A stretch of DNA of 63,346 bases, the filler included, from Reticulomyxa filosa (taxonomy: Eukaryota > Protista > Foraminifera): NCBI GenBank assembly GCA_000512085.1. It is 18 parts of 18 records of this genome, joined end to end, with 100 filler letters (N's around TTAATTAATTAA, not from the genome) between each part and the next. Parts side by side here need not be neighbours in the genome. Positions count along the whole stretch, not along the records: positions 18,886 to 25,635 come from ASPP01019119.1; 17 more parts are not named here. One strand, written 5' to 3'. Made by a program: the position numbers and the translations under genes. The notes under the pieces were generated by a model. It was not told where the DNA came from and did no database searches. It was given only the letters and a program-made list of their open reading frames with translations. This document shows positions 1 to 63,346 of the stretch, in pieces (within the stretch, counting starts at the first letter, position 1; each line of letters starts with the position of its first letter).

Positions 1-3
1 ATG

Positions 4-36
<33 letters not shown>

Positions 37-118
37 GTATATATTTATTTATTTATTTGTTATGTGTTGCTCTATTTATTAAAATTGCAATTGGGACGGG
101 GGCGGGCGCAAATAATAG

Positions 119-842
119 AAAGTAAAGAAGCTCGTGGGACTGATGAACGATGGCAACGAACAAATGGAAAAACATTTGTATGCTGACGCAATTAATAGCT
201 ATGAACAGGCCTTGGCTGTGGACGAGAGCCATGATATAGTTCGACCTCGCCTCTATGAAAAGCTCTGTGAAGCGGCGGTTCGCAATCGCAAGTCCACAAA
301 GGAACAACGTCTGCAACTGTGCGAAGACAGTCTGAAACATAACCCCGACAAGGCAGAGGCTTTCTATTGGCGAGGACAAGCACATGAAATGAACGGAAAC
401 TTGGAACATGCGGAAAGAGATTATCAAGATGCTTTGAACAGGGACAGAAATAATCGCGAATTTATGAATAAATTGCACCATATTCAAACGGAACAAAAAA
501 AAGCAAAACGAAAAGATTATTACAAAATTCTTGGCATTTCCAACTGCCAGTGAAAAAGATATCAAAAAAGCTTTTCGAAAATGTGGTCTGGAACATCATC
601 CCGACAAAGTCAAAGACTTGTCGGAAGAACAACAAAAAGAACACGAACTCATTTTCAAAGACTGTGTTGAAGCACAAGAAATACTTACAAATGCAGAGTT
701 ACGCCAAAAATACGATAGAGGAGAGGATGTTCTTGAACAAATGCAAGGAGGCAACCGAGGGTCGCCACAAGGCTTTCCTTTCAGCTTTTTCACTCAAGGG
801 TTTACTCAAGGACAAAGAACGTACAATTTCAGATTCCATTGA
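119..842 (+). CDS. DNAJC3: DnaJ subfamily C member 3 (P58IPK)-like TPR + J-domain co-chaperone, 3' part; apparent frameshift near 535-540
   Basis: TPR-like repeats (AFYWRGQAHEMNGNLEHAERDYQDAL), then RKDYYKILGI. It continues in another frame as TASEKDIKKAFRK...HHPDK (HPD motif)...LRQKYDRGED, with a Gly/Phe-rich tail ending YNFRFH. Confidence 0.8.
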
Positions 843-1676
843 GCATTTTAAAAATATTGAACTAGATTTGGCTAAAGGCCTCATTTTTCCTCCCACCATT
901 TCAATAAGAGTTTGTTTCTTTTTCATTGCTAAATTACTTTTTTTAAAATCAAAGTAACAAAATTTTGTCCATTGGATTGAGTGGAAAAATTGTTGATTTT
1001 TTTAATTGGGCCAACGATCATATTCGACGTACTTATTGGTGTCCGTGTAGCTCCAATTTTTGGGGATAACTTTGATAGTTGAATGAAAATGGTTATATTG
1101 AATTAGCTTTTCCTTGCTGTTGAGATTAAAGATAATATCTAAGAATTACATTTAAAAGAGAGAAAATTAATTTAATTTTGGCTTGCGACAAGCATTTAAC
1201 ATATACGATTTCGCATCTGATATCTTTTTACTTTATGTCTTGACAATATAACTTAACTCATGCACTTTCTGATTTATTAATCTTTTATCCCTCATATAGG
1301 TGAACATTTGCAACGAGTTTATCTGCATATGTCGAATATGCTTTCAAATACCTGTGATCACGGAAATAACTACTTTTGTCGTTGTTTATACTTTCCTTTT
1401 TTCTGTACAGTGGCTCGAAATTGTTGGAAAATTTCATAATTTGTTTTCCTTGGATTGACCATTGGAAAAGGTGTATGTAGTTAATTTTTTAAAATTGCAT
1501 TTGTCCAACACAGCATTTTAAAAGGAAAGAAAATAGTCGAATTATGTATCTTCTCATCTAATCGAAATGATCTTTGTAAAATTTTAAAAAATTAATTAAA
1601 GGTAGTTGCACGTCAAAAGTGCGAGAAAAGGATCTACATCTTTAAACCTAGAACAAAACAAAACAAATTTTTTTTT

Positions 1677-3264
1677 TTACTGTAAGCCAAACCCTTGAGA
1701 GTATTGGATGGCGCGTGTTAGTTTTTCTTGCATAATTTCCAATGTAGAATAAGCGGGCAACATTAAAGCATTGAAGCAAGTATGAGATGTCGGTAACATT
1801 TCTCCATCATATGGATCGGAACCAACTCGATGAATAACCAAGCCAAGTTTACCCAGACCTCGTAATGGTGCTCGATACGAGCCTGTAGTAAATAATAAAA
1901 ACTTTTTTTTGTTTTCTTCGTCAAAAGACTTAATAACCCTCCAAAACAAGCGAATGGCAGGATGTTCGGAGTGATACCCACCCTCATATTTGGTTGTCAC
2001 TTCCAAAGCATCGAAATCGAGAACAGGATTTCCAACAATAAGTTTTTCGAGTTCTTCCCCTATGAAAAGTCCAAAGGCACTTCTTCCGACCACCCTGTGA
2101 AACCCTTTTGCAAAGGATTTGAATTGCGAGGCAATGCTTTCATTCAGATGCCAATCCACCAGTTTTTCCACGTAAGCAAGAGCATTTTCGTTATTAACTT
2201 CGATGGAAGAGCCGTTTGATATTAAGTCATGACTTTTGATTTCTCCAGATGTTTGATAAACAACACAAAAGGTCAAACACAAATCTCGAGTATCTTTTCC
2301 ACATTCCGACCAATGAACAACTTCCTCCAAAGACTTTCCCAAGACAGGGTCCCAGTCCGTAAGATCGTGCAAGCCAAGTTTTTCATCACAAAGTTTCTTA
2401 TAAACGGCAGTGGGGAAGGTGATATCAAGTAAGACGCCATTGTAAATGCCCAGGCCGATAATGACACCCAGCAATCGAAAGGTATTTTCATCTTCGAGCG
2501 AATTTGGATTAAACCAATGTGTACGAGTCGACTCATTGTAAATGAAGCAATCATATTTGGGACCAAACAATTCATCAATGATCAGTTGGAAAAACTCTTT
2601 CCGTACACCCCCTTGATCAACCCCTTCCTCGCCATTGAACACAATTTTCAACTCTTTGAAAAACTCGTTTGGTTTATCCGTGGCCACATTGGTAATGATT
2701 GCCATCGTATCTTGCAGCAAATACTGTCTGCGAACGCGCATCACAAAGTAGGGTTGAGGGATGGGAAGCAAGATATTGAATCCGCCAAAGGGGACAGAAA
2801 AGTGCAGACTGTCGTCAATCGCATGTTGTTGTCTAGACAGTTGTTGTTCGATATTAATTACTTCTCGTTTCGCCACAGGGTCTAGAATAAATGGATAAGA
2901 GCAGAATGTAAATGTTTTATTTAGATTGTTATAACTTTGTTTATTATTATTATTATTATTATTATTATGACTCATCCATCGAATATAATCACTACGAAAA
3001 TCAATCAAATTAGCACGTGTCAATGTTCGATTATAAAACTCTTTAAAGTGCAAGCGATCTTGCACATTATCAATTTTTTGGTTGGCCCGCCACAGGAAAT
3101 CGATGACCATGACAAAACGCAAAATGTATCCGTCCATTTTTTCTTTGAGTTCGATGAACATAGTGAGACAATCCTGCAGACGTTGCAGCAGCAGTCGACG
3201 AGAGAGCAGATCCCATTGGCACAGCCAGTGGATCATGTCAATCCTTAATTCTTCTTCTTCTTCT

Positions 3265-3301
<37 letters not shown>

Positions 3302-3922
3302 CAGATAGTAGAGTGTCATTGAGCATGGACGTCAAATGGTGATTGAAAGACGCATTTAATAACTCTGGGAATATAATGAGAATGAAGTAATAACGCAGCG
3401 TCAGCGCATCGTGTTGATGACGAACAAAGCGACCACTCGTCTTGCCAATATGCGTCATCGCTTTGATCAACGCATTGGTGACTTTGGGATCGATGGTTAA
3501 TACACGACGATACATGCGTTGCAAGGACTCCAAGTCGAGGCCAGTGTCAGGAAGAAGATGGTACATATTTCGAGTACTGGGAAATGACCCGTTCAAAATG
3601 CTGGGCGAAGAAAAGATCGTTTGCAAGACAGAAGCGAGCTTTGCTAGCTTTCCTGTGCCAAGTGCGACTTCACAAAGATAGTTCATTGCCTTTTCATCGA
3701 CATACACCGGAGTGGTGGCCAACTGCGAGTTGCCGTTCAGTCGTTTGCCGGCATGCAGCACTGCATGTTCGAAGGTCTTTGTCAGCACCAGCGTGCAAAA
3801 CGCACTGGGGCAAGCCTTCAGCACACGTTTGCTAGATTCCTTCGAGTCGTCCTGTTCTGTGTGCCACGCAACCTCGTAAGGCTTGCATATTTTGGCCCCG
3901 TCACTTGTTGCATTTCCAGTGC
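1677..3922 (-). CDS. HECT-domain E3 ubiquitin ligase (HERC/E6AP-like), 5' truncated
   Basis: FTFCSYPFIL, LKIVFNGEEGVDQGGVRKEFF, FLLFTTGS, catalytic LPTSHTCFNALMLP and C-terminal GFGLQ; contains poly-Asn (AAT)n inserts. Confidence 0.95.
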
Positions 3923-4022
3923 NNNNNNNNNNNNNNNNNNNNNNNNNNNNNNNNNNNNNNNNNNNNTTAATTAATTAANNNNNNNNNNNNNNNNNNNNNN
4001 NNNNNNNNNNNNNNNNNNNNNN
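3923..4022. other. Artificial contig linker N44-TTAATTAATTAA-N44 (first of 17)
   Basis: Identical 100-nt spacers with stops in all six frames. The others are at 7403-7502, 10627-10726, 13213-13312, 18786-18885, 25636-25735, 27339-27438, 32972-33071, 34500-34599, 39522-39621, 43955-44054, 45371-45470, 46876-46975, 49948-50047, 52274-52373, 56119-56218 and 62181-62280. Confidence 0.99.
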
Positions 4023-4085
4023 CCCCCCCCCTTCTTTGCTGTGTCTATGCACATGCGCGCATTTAATTGGCTTGCTCGAACATAG

Positions 4086-4434
4086 AACGGTATATTGATG
4101 AAGCCAAGTGCGGAAAAGCTGTTCGTCGAGTACTCCTCTATCGCATTCGCGACTTTATTCAAGACTTACACTCTGGTATTCTTTTTTCTTTCTCTCTCTC
4201 GGAAATGTTGGCATTTGCAATCTCTCGTACACACAATAAACAGAGGAAACCAAAGTTATCCGGTTCCACGGAGGAAACAGACCCAATTTAATTGACTTGC
4301 TTTTATATGGGTGTATCAAATCTTCTCAAAATTTGGATTTGTTCAAAAGTTTGAAACTTATTCCTGGGTTCATGACTTGGTATCACAAAGTTGAAGATGA
4401 AATGGGAAATAAAGCATGTATTACCCACATATAA
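4086..4434 (+). CDS. Prostaglandin E synthase 2-like / GST C-terminal domain, last two exons
   Basis: Manual splicing gives ...RFHGGNRPNLIDLLLYGCIKSSQNLDLFKSLKLIPGFMTWYHKVEDEMG..., which matches the PTGES2 pattern FxGGxxPNLADLxxYG...WYxxVE. Not shown as such in the ORF track. Confidence 0.65.
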
Positions 4435-5059
4435 CTTATGGGCTGTTTTTTCATTTTTTTTTTTCCAATAGAATAAAACACTCTTTCACAACCGCATATT
4501 TTTGAAATTATTCCATTGTATATCTCTTTTTTACGATGCATCTTTTCTCCACATTACATGTGCAAGACAAACAAGTAAATAAAGCTATAAGCTATAACAG
4601 ATCATCCCATCAGATATGTGAACATTTTTCCTTTACACAGTTTTGATAAAAAAGCATTTGAATATCATCATAACCTAGCATCCTTGAAAAGCCCTTCGCC
4701 TTAAAAAAGTCAACTTGGGGCTTGGTTAAAAAAAGTGTTGCGTATTTTGTACTTCAAAAAAGCATGAAACAACAAATTTTTGTTCCTTGGAAACGAAAAA
4801 AGACCTTTTTGAATCGAGTTTTTTCATCACTTATTCTCGCTCGCTTTGTTTTTATAAGTATAGTATTATTTCAAATCAAAAGAGTGATACTAATGAAAAT
4901 GTATCCGCACCAACAACAAAAAAAAAAAAAGACGAAAAAATCTCACAAGAGGCGGAAACAACAGCAAAAGTATCGAAATTGTGAGTTTACTCGGCAATCT
5001 TGTGATCAATTTGTTATATGATCTCTATTGTTTCGTGTTGTCGTGCGTGGTCTGGCAGA

Positions 5060-5930
5060 AAATGTGGACAAGAACAAGAGAAAGAGTGGCAAGTATAACG
5101 ATGCAAGAAATTCAATTGTCTTCCGCACAAAGAGATGACCTAACAAGGGAAGAAAACGCAAGTGTATCTACCTTAGAAGAGAACGTGAAAAAGATAGCCA
5201 CAATTGACGTGAAGATCAAATGGATTGTGACCTTGCACATCTTTTGCTGTTTTTTGGTATGTGTAGGTGCTATCTGTGAGCATTTGATGTATGTATTAGT
5301 AAAGAGCCCTGACAAAGCGTGTGGGAATGGGGGCCTATGTAGTATTCTTACGAATGTTTATTGAAGGCCTATTTTATTCCTTTTACTTGGTGTGAACGAT
5401 CGTGCTTCTGCAAGGCAGTGTTTGTTTTTGAAATATCTAAATGTCGACGATATTTTTTGGGGATTGCACCCACCATCACCTTTGGCATTATATTGTTCGC
5501 TTCCGCCTTACATGCGCAACTCAATTACTGTGATGGTAATGATATTTTATTACACTGTACTCTATGTCATTCTTCTATTTATTCATTTGTTTTGGAATAT
5601 CACTTTATTCTTCTTTTTTTTGCTTTATCATGTTTATATCGTTAAGAAACACGATTGACACCCTTTCGTTTTCTGTACATATATGTACATCGATTTGTCT
5701 GTGTACGTACACATGACAATGTACCCTGCAGATTATTTTATTCTCTCTTTTTATCACAAGGAAGAAGAAGATAATCAAAATTGTTTTCTTTGAAGTCGCA
5801 AATGGGATCTTTTTTCTTTGGTTTTGATTCTTGGCTTCGTTTGGTTTGTTTTTTTTTCTGTGGGCTGTAGTTTCCCAATAACAAAATATGTTTAATAATG
5901 TACAATAGCAATTTGCCATGCATAGCACAT
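5060..5930 (+). pseudogene. Disrupted multi-pass membrane protein
   Basis: Hydrophobic segments (KWIVTLHIFCCFLVCVGAIC; APTITFGIILFASALH) are spread over several frames with stops. Confidence 0.3.
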
Positions 5931-6613
5931 TAAGCAATAGTTCAGTGGAGAGTTTGCAGTTATACTAAAAATAGTCAAAAAAAGTTGAAACAACTTTAAT
6001 CAAATGTTTAAAAATTTTGTGATTGAAAAAATTAAGAAACACAAAAAAAAAACGACATAAGTTTGTCAAAATCATTTATTCATCCCAATTTACATTCAAA
6101 ATTCGAATCCAATTTTGGATGATTACTTCAATAATACTTTTTGACTAATTAATTTATTACACAGCCAAATTCGTTTGTATGTCGAACTAAAAGCAAGCAA
6201 ATTTCTGAAATGTTTGAAGAATTAGTACTAATTGTGCCGCAGCGATTGTTGTATAATAGTAGTGTTCATTGATTCACTTGCTTTCTCTTTTGGAGAACAA
6301 TGTTATTGCTTTCAAACTAAAACTTTGAACTTTTTCCTGGTTTTTTTTGGTCTGTTATTCTCTTTAAAAGCTGTCCTCAATTGATATCTAGATGTAAGGC
6401 CGTTCTAATTAATTAATTTCATTTATATGCTAATTTCAGATTCGTAAGTTTCAAACTTCATAGTAAAAATTAGTTACAACTTAGTTTTTGCCAAGTTCAT
6501 ATACGTATCACAAATATTGTACTTTCTGCAACATTTTGAACTTTATAAAGGGAAAGAAAAGCTTTACGACAACAGTCAGTTGAAGTGGGGAAAAAAGTAT
6601 GTTTTGAACAATC

Positions 6614-7340
6614 TCAATTAGTCAGCTGACGAAAAATTGTTTGCAATTTTTGTTCAATTGTCTCAATTTTTTCTTGTAATTTACTGTTGCAGTCAGTAAT
6701 AGAAGTATCACTTTGAGCTTGAGGCAATCCTTCGTTTAATGAACTAGGGCATTTTGGAGAAAATTGAAACAAATCCATTTTTGAACGTTGTGAGATATAT
6801 ATTTCTCTGAGTTTTTCCTCTTCTTGTCCTTGTTCTTGTTTTTGTTTTTGCTCTTGTTCCTGTTTCATTTTGTCAGTAGTGATAAGGAAGGAATCCATAC
6901 GACTGTCGTCCGTTGCTTGAACGAAACTGCAAGAAGTTCCAGTTTTGACAGAAGCTTTCGAACGCTTTTGTCTCTGTCGTATTTGTTGCCACTTTGCTAA
7001 CACTTGATCAGTGTAGCTTTGGAAAATGGCTTTTTCTTTTGGATAAACGTTTAAAATCGCTTGGAAAGAGTTGCGTTGTAAAACTGCGAATTCGCACCAC
7101 TCCAAACTGAGAACAGAGGTCATCCGAGGCAAATAGGTGATCAATAACCCACTCTCTCCAAAGTATTGTCCGTTTCCTAAAATGCGAATTTCGTCTACCG
7201 TCTCAAATCTATTATCTGCAAACACTGCACATTTTCCTTGTTTGATTATGAACATGGCAGACCCGATGCTCCCTTCGTCGTAAATCATAGTCAAAGGATT
7301 TGCAAATTCTACTTCAATGGCGATTAGTAATTCACTGTAT
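6614..7340 (-). CDS. Cyclic nucleotide-binding domain protein, probably the C-terminus of a CNG/HCN/EAG-type channel; 5' truncated
   Basis: IYDEGSIGSAMFIIKQGKCAV...LGNGQYFGESGLL...PRMTSVLSLEWCEFAVL, followed by a terminal coiled coil. Confidence 0.85.
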
Positions 7341-7368
7341 TTTTGATTTTGCAATAAATAGATATAAA

Positions 7369-7402
<34 letters not shown>

Positions 7403-7502
7403 NNNNNNNNNNNNNNNNNNNNNNNNNNNNNNNNNNNNNNNNNNNNTTAATTAATTAANNNNNNNNNNNNNNNNNNNNNNNNNNNNNNNNNNNNNNNNNN
7501 NN

Positions 7503-7627
7503 TTGTGAAAAATTTGAAAAAATATATGAAAAATGACATTCAACTATGTCAAGATGCACTAGTTGAGTCAATGCCAAGGAGAATTGAAGCTGTAATCAAT
7601 GCACAAGAAAAACCAACAAAATGGTAA
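7503..7627 (+). mobile_element. Tc1/mariner transposase C-terminal remnant
   Basis: 7559-7627 translates LVESMPRRIEAVINAQEKPTKW*, matching the Tc1 terminal motif LVESMPRR..AVI.AKG.PTKY. Confidence 0.8.
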
Positions 7628-7949
7628 AAACATTAAAAAAAAACAAATTTTTAACAAAAAAAAATTTTAAAAAAATTTCAAATAATCAAAAAAAAGTTTT
7701 CAAAATTTGTTAAAAATTACGAAAGATACAAAGTTAATCTTTTTTAAAAGTATTTACGTGACTTGAAGATTCCTAAAATGAAAACAAAAAGATTTAAAAT
7801 TTTTTTATTTTCAAGTTATATGAACTCATTCGAAATTTTTAAAAATCATTTGAAAAAATCATATTTTTGTTCAACATAGAAAAGGAAAGTCTGAATCACA
7901 TAATCTATCATTGGCAGCAATAATTTAGTCATGACAAGTAAATTTGGCT

Positions 7950-8230
7950 CATCTTCCTTCTAATTTGACCAGAGGTAATAGCACGTTTGCTAAAGCTTTT
8001 TCTGCGAAAGAAGTCTATTCGGTCATCACAATTGAGGTGCCTGGCATCGGAGCAAAATTTCAGATTCATAAAATTCTTTCAATAATTTTATGGAATTAAA
8101 GAATACCAAAACAGCTCGCTAGCATTGTTGATGTATTTGTTAGCCATATCTTTAAATTTGAGAATTTAAATAATCATTCGTTTCATTTCTAAAAAACGGG
8201 CAGCCTCTGCGCACAGTTACTCAATTCGAT
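7950..8230 (-). mobile_element. Possible degenerate pogo/Tc5 (CENP-B-type HTH) transposase remnant
   Basis: Minus-strand fragments AARFLEMKRMII.ILKFKDM and DRIDFFRRKSFSKRAITSGQ resemble the start and end of the CENP-B HTH; stops are present. Confidence 0.3.
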
Positions 8231-10746
8231 TATAATAGTATCAATAATATTGATTTGGAGTTCAACAATGTTGAAAAAGATAGCATGTTTTTGTATGCTA
8301 GAGAGATTGATAAAAGAGGTTTATTTGATTGCAGTCTATATAGTACAATTCAAAACCACTTGACGCCTCCAACAAGCTCTTGCACTTCATTTTTGAATCT
8401 CATTTAACAACGAGATAATATTTTGGTATTGTTAACTTGAATTTCAGTTGTGATACTTATTGCATAAAATAAAATCCTTTTTTTAATGAAAGAAAGTATA
8501 CAAAAAAAGTAAATACTTAGATATGACTTATTTTTGTATATATATCATAGTCACTTATTAACATAATTAATTCAAAAAATATATTTACTTTTGTTTATAA
8601 GAAAATAAATTTTCATTTAGTAATATCATTGCAATCATAATTGCAATCATTATCAACTGATTTTTGTTTCATCACTGCATCATTAACAATGAACATAATT
8701 TCATTTCTTCAACATATCTTAGCAAAATCAAATATTTGCATTAGCGATGTAATTTCTTAATATACGTTTTCACTTGTCAATACTCTAAACACAGTTAATA
8801 TGACTACTTTTGCACATGTCAATAATAAATAGCTTCTAATTTGCACAATCAAATCAACAAAATTAATATATGTTGTACATATAATCAGTTTTATTTCTTT
8901 TAGCTTATCTTGAATTTGTTTTATTGTCATATATATACTTTCTTTACTACGTTGTTTTTTTATAATATCTTTTCTATTTTTATGATCTTCAAGTAATTAA
9001 TCTGCTTTTTTATCATATGCACATTATTAGAACTAATACCTGCTTCATTTAAAATCTTTTTTTCAGTTTCGATATTGTTCGTTTTTTCTTGTTATCTAAT
9101 AAATTTGAAATAATAATCTTTGAACTTGATTTCGTTTTTTTTATCTTTAATTTTTTTTTCTTCTTTTTTGTTGGTATTTCTTCTACTTAATTTCTGATTC
9201 TTTAGAGAATGGCTTTTTGCAGTTAGCTTTTGGATACTAGAGTTCCAGGTGTTTTCTTTTGTGTTATTGAATATAGAAATTACTAGTTCACTTAAAATTT
9301 TATAATCTATTAATAAGAATATTTCTATAAGTTTTCATATATAAGCAGGCTTCAATGACAACGCTAAATTAGGTCTAGCTGTTGTTGTTTTAACTAATAT
9401 CAGTAGAATCTTTATTTTTAACCAGACAGTCATGCAATGTAATGTTTTTTCCTACGTAAAAGTTACTGCAAGTGATATTTTTATATATTGTGTAGATGCA
9501 ACTTAGCATGTTCGCATGATTTCCAGCTTTGTCACTGTATGCTTCTAAATCATGTGCAATATTTTAAATGTTATATTTAATTTTGTTGACACAATGGTGT
9601 AACTTATATCTAATTTTATTTTATATTATTAATATAATCAATTATGATTTAATCTTCAAATGAAATATCGATCAAATTTATGTCCACTCTTGCATTGCAT
9701 ATAATCACTAGATTTTGGTTTACGCATTGGACGAATACCACAGTTCAATTGATTTTTGCTCAATAAAAGTAAATATTTTAATTTTTGATTGTTTTTGAGT
9801 CCAGTAAATATGCGATCTAAAAATATCTTAAACATATACACAACGAGTTGTTTTTTAATTAAGTTATTCAACCACATAAATACAAACATAATAAACTTTT
9901 ATCGTCTTGATCCATTACAGTTATAGACTAAAACAGGTTTGAGAATAAATTTAACTTTTTTTTCATTTTTAAAGAAAAGACTAAACTGAACTTGAATCAT
10001 TTATTACTTTCTTTGGCGACTTAAAGATTGATAATTATCATTTGGTTGATATGATAAAAAACTGGACAAATACACGTTAAATTTTTAAAAACATGAAAAA
10101 AATTAAAAATGATCCATAATTTCAATAAAATGACCAACAGCATTAAATATTCGTAAATATCAACGACTATTCATTTTGTTGCTTTTTAAAAATAGTTTAT
10201 ATGATGTATGATTATTGTAATCTTACCATTTATTTTCATATCAATGCATAAGTCATCCAATAAAAAAAGGTAAAAAGTTACATTTTGAAAACTGACAAAT
10301 GAAAAACAACAATGATATTTCTGATTTTCAAAATTAGAACCATTATATAAGATTACAAAAAAAAGAACAAATAGCAACATTACGTTAAAAAAATAGTCAA
10401 TCATGGATAAAAAATCAAAAAGTAAACACAATCATGCACACTGCAAAAAAAAAAGCTAACACAAAAAATCAATTACAAATAAAAAAAATTTAAAAAATAG
10501 CACAAAAGAAAAATCGAAAAAATTTTTTAAAACAATTGTTATAGTTTTAATGAACAACTAAAATTATATTTGAAAATTACAAAATTTACATATTTTTTTA
10601 AATAAAAATACTTATTTTTCTTAATGNNNNNNNNNNNNNNNNNNNNNNNNNNNNNNNNNNNNNNNNNNNNTTAATTAATTAANNNNNNNNNNNNNNNNNN
10701 NNNNNNNNNNNNNNNNNNNNNNNNNNTTTTCTTTTCATACTATATA

Positions 10747-10780
<34 letters not shown>

Positions 10781-10827
10781 CATATATACGTATACGTATA
10801 CATATACATATATATATGTATACATAG

Positions 10828-11388
10828 ATAACATTACAAAGCGATTGCTTTGGTAATTCGATATTAGTAGATGGTGGATTGGTGATGAAGTTGATGGACA
10901 ACTGCGCAGGGATATTGGCGGCGCGTTGGTGCAAAGGTGGAATTGTGACTATTGGGATTGACGCCATCAATTTTCATAGACCTTGCCGAGCGGGGGAAAT
11001 TCTCCACGCTTATGCACGGCTCATTTTTACGAGTAGTCGCTCCATTGAGACATTGATTTTGTCGTTTGCCGAGAGAAAAGAACCTGTTTTGAAAAATTCC
11101 AAAGGCAATACTACTGCCAGCAACAATAGCAACAACGGTGACAATAGCACTGCAACGACATCTACGTTGGAGTTGAACCAAGTCAAAAATCCGGGAATCG
11201 CCAGACGTTTGGAGTTGCTGTGCAGCGCGTTTTACACTTTTGTGGCCGTTGATTTGGAAACAAAGAAGGCCAAGGAAGTCCCGCAATTCATCCCTGTTAC
11301 AGAAATTGAAAAAGTCTTATTTAACGAGGGAAAAAAGAGATATGAGGATAGAAAACTTCCTTCTTCGGACAAAAAAAAAGTAAAGTAA
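10828..11388 (+). CDS. Acyl-CoA thioesterase (hotdog fold, ACOT7/YciA-like), last exon
   Basis: VDGGLVMKLMDNCAGILAARWC...VTIGIDAINFHRP..GEILHAYARLIFTSSRSIE...SAFYTFVAVD...VPQFIP.TEIEK. Confidence 0.9.
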   Translation: MTLQSDCFGNSILVDGGLVMKLMDNCAGILAARWCKGGIVTIGIDAINFHRPCRAGEILHAYARLIFTSSRSIETLILSFAERKEPVLKNSKGNTTASNNSNNGDNSTATTSTLELNQVKNPGIARRLELLCSAFYTFVAVDLETKKAKEVPQFIPVTEIEKVLFNEGKKRYEDRKLPSSDKKKVK

Positions 11389-11589
11389 TTCCTTTTTTTT
11401 TTTTATAAAAAAAAAAAAAAAAAAGCAAAAGCAGAGATAATTTATGACAATCATTGTGATTTTTGGAATATGGTCATTAATAGGAGAATAGAGGAGGGGG
11501 GGGGGGAGGATGCAAGGAAGAGCTTTTGATTATAACCACATACTTTTTTTTTTTTTAATGAACTTGGAAAAAAAAAAAAAAAAAATGTT

Positions 11590-12483
11590 TTAATCCTTTC
11601 TACCGAAAAATTTGAGAAGCGTGTATTCATTGAGCACTTGGTTAGGCTTAGTGTTAAAGGTGAAGATTAGATTGATACGCTTTCCACTTTGTACTGGTGT
11701 CACACAATGGAGTGATTGGTTTCCATTGAACAAATATAAACTACCTTGTTTTAAGTCACTTTCGCAACGGATTTGTCCTTGCAAGTGATGTTTGCGGATT
11801 ACATCGGCTACACTTTTTTGCTGAACACTCTTTTTCTCGTTCTCAAACACTTTTCTTGAGTGGGGTATAAACTGAAAGTGGCCTCCGCTTGTACTCGGCT
11901 GCAATATCAAATTCACACTAAACTCACTTCGATCAAAGTGCCAACCCAACTCATTTTTTGGTTGGAATATGTTATAATAGTACTTGCCTTGCTTGTCTCC
12001 ACTCACATACAAGTCATCGTGACCCAATAACAACACCTTGGATATAAAGGATCGAAATATTGCATATTCGTATAACTGTTGACATGGGCCAACTGTAAGA
12101 GCCTTTTCGAACTTTCCCTTGTCTTGATATCTTTCTTCTATTATGTCCGCTGCAATCAGCTTTTTGGAGGAGTTTAGTGACTCCCATGTTTTTGACTCCG
12201 GGCTCTCTTCTTCCAACCAGATATTATGTTGCTCGTACGAATTAAATGACTTTGGGTTGCTCTCGAGGTGCAGTGCTTCCTTAATCATATATTTGGCACA
12301 TTCATCGGTTATAAACGATGCCAAATGTAAATATCCATCCTTTTGATAGGTCTTTTGACAACTTTTCACAAAGTCTTCGTCTTGTAGGTGAGAGAGATAT
12401 GAATGAGAAATTATCGAAGGTAACGAAAAATTCACTGTTCTAAATGTGCAAAAAGGATGTCTTCTTATTAATTGGCTTTTCAT
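11590..12483 (-). CDS. 2OG-Fe(II) oxygenase of bacterial ArpA/HalD-BesD-related type, intronless, possible mitochondrial presequence
   Basis: HxD motif in LGWHFDRSEFSVNLILQ, then GGHFQF, distal His in SLHCVTPV and 2OG-binding Arg in KRINLIF. The likely ATG is at 12483. Confidence 0.85.
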   Translation of the reverse strand: MKSQLIRRHPFCTFRTVNFSLPSIISHSYLSHLQDEDFVKSCQKTYQKDGYLHLASFITDECAKYMIKEALHLESNPKSFNSYEQHNIWLEEESPESKTWESLNSSKKLIAADIIEERYQDKGKFEKALTVGPCQQLYEYAIFRSFISKVLLLGHDDLYVSGDKQGKYYYNIFQPKNELGWHFDRSEFSVNLILQPSTSGGHFQFIPHSRKVFENEKKSVQQKSVADVIRKHHLQGQIRCESDLKQGSLYLFNGNQSLHCVTPVQSGKRINLIFTFNTKPNQVLNEYTLLKFFGRKD

Positions 12484-13399
12484 GTTCCTTAAAATGGCTG
12501 TGAGGTTCGGAAGAAGAATGAAGAGAGTCCTTACTTTTTTTTTCGAAAAAGTGAAAAAGTTTTTCTTTTTTTGTTTGTACGCTACAAACAAAATCAAATA
12601 AAAAAATTTAAAAAGTAAACCCATGCACACTTATACTGAAACAAATTGAGAAACATGACTATGTCAACTGACTAAAAGAGTATATCGTGCATTGAAATAA
12701 ACAAAACGATGATGTGTCTTTGTATGCATCAGAAAAGATGAAAAATCGGTTTTTATTATCCATTGTTTCTTCAATAACGTTTGTTGTTAACGTTCGCACA
12801 GTAAAGTTAAACACTCAACAAGTTTTCTGCCAAGGCGGGACAAACTAGAAAAATAGTCAAAACATTTAAAAAAGCAAAGCAGAGCGTATAATGAAATTAA
12901 AAGAGATAAAGAATTCCCACCGTAGCCGTCAAGTGCTTCGCTTGATGTATGGTTTAATGTTTGTGGTTGAATTATTAACACAACTGAGTGGCAACATTCC
13001 AGTAACAATGCAATTTCTGACATTTCCAATTGCCACAATAGTGATTGGTTCAATTACCTCTTTGATTGACGCAGATGACACAGACGCCAAAGTATAAAAA
13101 AAAGAAAATTTCTACAATCTCAAGTTCAAATCGAATAAATAAACAAAAAGAATTATTTTTTCAAAAAAAAAAAAAAAAAAAAAACGGAACGTAGAAAGAA
13201 TTGCAACCGAAANNNNNNNNNNNNNNNNNNNNNNNNNNNNNNNNNNNNNNNNNNNNTTAATTAATTAANNNNNNNNNNNNNNNNNNNNNNNNNNNNNNNN
13301 NNNNNNNNNNNNAACAAAATAATTGCCATGTGATTCCAATGGAATTGTATTTTAAGCTTAATACTTCAATCGCATTTTAAAAAATTTGTTTAATATTCA

Positions 13400-14570
13400 T
13401 TACGCCCAGATACGAATTAAATGATCCATAGAACCTGATACAATCATATTGCTATCTGGTGAAACAGTGATACTCACGAATCGACTAGATTGTGCTTCGA
13501 AATTCTGTATTTCTTGTCCCGTTTTCACATCCCATAAACGGATAGTGTGATCATTCGAACAAGATACAATAGTTTGACCATCTGAAAAATATTTCAAATC
13601 TCTCACAGTATCTGAATGGCCTGTTAACACTTTCAATTCCTTTCCTGTTTTTACATCCCATATTCGAATTGTACAATCATAGGAAGCTGATGCAATAAAT
13701 TGACCATCTGGAGAAAATGTCACTTTTGTTATGGATTTAGTATGCCCTTTTAGTTCTTTCAATCTTTCACCTGATTTTATATTCCATAAACCAATTGTTT
13801 TATTGTCAAATGGTGAAACAATTATTTGACCATCTGGTGAATATTCCACACTAAGTATGCTATCTGAAGGTCCGTTTAGTTTTTGAACTGTTTTTCCAGA
13901 ATTCACATCCCATATCCGTATTGTTTTATCTGCTGAAGATGATGCAATATATTTGCCATCTGGAGAAAAATTTACATCCCACACTGAACCCGAATGTCCT
14001 TTCAATTCCATCAGCTCCTTCCCTGACTTTATGTCCCATAATTTAATTGTTTTATCATATGAACATGAAACAACAGTATGTCCATCAGGTGAAAATTCTG
14101 CAGCATAGATATAATCGGAATGTCCTTGAAAAATTTGGAGTTGTTTTGCAGATGCAACATCCCATATTCTTACTGTTTTATCCCCTGATGCTGAAACAAT
14201 CTTGCGCCCATCTCTTGAAAATCTTACACTATAAGTTGGAGCCTCATGTCCTTGTAAGATTGTCAACAATCGAAAATCTTTTGCCTATGTTTTGAATGTT
14301 CGTGAATAATGTCCTCTTTTATATTTTAAAAACGACTTAACATATTTGACAACAAGCTTGTCAAGATCATTGATCCACCTAATCTCACTCTCAAAATTCG
14401 AACCCAATTTTGAATTATTATCTTTACTATCTTTTCTGTCTTCTTGTTTTTGTTAATCCGTCCATATGACAAAAGTGTACATACGCTTGACGACAAGGAC
14501 AAACGTGTACAAGCTATGAACCTACCGATTGTAGTATTGTATTTATATTTTCGTTGATCGTAGTGGTCAT
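13400..14570 (-). CDS. WD40-repeat protein (7 blades), paralogue A, with 5' introns
   Basis: Seven GH...FSPDG..IVS.S.D.TIRIWD repeats; upstream exon KIIIQNWVRILRVRLGGSMIL/GWINDLDKLVVKY-type; ATG at 14570. Confidence 0.93.
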
Positions 14571-14907
14571 TTCCTCACCTTTTTGTATTTTATCAAAAAG
14601 AACAAACAATTTTGAATGATCCTTCTAAATAAATTTTGAGTTTACTGATAGCCTTGCTATTCGTCCCCTTTTTTTGTTTACCTTTATTGGAATAACGTAT
14701 GGTATTTAACAAAATAAACTAAACAAGCAGATTTAAAACTTGTGATTACCTAATAGTATATTTAATTTTCTCATCGAAAAGATACTCGCAAACAACCAAA
14801 AACATCTAAAAATTCTTTTTTTTGTAGAAAGAGAAATTGAGTGTAACCAATCTTATACAAAGCTGATTATTAAAACTTGTTTAAAAAAAAATTGTTATAA
14901 AGTTTCA

Positions 14908-16132
14908 TTATCCCCAGATCCCTATGGTTTTATCAGCAGAAGATGATACAATTGTACTACTATCTGATGAAATATCAACACTTGTCACAGAGTCACGATG
15001 TTCCTTCCATTTATATATTTCATTTCCTGTTTTTACGTCCCATAAACGAACTGTTTTATCGTCTGAGCCTGATATAATAGTTTGTCCATCTGGGAAATAT
15101 TTGACATCATTTACTACGTCTGAATGTCCTTCAAGTTTTTTCAATTCTCTTCCTGTTTCTATATCCCATATTCGAATTGTTTGATCATCTGAACATGATA
15201 AAATAGATTTATTATCTGGCGAAAATTCTGCCCGCATTATGATATTGGAATGTCCTTCTAATGTTTTTAATTTTTTACCTGATTTTACACTCCATAAAGT
15301 AATTAAATTATCACAAGATGTTGATACAACCATTTGACCATCTGGTGAAAATCTTATATTCTGTACACCTTCTGGATGAGCTGATAATCTTTGTATTTCT
15401 TTTCCAGAAGTTGCATCCCACAATATTATTGTCCCATCAGATGCGCTTGATATTATATATTTACCATTTGGAGAAAAGTTCACACTCCATACTGGATTTA
15501 AATGTCCTTCCAATTTCATTATTTCTTTTCCTGATTCCACACTCCACAATCGAATTGTCGTATCTTCTGAACATGATATAACAATATGTCTATCTGGTGA
15601 AAATTCTGCATTAAAAACCCAATCAGAATGTCCTTTGCAAATTTGAAGCTGTTCTCCTGACTCAACATCCCATATTCGAACAGTATTATCATCTGATGAC
15701 GAAACAACCTTGCTATTATCTGCTGAAAATTTTATACTGCTTATTTCACCAATATGTCCTTTTAACTTTTTCAATAATTTAAAATATTTAGCCTATTTAA
15801 ATTTATTAATAATTGACAATAAAAATATATTACACTCTTGGCTCAAAAAAAAAAAGCAAATAACATATTTTGTGACAATCTTGTTAAAATCATTGATCCA
15901 CCCTAATTTAATATTCAAACTTCTAAGCCAATTTTCAATTATTATTTGTACGTTTTTTTCTGACTTTTTATTGTATATTCATAAAAAATACATTTATTTT
16001 GTCTGTAATAACAACAATGTATTTATTATAAGAGTTTACCAAGTGTGGTACTGTGTTGCTTTCAGTATTCGTTCCTTCATCAGGCTTATTTGTATCGAAA
16101 GGAGAACGATCCACATTGTCCTTTGCAGTCAT
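14908..16132 (-). CDS. WD40-repeat protein (7 blades), paralogue B, with 5' introns
   Basis: Same architecture as paralogue A; upstream exon QIIIENWLRSLNIKLGWINDFNKIVTKY; ATG at 16132. Confidence 0.93.
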
Positions 16133-16916
16133 TTCAATCTTTTTTAGTTATGCCAACGATTTTGAGATCAAATACAATTATTTGAAAAACTCTGAATTTT
16201 GAATTTTCAATTTTGCTCTTTTTTTGTTGGACTAGTTAAACCTTGAGTTATTTCAAAAAATTTGATACTAAATGAAAAATGATAATAATGTCATACCTGT
16301 CAAATAATAATAACATTTACGAAGATGAGATAAATGATACGTTTTATTTCACTTTGTTTTTTCATATGCTTTATCTTTTTAAATCCCTCGAAAAAAAAAA
16401 ATTGAGCAAGGCAGCACTCGAATAACGATTCGTTTGTGGGGACACCTTATTTATCATGTCTGCTTATTGTAAAATATTTTTAAAACTGTCACACGTAAAA
16501 TGTAAAGAGTACACAAAAGTAAATAGTTCGCTTTGCTGAATTTTAAATTAATGGGTTTTTATCTGATACAACACCTTGTTCAATATTGATAACGTCTTTT
16601 TTTTCTTTAGTTGGTGTGACAGATATGACACGAAACTGTAGGAAATTTGATTTTCAAAATGGACCAAAAAAATGAATTAATTTGAGTACATGTGTTTTTG
16701 TTAACAACTTGTAGACGGTAAATAGACATCTCATTATAATGATTTTCGTCTTGGAAATTACTTTGGAATTATTAATCGTAGTGCAAATATTTCAATTAAT
16801 TACAGATGTCATAAACAAAGAAAATCAAACCTTCCCTCTTCTTTTTTTGATTTTTGAACTTTTTTCTTTACTCTGCCTTCTCTGTATTTTTCTTTTTTGT
16901 ATTGTTATTCACTACC

Positions 16917-18785
16917 ATGTCTTCGTTTATTGCCTTGGTCTTGGCGTTTTTCATCTCTTTTGTTGTCAATAGTGCTCACAATTGTGAAGTCCCTACAACA
17001 AACGACAAGGTGTTGTTTTTATCAGATGTATACAATCCAGATTATGGTTCTGTTTTAACATCGTTAAATTACGGCTATGATGTGGTTACACGTACTGAGT
17101 GGATGTCTTATTCGACAAAACAATTTGCAGTTTATTCTGCAATTGTATTTTGTGATATGAATTCAAGATCAACAAGTATTTTAAACGCTGCAGTGAATTC
17201 ATCAAGCGTGTGGTCGAAGGCCATTACTGGTAATATTATTGTAATCGGTTCAGATGAGGCGTCTCATCGCCAAGGAAGCGCATTACTAAAATCAGCACTT
17301 TCATTTGTGTTAAGTGATCGTTGCAATACAGGATTATATGTGTCACTATCTGAATTTTATGAAAATGCGGTGCCACAAAAAGTGGAATTATTAAAGCACT
17401 TTGGAACATTTAAAAGTTATTTCCCAAGTGGAAATTGTTATGATGATATTCATATTGTATCTGAACATCCAGCATTGCGCAATTTAACAGACGGTGATTT
17501 GTCCAATTGGGGATGCAGTGTACATGAAGTGTTTTCCATATACCCATCCGACTTTTATCCTTTGGCAATTGCTGCCAATATTATTGGAGAATATGGTACC
17601 TTATACTTTAGTGATGGTTCATATGGAATACCTTATATTTTAGTGCAAGGCGATGCAATAGCTCCTGTTTCATGTACACATAATAAAACACGTACATGTG
17701 ATGACAATGACCAACGTTGCCGTTATACGTATTATCAAATTGAAGTATCACAACGAGAGGGATCAGTTTTTGGAGGGGATGCTATTTACATCACAGGTCC
17801 ATGTTTTGATTCGATATCTCGATGGCAATGTCAATTTGGTGCTGTTACAGTGAATATGACTACATTGAATGTATCTGTTGGATTATGCGTTTCACCGCCA
17901 AGTAATGTGTCTGGCGTCGTGCCGTTTGCAATATTGAGATTGAATCAATATTACCAAGGCTTAGTGTTGACTACGTTTTATTATCAAAGTCCATTCCAAG
18001 AAGATAAATACGAAGTTCAATTGATATTCAATTCCAGTTGGAAAGATTCACAATCAAATATGGAGTTTGTTAGCGTAGACAACACTGATGTGAGAATTGA
18101 GTGGAATACCACACAAATTCAAGACAATTATGTAGACATTGTTTTATATGAAACATCTCAAAATGAAAGCGGTTCATTCTTATTATTGCTTGGTGTTATT
18201 GCAAGACATACACGAAACACTGGAGTGTTTACTGGTAGTTTCAAAGCAACATTATTCAATGGCTCTGATTCTTCATTTTCACTGCAGCTGCAAAAATACA
18301 AATACACTTCTTTGGTCGTTGTTATCTATCGTAGTGATGATGATGATACTCGTAGAGCTTTGCTTTTTCTTGGTCTTGCTCATAACATCAGGCATAGATT
18401 TTTTTCAAAGGTATTTATTGGAGTACTACGTACACTTTCATGTCTTGCATGGGCAGCTGCTGATGAATATTTCATAGGTAATGGTTGGATAGTAGGTTTA
18501 CCTGATTGTCCTTTACGATATCCATTTGCCCGAAACGCGTGTATATCTCCGAGATGGTATGTTATACATATATGCAGTTTAAAAAACAGCGACACTACTT
18601 TTAATCCTTATTTTTTTTAAAAAAAATAAAAAAAGGATCAGAGATGAAATATGTCAGGACGGGTCAATTGGATGTTTGATTTTTCACGCTGGTGCTTACA
18701 ATTGTATTCGCGCTACTGCTCCTGGATCGTTCTCTGGACAACAATGTTGTTACACAATTGATGATAATTTGTGTACTTCAGGAAG
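16917..18785 (+). CDS. Secreted/surface protein with IPT/TIG-like and AMOP domains (SUSD2/mesh-like), 3' truncated
   Basis: Signal peptide MSSFIALVLAFFISFVVNSA; GSVFGGDAIYITGPCF...CQFG...GLCVSP (IPT); LPDCP; after intron 18557-18635 CLIFHAGAYNCIRATAPGSFSGQQCCY (AMOP motif). Confidence 0.8.
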
Positions 18786-19022
18786 NNNNNNNNNNNNNNN
18801 NNNNNNNNNNNNNNNNNNNNNNNNNNNNNTTAATTAATTAANNNNNNNNNNNNNNNNNNNNNNNNNNNNNNNNNNNNNNNNNNNNTGTTTATATGTATGT
18901 TATATGTATGTTCATATGTATGTTTATATTTATGTTCATATGTATGTGTTTGTACATTTATTTTCTTCTCATCTACGTAGCTTTGACATCGTGTATGTGC
19001 ATATGCATATTCCACAAAGACA

Positions 19023-20063
19023 TCAAAAAAACAAAACTTCACTGGATAGTCTTCTTTCCACTTTGTAATGTCCCTTTTTCAACTTCATAAGTTTTTGCTT
19101 GTGTTCGATCAAAGTCTCCAAGTCCTCTAGCTCGCTGTTCAGCTCTGGTTTCTGCTGTCTGCGTGGTGAGTTTCTTTTGGAGGTGGAGGAGGAAGAGGTA
19201 ATGAGTATGTGCTGCGCTTGTGGCAACGTCATGGTCGTAGTGATCCTGGGCAGAATAGTGGCCGTGGGCGTGGTTGCCTTATTCAAAGAGTGCGGGTCGC
19301 GTGTAAGTTTGGAGGAAAAGTACAACGAATTGACCGTCGTGCTTCGGACCAATGCCTTGGCATTATTGTCTTTCAAAGTGCTTTTGGCGTCACTCGACTT
19401 TTGGCGATACACGCTTTTGTCATCTTTTATTGGGTCGCATTCGTCGTCTTGTTTATCCTGATCATCGCCGGAGGATCCATAGATATCATCCAATTCTTTC
19501 GAAAATGCCCTTGTCGATACTTGTTTTTTCATTATTGTTATGTTGAAGTTGTTATATTTTGATCCATAATCATCGCCATTCGATGACACCCCCGTCTCTT
19601 TGGTATCGTCTGTCCATTCCTTCTTTTTGCCTTTCTTATACTGTTGCTGCTTTTCCACTTTCTTCACATATCTCTCACTCATTTGTTTTCCTTGCTCCTG
19701 GTCTTGGTTTGTCGCTCTTCGCTGTCCTCCCTTCGACACCAAAGTAAACGCAGACTCGTGTCCTGGCGGATAGTACCATTGACTATCCGTATCCACGCCT
19801 ACGTCCTCATCCGAATATGAGGCCGAGTATTGAGGTGTGTGCTTGCTTTGGTTTTTCAGGTGCGAACGGGGGTTTGGAGGGGGAGGCTTTGATGGCCGAT
19901 TCTTTTTTATCTTGTTTGACGAAATCTGTCTTTTTTTCGCAGGCACGTCTAGGGGGTCTGACTCCGTTGCCATCACTTCCAGTGTCTCCACTCCATTGCT
20001 TTGCGAAGCCAAGGGTTGGAGTAATTCCGAAGGATTGGAAGTTGAGGTTATCATTCGTCCCAA
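19023..20063 (-). CDS. Hypothetical low-complexity/disordered protein
   Basis: 346-codon GC-richer ORF, rich in K/S/T/D, with no recognisable domain; exon boundaries uncertain. Confidence 0.55.
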   Translation of the reverse strand: MGRMITSTSNPSELLQPLASQSNGVETLEVMATESDPLDVPAKKRQISSNKIKKNRPSKPPPPNPRSHLKNQSKHTPQYSASYSDEDVGVDTDSQWYYPPGHESAFTLVSKGGQRRATNQDQEQGKQMSERYVKKVEKQQQYKKGKKKEWTDDTKETGVSSNGDDYGSKYNNFNITIMKKQVSTRAFSKELDDIYGSSGDDQDKQDDECDPIKDDKSVYRQKSSDAKSTLKDNNAKALVRSTTVNSLYFSSKLTRDPHSLNKATTPTATILPRITTTMTLPQAQHILITSSSSTSKRNSPRRQQKPELNSELEDLETLIEHKQKLMKLKKGHYKVERRLSSEVLFF

Positions 20064-20828
20064 TTTACAAGCGGCAGATTATCCACGTCAGATCTTCTTT
20101 TTTAACAAAAAAAAAACAAGCTGTCACGTTATATGTAATCAGATACATCATTCCAAAGATGCAGATCAAAATAATTGCTACGTCCAATCAACAATCTAAA
20201 TTTAGTAAGTAAAATTTAATAAAGGAATAAAAAACAATCACAGTAATAATATAGATTTGCTAGAAAACATGATCAACTAAAGCATAATCTCTTTCTTTTT
20301 TACTGCAAATATCCAAAGTACTACAGATGTAATTTCTTTGTACGTTGTACAAATGTTTTTGACGTTGTTGTTTCGACAGCAAGAATTGTTTTGTGAATTA
20401 ATGCCAATTATTTCAAAACCAAAAGATATTCTATTTGCATCCAACTGTGAACAAGTTTCAAGTTTTCAATAACCAAAACCAATGTGAACAAGCGAAAAAG
20501 AAAAAAGATCCAATTTAGCTGAAAAAACAATGAAACTGAAACTTATTATTATCACAAGAAATAAATTACGTTTTCTACGATGTTTAGTTTTGTTTTTTGT
20601 GTTTTTGGAATTTTGAAAATTGAAAGATAATGTACAAAACAAAGGAATGAGCTAAGAAATAAAAAAAAATTGTAGCAATATTGAATTTTTAGAAATTGGC
20701 TCGAAACTTCGGACAGCAAATAAGTAAACAAGACATAAACCTTTAACTTGGATCTCAAACCTTTTGGAAACCCGAACGCTCAATTTGCAAAAAATAAGGA
20801 AATCCAATAAAAATAAGAGAACAGAAAC

Positions 20829-21792
20829 ATGCAGCAATTGTCATCAATGGAAAATACAGTGTTAGGAATATGTGCTGGTTTAGTTGAAATAGGAATGGCT
20901 CAACCGTTGTTGTACTGGAAAAACGCGGTCCAACAAAAATTGCCGTGGACAATAAATCCAAGGTATTTGTACCGTGGACTGGCAGCAAATGCAATAAATT
21001 TTAGCGTTTTATGTGGCATTCAATTTTTTGGGACAGGAGTGATCCAACAAATGATCGTAGGGAAAGATTCACTGGATCGAAGACTGACCCACACAGAGAC
21101 AATTGCAGCTTCTTTTGGAGGAGGTGTTATCTCTGGTTTTATTTGTGGTCCATTGGAACTAGTGGTTGTGCAACAACAAGTTTGTAGTATTTAAAGAAAA
21201 TGTTACGTCCAATACATCTTGATCTTTGTATCCACTGAAGGATATATGCACATGTGCGTGTTTGTGCAGAGTATAAATAAATGTGTATATGCATATATGT
21301 GTGTATATAATGCACATTTTTATTTGTTTGGAACAGCGGTTTGGTGGAACGTTGTGGCATACCCCCTATCGTCTGACCAAGAAATTTGGTTCTTTCGCTT
21401 TGTCGCGAGGTCTTGTAACTTCACTGGTTCGAGAAGGAGTTTTTACTGCAAGCTATTTGGGTGTAATGCCAGTGGTGAAGGAAAAGATACGAGCCAAAGA
21501 AGTGATATCAAATGAATATGCCATTCACTTATTCAGTGGAATGATCGCTGGTTTTCTTGGTGCCTTCACTACTCATCCTGTTGACACTGTCAAAACTTGT
21601 ATGCAAGGAGATATTGAACGTGCTCAATATACCAATATCATCAATACCTTCAAAAAAGTGTATGCACAAGGAGGAATGAAACGCCTCTACTATGGCTTTG
21701 GCTGGAGGTATTCCAGCATTTGTTTGGCTGTCACTGTTTTGGACAAGAGCAAAGAACTGTTGGCCCCATTGCTTTTCCCAAAATATTTTTAA
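20829..21792 (+). CDS. Mitochondrial carrier (SLC25) family protein; join(20829..21179,21337..21792)
   Basis: Three carrier signature variants PLLYWKNAVQ, PLELVVVQQQ and PVDTVKTCMQ, plus LYRGL and QGGMKRLYYG; GT-AG intron. Confidence 0.92.
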
Positions 21793-22275
21793 TATTGTCT
21801 TTTGATTAATCTTTAAACAAACAAAAAAAGGTACTGTTGTTGGGGTGTATTATGTAAATTATTTATTTTTGTTTTTAATTTTTTTGCATTTTCAAGTATA
21901 ATTTCGTATCTGTCTATACTAAGCCAATAATCTGCTCTAACAAATGTATCTTAATTCTTCAATTGTCTTTAGCACAATCATTATTTTAAAGAATACTCTT
22001 GATTTATTTTGCAATTGACATGAATTGTTTGTTTCGGGATTTTCTGCCATTTGATTATTTCATTTCTCTCCTTTACTTTTATTTATGAATTTACATTACG
22101 AAGTTTCACTATTCTCTAAAAGCAAAATACATCCACTTAGTTTCACGTGTTGACGTCGAAAACAGCTGCACTGAACTTTTGTTCTAAAAAGACTCGTCAG
22201 TCCCTGACAAAACTTTTAAGTTTTTTGGTTTTCAGAATTTGTCTTATTGTTCATTACCAGCTACTACTTCTTTCA

Positions 22276-24561
22276 ATGAGTCAAAAAATGCAGACGTAAG
22301 TTTATTGTCCAAATAAGTGTATTTATTCCGAAAAAAAAACTTGGTGTACTCATCAATAGACAACCCGCCCAGAACAAGGGGAAAAAAAATAAGCAAAAAA
22401 AGAAGACGGCAGAACCTGACGATACAAAAGATATATCATGGACTTTTGGTAATTTTTTTAAAAATTGACCATACATTTTTTAATGTACTGTTGCAAAAAA
22501 AAAAAAAAGATGACCTACCGGCAACGAAGACAGCAAACGATGACGGATTTGGACAACAAAAAGCAACGAAGAAAGAACCAGAAAAGGATAAAGAAAAAGA
22601 ATTGGATAGCGAAAAGGGTAAACGAAAGAGTTTGACAAATCAAGGAATTCAAGATCGCTTATGGGAAAAGGAACAATTGCAAGAAATCAATCTTCGAGTT
22701 GATAACATTTTCAATGTGTTTGGTGCTAAAATTGGAGAAAAGGGCGACAAGATGCCTGGACTTAATGAAGACGTGTTGAACGAACTCCGTGATCAGCAAA
22801 ACAAAGCGATGAAGGATTTGTCTGACAACTTCCTCAACAAGGAAGCAAAAAAAGCCAAAGAGTTGGCTGATACCAAAGCTGAAATTCGAGCCTTGCAAGA
22901 GTTTTGTAGCGACATTTTTTTTTGTTAAAAAGTCCGAATTTTATGCAACCAATCCCAAATAATAACATCAATTTCAAAGGAAATGCGAGGACCTGGGCAA
23001 AGAATTAAAGGACTTGAACTTGAAAAATGATAAGTTGAAGAAAGACAACTCAAACTTAAAAAATGAAAAGGATGATGCTATTCGTGAAAAAGACAAAGTT
23101 CTTTTGCTTTATTTTTTAAAATGTGAAATAATGTAAGTACAACGTTTATGCGTGCACACTGTAGTTGTTGAATGAAACGCAAAACGTGAAAGACTCTTTG
23201 GAAGCACAGCTGGAGGCACTTCAAAACGAAAACGAAAAACTAATAAAAATCAAAGCAAGTGCCCAGGATCCGGAAGACGAAATGCAAAAAAGATTTGCAG
23301 ATAAATTAGCGGAGGTAATTTTGATTGAGACAAACATCAAACAAACAAAAGTAAAATGTACTATTTTACAAAAACGCAGATGTTGCAAGAACGTGACGAT
23401 TATTACAACCAATTGAAAGATCAAATGGACGATGCGTTCCAAAAACAAATGAAGGAAATGCAAAAAAGCTATGATAAACAAATTGATGACTTGAAGGAAG
23501 GCGGTGAAGCTCAAAAAAAAGAATTGGGTGACTTGCAAACGGAGTTGCTAAAAGCGGCACAAGATAGAGACCAAGCAAAACGAGATTTGGATAAAGAGGT
23601 TTGTTTTTTCAACAAAATAAAACAACTGCACGTAAAACAAAAAAACGAATACATTATTGCAAAATTGGATGACAGAAATCACTTCGTGAAGCTCTCGAAA
23701 ATGAACTGAAAAAACAAAAAGACGGCGCAAAAGATGAGCTAAAACGCGTTAAAGATAAAAACGATCAAGTCCAAAAAGACTATCGACAAATGTGTGACGA
23801 CTACTTTGCTTTAGAAAAAATCAATTTAGATTTGCGAGTGGAAATTCAGGCATTGAAACAAAAATTGGATAAATTTGAGGAACAACACAAAATTGAAAGC
23901 CCACTTCGTCCAAAAAAACGTCGTCGAACGGAATCGTCTTTGATGGTTCGGTGCATTTTCATATCTTTTTTTAAAAATTATTTGTCAATACAACGAATTG
24001 TTTAAAACAAAAGGAAGCAAAGGTATTAAAATCAGTGAAAGGGCCTTTGATCGAATCTCAAAGCGTATTTCCGTTAGACTGTATTATGTGGCAGTATGAA
24101 GGTGATTGGACAGGCTTTGAATTGCAAAATCAATGGAACAAGCCCATCGTCCTCAAAGGATGGTATTTGTCTGATGTTGACCAATCATCTCGTTTGTTGC
24201 TTCCAGAAAAAAGACTAAATCCAAGTTAAATTGGTTCATTTTGTATTTCTATTTTGCTATCAATCGCATACAATTTTATTGTAATAAATGAAACATAGTG
24301 GATATCATTCGAGTTTGTTTAACTGAGAACAAAAAAGAGGCAACCGACTTGGTGTGGAAGGATTTAAAACTTAAGAAAGGGGATTATCATGAATTATGGA
24401 TTGATGATATGCTGGGCTTAAGACATAAACTTGCCTCGGTTTCTGTGCCCGCAAATACATCTGGCTTTGTTAAGTAGATAACAAAGTACTTCTTAACCAA
24501 GGTAATTGTAATGATCTGATGTGAATTGCTATAGACGGCTGATGCTTGTTTTGTCATGTAA
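22276..24561 (+). CDS. Lamin-like intermediate filament protein (~554 aa, 10 exons, LTD + CaaX)
   Basis: join(22276..22295,22360..22448,22510..22900,22980..23097,23165..23314,23380..23598,23676..23945,24014..24224,24299..24468,24535..24561) is an open frame with nine GT-AG introns of 61-79 nt. Motifs: RLWEKEQLQEINLRV (coil 1A), LDLRVEIQALKQKLDKFEE (rod end), SPLRPKKRRR (CDK site + NLS), GFELQNQWNKPIVLKGWYL (LTD) and terminal CFVM*. Confidence 0.85.
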
Positions 24562-25279
24562 AAGCAAAAGATTGAAAAAGAGGTTTTTTGGTTTTGTGAT
24601 CAAAATGGGGAACGTACGGTATTGGGGCTGATCAAAATATGTTAGTGGATTGTTTTTTTTCACAATTTTTTTTTCTTTTTTTTTTGGTGGTGTCTTTTTG
24701 TGACAATGGAAAGGGAAATTTTTGTTTGATGTTGAGAATTATAAACGTTTTTCACAAAGCGATTTTGTTCTTTAAATTTCACAAAACTCGATAAGAAGCA
24801 TGATACATATTTTTGCACCGTAAAAAGGTTTTTGATATACTACTATATTATACGAGATGAATTATACAATAACAATGTAAATTCATGTTATTGCAACCGG
24901 AATGGATTGACTAGTAAATTTAGATTTATGCTTCAAAAAATTTCGTCCTAGTTTTTAAGTTTTTTGAACGTAAAAATAATTAAAATGTACACTTGTAATA
25001 ACATTGCAGAAATGAATCATTGACAAAGTGATCGCAACGAAAAATTATATGTATGATTTATCAAAAGTTAGAAAATACTACCGGTTGGAAGAAACAGACT
25101 TGTTGCAAGTATTGCCAAATTTTTAGAGGCAAGTATAATGCATACAAAAGGTATGTTATATCAACACCAAGCTATTGGGAAATCAGAAAAACAGAAAATA
25201 TGCAATGACGAAATGAATAAAAATGTTATTTAAGATGAAGATAATGTTAAGAATATGATATTACTGTAGACGAATATTG

Positions 25280-25635
25280 ACATACAAAGGAATTCGTCCA
25301 AGTTTGTCTGTGTATAATTTATTGTACAAAATAATTATTAGACCGTCCTTGGAGTATGCATGTGCATTCTGGAATGAGCAGCAGAATCTCACAAGAAAAG
25401 AATTGAAAGGATACAAAGAATTGCAATGTGAAGTAAAGATAAGTTGGAGATGAAAGTTATCTACATTATCAAGGGCATATATTCATGAATCTGAAGTTGG
25501 AGTTCCGACGCAAAGTCTGATCAATATCCACACCAGAGTAAATTGCCAATGCAGATCGCACGATTACCACACACAACCAAGTCAAGAATTAAAATATGTT
25601 CAACAGAATCAAAGTGACAAAGATGAGCGAGTTGT
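25280..25635 (+). mobile_element. Degenerate non-LTR (LINE) retrotransposon fragment, RT C-terminal region
   Basis: LSVYNLLYKIIIRPSLEYACAFWN...HKKRIERIQRIAM matches the LINE ORF2 motif LYKxxIRPxLEY...W...LERIQR; frameshifted. Confidence 0.8.
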
Positions 25636-27469
25636 NNNNNNNNNNNNNNNNNNNNNNNNNNNNNNNNNNNNNNNNNNNNTTAATTAATTAANNNNNNNNN
25701 NNNNNNNNNNNNNNNNNNNNNNNNNNNNNNNNNNNCAACCTAGAAAAAACTTATCATAAAACCAATTTCATATTTAAAAACTACAAGATTAGTAGATATT
25801 TTTTAAAAAAAAAATTAGGTTTAAATCTTTATTTTTCATGGAGAAAATCGATTCTCTTTGTATAGTACCATTTAGGTATGGCAGTTTTTTTTGCAATCTA
25901 CTGTATTTGTGTTTATTGTGGAATACAATCAATCAACTCACATAAATTATTTTACAAAAAAGGACTACAAGCCATACTAATAGTTTTTGTTTGCCTTTCT
26001 CAAGCAAATTTATCTTTTTATCATGTCTTTGGACTGGGTTTCTTTAAAATGAAGTTTCTAACAAAGAAATTAGTCTTTTTTGGAGGGGTATCCCTTGTTT
26101 GAATTAAAACAAATCAGCTTTGTACAAAGTGTTTGTTTTTCTATCGGCTGAAGTTGTGTTTCATACAATCCAGCAAACCATCCACCAAATTCTGTTATAA
26201 AAACTACAAAACAACTGCGTAAGCAGTAAGTAAGCTACAACAAAGTTCTTGTTTTGTTTTGCTTTTCGCATCTTGAGTTGTTCACTAAAAAAGTATGATA
26301 TAAACAGCAAATTTTTAGTGCCTTTGATATCCTGCATATTTATGCACTACAAAGTTGTTTTATTTTTTCAATGATAATCACCCTTTATGATTAAATTTAC
26401 AAACGCATACAAAACCACCAAAGAGAAAACTTTATGTATAATCAGTTGTTAGTCTGGTTAATGATAAAACACTCTTGTAAATTTAATAAACAATAAAATA
26501 AAAAATATAATGACTTTGGAAGATAATTTGATTTGTTATGCTCACTTTTACATAAAATGTAAGGTTGCAATAAAAAAATACAAGCAAAAGTTTGAAAAAA
26601 AACATTAAATGATGGAAATTTATACCGAATAATTATTTTTTACGATTTAGTATATGGTTTGAGTATATAATCCTTTTTCTTCAAAAAAAAAGGCGTCGAA
26701 GTACTTTGAAATACAAGAATATTGACAAAAAAAACAGTTATAATTTTTTATTGTTCATCGCATGCAACATTTGTTTTTGACTTTTGACAATGAGAAAAAA
26801 TACATGAAATTTACACCTGTAAATAATCAGATACTATTAAAGTTGTTTTTAATGTGTGCTAAATGTAAATGATACTATTCAATTGCTATATACTCTGAAT
26901 TTGTTTTTATTGAATTGATTATTTTCTACATGAATAAGAGGAAAATAAGCATAAAATTTCTTTTTGGAATGTGTTAAAGTGTGTTATAAACAGTTTATGG
27001 TATTGCAGATATAACAGGAGAGAAGTATATAGTCCTGTTTGAGGTTATAAGTAGGTGTGTTCACGTTTGGATTGAAATGTCCATAAAATACAAATGCTGG
27101 AATCATTTAAAAAGACAATATAAAAAAGTTATTGATATATTATGTGTAATTAGCTCCTTCAGACTGTGGAAGAAGAAAGCATTGGAAATCCCTCTTTTGC
27201 TAAAAAACTAAAATACAAGTACTTTATTTTTTTAACTAATCGGGGTCCCTTGCGCGATCATCGAGAAGTCCATTGTTTATCATTTTAAAAAAAGAACAAA
27301 CAACAAACATCCAAAAAGCGGTGATATTGAATGACAAGNNNNNNNNNNNNNNNNNNNNNNNNNNNNNNNNNNNNNNNNNNNNTTAATTAATTAANNNNNN
27401 NNNNNNNNNNNNNNNNNNNNNNNNNNNNNNNNNNNNNNTACATATATGCATATATGTATATGTATTACA

Positions 27470-28244
27470 TATATACAAGTTTGAGACCGACTTAAGTTTG
27501 GGCAAAATGTCAGTAATGAAATTTTTCAAGTCCCATCGGAAATGTCTGTGAGCACAAGGGTGATCATACCCTTGCAAAGTTTGAGTAATACCCCCAGCCA
27601 ACGACCCCAGCTTGGATAGGAACTCAGGGGTATGCGGCACCAGGTTTGAGGTGGTCACATTTGGCATGAATTCGATACACATTACGCTGATCTGCTGTGG
27701 CGCTTGCGGTTGCTTTGGAGACGCGTCGCTTTTTGTTTTTGTCTCGCCATGCCGGTAAAATGTTAATACGTAGTCGTTATGGATATCGATGGTTATTTCG
27801 GCCTTCTCTTTACGTCCATCTTTTAACGTGTCACACTTTGCTGCGTTCTTGTCGTGTATACGTATTGGTGTGGGAGTTGGTATGTTGTGTTCCAGAAAAC
27901 GGGTCATTATTCTGTTCGTAGTTCATTTGTAATGTTGTTGATGTCACTGCTTTGTTTTATTTTTTTTATTTATTTATTATTGCTTGCGTTTGATGCCATA
28001 ACTCTACATGCATAGAAAACTGCGCTGGGGGATTCACAATGGAACATTTGATCACCAATGATGGACGCGATCGTTCCTTGTTCACTATCACAAAGTTTTT
28101 GTCTTCATAAGAAAAAAGCGTGTCAACACGCTCAACCATTGATTCCTTGATACCATATAAATGTGCTAACAACAGAACATCTTCTTGCGCTACTTGAGGA
28201 ATATTTGATTCTGTCTCTTCTTCAGCTTCTTCTTTTGTTTCCAT
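27470..28244 (-). CDS. Aminoglycoside phosphotransferase / hydroxylysine kinase-like protein, 5' part
   Basis: LYGI...LFSYEDKNFVI...VIK; after an intron IPTPTPI...IEFMP...LGSLAGGITQTLQGYDHPCAHRHFRWDLKN. Confidence 0.75.
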
Positions 28245-28566
28245 GTTTATTATATTTATTATATCAAATTTTTCCCCTACGGGGACTGTTTTTTTTTTTT
28301 GCTCATCTGAGCGCAGATGAAAACTATTGTTTATTTCTCGTTTTTAATGAAGGCGAAAAGTACTTTTTAGAAACAATTGAAAAAAAAATACTAGACTTTG
28401 TGCTTTAGTTTTGCCCCCTTCCCACTAATCGTTGTTCTTTCCAAACTAAAAAATTGTGGCTACACGTTCCACTTCAAAAAAAAAAATACCAAGGGCAGGT
28501 CGTGAAAAGTGAAAACAAAATTTCAAGAATTTATTCCTAAATTTTTCACCATTACTGTAATATCAT

Positions 28567-30766
28567 ATGCCTTTTGGTTGGTTTAAAAAATCAGAAAAAA
28601 AAAAGTGACAATGACAGTCAAAATGAAATAAAAACGAGTGAAGAAATCGATAAGCGAATGAACAAAGAAAAAAAAGCAGCGAAGCGAACACTATCACTTT
28701 TGCTGTTGGGTGCAGGAGGGTGTGGCAAAAGTAAGAAATGGACCAAGAAAAAAAAAGGGGGGGGGGAAGAGGAGGGAAGGAAAAAAAAAAAAGATAGATT
28801 GATTGTATTGTTGGTCATTTCAAGAGAGGGGGGGGGAGGGTGGAAGAACAAGAACGTGTCAAAAAAAAAAAAAAACCAACAAGAATAATACAATGCACAA
28901 ACGCATCTGCAAATATTTTAGGCACAGTGTTCAAACAAATGCAAAATATGTATGACGGGGCAATTGCAGAGAATGACATAGTGATAACAACGAGTGCAGT
29001 TCGAAAGCAAGTGCTCGATGACATAATCGACCTGTGCCGATCGAACATTGAACTTCAAGTGTCAGAAAAGGCATGTCGCATCGAGGATGAAAAGTGTTGT
29101 GAAATCCGTGACCGCTTTGCGTCTTTGTTTGGAAAGATTACTGAAGATGTATCATTAACCATGGGAGTCGCACAAGATGTTCATCGCATATGGAAAGAAG
29201 TTATTGATTTTTTTTTTTTTTTTTACAAAAAAAAAAAAAAAGGGAAAGGAACATTCATATGCACACGTATAACTTTTTTTTTGTGTGTATTTATCTATAT
29301 CTATCTGTTCATTTTAAACAATTGGCTGAACTTGAACTTTGGGGTGGGGGGACCCCCAATACAGAGCGCAATGCAAAGAACATTTGCTATCCGTAGTAAA
29401 GCCCATGTGATGGACAACACGCCCTATTTTTTTGATAAAGTCTTGGAAATTGCGTCGCCCAGATACAAGGCCAATTTTGATGACCATGTCCGTGCAACGT
29501 ATACTTTGTGTGAGGCTGCTCAGTACAATGCTCGCACATACATATATGTATACACATACACACATACACACCTCACAGGTTCGAGTTCGTCTACGGACCA
29601 CTGGAATTGTCCATGCTGCATTTCAAACCATTTTCCAACAGCAAAAATGGATCATTCAAGTCACTGACGTCGGAGGACAAAGAAATGAAAGAAAAAGTTT
29701 ATTTACATACAACATACATACATATATATATGTATATATATATATGTATGTATGTATTATATATATATTATTTACAAAGTTATATCAGCTGTTATAATAG
29801 TTGTTTGTTTGTGTGTGTGTGTGACGGGGGTGTTTGATTAGATGGATCAATGTGTTTGCTGGAGTAAATGCAGTAATATATGTAATGTCTTTGAACGGAT
29901 ATGACAAAGTATTGTTTGAAGACAACACGCAAAATTGTTGGGATGAGACGTTCCAATTGTTTGGCAATGTCACGGCATTGAAAGAATTTAAACAGACAGA
30001 TTTTATTGTGTTTTTGAACAAATCAGGTCAAAATATCTTTACAAACATGTTTTTTTTTTTAATATCTCTTTTGAGTTTTGTGGTTCAAAGAGAAGCGGAA
30101 AGACGGTGGTGATGCAATTATATACGGAGGAAGAAAGAGGAGGAGGGGAAGGGAGGCATGGAGACAGTAAGTGCGAACAACGTCAAACTAAAAACAAAAA
30201 AACAACATAACAGACTTGTTTACGGAATTGATTCAAAAAGTACCTTTCAGTGCGTATTACAAAGAATGCCCGACCGACGAAAGACACAATCCAACCTATG
30301 TCATCGACTATGTTGAGGCGGAACTCATACAACGGTTTTCTCAAACCTCGGATCGTCCAAAAGAAAAAATGTCCGCCATGAATCTCAAAACGAAAGAGGA
30401 TATCATCGGTGAGGAACCACAACGCGCTTTACATGTCCACGTTACTTGTGCCACTGGTGTGTGTTTTTATTTACAATGCTTTATTTTGCTTCTCATCATC
30501 TGCGGTACAATTCTTATGGCATCTCTAGCACATATACATAAATCAATTCACAATCACTTCTTTTTTTTTTTTTTTTTTTTTTTTAAATTTGCTCCTCTTG
30601 TCATCGCTGCTCTCTATTTGGAAAACAAATGCTGAGTAATCAAAACATACCTACTATACCGCTGGTACTACACATATGAATAGACCAAGGGCAAATCGAG
30701 GCTGTGCTAAAAATGATACAATTTGAAACGCTAAAAGCTCGATTAAAGAAGGCCGCAATAATGTGA
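28567..30766 (+). CDS. Heterotrimeric G protein alpha subunit, multi-exon
   Basis: LLLLGAGGCGKS, VFKQM, RVRLRTTGI, DVGGQRNERK, WINVF, IVFLNK, TCAT(D); A-homopolymer frameshift near 28600. Confidence 0.92.
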
Positions 30767-31364
30767 GAGGAGAAGGAAAGAGGAAGGGATACGCGTTGCA
30801 AAAAAAAAATAAATAAAATATTTTCCGGTATTAAACAGTAGTCAACAACGAAGAAGTTGTGGTTTTTTTTCTCATCCACTTACGGATAGTTGTAATTTGT
30901 GTCACTGTTTGTTTGTTTTTTTTCTTATCTCAAATTTCAACATTGAAAATTGTGATGATTTTAAAATATGTCCAATAAGGTTTTATTGAAACCCAGCAAA
31001 AAAAAAAACACTGATGTGTGCTCGTTGATTAAAAAAATGTCGATGTGAGCTTGTGTTTGTTTATATTTAGTGTTTTCCTTTGAAACTTTTTTGTTAAGAC
31101 TGAGCGTTTCTGAAACATGTATTTTGAGAGTTGAAAGAAATTGCACTATTCTAATTTCTTCCTTCTATTAGAGTCGACCACGTGCCAAAAAACATCTCAA
31201 TGATGTGATACGTTTTTAATCCGATGTGAATAGGGCATTTGCTTTTTTACAAAAAAAAGTAAAATAAATTACTTTTAAAAAAGAGCTGTGTTTAGACTCA
31301 AAATTTTATTGTGACGTCCCCCTCTTTTGCAAAATCGGGAGTTGTACAATTGTAAACCAGAAAG

Positions 31365-31917
31365 ATGTTATTTTTTCGTCCTGGAGCATCTCAGCGCGTC
31401 TTAGATCCGAATGTGCAAAACGAAGGTGATCAGGGAATTCCAACAGCACCGCGGACTGTTGCCAAGAACACGGGCCAGGAACAAAAAACGCGACATAAGG
31501 GACGCCGTCCATTTGGCGCAGATCTAACAAACACTTCTCTTCGTGTGAATAATCCCTCAGAAAATGGAGCGCATGATGTTTTGAAGACAGCCCATGTGGA
31601 TCACCGAAGGTCAAAGCGAGAGATACTGCCAACACCAGACTGGTTTCGCAAAGAATCGAAGCCTTTGCGTTTGGACAGTGTATTGTTATTAGACGAAGAT
31701 GGGGACGTGATGATGACAGGTTTGACTAAAGACAAGGCCAACATCGAAGCCGATGTTACGTTTTGTACTGAAATGGGGCCAAAAAAAGGAGATGAATGGA
31801 TGCCGTCAGTAAGTAAAGAAGTAGAACAACAACTAAACGATGCCTTTGATGCTATTGCCAAGTATCGTCGCCCTTTTACTGTCAATCAAGACAGTTTATT
31901 TTGCCCTCTTTCTATTG
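31365..31917 (+). CDS. Hypothetical protein, possibly continuing in exons to ~32330
   Basis: 185-codon ORF with coding-like composition; no domain recognised. Confidence 0.45.
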
Positions 31918-34900
31918 GTTAGATTTACTTTTCCAAAAAAGAAAACGTGAAAAATAAAATAACCTTTTTTGTTTTAGAAATGGGTTGTATGTTTTAATTT
32001 TTTCGGACTTTTTAATTTTTTTAAAACAATATAGAAGAAGATGTTATGGAAAAAGTGTCAGAAAATGAAATATCTGTTTATGACGGAAAAAAAAAATGGA
32101 GAGCTGTATATCATCATTGATAACTGAAACACTTGAAGTGGGAGACATGGAGGACGCAGATGCGTTTTTACAAGAACTTCTTGACAACCATTGTGACATC
32201 CCTTATGCTGATAACTTGGAATTGGCCAATGGGCATGTCATCACTTTGGTAGAAACTATTTCCGGTGGAGACAGATGGTAATTTTGTGCACTCAAAACCA
32301 TCTTGTCCAATGGAGTGAGCACGAAAATATAAACAAACCATAATCACTCACAGTTGTTTTTCTTTTTTTTTTCTTCTGCTTACTCCGTTATTTAATGCAA
32401 GTAATCAAATTTTATTTTTTTAATAAAAAAAGGAAAGATTTACATTCAATGTTCACCCAGCCTTGGAATATGTAACAAATACAATAGTTTGTAAGAAATT
32501 GAACCTTGAATATCACCTTATGAAGATGATTTTCTCAATGAAAGACAACTTTTCAAATTTTTTGCACAACAACACTAAAGTTGTTCGAACTTGGCCCGGT
32601 AGTTTTATTAATGTTCACAAAAAAGGTAATAAATCCCAAAACACCAAAGAAAGAAAAAAACACAAACACACCATTACCATCACGTTTTAAATCAAAATAT
32701 TCACGATCCAAGTGTCCCCAGCTCGTCCACTTTTTTTTGGAATTCTCTCGACAGTTTGCGGTAGATTTCATGTGCTTTTTCATAATATTCAATTGCTTAG
32801 TTATATTGTTTGTTCCCGTAATACGATTGTCCTAACCCTCAATATGACCAAAATACATCCAAATGATTAGTTTCAAAAATGTTTACTCTTTTGCAAAGAT
32901 TTCATAATTTTTTATTGCTTTATTAAATTTTTCTTTATGAATGTATTGTTCCTAAATTATAGTATAATTATNNNNNNNNNNNNNNNNNNNNNNNNNNNNN
33001 NNNNNNNNNNNNNNNTTAATTAATTAANNNNNNNNNNNNNNNNNNNNNNNNNNNNNNNNNNNNNNNNNNNNACCCACAATGTAAAAAAAATAAACCACAA
33101 TCATATTTGATTATGAATATTCTCGTTTGTCATTTTTTGCAAAAAATAGCTGATATATTCTATGATTGAATCTGATCATGTGTATGAAGAGATTTTTTTT
33201 ACATTAAACGAGAAAAACCGAAAAGTAATAAATAATAACAACAATCATTTTTCACTCCCCTCCAATTCAAAATTTCAAAATTCATCCTTTAACCTTTGCA
33301 AATCATGCTGTCGTAAATAGCAAGGTAATTATACATTTTCTACTTGTGTAACATAACGGTCAGTTCCTAATGTTTTGAAACAACAATGTACTTTTTTCCT
33401 GTTCGTTCTCCCATCTGCATCGAGCATGCAAATCGTTTTCAAATAAAAAATCAAAGTAAAATTATGACCAAAGTTTTTACTTTTTCTTTCAAAAAATCAC
33501 ACGAATAATTAAAATCTTTTTGAGAGTTCATCAAAATTCTTTGCTTTTGTGAATAAATCTTCATCTTCCAGAATTCTTCCAATTACAAAATATTTCTTTT
33601 GTAAAAAAAGTTGTTTTCAAATGATAGAATATTTTACAACCACATTATCAAGATTACCAATTTCATAGCCTTATATTTATCAAATTTGAAAAAAACAGTC
33701 CTTTTTCACTTTTGCCTGTTTGTACGATGACACTATTTCGGTTGTTACAGCAATGATATCCAATTTATAATTAATGCGTGATGAAAATGTGATAAAATTT
33801 TTGGAAGAAAAAATGACTAATTATAATCAATTTTACAGACAATTACCAATGAAATGTATGACGTTATTATAAAAAATTGAAAGCAAGAACGATTTGTAAA
33901 AGATACAGTATGTATTATTTCATATGTACAAAATGTTGTACAACATCTTTTTGTTTGGTATACAGCAAACAACAAAATATTATGCAGCTTTTCTCTCGTA
34001 ACACCTTTCAACAAGAAAGAATGAAGCAAAAATGGCCAGGAAGCACAATTAGCTTTTAGAACTTTTCAGTCTGATACAAATCAGTACTTGCGTAAAAGAA
34101 TTTAAAGACAAGTAAGAACATGACAAAGAAAAAAATAAAAATTTGGAACTAGACCCTTTTTTTAAGCGCTTTCTTAGTGAATTCGGAACAAAATTTCATA
34201 GTAAAAGAATGAATTTTCATTGGTTTAATCGTGTACCGGCAAATTGCATATCAACTTTTTTTGATAAAAAATGAAAATAAATATTATGACAAGAATGTGG
34301 ATCATTTTTAATTTTTTTTGAACATATTTTTTAAAATAACCTTTCTTCAAATAAATAAAAAGTATTTTTTGATTAAATAATGACATTAATTCAGTTATTA
34401 AATTATCGATCGATTTTATCAAATCAAATAATAAATTGAAAAACTTGTTACAAGTGGGAGCGCAGTTCAATTTTTTTTTACTTTGTGAATTTTGTCTTTN
34501 NNNNNNNNNNNNNNNNNNNNNNNNNNNNNNNNNNNNNNNNNNNTTAATTAATTAANNNNNNNNNNNNNNNNNNNNNNNNNNNNNNNNNNNNNNNNNNNNA
34601 ATTCACAAAGCACACATTTACAATAAAATGTGTAAGTGGAAGCGATCATCATTGCCATTTATTACTTTTCCTGTTGGCAATGTTTATGTATTTCAAAGAT
34701 CAATTTCAATTTATTAATCACGCTATTTTGGCAGTCCGTGATGTACATTTTCCTGATTTGCATTCAAATCTAAAATGAGGTAAAAGAGATAATTGAAAAT
34801 AAAAAGGAAAAAAAGAATGACTAATTCTATTCTATAACAATCGAAGACAATAATGATTTGAATTGTCCGAATTACAAAACATAAAAAAAAAACAAAGTGT

Positions 34901-36159
34901 TATAAAATGCATACAATTTCAGACATCAAAAAAAAAACAACTATTGTTTACAAAAATAATATTTAAAAAGATTATGGCAATGTTTATATGCGTTCCAAAG
35001 TCGTCGTATATCATTTGCTTTGCTTCTCCTGGTGTGGCAATAGCAGGCTTTGGAATAAGACCGAAACTTGGTGATGATGCAATCGAAAGTGTCTTTGGTA
35101 GCCGATACAAAAAGCGACAAGATAGAAGATAAATTAATATAATAGTGGCTCCAGACTAGACTATGGTGTCGACGTCACCTCAAATCTCAATGACGGGCAA
35201 TGGCAACGAAACGGACTCAATAGTAATGGAAATAGAGTGGATGCAGTATTCGTGGTCATGTTTTTTTTTACATTTAATAACTTTGTCATTGTTTATGTTG
35301 GGCCGTCGCTTTGTCTCGATTATGGATGGAGGCAAGTGGACCAGCATTGCTTCAACAAAAAATGATTGGCTGCGTTCGTGTTTGTGGTGGCGAGGTTGTT
35401 AATGTATTTTGTGAGATGGAGTGGCTCTTGGGAATACAGTCCATCATTCATTAGTTATTACTGCAACATTTGTATCGCCTGTGAACTTAACGTATTCTAG
35501 TTGTTGTAAAAACAAAAACAAAAACACAAATTAATTCAAATTGCTTAGAGAGAAAGATAAAAAGAATCAATGTATTTTTAACTTTAACTTTCTTGCGAAT
35601 GCATTCGAATCAACCAAGCCACCATTTCATGCCAATCTTATTTGATGATAGCAACAGATTTTTTACATTGAAAAAACAATCCAACAATCAATTGAATTGC
35701 AGTAATATTTTCCACCAAGCCAGCACGAAAGATATATCAATTATACCTTGGAAATACTTTCGTGCATCTTTGGTGTGTCAATATTGGAGGTCATACAGCA
35801 TAATTATATTAATACACGTTAAAGGAAGCAACAAATATTTGATCGGATTATGCGCATTGACGAGTTGAAGTGAATTGAGTAATCCATACATACTATACAT
35901 AACCACTCAAAGTGCTGATGAAACGGATTTCTTTTGTCATACTCTTTATTCACGTTATCCTCTTGCCTCTCATCTCTCTCAATAGCTCACATTTCTTGCA
36001 CGATTCATTGTCAGTTGTCATTCTTCTTCTTTTTCTTTATCCTCCTCTTTCTTTCATTACAAACCTACAATTAAATTATACATTCTCACATTGTTTTTAG
36101 TTAGGATATTTCACAACTGAAAATATAATAAAAATAACATATACCTTCAGATAAAGCTG

Positions 36160-36399
36160 CTATCCTTCGTGATTGGTCTTTTTGTATGCTATTCTTTTGA
36201 TTGTCCTGGAGTTGGTGGTATGCATTTTCTGTCTTGAATTTGGGTAATAGCAGGACTGCATGCCATGAAGGAATTCTCCACAGAATATGCATTTATTTAA
36301 ACTTTTCCTCTTTTCTTTGTCGCTCGCACTTACATTCGTTAAAGTTCTGATGAAGCTATCTTTCCTGAACTGTTGTATTATATTTATTGATTTGTGCAC
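36160..36399 (-). mobile_element. Gag-like remnant with CCHC zinc knuckle
   Basis: CIFCGEFLHGMQSC is an exact Cx2Cx4Hx4C at 36250-36291, inside a stop-riddled region. Confidence 0.5.
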
Positions 36400-39300
36400 T
36401 TACACAAACAATCCACTTTTGAGCCGTGATTGCGATAGACCAAGAAAACCCAAGCCGGACAACGATATAATTGCGCAGCGTCTTTTCATAGATTTGGTTC
36501 ATATTGTCTTTGTAATTTTTAATGACTTGTGGTATGTATAATATTTTGAGATTGGAAATGTAATTTTGAGTTGTCTATTGGATATCAAATGATCAATTGG
36601 TGGGGTATATTTCAAGATTGCTAATCATGACTCCAATTTACTTGTTTGCTGGACAGTGACTGGGCGTGTACAATTTGGAGACAATGGAATGTATGCAGTC
36701 TACTGTCGAAGGAGATCGAGTGGTTCACAAATAGTGCCAATATTATCTGCAAGCCGAGGATAAGGTTTCAATGCTTCAATTCACCATTCAAACCTTGACC
36801 ATTTATCCAAGATAGATTCTGCAATGCATACATATTATATACCGATTTTGCTCTGGACAACTTGTTAATAATATCAATTCTTTCATTGAACAATATTTTT
36901 GTTGCTTCAAATCTATTTTCACAGGAATAAAGTATCAACTGGATATTATTCAAGAAAGAAAAAAAAGCATTCAATCAAGTACATACTTATTCCAAACTCA
37001 CTTCGACGATTGATCTTTTTTCTTCTTTTGATTGCGAGATGAAAAGCGGTTAGATAAGGCGAACGTATTGAAGTGGATGTGCAAGAAGTGAATAATGACA
37101 TGTAAAACACAATCAACGATGTCACCATTTTATATATGCGTCAATCCAGTCACTGTTTCATTGTCTCCAACTTTGTCACGAACGCCGACACTTGTACATT
37201 TTGGCGTATAAAAATACACTGCACTGCAATTCAATACAGTAATTTCAAAATACAAATAATTTGCCTCCAATGCCACATCATTGCCAACTTTTGGGTTCTA
37301 TAACATTCAACCACATGGTATTATCATATACATTTTTTTAAACAAATACAAAAAAAAACTTACTTATCTACGTTGTTATCCCGCTCTGGATAATCACTTC
37401 AAATATTAAAAAAAATTAAAAATTAACATTTCAAATATCAATTTTTTCCTTTATTATCTTTTGTTTTTTCTTTTTCTTTATTATTTCTTTTTTATTATTA
37501 TTTTCTATCACTTTTTTCATTTCTTTTTTTCTTTTTCCTTTTTTCTTTTCTTTATTATCCTTTTTTTTTACTTATTACTACATTTTTTTCTTCAACCTTT
37601 TTTTTTCTTTACCCTTTTTTTCTTCGTCATTTTTTTCTTTTATTATTCCATGCTCTTTCCCCCCCCATTATTCTTAATTTTTCACTTTTTTCCAACTTCT
37701 TTTTAAATATAGATACCTGTACTGCCATATTTTGTTGCGCTAACCTATATGAAAACAAACAAAGTTACATTTTATTATCTTTTAAATAACAGACAAAAAA
37801 AGATATTTATAACTATATTGGACACAATCTTCATTATTGCCTTTTTTCCTATAAAGACACTAACAATATTTTTTTTTATGGATTGGACAAATAAACAAGT
37901 ATATATATGTTTTTTTTCTTTGATTGGGGAATCCTATTGAGCACACAAACACAAAACATTATATAACAAAAGAATATATATGTATACATAATAAGTATAA
38001 ATATAACAAACCATTTTTCCTAATCAAGGATACATGGGTAGATTCTAACCCACATTTTTCTTTTTTTCTTTTGTGTGAAGAGTAGGGAAAAAATAATTGT
38101 AACGAGCATTGCGGACGGAGGAACCTATGTTACACAACATACAACACAAAACACAACATTTAAACATATCTTAAAAAAAAGATGGATAGCACAAACCTTT
38201 ATTTCTCCTTTCGGAGACGGGGTGGTTCTACCCCGTATTTTTTTTCACAGCTGGTGGTCCTATGTAAATAACACAATATATTTACAATATGAACATAAAT
38301 AAAAAAAACAGGATTTACCTTCTATTGATGCTTTGCAAGCGCAAGTGCAATCTCGTATTGTACACAGCCGCACGTTGAAAAAATATGCTTCATTGTTGCC
38401 ATCAGTCCACTTACTCAATCATTTCTGCCATCGCTGCTCCATTTTATTCAATCTATACAAGCAATAACAAAATCATATCTTTATATTATTATTACAACAA
38501 CAAAGTAAAAATAACTTTACAAGGCAACATGGGTCAAATTTTGATTTGGAAATTGCTGTAAGTTTGTTTGGTGGCTATCAGCGAAATTTCCACAAATGGA
38601 TTGCGACGTTGTCAGGAGCATGATCAGTGTGCGGATGAGCTGTTTGTGTGAATACGGAGTGTGGAGTGATATCATAAGTGATATTGGATAGACCATGCCT
38701 TGTGGAAAGTAGCTCTGCTGCACAAAAAAGGATTTGCATCACTACTGACTTGCAATTCGATTGCTAGTCAATTGTATTATTGCACACATCCTCCTTTGCG
38801 CGAGCAGCGCTTCTACCACGTAAGGCAGGTGCTGATCCATGTAATGACACCGGCATTGAATCAAAAAATGCACTAGCAATTGTATGCAGTCGGACCACGT
38901 GGTCGTCCATGTTCCTTTTTTTTCGCAACATCGTACTGCATATACAAATTTTTTTTTTGTCTTTTAAAAAAAAGTAGTAAAAAAAAAAAACAAACCTAAC
39001 ATTGAAGTATCGAACAATATTTGAAAATGTTGGTCCTGATTGATTTGTGGCTTGGCGATAGCAATTTGTTGATACATGACGAAGTTGCACATGTTGACGA
39101 CAATAACTTGGAGGGGACGTTGGACTTTGATAAATTTGGCTTGAAATTTATTTTGATTGGATCGAGATATGTTGTAAAAGGCAGAATTGCTAAAATTGTA
39201 TATATTATTTATAGCCAAATTCGGCGCTCGAGCAATCGTGGTGCGTGAGCAATCTATCACCAGCCATGCATCAAATGTTATTTGCATTCCTGGCTGCTCA

Positions 39301-39621
39301 AACCATTTGCAACCCCATTCGGCTGTGGTGTGCTTATCATTACTATTACACCCACCTCTACTTCAATACTCGCACATAAGCTATGTTTGTTTTTTTAAAA
39401 AATCTATTTTAAATCAAATCCACCATACATACAATACATCCTCCCCCCTTACTTTTTCTTACTATACGTAAACATACCTTTTTTTTTATAAACATTTTTT
39501 TTTTTCATTAGACTTTTATCANNNNNNNNNNNNNNNNNNNNNNNNNNNNNNNNNNNNNNNNNNNNTTAATTAATTAANNNNNNNNNNNNNNNNNNNNNNN
39601 NNNNNNNNNNNNNNNNNNNNN

Positions 39622-39872
39622 ATTGTGACAAAGCGTTTTCCAGGTTTGATATATTACATTGCAATGTCTTTTCCTTTTTTTTTTTTTTGAAAGAGAGACT
39701 TTTATCAATAACATACCAAAAAAATAGGAAGTGGACTTTGACATTACATCTGCAAGGACATAATCCAAAGCAAGAGCAAACGCGATTTGAATGTTCCGAA
39801 TGTCATCAAACATTCACACGAAAGACAAATCTCACAAGACATGTGCGAATTCAACATTGCTTAAAAAAATAA
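39622..39872 (+). CDS. C2H2 zinc-finger protein, 3' end
   Basis: CDKAFSR / intron / KWTLTLHLQGH...FECSECHQTFTRKTNLTRHVRIQH. Confidence 0.85.
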
Positions 39873-40404
39873 TTTTTTGTGTTTGCATTTAAAAAAAAAG
39901 GTTTGGATGGTTTTTTTTACGTTTGGAGGTTTTGAAAATCAAGTTCCACATTTGAATTTTGCGGCTAACTATAATACCAACAGTTTTTTATCTTCTACAA
40001 AAATATTCCGTACGACATTTGCTCCGGACTATTAAGCATAGAAACGGTTACCCTTTCGTTTCTAATTTTTTTAATGCAGTCATGCAAACACAAAAAAATA
40101 CTGCACGTTGGAGGGAAAAAAAAACTTGAAGAGTTCAAAAAAAAAAAAGGAAAAAATCGACAACCCTGTGAATGACTGAAAAAGAGATAAACATTGAAAA
40201 GAACGGAAAAAAAGCCAAAGAAAAAAATAGAAATAATTTTGACCAAACCCGAAAAACTCTCCCTAAAGAAAAAGAAAACAAAGTTTAAAAAAATACACAA
40301 GCAAATACACCAAAAGATAACAAAAACAAAAGCGTTTTTTTCATTTTTGTTTTAGAAAGCCGGAATATGGTGTTATTTGTGTTGAGTGTGCTTTTGTAAG
40401 TTCG

Positions 40405-41533
40405 TTATGCACTTCCCGAGATTCGCAATACTTTGACTCGCACTTTTTTGTGCAAAATATGTGAGAGCTGGAACTCAACGTCGTTACTCAGTTGTTCCAA
40501 GCTTTTCTTTATTTTGTGTTTGATCGACTCATCACTACTTTCTTCATTCTCGTAAACATCGTCTTTGTATTTGACAATTCGCATTAAAGCGTTTAAATAT
40601 TGTGGCTTTGTGTTAAAGCCGAACTGTGCAATCACTTTCTGAAAAGGACCACCGAATAAAAGTTCTTCGGGTTTATCTTCGTCATCCTCACTCACTCCAT
40701 TGATCTCATCCCCATTTTCTTGATTGCCTTCATCGCTGTCGCTGTCGCTGTCACTGTCACTGTCACTGTCACTGTCACTGTCACTGTCCCTTCACTGTGT
40801 TTATGTCTGTTTCATCAAACAAGCAAAGCCAGTGTTTGCTTTGTTTTATTTTTCAATCCCCATTCTCTCATTTTCCACATATACAACGCAATTAACCTTT
40901 GTCTGGTATATACGTTTCTCTGACACGAGGCCAACACTTGTGTTGAGTCTAAATTCAATGTTAGTGCCAATACATTCTCCAAAGCAGAGAATCGTGCTTG
41001 CAAGCCTCGGCAATAGTCAGCAAAGTTCACTCCCCACACTTGTATTACCAAGTCTATATCGTCTGTGTTTTTTTTTTTTTTAAATAGGCATGAAGCCATT
41101 GGGGAAGAGGGAGGGAAAAAACAAAAACAAAAACGGCGATTGTCATTATTGGTACACATTAGCGGTCACAACAAACAATAGATTATTTACAGAGGAAGTT
41201 GACAGCTGTCTGTTGATGGGCAGTGGTCGTAGTCAAACTATGAGGGCCAGCTGTAGTCGTGGTCGTAGTTGTGGTCGTAGTCGTAGTTGTAGTCAAACTA
41301 TGAGAGCCAGTTGTGAGCGTGGTCGTGGTTGAGCTTTGCGATACTGGCGTGGTCGTAATAGTCGAGTCTTGTGGTGCTGTCGTCGATGTTGTCACTGTTT
41401 ATATATTGTTTGTGATGTGTTTCAACGTTCAAATAGTGCTTTATTATTTGTATCACAAGGAAAAAATAAAAATGGATTGAATAGTGCTCGGGGTGTACTT
41501 AAAAAAAAAAAGGGGTTTGAATAATTAAGGAAG

Positions 41534-41571
<38 letters not shown>

Positions 41572-42043
41572 GTCGACTAAACTAGCACCATTTCGAACTT
41601 GATCAATAATATCCTGTCTTTCATCTTCTCCATTCACACAATCGATTTCCCCGTTCCCTACCGTGTGTGTTTCAATGCAACGACCGGTGTCACTGCACTG
41701 ATACCAATAGGTTAAGTTTTTGTTTCCTTCGCATCCTGAGGTAGCAAACACATTATGAATGAATTTTTATATTATTTGTTACGCAAACGCGTTTCAATAA
41801 CAACAACAACAACAAATATGTATGTATTATATATGTACATATACATAAATATGTATAATAATATAATGATAACTGGAAACATCACAGTATTCTCTGCCTT
41901 CGTCTTCGCCTGAGGGACAGTCCCATATGCCATCACATTTCCAATCTTCCTGAATGCACACCCATGTCTCATTGGTTTCAGGTTCCAACGAGTTCGTGCA
42001 TATAAATCCGCCGTTCTGTTGGCACCCTTTTGGTTATTTTAAT

Positions 42044-42076
<33 letters not shown>

Positions 42077-42422
42077 GAGAAAAAAAAAAGAAAGCATGTT
42101 TTTTTTTTTGCAGTTCCACAAATTACCTTCAAACGACGGGCAGTTCCATTGATCGTCACACCACGGACAATCGCAAGCCTCCTTTGCATCGCATCTTTGG
42201 CTCTTATCCGTGCAAAGGGAGTGATTGAAATGTATAATGCCATTTGTGTCCCAGCACTGATATTGCGTCATTGGACTAATACATGGCTCGGTGCCTTAAC
42301 AGAAACAATAAAAACACAACACAATATACTATTCCAAACTTTTCCGACGACCTTGGGACAATTTCAATTTTACCTGAAGAAAGGGAGAACAGCTCATACA
42401 ATGCAAACAAGTAAAACAGCAT
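40405..42422 (-). CDS. Secreted protein with LDL-receptor class A repeats, Thr-rich mucin stalk and acidic (DS)n region; multi-exon
   Basis: Signal peptide MLFYLFALYELFSLSSG; repeats QRCDAKEACDCPWCDDQWNC, CIQEDWKCDGIWDCPSGEDE and CIETHTVGNGEIDCVNGEDE; poly-Thr at 41200-41395. Confidence 0.75.
40735..40787. repeat. Hexanucleotide (GTCACT/GTCGCT)n microsatellite, reads (DS)n on the minus strand
   Basis: Directly visible tandem repeat. Confidence 0.9.
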
Positions 42423-43322
42423 TTGCTATATGATAACGTTTATTAAATTAGTCAATTACTAATCCACAAAAACAAAAGGAAGAAAGTTAGAGCTCAAAGG
42501 AGGCCAAGCAGCCAATTTGGAACATCATGTTCAAAAGAAAAACATCAAAATAAAATATTATTATTTTCTTTCGTTGCATGATTGAAGTTTCATGTTTTTG
42601 TTTTGTTCTAGACTTTTTTTATTTTTGTTGTTTAAAGAAATTGGACAAATTATGAAAGTGGATAATGTATGCACCTTTTAATATTCATTGGCTATGTCTT
42701 ATCATTCAACAGTAAATGAACGAAACTTGTGCAATTATTCACATTTTTCTTTTTTTTTAAAGTTGTTCGTCTTTAAAACCTTTAAGATTTTTTTATTTTT
42801 ATAAGCAAAAGTTAGTAGATTAATGTTCTGTCTTCTTTTTTTCGAGCTAATTTTGCAAACCTTATCCAAAAGGACATATAGTGCACAAAACATATTAATT
42901 TACAACGATTTACAACAAAGAGATATTTATTTATAATGGTGTAATATTTGTTATTTTGCTTTTTGTCGGCAATTTGGATATAGAATTTTTTAAAAAATAC
43001 ACTATCTTATATACACAATATTTATTTACGAATATTTTTGACACTTTTACATTTTCAACGTGTCCATATTAATTTTCATGTACTTTTTTTTTTCCAACAT
43101 TTAATATAATTTATATTTGTAATGCTCAAGTCAGTTTTTTTAAAAATTTCAAAAGAGCTAACTTTTGGTATATCAGTGCACTTACTTCAGTATTCTGAAA
43201 TGTCCTATCAACAAATAGAAACTATCACTACATAGTAGGAGCGACAAGAAAGAATTTTTTTCATTATAAAGTTGAAAATCTTTTTTATTGCTTCGATATT
43301 GTCTCTCGAGTGAAGGAATTAA

Positions 43323-43903
43323 ATGTCAGAACAACAAGAACAAGTTGCAAATGATCAAGTATGGATTAAAACAAACTCAAAAAAGTTCTCGCCCTAGTAA
43401 CAACTTAAAAAAAGAGGAAGGGGGGTGAAAAAAGTGCATAGTATTTTCCCCTCCTTTCCCCTCATCAAACATGCAAAAAAAAAAAAAAACAACTTTGAAA
43501 AAGCAAGGATCATCAGAACAAAAGCAAGAGCAGAACAAAGAAACAAAAGAGAAAGCAACAGGAGAAGAAGAAGAAGAAGAAGAAGAAGCAAGTCGCAAAA
43601 AGGAAAGACGACAATTGGAGACTCGTTTGATGCGATCATCGGAAGCGTCGAGAAGAGTGCTGTTAGCAAAGGAGTTGAACTCGCACTCGGAGTGGTTGAA
43701 GCAGCGTCTGAAGGAGATGTTTTTGAAGTTCGACAAGGATCAGAACGATCGAATTGACGCCACGGAGTTTGAAATGGCCGTGCGAGAGCTTATTCCCGAA
43801 TGCGATCAAGAAATGATTGACGAATTATTTCAGTCTTTCGACACGGACAAATCAGGAGACATTGACTACAATGAAATGCTTAACTCGCAAGAGTTTGTAC
43901 AAG
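43323..43903 (+). CDS. EF-hand calcium-binding protein, 3' truncated
   Basis: EF loops DKDQNDRIDATE and DTDKSGDIDYNE; short first exon MSEQQEQVANDQ followed by a GT donor. Confidence 0.88.
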
Positions 43904-44054
43904 TTTGTAACAAACAATTTTTTTTTTTTTTTTTTTTTTTTTGTTATTGTTTTTNNNNNNNNNNNNNNNNNNNNNNNNNNNNNNNNNNNNNNNNNNNNTT
44001 AATTAATTAANNNNNNNNNNNNNNNNNNNNNNNNNNNNNNNNNNNNNNNNNNNN

Positions 44055-44315
44055 TCCTGCTACTCCAAGTCCTGGATTAGGTTTGCAACTTTCATACGTG
44101 AATATCAAGATTGTCTTTTCATCTAACATGTTCAATATCTCTTCTTGTGTTGGTTCAATCTATTTCTCGGATGGATACTTGATTGAGTGGAACAATTTTG
44201 CGATTTGCATTGCAATTTGCTTTGGTATTTCATAACACCAAAAATATTGCACATTGCTACTCTTTGGATTCTCTTTAGTCTTCTTGTGCTCCATTCCAGA
44301 ATGCAAAGGAATATT
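44055..44315 (-). mobile_element. Degenerate LINE fragment with start of RNase H domain
   Basis: AFWNGA..KRIQRVAMC (same family as 25280-25635), then IEPTQEEILNMLDEKTILIFTYESCKPNPGLGVAG, a decayed IFTDGSCxxNPGxGGAG RNase H motif. Confidence 0.75.
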
Positions 44316-46975
44316 TTCTTTTAAGATGGGGGCATATCAAGTGTTTGGCTCTATCTTGCTTCATCATCAACTTGAACTGCTTTTGCACAACTAGGGTCTT
44401 TCAAGTTAAAAGAGCACATCATAAAAGATTGAACACAATACTAAAAAAGAAACACAAAAGACAAAAGAAAGGCACACTAAATCTTATAATGACCAGAAGG
44501 TCCATGCAAAATAATTAACAGAAAAAACAATAAGTTATTTCAATTTAAATTGAGATTTGTCTTGACAATTGTTCAAATACTTACTTGGTATCGATTGCGA
44601 ACTTGGCTGTTGCTTTCAAAACTTTGATCTTAATATCCGGTTTCCGCGATTGATCCACAATGATGAATTGTTTCATTGACAGGGACAATATATTAATATC
44701 TGGAAGCAATTCTTGGACATTTGTCAACTAATTGCGACGTAGTTCAATGTACCGCAAACATTTAATTAGGAAATGCTGGACAGTATCTTTTCTTCAAACT
44801 AAATACAATCAGAGAATCTGATCTTTGGATGTTAAACAAATAATTATTCAATCTAGTAACAACGGCAGATGATCTTGCGCTAGCATCAATCAGATTAGAC
44901 AGGAAATATCGTGGTGTGTGTTTGGAATATCAGCTCCTTCGCAAATCAAATGTATGTTCCATTGCTCTGATTAAATCTATGATTATTCAGGAACGTTGAT
45001 CTATGTTGTTGAACCAAATATGGCTGCAATTACTGGGCTTTCTTGCGAGCATTATTTCAACAAGATCCACTCACCGTTTCCAGGAATATCACTATTCCAC
45101 AATTGGATCTGTAATCCTAATGCTTCAATATCTGCTCCAATGTTTATTGTGATTGGATATTCCAACTTCATCATAGTGACTAGATTGTCTGTCACGTAAT
45201 CAAAGAACAGTGAATTAAGTCGCAATTGGTGGAAAAGGTCTACAAAATTGTTAAAATTCACTCACAATCAACACAACAAGCAAAAATATCAATTTAAAGT
45301 CTTAATTAAATTTAAAATATCAAAAGAGCAAAGTAAATTTCAAAAGTTAAAGATTGAGATCAATCAACGGNNNNNNNNNNNNNNNNNNNNNNNNNNNNNN
45401 NNNNNNNNNNNNNNTTAATTAATTAANNNNNNNNNNNNNNNNNNNNNNNNNNNNNNNNNNNNNNNNNNNNTCTTTTATGGGGCATTTTCACAAAATCACA
45501 GTGTTTGAATAAACATGTGTTACTTGCGAATGCATTAATATTATAAAAAAATAGAAAGATGTCCCATGAAAATAAACATTACAATTGACTTTCCACAAGG
45601 AAAGAAAAAACACTAATACAGGTAGGACAAAAGTCTTGACACACCAAAATGGCACCTTATGAAGATGATCAATTTTCTGAGTCAAAAATTGGCATTTTTT
45701 CAAAATTTTTAAAAAATATCTACACATCTTCAATGTATTTATTCTTTCTTTATATAGTTCATGAAAAATATGATTACATTATCTTGTAAAAATTAAATAT
45801 TGATAATTTGAAATACACATAAAAAAATTATGTATTAATATTAATTCGCGTAAAATATGTTGAATTTTTCACCAGATGAATAAAGATTTAAACAGAAAAA
45901 CGATCTGAATTTTTTTTTAATTATCAAATGATAAATAAACTTTTTTTAATGTATTGATTTTTGTTTTTTCAAGTAATCGATTGGATATCTTGTTTGGCAT
46001 GATAATTTAGGTTATTATCTGTGCCTTTTGAACGAATTGTTGTTGTATTTAATTATTTGATTATCTGATTATCTAATTTGATTGTTTTTGTGGATGCAAA
46101 AAATATATAAACAATCATAAAGTGTTTTGTTTTGGATTGTATCAATTTAATTAATAAGGAAACTTTTTACGATAAGTACTGTTTAGGGGGGAGATGTTTT
46201 TTTTTGCCTGCAGACAACAATTCTTGTACTCGTCTTACCTTTTGGTAGCATCAAGCAGTATACAAGCAGATAAGCGCTAGCATGTCAACTAAGTCAAAAG
46301 TGGAATCTACAGCAAAACACAAGAAAAAATGAGTATAGCATTTTTTCATTACGACACTCGTATGCAAATGACTCAAGAATAGAAAAGTTCTTTCAATGAA
46401 TTGATTAATATCGTTAACGGATTACATAATGTTTTAATGGTCCATGTACTTGTGGAAGTAAAACACCATCTACTTCTTTTTTTTAAAATAAAAAAATTAC
46501 GATTTCTGCAACATAATACCAAAAAAAATGCATATGTGTATTTTACACTTTCAAATTTAAATTTTTCATCATTCAAAAATCCATTTGATCCATTGATATA
46601 ACATTTGTGATTTTGTAAAAGTAATGCAATGTCTTTTAGACTTTTCTGGTCTTCATTCATTTATTTAACGCTGTCTCTAAATAGGCAAAGAGTATCATAT
46701 GTGTGTGTTTGCACAACTACAAAAAACATTTTGAAACCAAAAATAATAAGATCCTGTGGGGAAATGGTTAGTAAGCACTGGTACCACACTGACATTCAAA
46801 TACAGTATATTACAAAAAAAACTGACATACTTAAATTGCACTATATGAAGAGAATCGATTTTCTCCATGAAAAATNNNNNNNNNNNNNNNNNNNNNNNNN
46901 NNNNNNNNNNNNNNNNNNNTTAATTAATTAANNNNNNNNNNNNNNNNNNNNNNNNNNNNNNNNNNNNNNNNNNNN

Positions 46976-47068
46976 GTATGTTTATGTATACGTATGTGTA
47001 TGTATATTTATGTATACGTATGTTTATGTATACGTATGTGTATGTATGTTTATGTATACGTATGTGTA
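46976..47068. repeat. Intronic (GTAT/GTATAC)-rich tandem repeat
   Basis: Repeated gtatgtttatgtatacgtatgt units. Confidence 0.8.
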
Positions 47069-47771
47069 AAGATGATTTCAAAAGAGCCCCTGCTCCTGTT
47101 ACTTCGAGTAGTAGTAATAGCAACAATCTCAATCGAAACAATGTAGCAAATACTCGCGCCAACAATGTTAGTTCAAACTTAACCAGAACTGTTTCTCAAG
47201 GAGGTTCGTTTGATTCACTTTTTTTTTTTTTTTTTTTTGAGTGTGAAGTGAAGGAAGGAGGGACTCGTTATGTGGTGTTGCCTTGTCTAATTGGACGTGA
47301 AATAGTAAGCTGCGCAAAAAATCACCCGCTGTATCGCACAAGCATTTCAGGCATCGGGTTTTGTGACGTATGTCGAGGTATCACGGATTCCGTGATTCAT
47401 AATTGCCGGCCATGCAATTACGACATGTGCGATTCTTGCTACAAAAAAAAAACTGGCTCCAATTTTAACACTTTTACCAATACCAGTTCTTATATATATA
47501 TATACAAATATATGTATATGTATATATTCATAAATAGTTAGCTTGTATGTGAAGTAGTAGTTTGGCTGCTGTTTTACAAAATAAAGTTGTTGCACTGCAA
47601 ATAGGGAGATGTGCCAGTCATGAAATCGAACAGTCATCACTAGTGCGTGGCCGTGCAAAATGTGAATTTTGTGAAAGATCAGATCTAGATGCCTCTGCAA
47701 TGTATCATTGCAAAAAATGTCCTTTGGTTGTATGTCCGGCGTGTGTCTTAATCAAACTCATTACTCAGTAG
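47069..47771 (+). CDS. Cys/His-rich zinc-binding (C1/ZZ-like) domain protein, 3' part
   Basis: CAKNHPL...CDVC...HNCRPCNYDMCDSC and CASH...CEFC...YHCKKCPLVVCPAC, separated by introns. Confidence 0.6.
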
Positions 47772-48316
47772 TTTTTGTTTAATGTCCTTTATTATTTTTT
47801 TTTTTGGCTGTTTTACAGTTATTGGTCGCTAATTTTTCTTTGTTTATTTTTCTATGCAAAAAAAAAAAGTTGTAAAAATTTTGTCCAAAAAAATCACTTT
47901 TTGCAAAAATCAAATATTTTAGCAACCACTAATCAAATACATTTAGGAAGAAAACGAAGGAAGTATAATACAAAAATAATTCAACAGCTGTTTTGCTTTT
48001 TCGTTCGTCTTGGTTATTTGCTTTTTTTGTATGAAATATTTCCAGAAAAAAAAGCTTCTCCTCAAGATTTTTTATAAGCAGTAATAAAATGAACCAAAAA
48101 GTTTACAAAAAGCAAGAGATTTGAAAAAACGTAATTCATTGTCAATCAGGTTGTTGAGATATTTCTTTGGTTGAAATCATAAATAATCTATTTCTGTGAA
48201 AATATTGTCATAAACAAGAAACACGCCTTCATTTATAAGTGACTAACAAAAGACGCCACCAAGTGGTGACCAAGGAGACGACAACAAAAACTCAAAGATT
48301 TGAGAGTAAGTCAAAC

Positions 48317-49905
48317 ATGTCCTATTCAGACCAGGAGCAATTGAAAGCATTCTTGGGTAGTATAAATCCCTCCTTTGTTCAATATGCCCAGAAGTTGATA
48401 GATAATGGGCTGTCAGGGAGTGAAGACTTTCAGATAATGCAAGAAAGGGACTACGAGTATCTTGGCATCCCACTTTTTCACTGGCGCAAGATATTAGAAA
48501 AAGCAAGAAATGTCCAAGTTTTGAAAAATTTGGAGCAAAAACAAAACTTAAAAAAAAGAAAAAAGATGGCACTAAAAAAAAATGGATAAAAAAGACAAAG
48601 ACAGCAACGCCAATAGAAGAAGACTCAGCATTGAAAGAAGGAGATGAAATATCTGAGCTTAGCAAAAAAAAATCGACAAGTAAAGCAAATTTAGAAAATA
48701 CGGAAGGTGTAAAGATAACAGCGGATGCAAATGGAGCTGCAAAAGAAAAAGGATCGAAAGTAGCAAGTTGGACGGAGGGAGAAGTAGGATTATGGGTGAA
48801 AGCATTACAAAATGGCAAATATTGCAAGTATGCAACCAACTTTGAGACAATGCATATCGACGGTGCACATTTGTTAACCTTCACAAGTGCCGATGACTTG
48901 GCGGACATTGTCCCTGACAGTACTGATCGCAGTTTCATTTTCGAGTCCATTGGACATTTGCAAGTTCATTTTTTTTTTTTTTTTTTTCAATTTTATTGCC
49001 ATTTGTCACTATCGTCCTAAAAAAAAAAAAAAAAAAGGATGGAACAGTGTCATTGATTCAAGACACGTTAGATAAAGAAAGTGAAAAGGAGTCAATCAAC
49101 GAAAGTGGTTCGCGAACAGGGGGAGATGTATCAGCATCAGTCCCTCGATCGCAAGAAGTGGGAGGGGGAAAAGGAGGAGGAGGAGGAGGAGAGATGCAAG
49201 AGTCATCTTTGCCATGGGCACCAGTACCCCCTTCGGCAGAGGCCACAGGCTTCCGAGTGTCCAGACAAAACCTCGTTGCTAAGCCGAAAGATGACAGCTA
49301 CGTCAAGCAAAGAGTGATCAAATTCTTTGAAATTTATGACCCCTCCAAATTGGATGATCCATGTATGCAATTATATATATATATATATATATAATAAAAT
49401 GCATTGCAAGTGTATGTACGTATTGTTTGCATGGTTTTTTTTTTTTTTTTTTTTGCATGTGGGAAACGGGACAGCTGAAGTGGATAAACTTATATCAACG
49501 TATCGCGGACGTGAAGAGGACTTGTTTTCGGAATTGGAAAGCAAGTACGTGTTGAATGGTCCAAAGGCAAGTTACACACGCAAGCAATTGAACCGTTCGT
49601 TTGACAACCGCACCGACGTGGTGCTGCACGAGCTGAGTCGATTGTACCAGCAGTACACGCGACATATCGAAGAGGCGTACAGCTTCCCCGCCTTTCATTC
49701 GCCTTTGTTGGACGCCGTGGACTTCATGGCCAAGCCAATGGTGCTGTTGGTCGGACAATACTCCACAGGGAAAACCACTTTCATTCGCTATCTCGTCGGT
49801 CGCGACTTCCCTGGCATGTCCATCGGACCGGAGCCCACCACCGATTGCTTCTCCGCCGTTATGAATGGCATTGAAGAAAAGCTCATCCCGGGGCACTCTG
49901 CTTCC
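48317..49905 (+). CDS. EH-domain-containing (EHD/RME-1) dynamin-like ATPase with two N-terminal SAM domains, 3' truncated
   Basis: EHD N-terminus and P-loop: LYQQYTRHIEEAYSFPAFHSPLLDAVDFMAKPMVLLVGQYSTGKTTFIRYL..RDFPGMSIGPEPTTD. Upstream SAM-like units LKAFLGSINPSFVQYAQKLIDNG...LGIPLFHWRKIL and VASWTEGEVGLWV...YATNFETMHIDGAHLL. Confidence 0.75.
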
Positions 49906-49910
49906 AGTTC

Positions 49911-49947
<37 letters not shown>

Positions 49948-51359
49948 NNNNNNNNNNNNNNNNNNNNNNNNNNNNNNNNNNNNNNNNNNNNTTAATTAAT
50001 TAANNNNNNNNNNNNNNNNNNNNNNNNNNNNNNNNNNNNNNNNNNNNTCTCTGCTATGTTTCTCTAGTTTAAGAATTAATAAGTGACAGGATATTCCAGT
50101 TTATTAAAACTACCTAAATACCTTATTTCTATTAGATCTATGGTGTTAGAATTGAAAACGCAAGATCATGTGTTAAAGAACTCAAGTTGAAAAGCCAAAA
50201 AGTTTTCTTTTCTCACCGTCTATATGAAAGGCTTCAATGAATGACAATTCAACTACTATTATGTCAAATCAAAGCACTAAAACAACTTTTACTTCTACTA
50301 ATGGAGATGCACCTCCAAGGAGAATAAAATTTTTTTTTTTTTTTTAAAAAGAAATGTTGAATAATGTGGATGGGTGATAGTTTGATACAACCCATGCGCA
50401 CGTCACACCATCGCATATAACATTGAAAGATAGTGGCGAGATAAATTTAAAGAAAGACACAAGGAAACATGTTCCCAAAAATAGCGACAAAAACGCGTCC
50501 GATGAGAAGACAAAGCAGGACAAAGGAACGAGCGAGAGCGATGAACACAAGCGTGTAGTTATCCGAAAGAGGTTGGACTATTGGGACACTACGTGGTGAC
50601 ACGCGAGACGAAAGAGTCGTACGCGTTGTTGATATCATTTGGAGGACGACTGTCACACACATTGTTAATGCAATACAAGAGTGTGTGCATACCAATGACA
50701 TGAATGATATGAATGGAAAGTGGACAAAAGAGAATAGAAAGTGTCGGGGTGCATTAAGAGGTAAAACAAGGATTTGTTTGTGGCGCAATATCCGAGCAAG
50801 ATCGACTTGGTCCTCGTGAGTACACGTGAGTGTACATTGAAATGCATATTCCACTTTTCTCTGCCGACGGCGGTAACAGCAGTCGCGAGAACAGCACGCA
50901 TAACAATAGCGACAATGAAAAGAGCCAAGGCAACGGATGCGACGAAAGCAGGTTTTTGTATATCGATAAAAAAAAAAGCATACTTTGGTATGGTACAATG
51001 AAGTGGCGATAGACGATTCATTCAAGCCCATAGCAACTACTCGTACATACATTGCCAAGGCTTGATCCTCTGTCTTTGGAGGCTATCCTTTTTACCGATC
51101 CATTCAAGTCTTCTCCATCGCACACAACATGTGGAATGCATGTTCCAAGCGCTTGTCTATCCCTTTCATCAACTAATCGTGTTGCAGTTGTCCATGTCAT
51201 TGGAGGATTCGATACCAAATGCAATCAACAATTGACGCGTTATCAAGTATCCATTCATCACTTGCTCCAAGGCATCTCCATTGAATTGTCTTCCTCCTCC
51301 TCCTCCTCCTCTTTGCGACACTCACGTGACAACGACAATGAACAAAAACCTTTACAGTA

Positions 51360-52246
51360 TCTCAAACAGCTGTTTGAAAAAAAACAAATCGACGAAGAAC
51401 ATGGCCGCCAAAATCGTCCATCTCATGAAGAGAGTCCATCTAGACAAGAACAAAATACTCATGCGCCAGGAGGACTTCATTCAACAAGACAAGTTTGACA
51501 TCTTTGTCGACACCGATCGCGATCGCAAAAAAGTCGGATAGGCCGTCGCAGGGGACGCCGTTGGCGAATACTCACTGCTCTATCACACTCCTCGCACCGC
51601 CACGCTCATCGCCGTCGAGCCCTCAGTCGTATGGAGGCTCAAAGTGCACGGCTTCCATCGCATTCGAGAGCAAATGGTACAATGCAATGTCTCCAGATTC
51701 ATCCAACGCACCAAATTTTTACAAAAAATACCACTCTTTGGTTAAATACATATATATGCATATATATAAAAGGGATCGGTGGTGGCGGAAATCCAACGAA
51801 GAAACAATCGAGACTAAGCCTGACGATGGAACTGTAGGAATACAAAACAGACAGAAAGTCGTGTAAGTCGATAGATGAGCGACTGATAATAAGCGCCCGT
51901 GCAAAGAAGGACAAGACGAAAGTACTGCGGATCACGTACGACGATTTCTGGTTTTTGATGGCGTTGCATGGGTCTTTCGTCAACGGCATCGAGGACGTGT
52001 TGGAAGCGCGCTTGCCGTCGATGTTCGAAAACAATGTATCTTTTTCTTTGGACGACTTGTTTGTCATCAGCGTCGTCGGACGAGGGTCCTTTGAAAGGTG
52101 TCACTCATCCAATACCCGCAAACCAAGCAACACTTTTCTTTGAAACAAGTGTCCAAACGCCAGATCCTGCGCACGCAACAAACCGAACACATTGTCAATA
52201 AAAAGCGTGTCATGAGTCTACTGGACCCTTTTTTGCGTGCAATGGT
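51360..52246 (+). pseudogene. cGMP-dependent protein kinase (PKG)-like pseudogene
   Basis: cNMP domain GDAVGEYSLLYHTPRTATLIAVEPSVVWRL with an in-frame TAG at ~51539; kinase start LDDLFVISVVGRGSF...(frameshift) LKQVSKRQILRTQQTEHIVNKKRVMSLLDPF. Confidence 0.7.
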
Positions 52247-52373
52247 TTCGTTTATATCTTTTATATATATTTANNNNNNNNNNNNNNNNNNNNNNNNNNN
52301 NNNNNNNNNNNNNNNNNTTAATTAATTAANNNNNNNNNNNNNNNNNNNNNNNNNNNNNNNNNNNNNNNNNNNN

Positions 52374-52724
52374 TTTTTCTTTCTCTTTCTCTTTTTCCTT
52401 TTCTTTTTCTTTTTCCTTCTCTTTTTCCTTTTCTTTTTCTTTTCCTTTTGTTTTATCACCTTTTTCATTTTTTTCTGCCTTTTCATTTTTTTCTGTCTTT
52501 TCATTTTTTTCAGTCTTTTCGGTCTTGGACTGTCTCTCTTTTTCCGTTTTATTCGATCCATTTTCCGTGCTAGTTGGTGACAATACAGCACTTGCCTGTT
52601 CTTGAGTGATTGGCTTCAGCTCTTTGTTTTTTTTTACAAAGGCCACCAGTGTGGCTGCGTCTTTTGGCTTTTTGTTGTGTTGTTCTTCATAGGCTTTCAA
52701 AGCTTTACTTGCAGCATCTGCCAT
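52374..52724 (-). CDS. Hypothetical protein with (EK)n tract, 3' truncated
   Basis: MADAASKALKAYEEQHNKKPKDAATLVAFVKK..., then EKNEKT and KEKE repeats. Confidence 0.6.
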
Positions 52725-53970
52725 GATTGGAGATTGAGGACGCACAAAGATTAGAAAATAATTTTTCAACGAAACACAAAGAGATCGCAAAACACAAAAA
52801 CTCTTCACTTAGACCGTTCCAAAAAAAAATTCTTGTTCGTTTTACACTAATTCTTTAGCTTAAAATTTTATTGAATCATTGGCACACGTTGTGTAACGGC
52901 ACGTATTTTTATCATAATGAACTACTTTAAGTTCTTTTGTTCAAATTGACTTCGCATAAATAAAAATCAACGATTTTTTGTATATTACTTAAAGAATAAC
53001 AAAACTGAAAATCAGTCTTTTTGAAAAATAAACTAACATGTGAAAATAAAAAATAGTTAAATTTTTTAAAAAAGAAGTGTTGTGCATGTAATGTGATAGT
53101 ACATTTATATTTTTATTATTTGATATATAATATATTTAAAAATAATACATATTTGCAATTAAATTTTTTTTGCATTGCAGTCATCTTTTCCACAAAAATC
53201 ATAATTTAATAAATATTAAATATATAAATATTTGCTACACAAAACACTGCACATGAATCACACTTTTTAGAATTTTTTTAGAGACTGTTTCTAATTGTAG
53301 TAAAAAAAAAGTCAATTGTTGTTATAAAATGTGTGTTATAAATTAATTTTGGCTTATTTGGTCACTATAAATTGATAAACTGAGTTTTTCATTTTATCAT
53401 TTAAAAAATACACTTGTAAAGTACTAAAACTGAAGAACTATATGGTTGCATCCTTTGTGAAACTGTTACAAACTTTTCAAAAATTTAAGGCACACTAGTG
53501 CAAATCACCAACATAAAATCACATTACAGTCATATCAATACAATGACAAAACCTGAATCAATTTTACAGTTTTTTACTATATTTTTATAAACAAATTTTG
53601 TTCGTGTTCCCAAGAAAAGATATTTCTGGAAGTATTTTTGTGAAATTTAACATATTTAAGTTTATTCATCACAAATTTTGAGGTGTTTGCTTGTTATACC
53701 GCCTTACCAATTTATTACAAACATACACTTTATTGAAAATTGCAGTCTACGTTTTTGTCTCCGCAAACAAATCTTAAAGACGAGAAATATCGGAACCATT
53801 GAGTTAGCGCATGCTTAGACAGATGCCTGCACTGAATTCACAGGTGTATCTAAGCAATAACTTCACGCTTTGTTTAGTTTGGTTGTTAGTGGATTTTTAG
53901 TATTTGTTGTACCCTTTTGCATTTATTCACGTTTTGGCTTTTGGTTGCAATCAAAGAACCTTTGCAAAAC

Positions 53971-55021
53971 ATGACTTCCTATGAGCTCCAAAAATGTTTG
54001 GTATGCTTCATTTTCGTCTCTTTGCTTTGTGTTGTGAGTTGAATGTGAGGTTTGGCTGTGCAAACAGATCATCGATGCCAAAGACCACATATTGGGACGG
54101 CTGGCATCAACGGTTGCTAAGCACTTGTTGATGGGCACTAAGATATATATCTTACGCTGTGAACGTATTGTTATGTCTGGTCATTTCATCCGAAACAAAC
54201 GTATGCTTTCTCTTTCTTTTACTTTTATTGTTTTTGGAAAGAGGTAAAAAAAAATGCGAGATACCGTGTCAGTGATTTTGAAGTTCTTTTGAGTAAAAGT
54301 ATTGTGAAGAAGTGAGGGGAGGAAAAAAATTTTTTAAGCTAAACAAAAAATCACAATTAAAAAAACTGTTAATTTTGTACAAGTATGAACAAAATTTAAC
54401 TTGAATAACGCAGTGATGAAACCATTACATGACACACATAACACAAAAAAATGGCTTGAAAAGTGAAAATGAGAGGCTTTTTCCGCCATCGAATGTGCAC
54501 GAACCCACGACGTGGCCCGTTCCACTATCGTCAGCCGTCGCGAGTCTTTTTCCGTGTTGTTCGAGGTATGATGCCACACAAGACGAACCGTGGCAAAAAG
54601 GCAATGTCATTGTTACATTGTTATGATGGTATGCCACCACGTTTTATGCACATTCGCAAAATGCGAGCCGTCACTGCGTATCGACATTTGCGATTAGATG
54701 CTAATCGTCCTTTCACCCGCTTGGGTCGATTGATGATCGATTTTGGCTGGAAATATTCTCATTTGATATCTCAATTGGAAAAGAAAAGAAAAATCAAACA
54801 AAAAGTTAAAACTAAACCAAAAAAAATGACAAATACATTAAAACAAATTTATTAATGAATTGTAATGGTGTGAACAGGCCACGTTCAAAGTTAAAAAACA
54901 AATATCAAAGTTGAAACAACAAGCTATTAAAAACGTTGCCAATTCAATGAAAGACAAGTATGCTTTCTTGACAAAATATGAATGGAATTTACCAGTTGAG
55001 CCCGTTGCTGCTAGTGCTTAA
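53971..55021 (+). CDS. RPL13A: 60S ribosomal protein L13a (uL13), 4 exons
   Basis: IIDAKDHILGRLASTVAKHLL.G...RCE.I..SG.FIRNK; TNPRRGPFHYRQPSRVFFRVVRGMMPHKTNRGK; YDGMPP. Confidence 0.97.
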
Positions 55022-55695
55022 TTGAGTGTGAAAAAAAAAAGAGATTTGTTTCAAATTTTTTTGCAAGACGTTGACTTAAGAAAACCAATGAAACCATAAT
55101 CTACATTCGGACCTGCAAAATAAGGAGTTTTTTGCTTTTTAAAATCGTTCGAAACTTGCAATGTCGGATACATCCCAATTTTTGAAAGCAAAGCGTTGGT
55201 CTAATCTCTTTTTAGCTAAAAAAAAGTGTAAACATTGAAAAGTTCGTTCTTTTATCTTTGGCTATGGTCTCAACACAAATCAATGATCGAGTTTTCGTAA
55301 CATACCAGCACATCGACTTTTTTCTAAATTTGTGTCAAAGGTTTATTTTATAGGTATAATTTGTTAATTGTCCTGCTGTGTTGCCATTTGTGACCTTATT
55401 CTTTCCTTCCAATTGCATTAAGCAATAATAAATGAATGGTGGTATATTATTCATATTTGCTTACTTCGTTTTCAAGTATTTCGCATTTTTCAATTTCTTC
55501 AGTGGCTCTATCTTATACCTCATTTGGCATATATTTCTAACTAATAAATTAAAGCAAAAATGAGCATAAACTATTATATTCTAATACATTTGCTTTTTAC
55601 GTTAAAAACAATGAAATCCCAAACGAAAAGTTGTGCGCAACACAGGGGCTCAACTTAGCAAAACTATCATTTAAAAACACAAAAAAAAAGGCAAA

Positions 55696-56007
55696 ATGGA
55701 AACAGGTCCAGTTGTTCCAGCTTTAATAAAATTCGATTCATTTCATGAAACTCAAGGATATGCGTTGGCCTGTTTAGTTGCAGCGTTTGTGGGTTTAGTT
55801 GTTCACGTCTACTACTTCGTCAAGATACAGCGCTATCGCAATGGCAAAATCCACAAAGCGTTTTTCAGAAAATATTTTGAAGTGAGACAGCCCGAGTTGT
55901 TTGCTACGGACATAGCGTCACATATACTCTTTTCATTCATTGCCCCTGTGGTGTGGATTGTTATACCAATCATAATTCCTAAAAATGGATCAGTGTACTT
56001 CTTATGG
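55696..56007 (+). CDS. Multi-pass membrane protein, first exon, 3' truncated
   Basis: Hydrophobic segments YALACLVAAFVGLVVHVYYF and ILFSFIAPVVWIVIPIII, followed by a GT donor. Confidence 0.5.
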
Positions 56008-56218
56008 TATGTTTTGTGCAATCAAACGTACTTGTAAGAGGCACAAATGTACGCGTGTGAATATGAAGTCGAAAGGAGGCCAGTAGTACATTGTACCGGA
56101 AGTAGGGGAGGGAAGGGGNNNNNNNNNNNNNNNNNNNNNNNNNNNNNNNNNNNNNNNNNNNNTTAATTAATTAANNNNNNNNNNNNNNNNNNNNNNNNNN
56201 NNNNNNNNNNNNNNNNNN

Positions 56219-56255
<37 letters not shown>

Positions 56256-56274
56256 TTATTGGATTTATCAAACC

Positions 56275-56881
56275 TAATTTCTTGAGTTCTCTTATCTTGT
56301 GTGCTCTCTCTTTGCGAATTAGCTTGGCTTCCTCTTCCAACCGTCGCTTTTCTTCTTCTTCTCTTTTCTCGTCTTCTTGTCTACGTTCTATACACACGCA
56401 CACATACACACATGCCGATCCCGTCCCAAAAATTGCATGTGCAAGGAAAGTAGAACACATTTATTTATTGAAAAAAATATTGCTCGGACAACATTCATTT
56501 GAAAGCTTTTTGTCTTGTTTTTTTTTTTTTTTTTTACCAATGCTGTTAGAAGATTCCACAACAAGCAGTTTTATTTCATGCTTCTTGTCGTCACACTGTG
56601 TTTGAGCAATTTCGGCAATTGTTTGGCTTTTATTCAAATGATCTTGTGGTATCCATACACAATAACAATAACAAAAAAATAGTTATTTGCCTCTATCTCA
56701 CTTTTTTTTTTTTAATAGAGGTACCTTCAATTGTAAATTCATATACTTTGAAGTGGTGCCATTCCTCGTATCTACGTTGCACTTCTCCAAGCAGCCAGTC
56801 CACAGTTGCTCTCTCGTCATAAACGGGAAACACAAAAACGTCTTTTAATAATGGAGTTTGAACGGAGGCTCGGACCAACAT
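56275..56881 (-). CDS. Hypothetical protein (possible ubiquitin-like N-terminus + charged coiled coil), 3' truncated
   Basis: MLVRASV...FVFPVYDERATVDWLLGEVQRRY; later exon ERRQEDEKREEEEKRRLEEE. Confidence 0.45.
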
Positions 56882-57623
56882 TTTTCGCTATTGTTTTTTA
56901 AAAATAAAAAGGTTTCGCAAGTGAGTTTTTTTTGTCTACCAATCAAAAGCTTGACGTCTGATTTGTTACAAATTCAACCCAAGGGTTTATCATTTATGAA
57001 TGATAGAGAAAGTCGCTTGTTTGTAAAAAAAAATTAAAACAATTGAAAACTTTAATTAATTTTTAATTCACATTCACTTATGTATGTATTTGAAGGAATT
57101 TTACATTTTGTGGGTACATTTAAAAATACCGTATCTTGTCAAGGTCTTAAAAAAGTCACATTCTTTTCATCTTTCCAACAAGTTTCAAAAACTATGTAAT
57201 GAACTGTAGTGACCATAAAGGATATATCCCCTCCCTATTGTTGGTGATGATTTCATTACTGACAATGATACAATAAATTATGTCGCCATAAGTGCTTTCA
57301 AAGAAGCTACTTTTCAACATATCGCAGGTCAATACCTTACAAGCCTGAATTTTCTTAGGCTATCCCATTTGCGAATTGGTGATAACACATTTGACAATGA
57401 GCGCTTCCTTGTTTGTTTATTCGTACGCACATTGCATTACAACTTTTTTTTTTTTTTAGGTTGGAAAAAACGGAAAAAGAAATAATATTTAGAATATTTC
57501 ATTGCTACGTTAGGAATGTCTTGAAACAACCCAAAAAATGCAAAGACATTAAAAAATATAAACAGCACAAAACACTCAAACCAAACAGTTTGTAGCAAAA
57601 GATAGGAATATATTTAAATAGGG

Positions 57624-58212
57624 CTATGAGTGCAAACATAAATTGCACCTTTCGGATTTTTGCCATTGTTGGAAGAGTAAGATACGAGAGGGGAAGAAAA
57701 GAGGAGGAAAGAGGGGAGGGAAGGAATGAGAGGAAAGATCGACAAGGAGCAGATCGGACCGATTGCATTTCAAAATGCCATAAACCAAACAAAAGATGTT
57801 TGGAAGGGAAATGGACACGTCTTGATTAATCCTTGTTAACTCAAGCGCTTTTCTCATTTGGTTCTCCTCACAAGCTGTAAATTTGTTATCAGTGCAAGCT
57901 TCAAGTCAAAGTCTATTTTGTTTTGTTTTTCGGATGAACAGACCAAAACAAGACAATACAAAGTTTTTTTTAAAAAAAAAAATATAATTCATTTCTTGTC
58001 TTAACAAACATGACACAATTACTGCAACGAGGCGCATTGGATTGATAAGCGCTTTCGTTTTCCAATAAAGGTTCGTCATTGAGCACAATTTGCTCCATCA
58101 GTTGTTGTGCGGCCATTTCAGGATTCTCCCCTAATCCCAACAACTCTAGTTCACGGACCAGCTCTTCACGCTCTTTTTCTGCTCGTTCCAAATTACAGTT
58201 TTGCGTGGACAT
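57624..58212 (-). CDS. Hypothetical protein, multi-exon
   Basis: MSTQNCNLERAEKEREELVRELELLG...CSNC, followed by an intron and a further coding-like exon. Confidence 0.4.
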
Positions 58213-59408
58213 GTTATTTATTTTTTGTGTTTGCTATTTTGAATTTGCTAAAAATATTATAAAGGAAATACCACTCTACGATAAGAGGAAATGACAAAGT
58301 CTTTTTTTTAATTTTGAAAGTTTTTTCGTATCGTGAGTTTCACCTTGTGTAAGAGCATACTGTTATTGGTATGGAAAAAAGGAAGAAAGTTACAAGGCCA
58401 AGAGAGATTTGCTGCTAGAACTACAAAAAATAATTTTTAATACATCTTTTGGAAAGAACGGGTTGAATTATGCATGAATGTCTTTGTAGTTTCATTTGAT
58501 TTATTTGACCAAAAAAAACTTGTTGAGCGTTTTCAAAAGCAAGTAAAAAACTGAGATTTGGTCATGTTCTCAATCAATTGGACTATTGTTGGCCATAACA
58601 AAAAAAAGTTGTTTGCCAAATAAGATGTCAGGCTTCAGGTTCAAATGGTGTTTGATTGGCCGAAAACATGAAGCTTCTGATGTACATCTGGCACTCGTTT
58701 ACGATGAAGAAAAATCCCATTTTTCCATAAAATGACTACTGCTACGTAGGTCATTTAACCCGAACTACTGCAAGAATATATATAGAGTAACAACAGGTGA
58801 AGTCCCGCTTTGCTGATTATTATACACGTATAATTATTGGTGAGGAAAGTCTTCGGTCGATTTTGGCAGAAATGCTCCATCGAAAGATGGTCCCTATCAC
58901 ACCGTTGGATCGCACGACGAAGAAGTCTTCGGATGGAGTCAGATTTAACATGGTAGGGAACAGATCTGTACAATCCACTCTCTGAGGGGATTGTATGGTG
59001 TTGACATATCACAGTATTCCACATGATTGCGGGATGATGCATCGCATCTAACCCAACGAGGCTTACTCTCACCTGTTGTCCTTATTTTTTTTTCGGCTCT
59101 ACGGCCCAAACGACTTTAAAGATTGTAGTTGTTTTAAACATCGCTGAAGAGTATACAATTTTTATTCCAACTGAGGAAAAGTGCATCCAAAAAAATGTCA
59201 TTGATCGACGTGGAAGCAAATTCCGGTGAAAATTTGAAATCATAATGCAAATTCCTGTCAAAAGGGCTCAAACGTCAAAGCTAATTAATCGAAATCATCG
59301 CGAAAATGGATGCAAAAATGAGCGAAGCAACCGATAAAATAATCAATTGTAAAATAAAAAGACAGCATTGAAATGGAAAATACATCATTTCTTTTTTTAT
59401 AAACAGGA

Positions 59409-61077
59409 ATGTTTCCGCCTAAAACAAGAAAAACAAACAAAACAAAAAAAAAGTATTGGACTGGAAAGTGCCGGAAAAAGATGAAGAATTGGTCGGAGAG
59501 TTGGATGGCCACTTGGGTAAATAACCATACAAACAAAGCAAAAATGAAAAAGAGGAAAACATGTAAATGTGCGTTTTTTTTTGAGAAAAAAAGTATACGG
59601 AAATTCGATGAATGTAACAATGAAAAGAAGAGAATTTGAGAAGCATGGAATGCTATTTGAGAATGTGGATATTCCTGAAGTAGAAGATACGGAAGGAGAA
59701 GAAGAAATAGAACACGAAGAAAAAGAAGATAATTGGTTAATAAAAACAATAAAAGAAAATTGGTGGGAATATTCAAATGAAATAAAGATAATAAAAAAGA
59801 AAAAAAGCAAAACAATAGGAATAAATATGAAAAAAAAGAATGAAGAAAAGATAATAGATTTTATAGGACATCCATTAAAAAATGAATGGACAGTAGCAAC
59901 TACAAATAAAATATTACGTTATGATATGGATGAAAAAGAATGGAAAAGAGAAAATATATTATTATGTGATTTACAAAAAAATATTACAAATATTCAATAT
60001 TCCCATACTGGAAATATTTTAGCAGTTGCATGTAATTATTCATCTAGTGGTATTTTACTTTGGCATCTTATTGCAACTAATATTAATTCTGATTTTGATG
60101 ATGGAATTATTCATTGTGCAAGTGCAGTTCATGCTACTGTTATTCCATTTGTTTCTAAATATACAAAAATGAAATTTAGTCCATGTGATCAATTTTTATG
60201 TGTATGGTTAAGTAGTATATATATATAATATATATAATATATGTTATATATATTTTTTGTTTATTTGTTTTATAGGAGTATTGGAAATTCTCGTGTTAAA
60301 ATATTTAATGTATGGAATGGTAATTGCTTATATTCACAATGGCTTCGTGAACCTATATTTGAAGTAGATTGGTGTATTGGTAATAAAAATGATGAAATAA
60401 ATATATTATCATTACATACCAGTTCATTACAATTAACATCTTTATGTTCTCATAAAATTATTCAATATCCATTATCATCTTCTAAATTAACAGCAATGGC
60501 ATGTCAAAATACAAAACAACAATATTTACCAAGTCGTTTTACTCCTCCACCTAATTTAGTTAGTAATCGTACAAATTCATCTTCTATGGATCCTCCTGAT
60601 ATTTTAGTTATTGAATCCTATCGTGATTTACTTTTTTATTCTGCAAAACATAAACATTATGATAAACCTTGGTCTCATTTAGCTGATTTAGCTTTTTCTC
60701 AAACTGATTTTATTTCTAATTCCACTATCGAATATACTGTTCGACAATTAATATGGAGTGATTGTACTCGTCGAATTGCTGTTACATTTAATAAACGAGA
60801 AACTTTTCATAATCAATCCAATAATTTTATTCAATCTCTTGGTGAATTCATTCTTCTCTTATCTTTCGATTCTAAACTTGGTATCTATCCTTTAGGCTTT
60901 CTTCGCTCTCCTTTTGGTGCTCTTCCTTCTCGTCTTATTTTCAAACGTTATTATGATTCCGGATCCGTCTCACCGAGTCCCTCTGAACGCGCTTTGCTCT
61001 TAATTGTCCTCTGGGATAATGCCTCCATCTCTCTTCATCACTTGTGTGCTCGCTCTTCTCCTCTTCCTTCTTTTTAA
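59409..61077 (+). CDS. AAAS: Aladin (AAAS) WD40 nucleoporin-like protein; 5' structure uncertain
   Basis: HP..NEWTVA...LQKNITNIQYSHTGNILAVAC...ILLWHL; VRQLIWSDCTRRIAVTF...ILLL...IYPLGFLRSP.GALPSRLIF...ALLLIVLWDNASI. These parallel Aladin LQRNVASLAW..VLAVAC..ILIWTL and MVWDPSGERLAV...[20 protein letters not shown]...ALLSVGW. Confidence 0.6.
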
Positions 61078-61684
61078 ACTTCTCTTTCTATTTACAGAAT
61101 CTTGTTTCTCTGGAAATGATAGAGAGAACATTTTGTTCAAACGTTTCTGCTGTTAAATTATTTATTTGATTCAAATCCCTTTTGACAACCTCATGCGATA
61201 CTGGTGCAATTAAAAATACTCAGTACATTTGGGGTTTGCCAAAATCTTTTGAATGAAACCTTGTTGGTTCTTCTAATTCATTTATTTCCTACTTATCATT
61301 TGTATCTAATTTTCAAAAATAGCGAAACGTATGGATCTATTTTTCTTACGAAGTGCAAAAAAACGCACGTACTTGAAAGAATAAATAACTGCTTGAAATG
61401 ACACCTAAAATGATAGATCAGATCCTCTCTTTTCGTTTGGAATATTAAAGTGTAAGCAAATTTGAAATGACATAGCAAAAAAACAAAAATCTAAGTTTTG
61501 AAGTTACAATAGATCAATTGCAAAATAAAAATAAAATTAGAATTAAAATTAAAAATAAAATAAAAATAAAAACCACAAAACAATAAAGTTGTTTACAATA
61601 GTTTTTACTGTCAAACCAAAGGTTTGATATTTGTAAAGTTTGGTAGAAGGTGATTTCCAATAATGAAGCTTTTATTTTTGTATT

Positions 61685-62152
61685 CTATCTTTTGTCATTT
61701 TTCAATTGAGTCAATAATTTTCTCGTTCTCTCTTGATCACCCGACGGGCCAGTTTTATCAGTTGGCTCTTGTAAATTTACCATTTTGGCGACTTGCTCCC
61801 ACACAGTTCCATGTTCAAATACTGCTTTCAAGTCTTCACGAAGTTGAGTTTCTTTTAATCTATACAATATTTTTGTTAAATTGTTGCATCCTCCGATTTG
61901 TAACTGTACACTTCTCCCATAACCAAGTTACTTGTTTTGTTTTTTTGCTTCATCGATTCGTTTTTTGCGATCATTGTGACATCTTTGTATGTCTTCTTTC
62001 GCTTGCTTTTGTAACTTTTCCTATTCCAAATTTTATTGCGTTTCATTTGATTTGATCTATTTTGTTGACTTTGTGTTCTGGTTTAACTTGTCCTTCTCTT
62101 TCTAGTTTTGCTTTCTCTTCTAACATTTGGCGATGAGATTCCAACCATACAC
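61685..62152 (-). CDS. Clathrin light chain, 3' exons
   Basis: Spliced: VWLESHRQMLEEKAKLERE..LQKQAKEDIQRCHNDRKKRIDEAKKQN..RLKE...GTVWEQVAKMVNL...DQERTRKLLTQLK, matching the CLC C-terminal consensus. Confidence 0.8.
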
Positions 62153-62280
62153 TATTTCATAGTGTTATTACTTCTTCTTGNNNNNNNNNNNNNNNNNNNN
62201 NNNNNNNNNNNNNNNNNNNNNNNNTTAATTAATTAANNNNNNNNNNNNNNNNNNNNNNNNNNNNNNNNNNNNNNNNNNNN

Positions 62281-63064
62281 GGACGCCGTCGACATTTTGC
62301 TTCATTAAATCCAATGATCAAATGATCTCTTTCCACTTCATATCCAAGTTCTTCTAATGTATCAACAACTTCTTGAGGAGTTTTTCTTGTTGATACATTC
62401 TTCAATAATACACATCTATTTCTTTTCGTTTCTCCAATTGTTCAGAAACGTAATCCTTTCTGAATATTGAGCAGAAAGGAGTCTTTTGAGTCTTTTCCTT
62501 TGATTCTTGCGACTTGGCTTGCTTTCTTGAATTGAACTGTTCCACAATTGATTGCAATTCTTCGAGCTTCACTTGATTTTGAAAATGTACAAATAACGTT
62601 TTCCATGATTACGAAAACGTGTGTATTTTCAATTTCTTTACAAATCTTTTATCTTTTATTCCAATAAATTTCAAAATTGATGTTTGGGACATCAACTCTT
62701 TGCCATTCACATTTGTAATTACCAAAGTGGGACTTGTCTCGCAGAAATAATCTCTTCTAACTTTCTTGCTTTTCTTCCATACATTTTCATCATTCAATTG
62801 TTCTTCTTTGCTTTCAGATTGCTTTGGAACAAATACCAAATCTCTTTGTAAGACTTATATTTTTTGTTTCTTGTTCGCTTGCATCATATCGTTTTCGTCA
62901 TCATCTGGTTTTGTTCTTTTTAAAACCTTTCGATCAATTTGCTTGATTACGATAGACTGTCTGTTGTTAATTTTATGCATCACAACATCATCTTCAATGT
63001 TCAAATGATGAGTTCCTTTTAATTTGTTTCTTGAATCGATTCCATTATTTGGTAACGATGTCAA
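62281..63064 (-). mobile_element. Degenerate gag-like ORF1 of a non-LTR retrotransposon (PRE_C2HC-like)
   Basis: Frameshifted ORF: WKKSKKVRR...PTLVITNVN... and RCVLLKNVSTRKTPQEVVDTLEELGYEV, a typical LINE ORF1 pre-zinc-knuckle motif. Confidence 0.55.
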
Positions 63065-63346
63065 CGAATCTTCGTTATGTTGTTATTTTTTTTTTCGTCC
63101 AAATGCCTTCAACATACTGTCACTGTCCATAGCAATTTCCAAGGAAATTTCAAACTTCGATATCTCGATATATCAATGTTCGGTGATATCGATAAAAAAA
63201 TTTTGCAAGGGGGTGTCCCTATATATAGCCCAAAAAAATTTTGGAAACGTTTACCAATCGATTTGGCACTGTTTTGGTGCCTTTTTCCGGCCTTTTCGGC
63301 CCTTTTTTCCAATAAATTCCTTCAAATAAATATCAAATAAAAATTC

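What the first reader, a model, noticed from the sequence alone, without database searches (positions are those of the whole stretch)
22276..24561. Cryptic 10-exon lamin-like gene (rod + NLS + Ig-tail + CaaX) in a non-metazoan, probably rhizarian, genome
Seen in sequence: six ORF-track fragments splice, using only GT-AG introns of 61-79 nt, into one 554-aa frame. In order it has a charged head, RLWEKEQLQEINLRV, about 310 aa of coiled coil ending LDLRVEIQALKQKLDKFEE, SPLRPKKRRR, a beta-rich domain GFELQNQWNKPIVLKGWYL...DLVWK, and a 27-nt last exon TADACFVM*. Established knowledge: lamins have coil 1A RLQEKEELxELNDRL, rod end LDxEIxxYRKLLEGEE, a CDK1 S-P-x-R site, a basic NLS, the LTD motif FIxLxNxSxxxxxLxGWxL and a farnesylated CaaX. 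Non-animal lamins are known but patchily sampled (e.g. Dictyostelium NE81, some SAR lineages). Inference: this is a divergent true lamin. It lacks the head SPTR site, has an altered YRKLLEGEE motif, and its rod looks shorter than the animal lamin rod. A gene predictor that misses the last intron would stop at GFVK* and lose the CaaX. A competing donor at 24474 would give a non-prenylated tail, which would allow lamin A/C-style isoforms.
Basis: partly seen in the sequence, partly recalled or inferred. Interest (0 to 1): 0.82.

Follow-up and report, generated by a model that had tools for sequence, protein, structure and literature searches.

The report
Compact lamin gene in a foraminiferan
The window holds an intact 10-exon gene for a small, divergent nuclear-lamin-type protein (coiled-coil rod, nuclear signal, lamin tail fold, lipid-anchor motif). 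It belongs to a Reticulomyxa-type amoeba and to a lamin-like subfamily that public annotation mislabels and that the main survey of non-animal lamins does not list.

Summary
Ten exons (22276-24561, + strand) joined by nine GT-AG introns of 61-79 nt give 1665 nt, that is 554 codons plus a stop. Junctions 3/4 to 9/10 are confirmed exon by exon against uninterrupted homologous ORFs in transcript-like contigs; introns 1 and 2 are supported more weakly. The junction giving ...GF|TADACFVM is among those confirmed.

The nearest genomic relatives are paralogues in Reticulomyxa filosa (Rhizaria, Foraminifera). They are annotated as "viral A-type inclusion protein", "GTPase" or hypothetical.

The tail is a lamin tail domain:
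- Exon 8 alone hits bacterial LTD proteins at E down to 4.5e-8 among 1.84 billion proteins.
- hhalign gives 96.8% probability.
- An AlphaFold model of the closest homologue's tail has human and mouse lamin Ig-folds as 16 of its top 17 PDB matches.

The CaaX box is kept in six distinct C-terminally complete homologues. An S-P-x-[KR] site followed by KKRRR comes right after the rod.

The rod (about 313 aa) scores only below threshold against Pfam Filament. It does show the IF plan: three helices, and a coil 2 ordered hendecad, heptad, stutter, heptad.

Best reading: a divergent, farnesylated lamin of a compact subfamily, separate from the long-tailed foraminiferal lamins already described. The proposed alternative donor and A/C-style isoforms have no support. 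Localisation and assembly are untested.

The parts
22276..22295 (+). Exon 1 (start codon, MSQKMQ + 2 nt)
   Evidence: First ATG after an in-frame stop. The ATGAGTCAAA start and the upstream CCAGCTA..TTTC(C)A stretch are shared with the cDNA-like contig L004.
22360..22448 (+). Exon 2 (basic K-rich head)
   Evidence: Phase arithmetic. Aligns to P0032 residues 14-38 at 52% identity. This exon has weaker support than the others.
22510..22900 (+). Exon 3: rest of head, coil 1A (22656-22721, RLWEKEQLQEINLRVDNIFNVF), linker L1 (22722-22772, G/P-rich), start of coil 1B
   Evidence: 73% identical to P0032 55-173. 59% identical to the R. filosa partial protein RFI_33283, with the same coil 1A motif. In the AF2 model of P0032 the helix breaks at 120-129.
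22980..23097 (+). Exon 4 (coil 1B)
   Evidence: 87% identical to P0032 175-213. Heptad a/d signal exceeds shuffles.
23165..23314 (+). Exon 5: end of coil 1B (to 23254), linker L12 (23255-23281, ASAQDPEDE), start of coil 2 (from 23282)
   Evidence: 78% identical to P0032 214-263. AF2 helix break at P0032 243-251.
23380..23598 (+). Exon 6 (coil 2: hendecad part, then heptads)
   Evidence: 71% identical to P0032 264-336. 11/3 periodicity over P0032 252-297 has z 8.4; 7/2 periodicity over 298-350 has z 6.0.
23676..23945 (+). Exon 7: coil 2 with stutter (about 23706-23741) and rod end (to 23882), S-P-L-R site (23898-23909), NLS KKRRR (23913-23927)
   Evidence: 88% identical to P0032 337-426. Core positions run L->L 11 residues apart and the heptad phase jumps by 0.43 residue. 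ESPx[RK]..KKRRR is conserved in the C-terminally complete homologues of A1.
24014..24224 (+). Exon 8: first half of the lamin tail domain (beta core from about 24074)
   Evidence: As a lone 70-aa query it finds 7 family members and 10 further, mostly long multi-stretch proteins. The three of those scanned against Pfam (P0009, P0013, P0017) are LTD proteins, and the best has E 4.5e-8.
24299..24468 (+). Exon 9: second half of the lamin tail domain (to about 24444), ends ...SGF
   Evidence: 75% identical to P0032 498-549. The family tail profile matches the bacterial LTD profile across both halves (hhalign 96.8%; local hmmsearch).
24535..24561 (+). Exon 10: 27-nt mini-exon TADACFVM + stop; CaaX box CFVM at 24547-24558
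   Evidence: Homologues with uninterrupted ORFs read GF-TAESCFVM, GF-TPDSCFVM and GF-TSDTCFLM. The R. filosa locus L006 has the same GT..AG intron followed by TPESCFVM*.

Best explanation
This is an intact gene of a reticulomyxid foraminiferan (Reticulomyxa filosa or a close relative). It encodes a compact, divergent lamin.

Inferred mechanism, following well-studied lamins:
- The rod of about 313 aa dimerises as a parallel coiled coil and assembles head to tail.
- KKRRR imports the protein into the nucleus.
- The C-terminal CFVM is farnesylated (X = Met), clipped and methylated, which anchors the protein to the inner nuclear membrane.
- The Ig-type lamin tail domain provides the partner-binding surface.
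- The S-P-x-R site next to the rod end allows CDK-driven disassembly at division.

Shown here: the gene model, the family and its source organism, the LTD homology and fold, conservation of the CaaX, NLS and SP site, and the IF-type rod plan. Inferred: prenylation, nuclear-rim location, filament formation and mitotic regulation.
For: Gene model.

Organism: the genomic relatives found are R. filosa contigs with the same GC (0.34-0.35) and conserved intron positions.

LTD:
- Exon 8 hits Pfam-verified LTD proteins at whole-library E 4.5e-8 to 5e-4.
- hhalign of the family tail against bacterial LTD segments gives probability 96.8%, E 2.2e-10.
- Pfam LTD is the most recurrent family among members, 6 of 9, best E 0.0017.
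- The AF2 tail model has pLDDT of about 90 in its core. Sixteen of its top 17 Foldseek PDB hits are lamin Ig-folds (3umn, 3jt0, 1ifr, 1ivt, 2lll, 1ufg), with E 4e-5 to 3e-3 and target-normalised TM-scores mostly 0.5-0.6.

Rod:
- AF2 gives three helices, 64-119, 130-242 and 252-406.
- Coil 2 runs hendecad, heptad, 11-residue stutter, heptad. Human lamin A/C is described the same way: 240-277, 278-319, 320-330, 331-381 (PMC10183791).
- Pfam Filament ties as the most recurrent family, with near-global colinear matches, e.g. P0033 73-318 to profile positions 33-277 of 313.

CaaX: CFVM in five of the listed homologues and CFLM in two; because two pairs come from the same 90% clusters, these are six distinct proteins. 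One more CFVM lies in the unannotated mini-exon of the R. filosa locus L006. Foraminiferal lamins listed by Koreny & Field end in CFVM, CLMM or CLFM and have an LTD core...LELQN..EP..LKGFYLTN, close to the one here.
Against: - No single exon and no full-length homologue reaches the Pfam gathering score for Filament (17 bits against 40) or LTD (about 21 against 34.3).
- Profile searches of PDB sequences find no lamin.
- Word searches reach only the family itself.
- No phylogeny with accepted lamins could be built, because no lamin sequence was available by reference.
- Coil 1B is about 113 aa, not the 143 aa typical of lamins (the 143 figure is from memory).
- The window's protein has no CDK site in its head.
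- R. filosa already has canonical long-tailed lamins, so this family need not be the main lamina component.
- Expression of this particular copy has not been shown.
- The structural evidence comes from the homologue P0032 (75-83% identical over the tail exons), not from the window's own joined protein.
Confidence: 0.72

Rival explanations
1. A lamin-derived paralogue that has left the lamina role. R. filosa keeps canonical long-tailed lamins, so this expanded compact family could serve another membrane-associated or cytoskeletal function, much as cytoplasmic IFs arose from lamins in animals.
For: There are several paralogues in R. filosa (the called proteins P0001, P0002, P0006, P0007 and P0008). 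Three loci (L005, L007, L008) show no CaaX mini-exon downstream. The rod length of about 313 aa is that of the Pfam Filament profile, not the longer lamin rod. Canonical R. filosa lamins exist.
Against: The window's copy and six distinct homologues keep the NLS, the SP site and the CaaX together. That combination is the nuclear-lamin signature, and animal cytoplasmic IFs lost it.
Confidence: 0.15
2. Convergence: a generic coiled-coil protein that independently acquired an LTD (possibly of bacterial type), an NLS and a CaaX, without common descent from IF proteins or lamins.
For: The rod has no significant sequence match to IF proteins. The only significant cross-family sequence hits of the tail are to bacterial multi-LTD proteins. 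Koreny & Field note that LTD-like domains are widespread in bacteria.
Against: The order hendecad, heptad, stutter, heptad, with the stutter about 50 residues before the rod end, is an IF hallmark. Filament is the most recurrent Pfam hit and is colinear. The structural neighbours of the tail are eukaryotic lamins. The bacterial hits score highly partly because they sum 3-6 repeats per protein. By eye, the LTD core and the coil 1A and rod-end motifs resemble those of foraminiferal lamins.
Confidence: 0.08
3. A silent or decaying gene copy: one member of a multi-copy family in a repeat-rich genome that is no longer expressed.
For: No transcript from this exact locus was found. No protein of this locus is on record within the length ranges searched. 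The family is multi-copy.
Against: All ten exons are open. All nine introns keep GT-AG. The conserved residues of the family, including the CaaX, are retained.
Confidence: 0.05

Closest known systems
Foraminiferal lamins listed by Koreny & Field 2016 (R. filosa ETO28743, ETO24379, ETO09514, ETO17410 and others; Ammonia sp. 1 and 2; Elphidium)
   Same: Same lineage. Same order: rod, NLS, LTD, CaaX. Similar LTD core (..ELQN..P..LKG.YL[ST][DN]..LP). Similar rod-end motif (F..L...K..LD.EI). Ammonia sp. 1 has the identical CaaX, CFVM (comparison by eye from the paper's table).
   Different: Those proteins have a different coil 1A region (..LN.RLEM[FY]VR.Q..) and a spacer roughly 150-250 aa long between the NLS and the LTD. 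The family here has the LTD about 30 aa after the NLS and totals only about 520-560 aa. None of this family's accessions or motifs occurs in the copy of that paper's supplement held here.
Metazoan B-type lamins (human lamin B1/B2, lamin A/C Ig-fold structures 3UMN, 1IFR, 2LLL)
   Same: Tripartite rod. Coil 2 plan of hendecad, heptad, stutter, heptad. S-P-x-[KR] site and basic NLS after the rod. Ig-type LTD, which gives the best structural matches. Farnesylatable CaaX ending in Met.
   Different: Only 17-20% identity in the tail and no significant sequence hit. Coil 1B is about 113 aa against 143 aa (from memory). There is no head CDK site in this copy. YRKLLEGEE is replaced by LKQKLDKFEE.
Dictyostelium NE81
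   Same: A non-animal lamin with a rod, a CDK1 site, an NLS and a CaaX, shown experimentally to sit at the nuclear envelope (PMC3258179, listed).
   Different: It belongs to a different supergroup.
Bacterial LTD (PF00932) repeat proteins
   Same: The tail domain is significantly similar in sequence (W.E[LI].N....P[IV].L.GW.L.D).
   Different: These are secreted or surface multi-domain proteins without a coiled-coil rod, an NLS or a CaaX.

Membership tests
Nuclear lamins (type V intermediate filament proteins) | Central alpha-helical rod split into coil 1A, 1B and 2 by short linkers | tested here: met
   The AF2 model of homologue P0032 has helices 64-119, 130-242 and 252-406, with breaks at the G/P-rich stretches. 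Heptad periodicity has z 6-8. The window's exons align to these segments without gaps.
Nuclear lamins (type V intermediate filament proteins) | IF-specific coil 2 periodicity: hendecads, heptads, one stutter, heptads | tested here: met
   11/3 periodicity over 252-297 (z 8.4); 7/2 over 298-350 and 358-405 (z 6.0 and 6.8); core spacing L347->I358 of 11 residues; phase jump 0.43 residue. The lamin A/C plan is taken from PMC10183791. This is my own simple analysis on a family profile, not a curated test.
Nuclear lamins (type V intermediate filament proteins) | Significant sequence match to the IF rod family (Pfam PF00038 Filament, with its consensus motifs at both rod ends) | tested here: inconclusive
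   Six of 9 family members match Filament colinearly, but the best is E 0.0048 and 17 bits against a cut-off of 40. Single exons and P0003 show no match. The motifs EKEQLQEIN.RV and F.LEK..LDL..EI resemble the consensus by eye only.
Nuclear lamins (type V intermediate filament proteins) | Lamin-length coil 1B (six heptads longer than in vertebrate cytoplasmic IFs) | tested here: not met
   Coil 1B is about 113 aa and the whole rod about 313 aa. The 143-aa reference value is from memory.
Nuclear lamins (type V intermediate filament proteins) | Basic nuclear localisation signal between rod and tail domain | tested here: met
   KKRRR at 23913-23927, present in the six homologues of A1 that cover this region. 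Function not tested.
Nuclear lamins (type V intermediate filament proteins) | Lamin tail domain with Ig-like fold (PF00932) | tested here: met
   Whole-library hits of exon 8 to LTD proteins. hhalign 96.8%. Foldseek top hits are lamin Ig-folds. The Pfam score itself is below the cut-off, best 21 bits against 34.3. The fold was modelled on homologue P0032, not on the window's joined tail.
Nuclear lamins (type V intermediate filament proteins) | C-terminal CaaX box for farnesylation | tested here: met
   CFVM followed by the stop at 24547-24561. Conserved as CFVM or CFLM in six distinct homologues and in R. filosa locus L006. Prenylation itself not tested.
Nuclear lamins (type V intermediate filament proteins) | CDK1 (S/T-P-x-K/R) sites flanking the rod | tested here: inconclusive
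   C-terminal side: SPLR at 23898-23909, with S-P-x-[KR]-type spacing kept across the family. N-terminal side: absent in the window, but present in P0032 (SPQK) and RFI_33283 (SPTK).
Nuclear lamins (type V intermediate filament proteins) | Location at the inner nuclear membrane and assembly into filaments | not testable with these tools
   Needs microscopy and in-vitro assembly.
Nuclear lamins (type V intermediate filament proteins) | Phylogenetic grouping with accepted lamins | not tested
   No accepted lamin sequence could be obtained by reference. The three word searches and the one library search returned none.

The most novel reading that the evidence does not exclude
Reticulomyxid foraminifera carry two structurally distinct lamin types. 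One is the known long-tailed type. The other is this compact type (about 520-560 aa, IF-length rod, LTD directly after the NLS), which has expanded into CaaX-bearing and apparently CaaX-less paralogues. That would be an independent, rhizarian parallel to the A/B-type and cytoplasmic-IF diversification of animal lamins, hidden so far by mis-annotation and sub-threshold domain scores.
Probability: 0.45. Interest if true: 0.6.

Novelty: new member of a known kind. Interest (0 to 1): 0.5.

Why it matters
Lamins outside animals are sparsely sampled and central to the debate on what the nuclear lamina of the last eukaryotic common ancestor looked like. This locus gives a clean, fully spliced gene model for a compact rhizarian lamin-like subfamily. 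Standard domain scans miss that subfamily, and public annotation labels it "viral A-type inclusion protein" or "GTPase".

It also shows concretely how short terminal exons make gene predictors drop the CaaX box. That error would bias surveys of which lineages have prenylated lamins.

The short rod combined with an intact stutter and hendecad plan is a useful natural variant for testing which rod features lamin assembly needs.

Tried and rejected
- Pfam on single exons gave only coiled-coil noise, with no Filament or LTD match.
- phmmer of exon 8, and profile searches with the family (A1) and the tail (A2), against PDB sequences found no lamin.
- A word search with exon 3 returned only one R. 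filosa fragment. Searches with P0003 and with the P0032 tail region returned only family members.
- An exact look-up of the neighbouring 343-aa ORF, meant to identify the source contig, found nothing on record. The window's exact genome therefore remains unproven.
- I first read the two ORFs on L003 as a retained intron at the exon 4/5 position. They are frameshifts in A-runs, so that idea was dropped.
- I looked for CaaX mini-exons downstream of the R. filosa paralogues in L005, L007 and L008 and found none.
I rejected it as unsupported.
- The contig is not human, and nothing of that kind arose.
Full report
WHAT IS IN THE SEQUENCE

The ten exons are 22276-22295, 22360-22448, 22510-22900, 22980-23097, 23165-23314, 23380-23598, 23676-23945, 24014-24224, 24299-24468 and 24535-24561. 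They add up to 1665 nt, or 554 codons plus a stop, and no exon has an internal stop in its phase. The nine introns are 61-79 nt, all GT..AG, with GC 0.18-0.30 against 0.38 for the exons. All the quoted motifs are present. Every test used single exons by reference or stored, naturally uninterrupted homologues.

INDEPENDENT SUPPORT FOR THE SPLICE MODEL

- A word search with exon 3 found one relative, the R. filosa fragment RFI_33283. It is 59% identical and has the identical RLWEKEQLQEINLRV motif.
- Family scans had left the protein open, so I ran the library-wide HMMER search with exon 8 alone. It returned seven close relatives.
- Four of these are R. filosa proteins: ETO12114 and ETO36362 ("viral A-type inclusion protein"), ETO31167 ("GTPase") and ETO14276 (hypothetical). 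Three are unnamed environmental proteins.
- A follow-up search added P0032, from a Logan assembly of SRR31189384.
- P0003 (523 aa) and P0032 (560 aa) lie on contigs of 1.9 kb as single uninterrupted ORFs with short flanks, so they look like mRNA.
- Per-exon blastp maps exons 3-10 onto them colinearly and end to end. The only single-residue gaps fall at the split codons (displayed).
- blastn of the window against L004 gives blocks that abut in L004 and are separated in the window by exactly the predicted introns.
- The last junction is mirrored as GF-TAESCFVM, GF-TPDSCFVM and GF-TSDTCFLM.
- The start codon, its upstream sequence and the exon 1/2 and 2/3 junctions also have counterparts in L004/P0032, though with less similarity.

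WHOSE GENE IT IS

All related genomic loci that could be fetched are contigs of the R. filosa assembly GCA_000512085.1. They share the window's GC (0.34-0.35) and place introns at the same protein positions. None is identical to the window: they are 45-77% identical per exon at protein level and about 74% at DNA level. An exact look-up of a neighbouring ORF found nothing. The window therefore comes from R. filosa (an unannotated paralogue) or from a close relative. "Non-metazoan, rhizarian" is supported, but the exact species is not proven. The contig is not human.

THE TAIL IS A LAMIN TAIL DOMAIN

- Exon 8 alone also hit ten further, mostly long multi-stretch proteins at whole-library E 4.5e-8 to 8.5e-4. 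The three scanned against Pfam (P0009, P0013, P0017) are LTD proteins at E 1e-25 to 1e-71.
- A profile of the family tails aligns to those LTD segments over both exon 8 and exon 9. hhalign gives 96.8% probability and E 2.2e-10.
- Pfam LTD itself stays below threshold on family members, at best 21 bits against 34.3. It is nonetheless, together with Filament, the family that most members match (6 of 9 each).
- AlphaFold2 on the tail of P0032 (83% and 75% identical to exons 8 and 9) gave a beta-sandwich with a core pLDDT of about 90.
- In Foldseek against the PDB, 16 of the top 17 matches are the Ig-fold domains of lamin B1, B2 and A/C. The exception is an archaeal pilin at rank 10. For the lamins, E is 4e-5 to 3e-3 and target-normalised TM-scores are mostly 0.5-0.6.

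THE ROD

- No significant sequence match to IF proteins was obtained.
- The sub-threshold Filament matches are colinear and near-global, for example P0033 73-318 against profile positions 33-277 of 313.
- The full-length AlphaFold model of P0032 has three helices: 64-119, of which only about 91-119 is confident, then 130-242 and 252-406. They are broken at the G/P-rich stretches that correspond to linkers L1 and L12.
- A periodicity analysis on the family profile shows 11/3 (hendecad) periodicity at the start of coil 2 (252-297, z 8.4, none of 2000 shuffles as high).
- It then shows 7/2 periodicity (298-350, z 6.0), an 11-residue spacing of core residues (L347 to I358), and 7/2 periodicity again (358-405, z 6.8).
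- The phase jump between the two heptad stretches is 0.43 residue. A stutter predicts 0.5 and no discontinuity predicts 0.
- Human lamin A/C is described with the same order: hendecad 240-277, heptad 278-319, stutter 320-330, heptad 331-381 (PMC10183791).
- I take this as real but moderate evidence that the rod is IF-type.

SIGNALS BETWEEN ROD AND TAIL, AND AT THE END

ESP-x-[RK] followed by KKRRR is conserved in the homologues that cover the region. The CaaX box is kept as CFVM or CFLM in six distinct complete C-termini. A Met in the last position is the farnesyltransferase type (established knowledge). The window's head has no S/T-P site, whereas P0032 (SPQK) and RFI_33283 (SPTK) do.

ANNOTATION ARTEFACTS

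The R. filosa gene models read through introns, which produces F-rich insertions, and they lose the C-terminus. At the ETO12114 locus (L006) the model ends at ...PGFVS. A GT..AG intron of 89 nt followed by a mini-exon encoding TPESCFVM* lies just downstream, at 2104-2130. At three other paralogous loci I found no CaaX mini-exon, so CaaX-less paralogues may exist.

COMPARISON WITH WHAT IS KNOWN

- Lamins outside animals, including in Rhizaria, are established (Kollmar 2015, PMC4448529; Koreny & Field 2016, PMC5630835).
- The latter paper's Table S1 lists seven R. filosa lamin fragments and lamins from Ammonia and Elphidium.
- These have a different coil 1A region and a long spacer between the NLS and the LTD.
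- Their LTD core and rod-end motif resemble those here, and Ammonia sp. 1 ends in CFVM (comparison by eye).
- None of this family's accessions or motifs occurs in the copy of that supplement held here. Two literature searches found no description of the family.
- I therefore file it as a new member of a known kind. More precisely, it belongs to a so far unlisted compact subfamily of foraminiferal lamins.

NOT SUPPORTED

The alternative donor at 24474 is a possible GT. Using it would shift the frame into a tail that none of the six distinct C-terminally complete homologues has. The A/C-style isoform idea is speculation.

VERDICT

IF homology of the rod rests on architecture and periodicity rather than on significant sequence scores. 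No tree with accepted lamins could be built. Prenylation, nuclear-rim location and assembly are inferred, not shown.

| Claim | Confidence |
|---|---|
| Gene model | about 0.95 |
| LTD | about 0.9 |
| Lamin descent and lamina-type function | about 0.7 |

Noticed in passing
window 20829-21792 (+): A mitochondrial carrier family gene lies upstream on the same strand. Two ORF pieces hit PF00153 (E 6e-6 and 8e-19), and they are evidently split by at least one intron.
   Followed up: partly
window 19023-20063 (-): A 346-aa open frame rich in S, K, D and T has no family match. An exact look-up of the version starting at its first ATG found no record.
   Followed up: partly
L006 2015-2130 (R. filosa ASPP01021709.1): The annotated model ETO12114 stops at ...PGFVS. 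An 89-nt GT..AG intron and an unannotated mini-exon encoding TPESCFVM* follow.
   Followed up: yes
L005 5127-5700; L007 4669-4900; L008 471-700: Three R. filosa paralogues (ETO31167, ETO36362, ETO14276) show no CaaX mini-exon downstream of their exon-9 equivalent. The family may include CaaX-less members.
   Followed up: partly
P0002, P0007, P0008 (R. filosa models): The public gene models carry F-rich insertions at the positions of the window's introns, which is intron read-through. They are named 'viral A-type inclusion protein' or 'GTPase', with no domain support for those names.
   Followed up: partly
L003 440-540: This environmental contig has its ORF split by frameshifts in A-runs inside the exon-4 equivalent. 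They look like assembly or sequencing errors, not an intron.
   Followed up: yes
P0032 residues 59-64; P0001 residues 22-26: Relatives carry S-P-x-K sites in the head (SPQK, SPTK), which the window's head lacks.
   Followed up: no
window 22258-22284 and L004 8-36: The sequence just upstream of the start codon (CCAGCTA.TA....TTTC.AATGAGTCAAA) is conserved between the window and the cDNA-like contig. It may be a conserved 5' UTR or initiator element.
   Followed up: no
window 18886-19100 and 21220-21330: Simple TG/TA-rich repeats give ORFs such as MYVHMYVYIYVH.
   Followed up: no
window 25277-25450 (+): A short ORF containing ...RPSLEYACAFWN... recalls, from memory, the C-terminal region of non-LTR retrotransposon reverse transcriptases. 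Pfam gave no supporting hit.
   Followed up: partly
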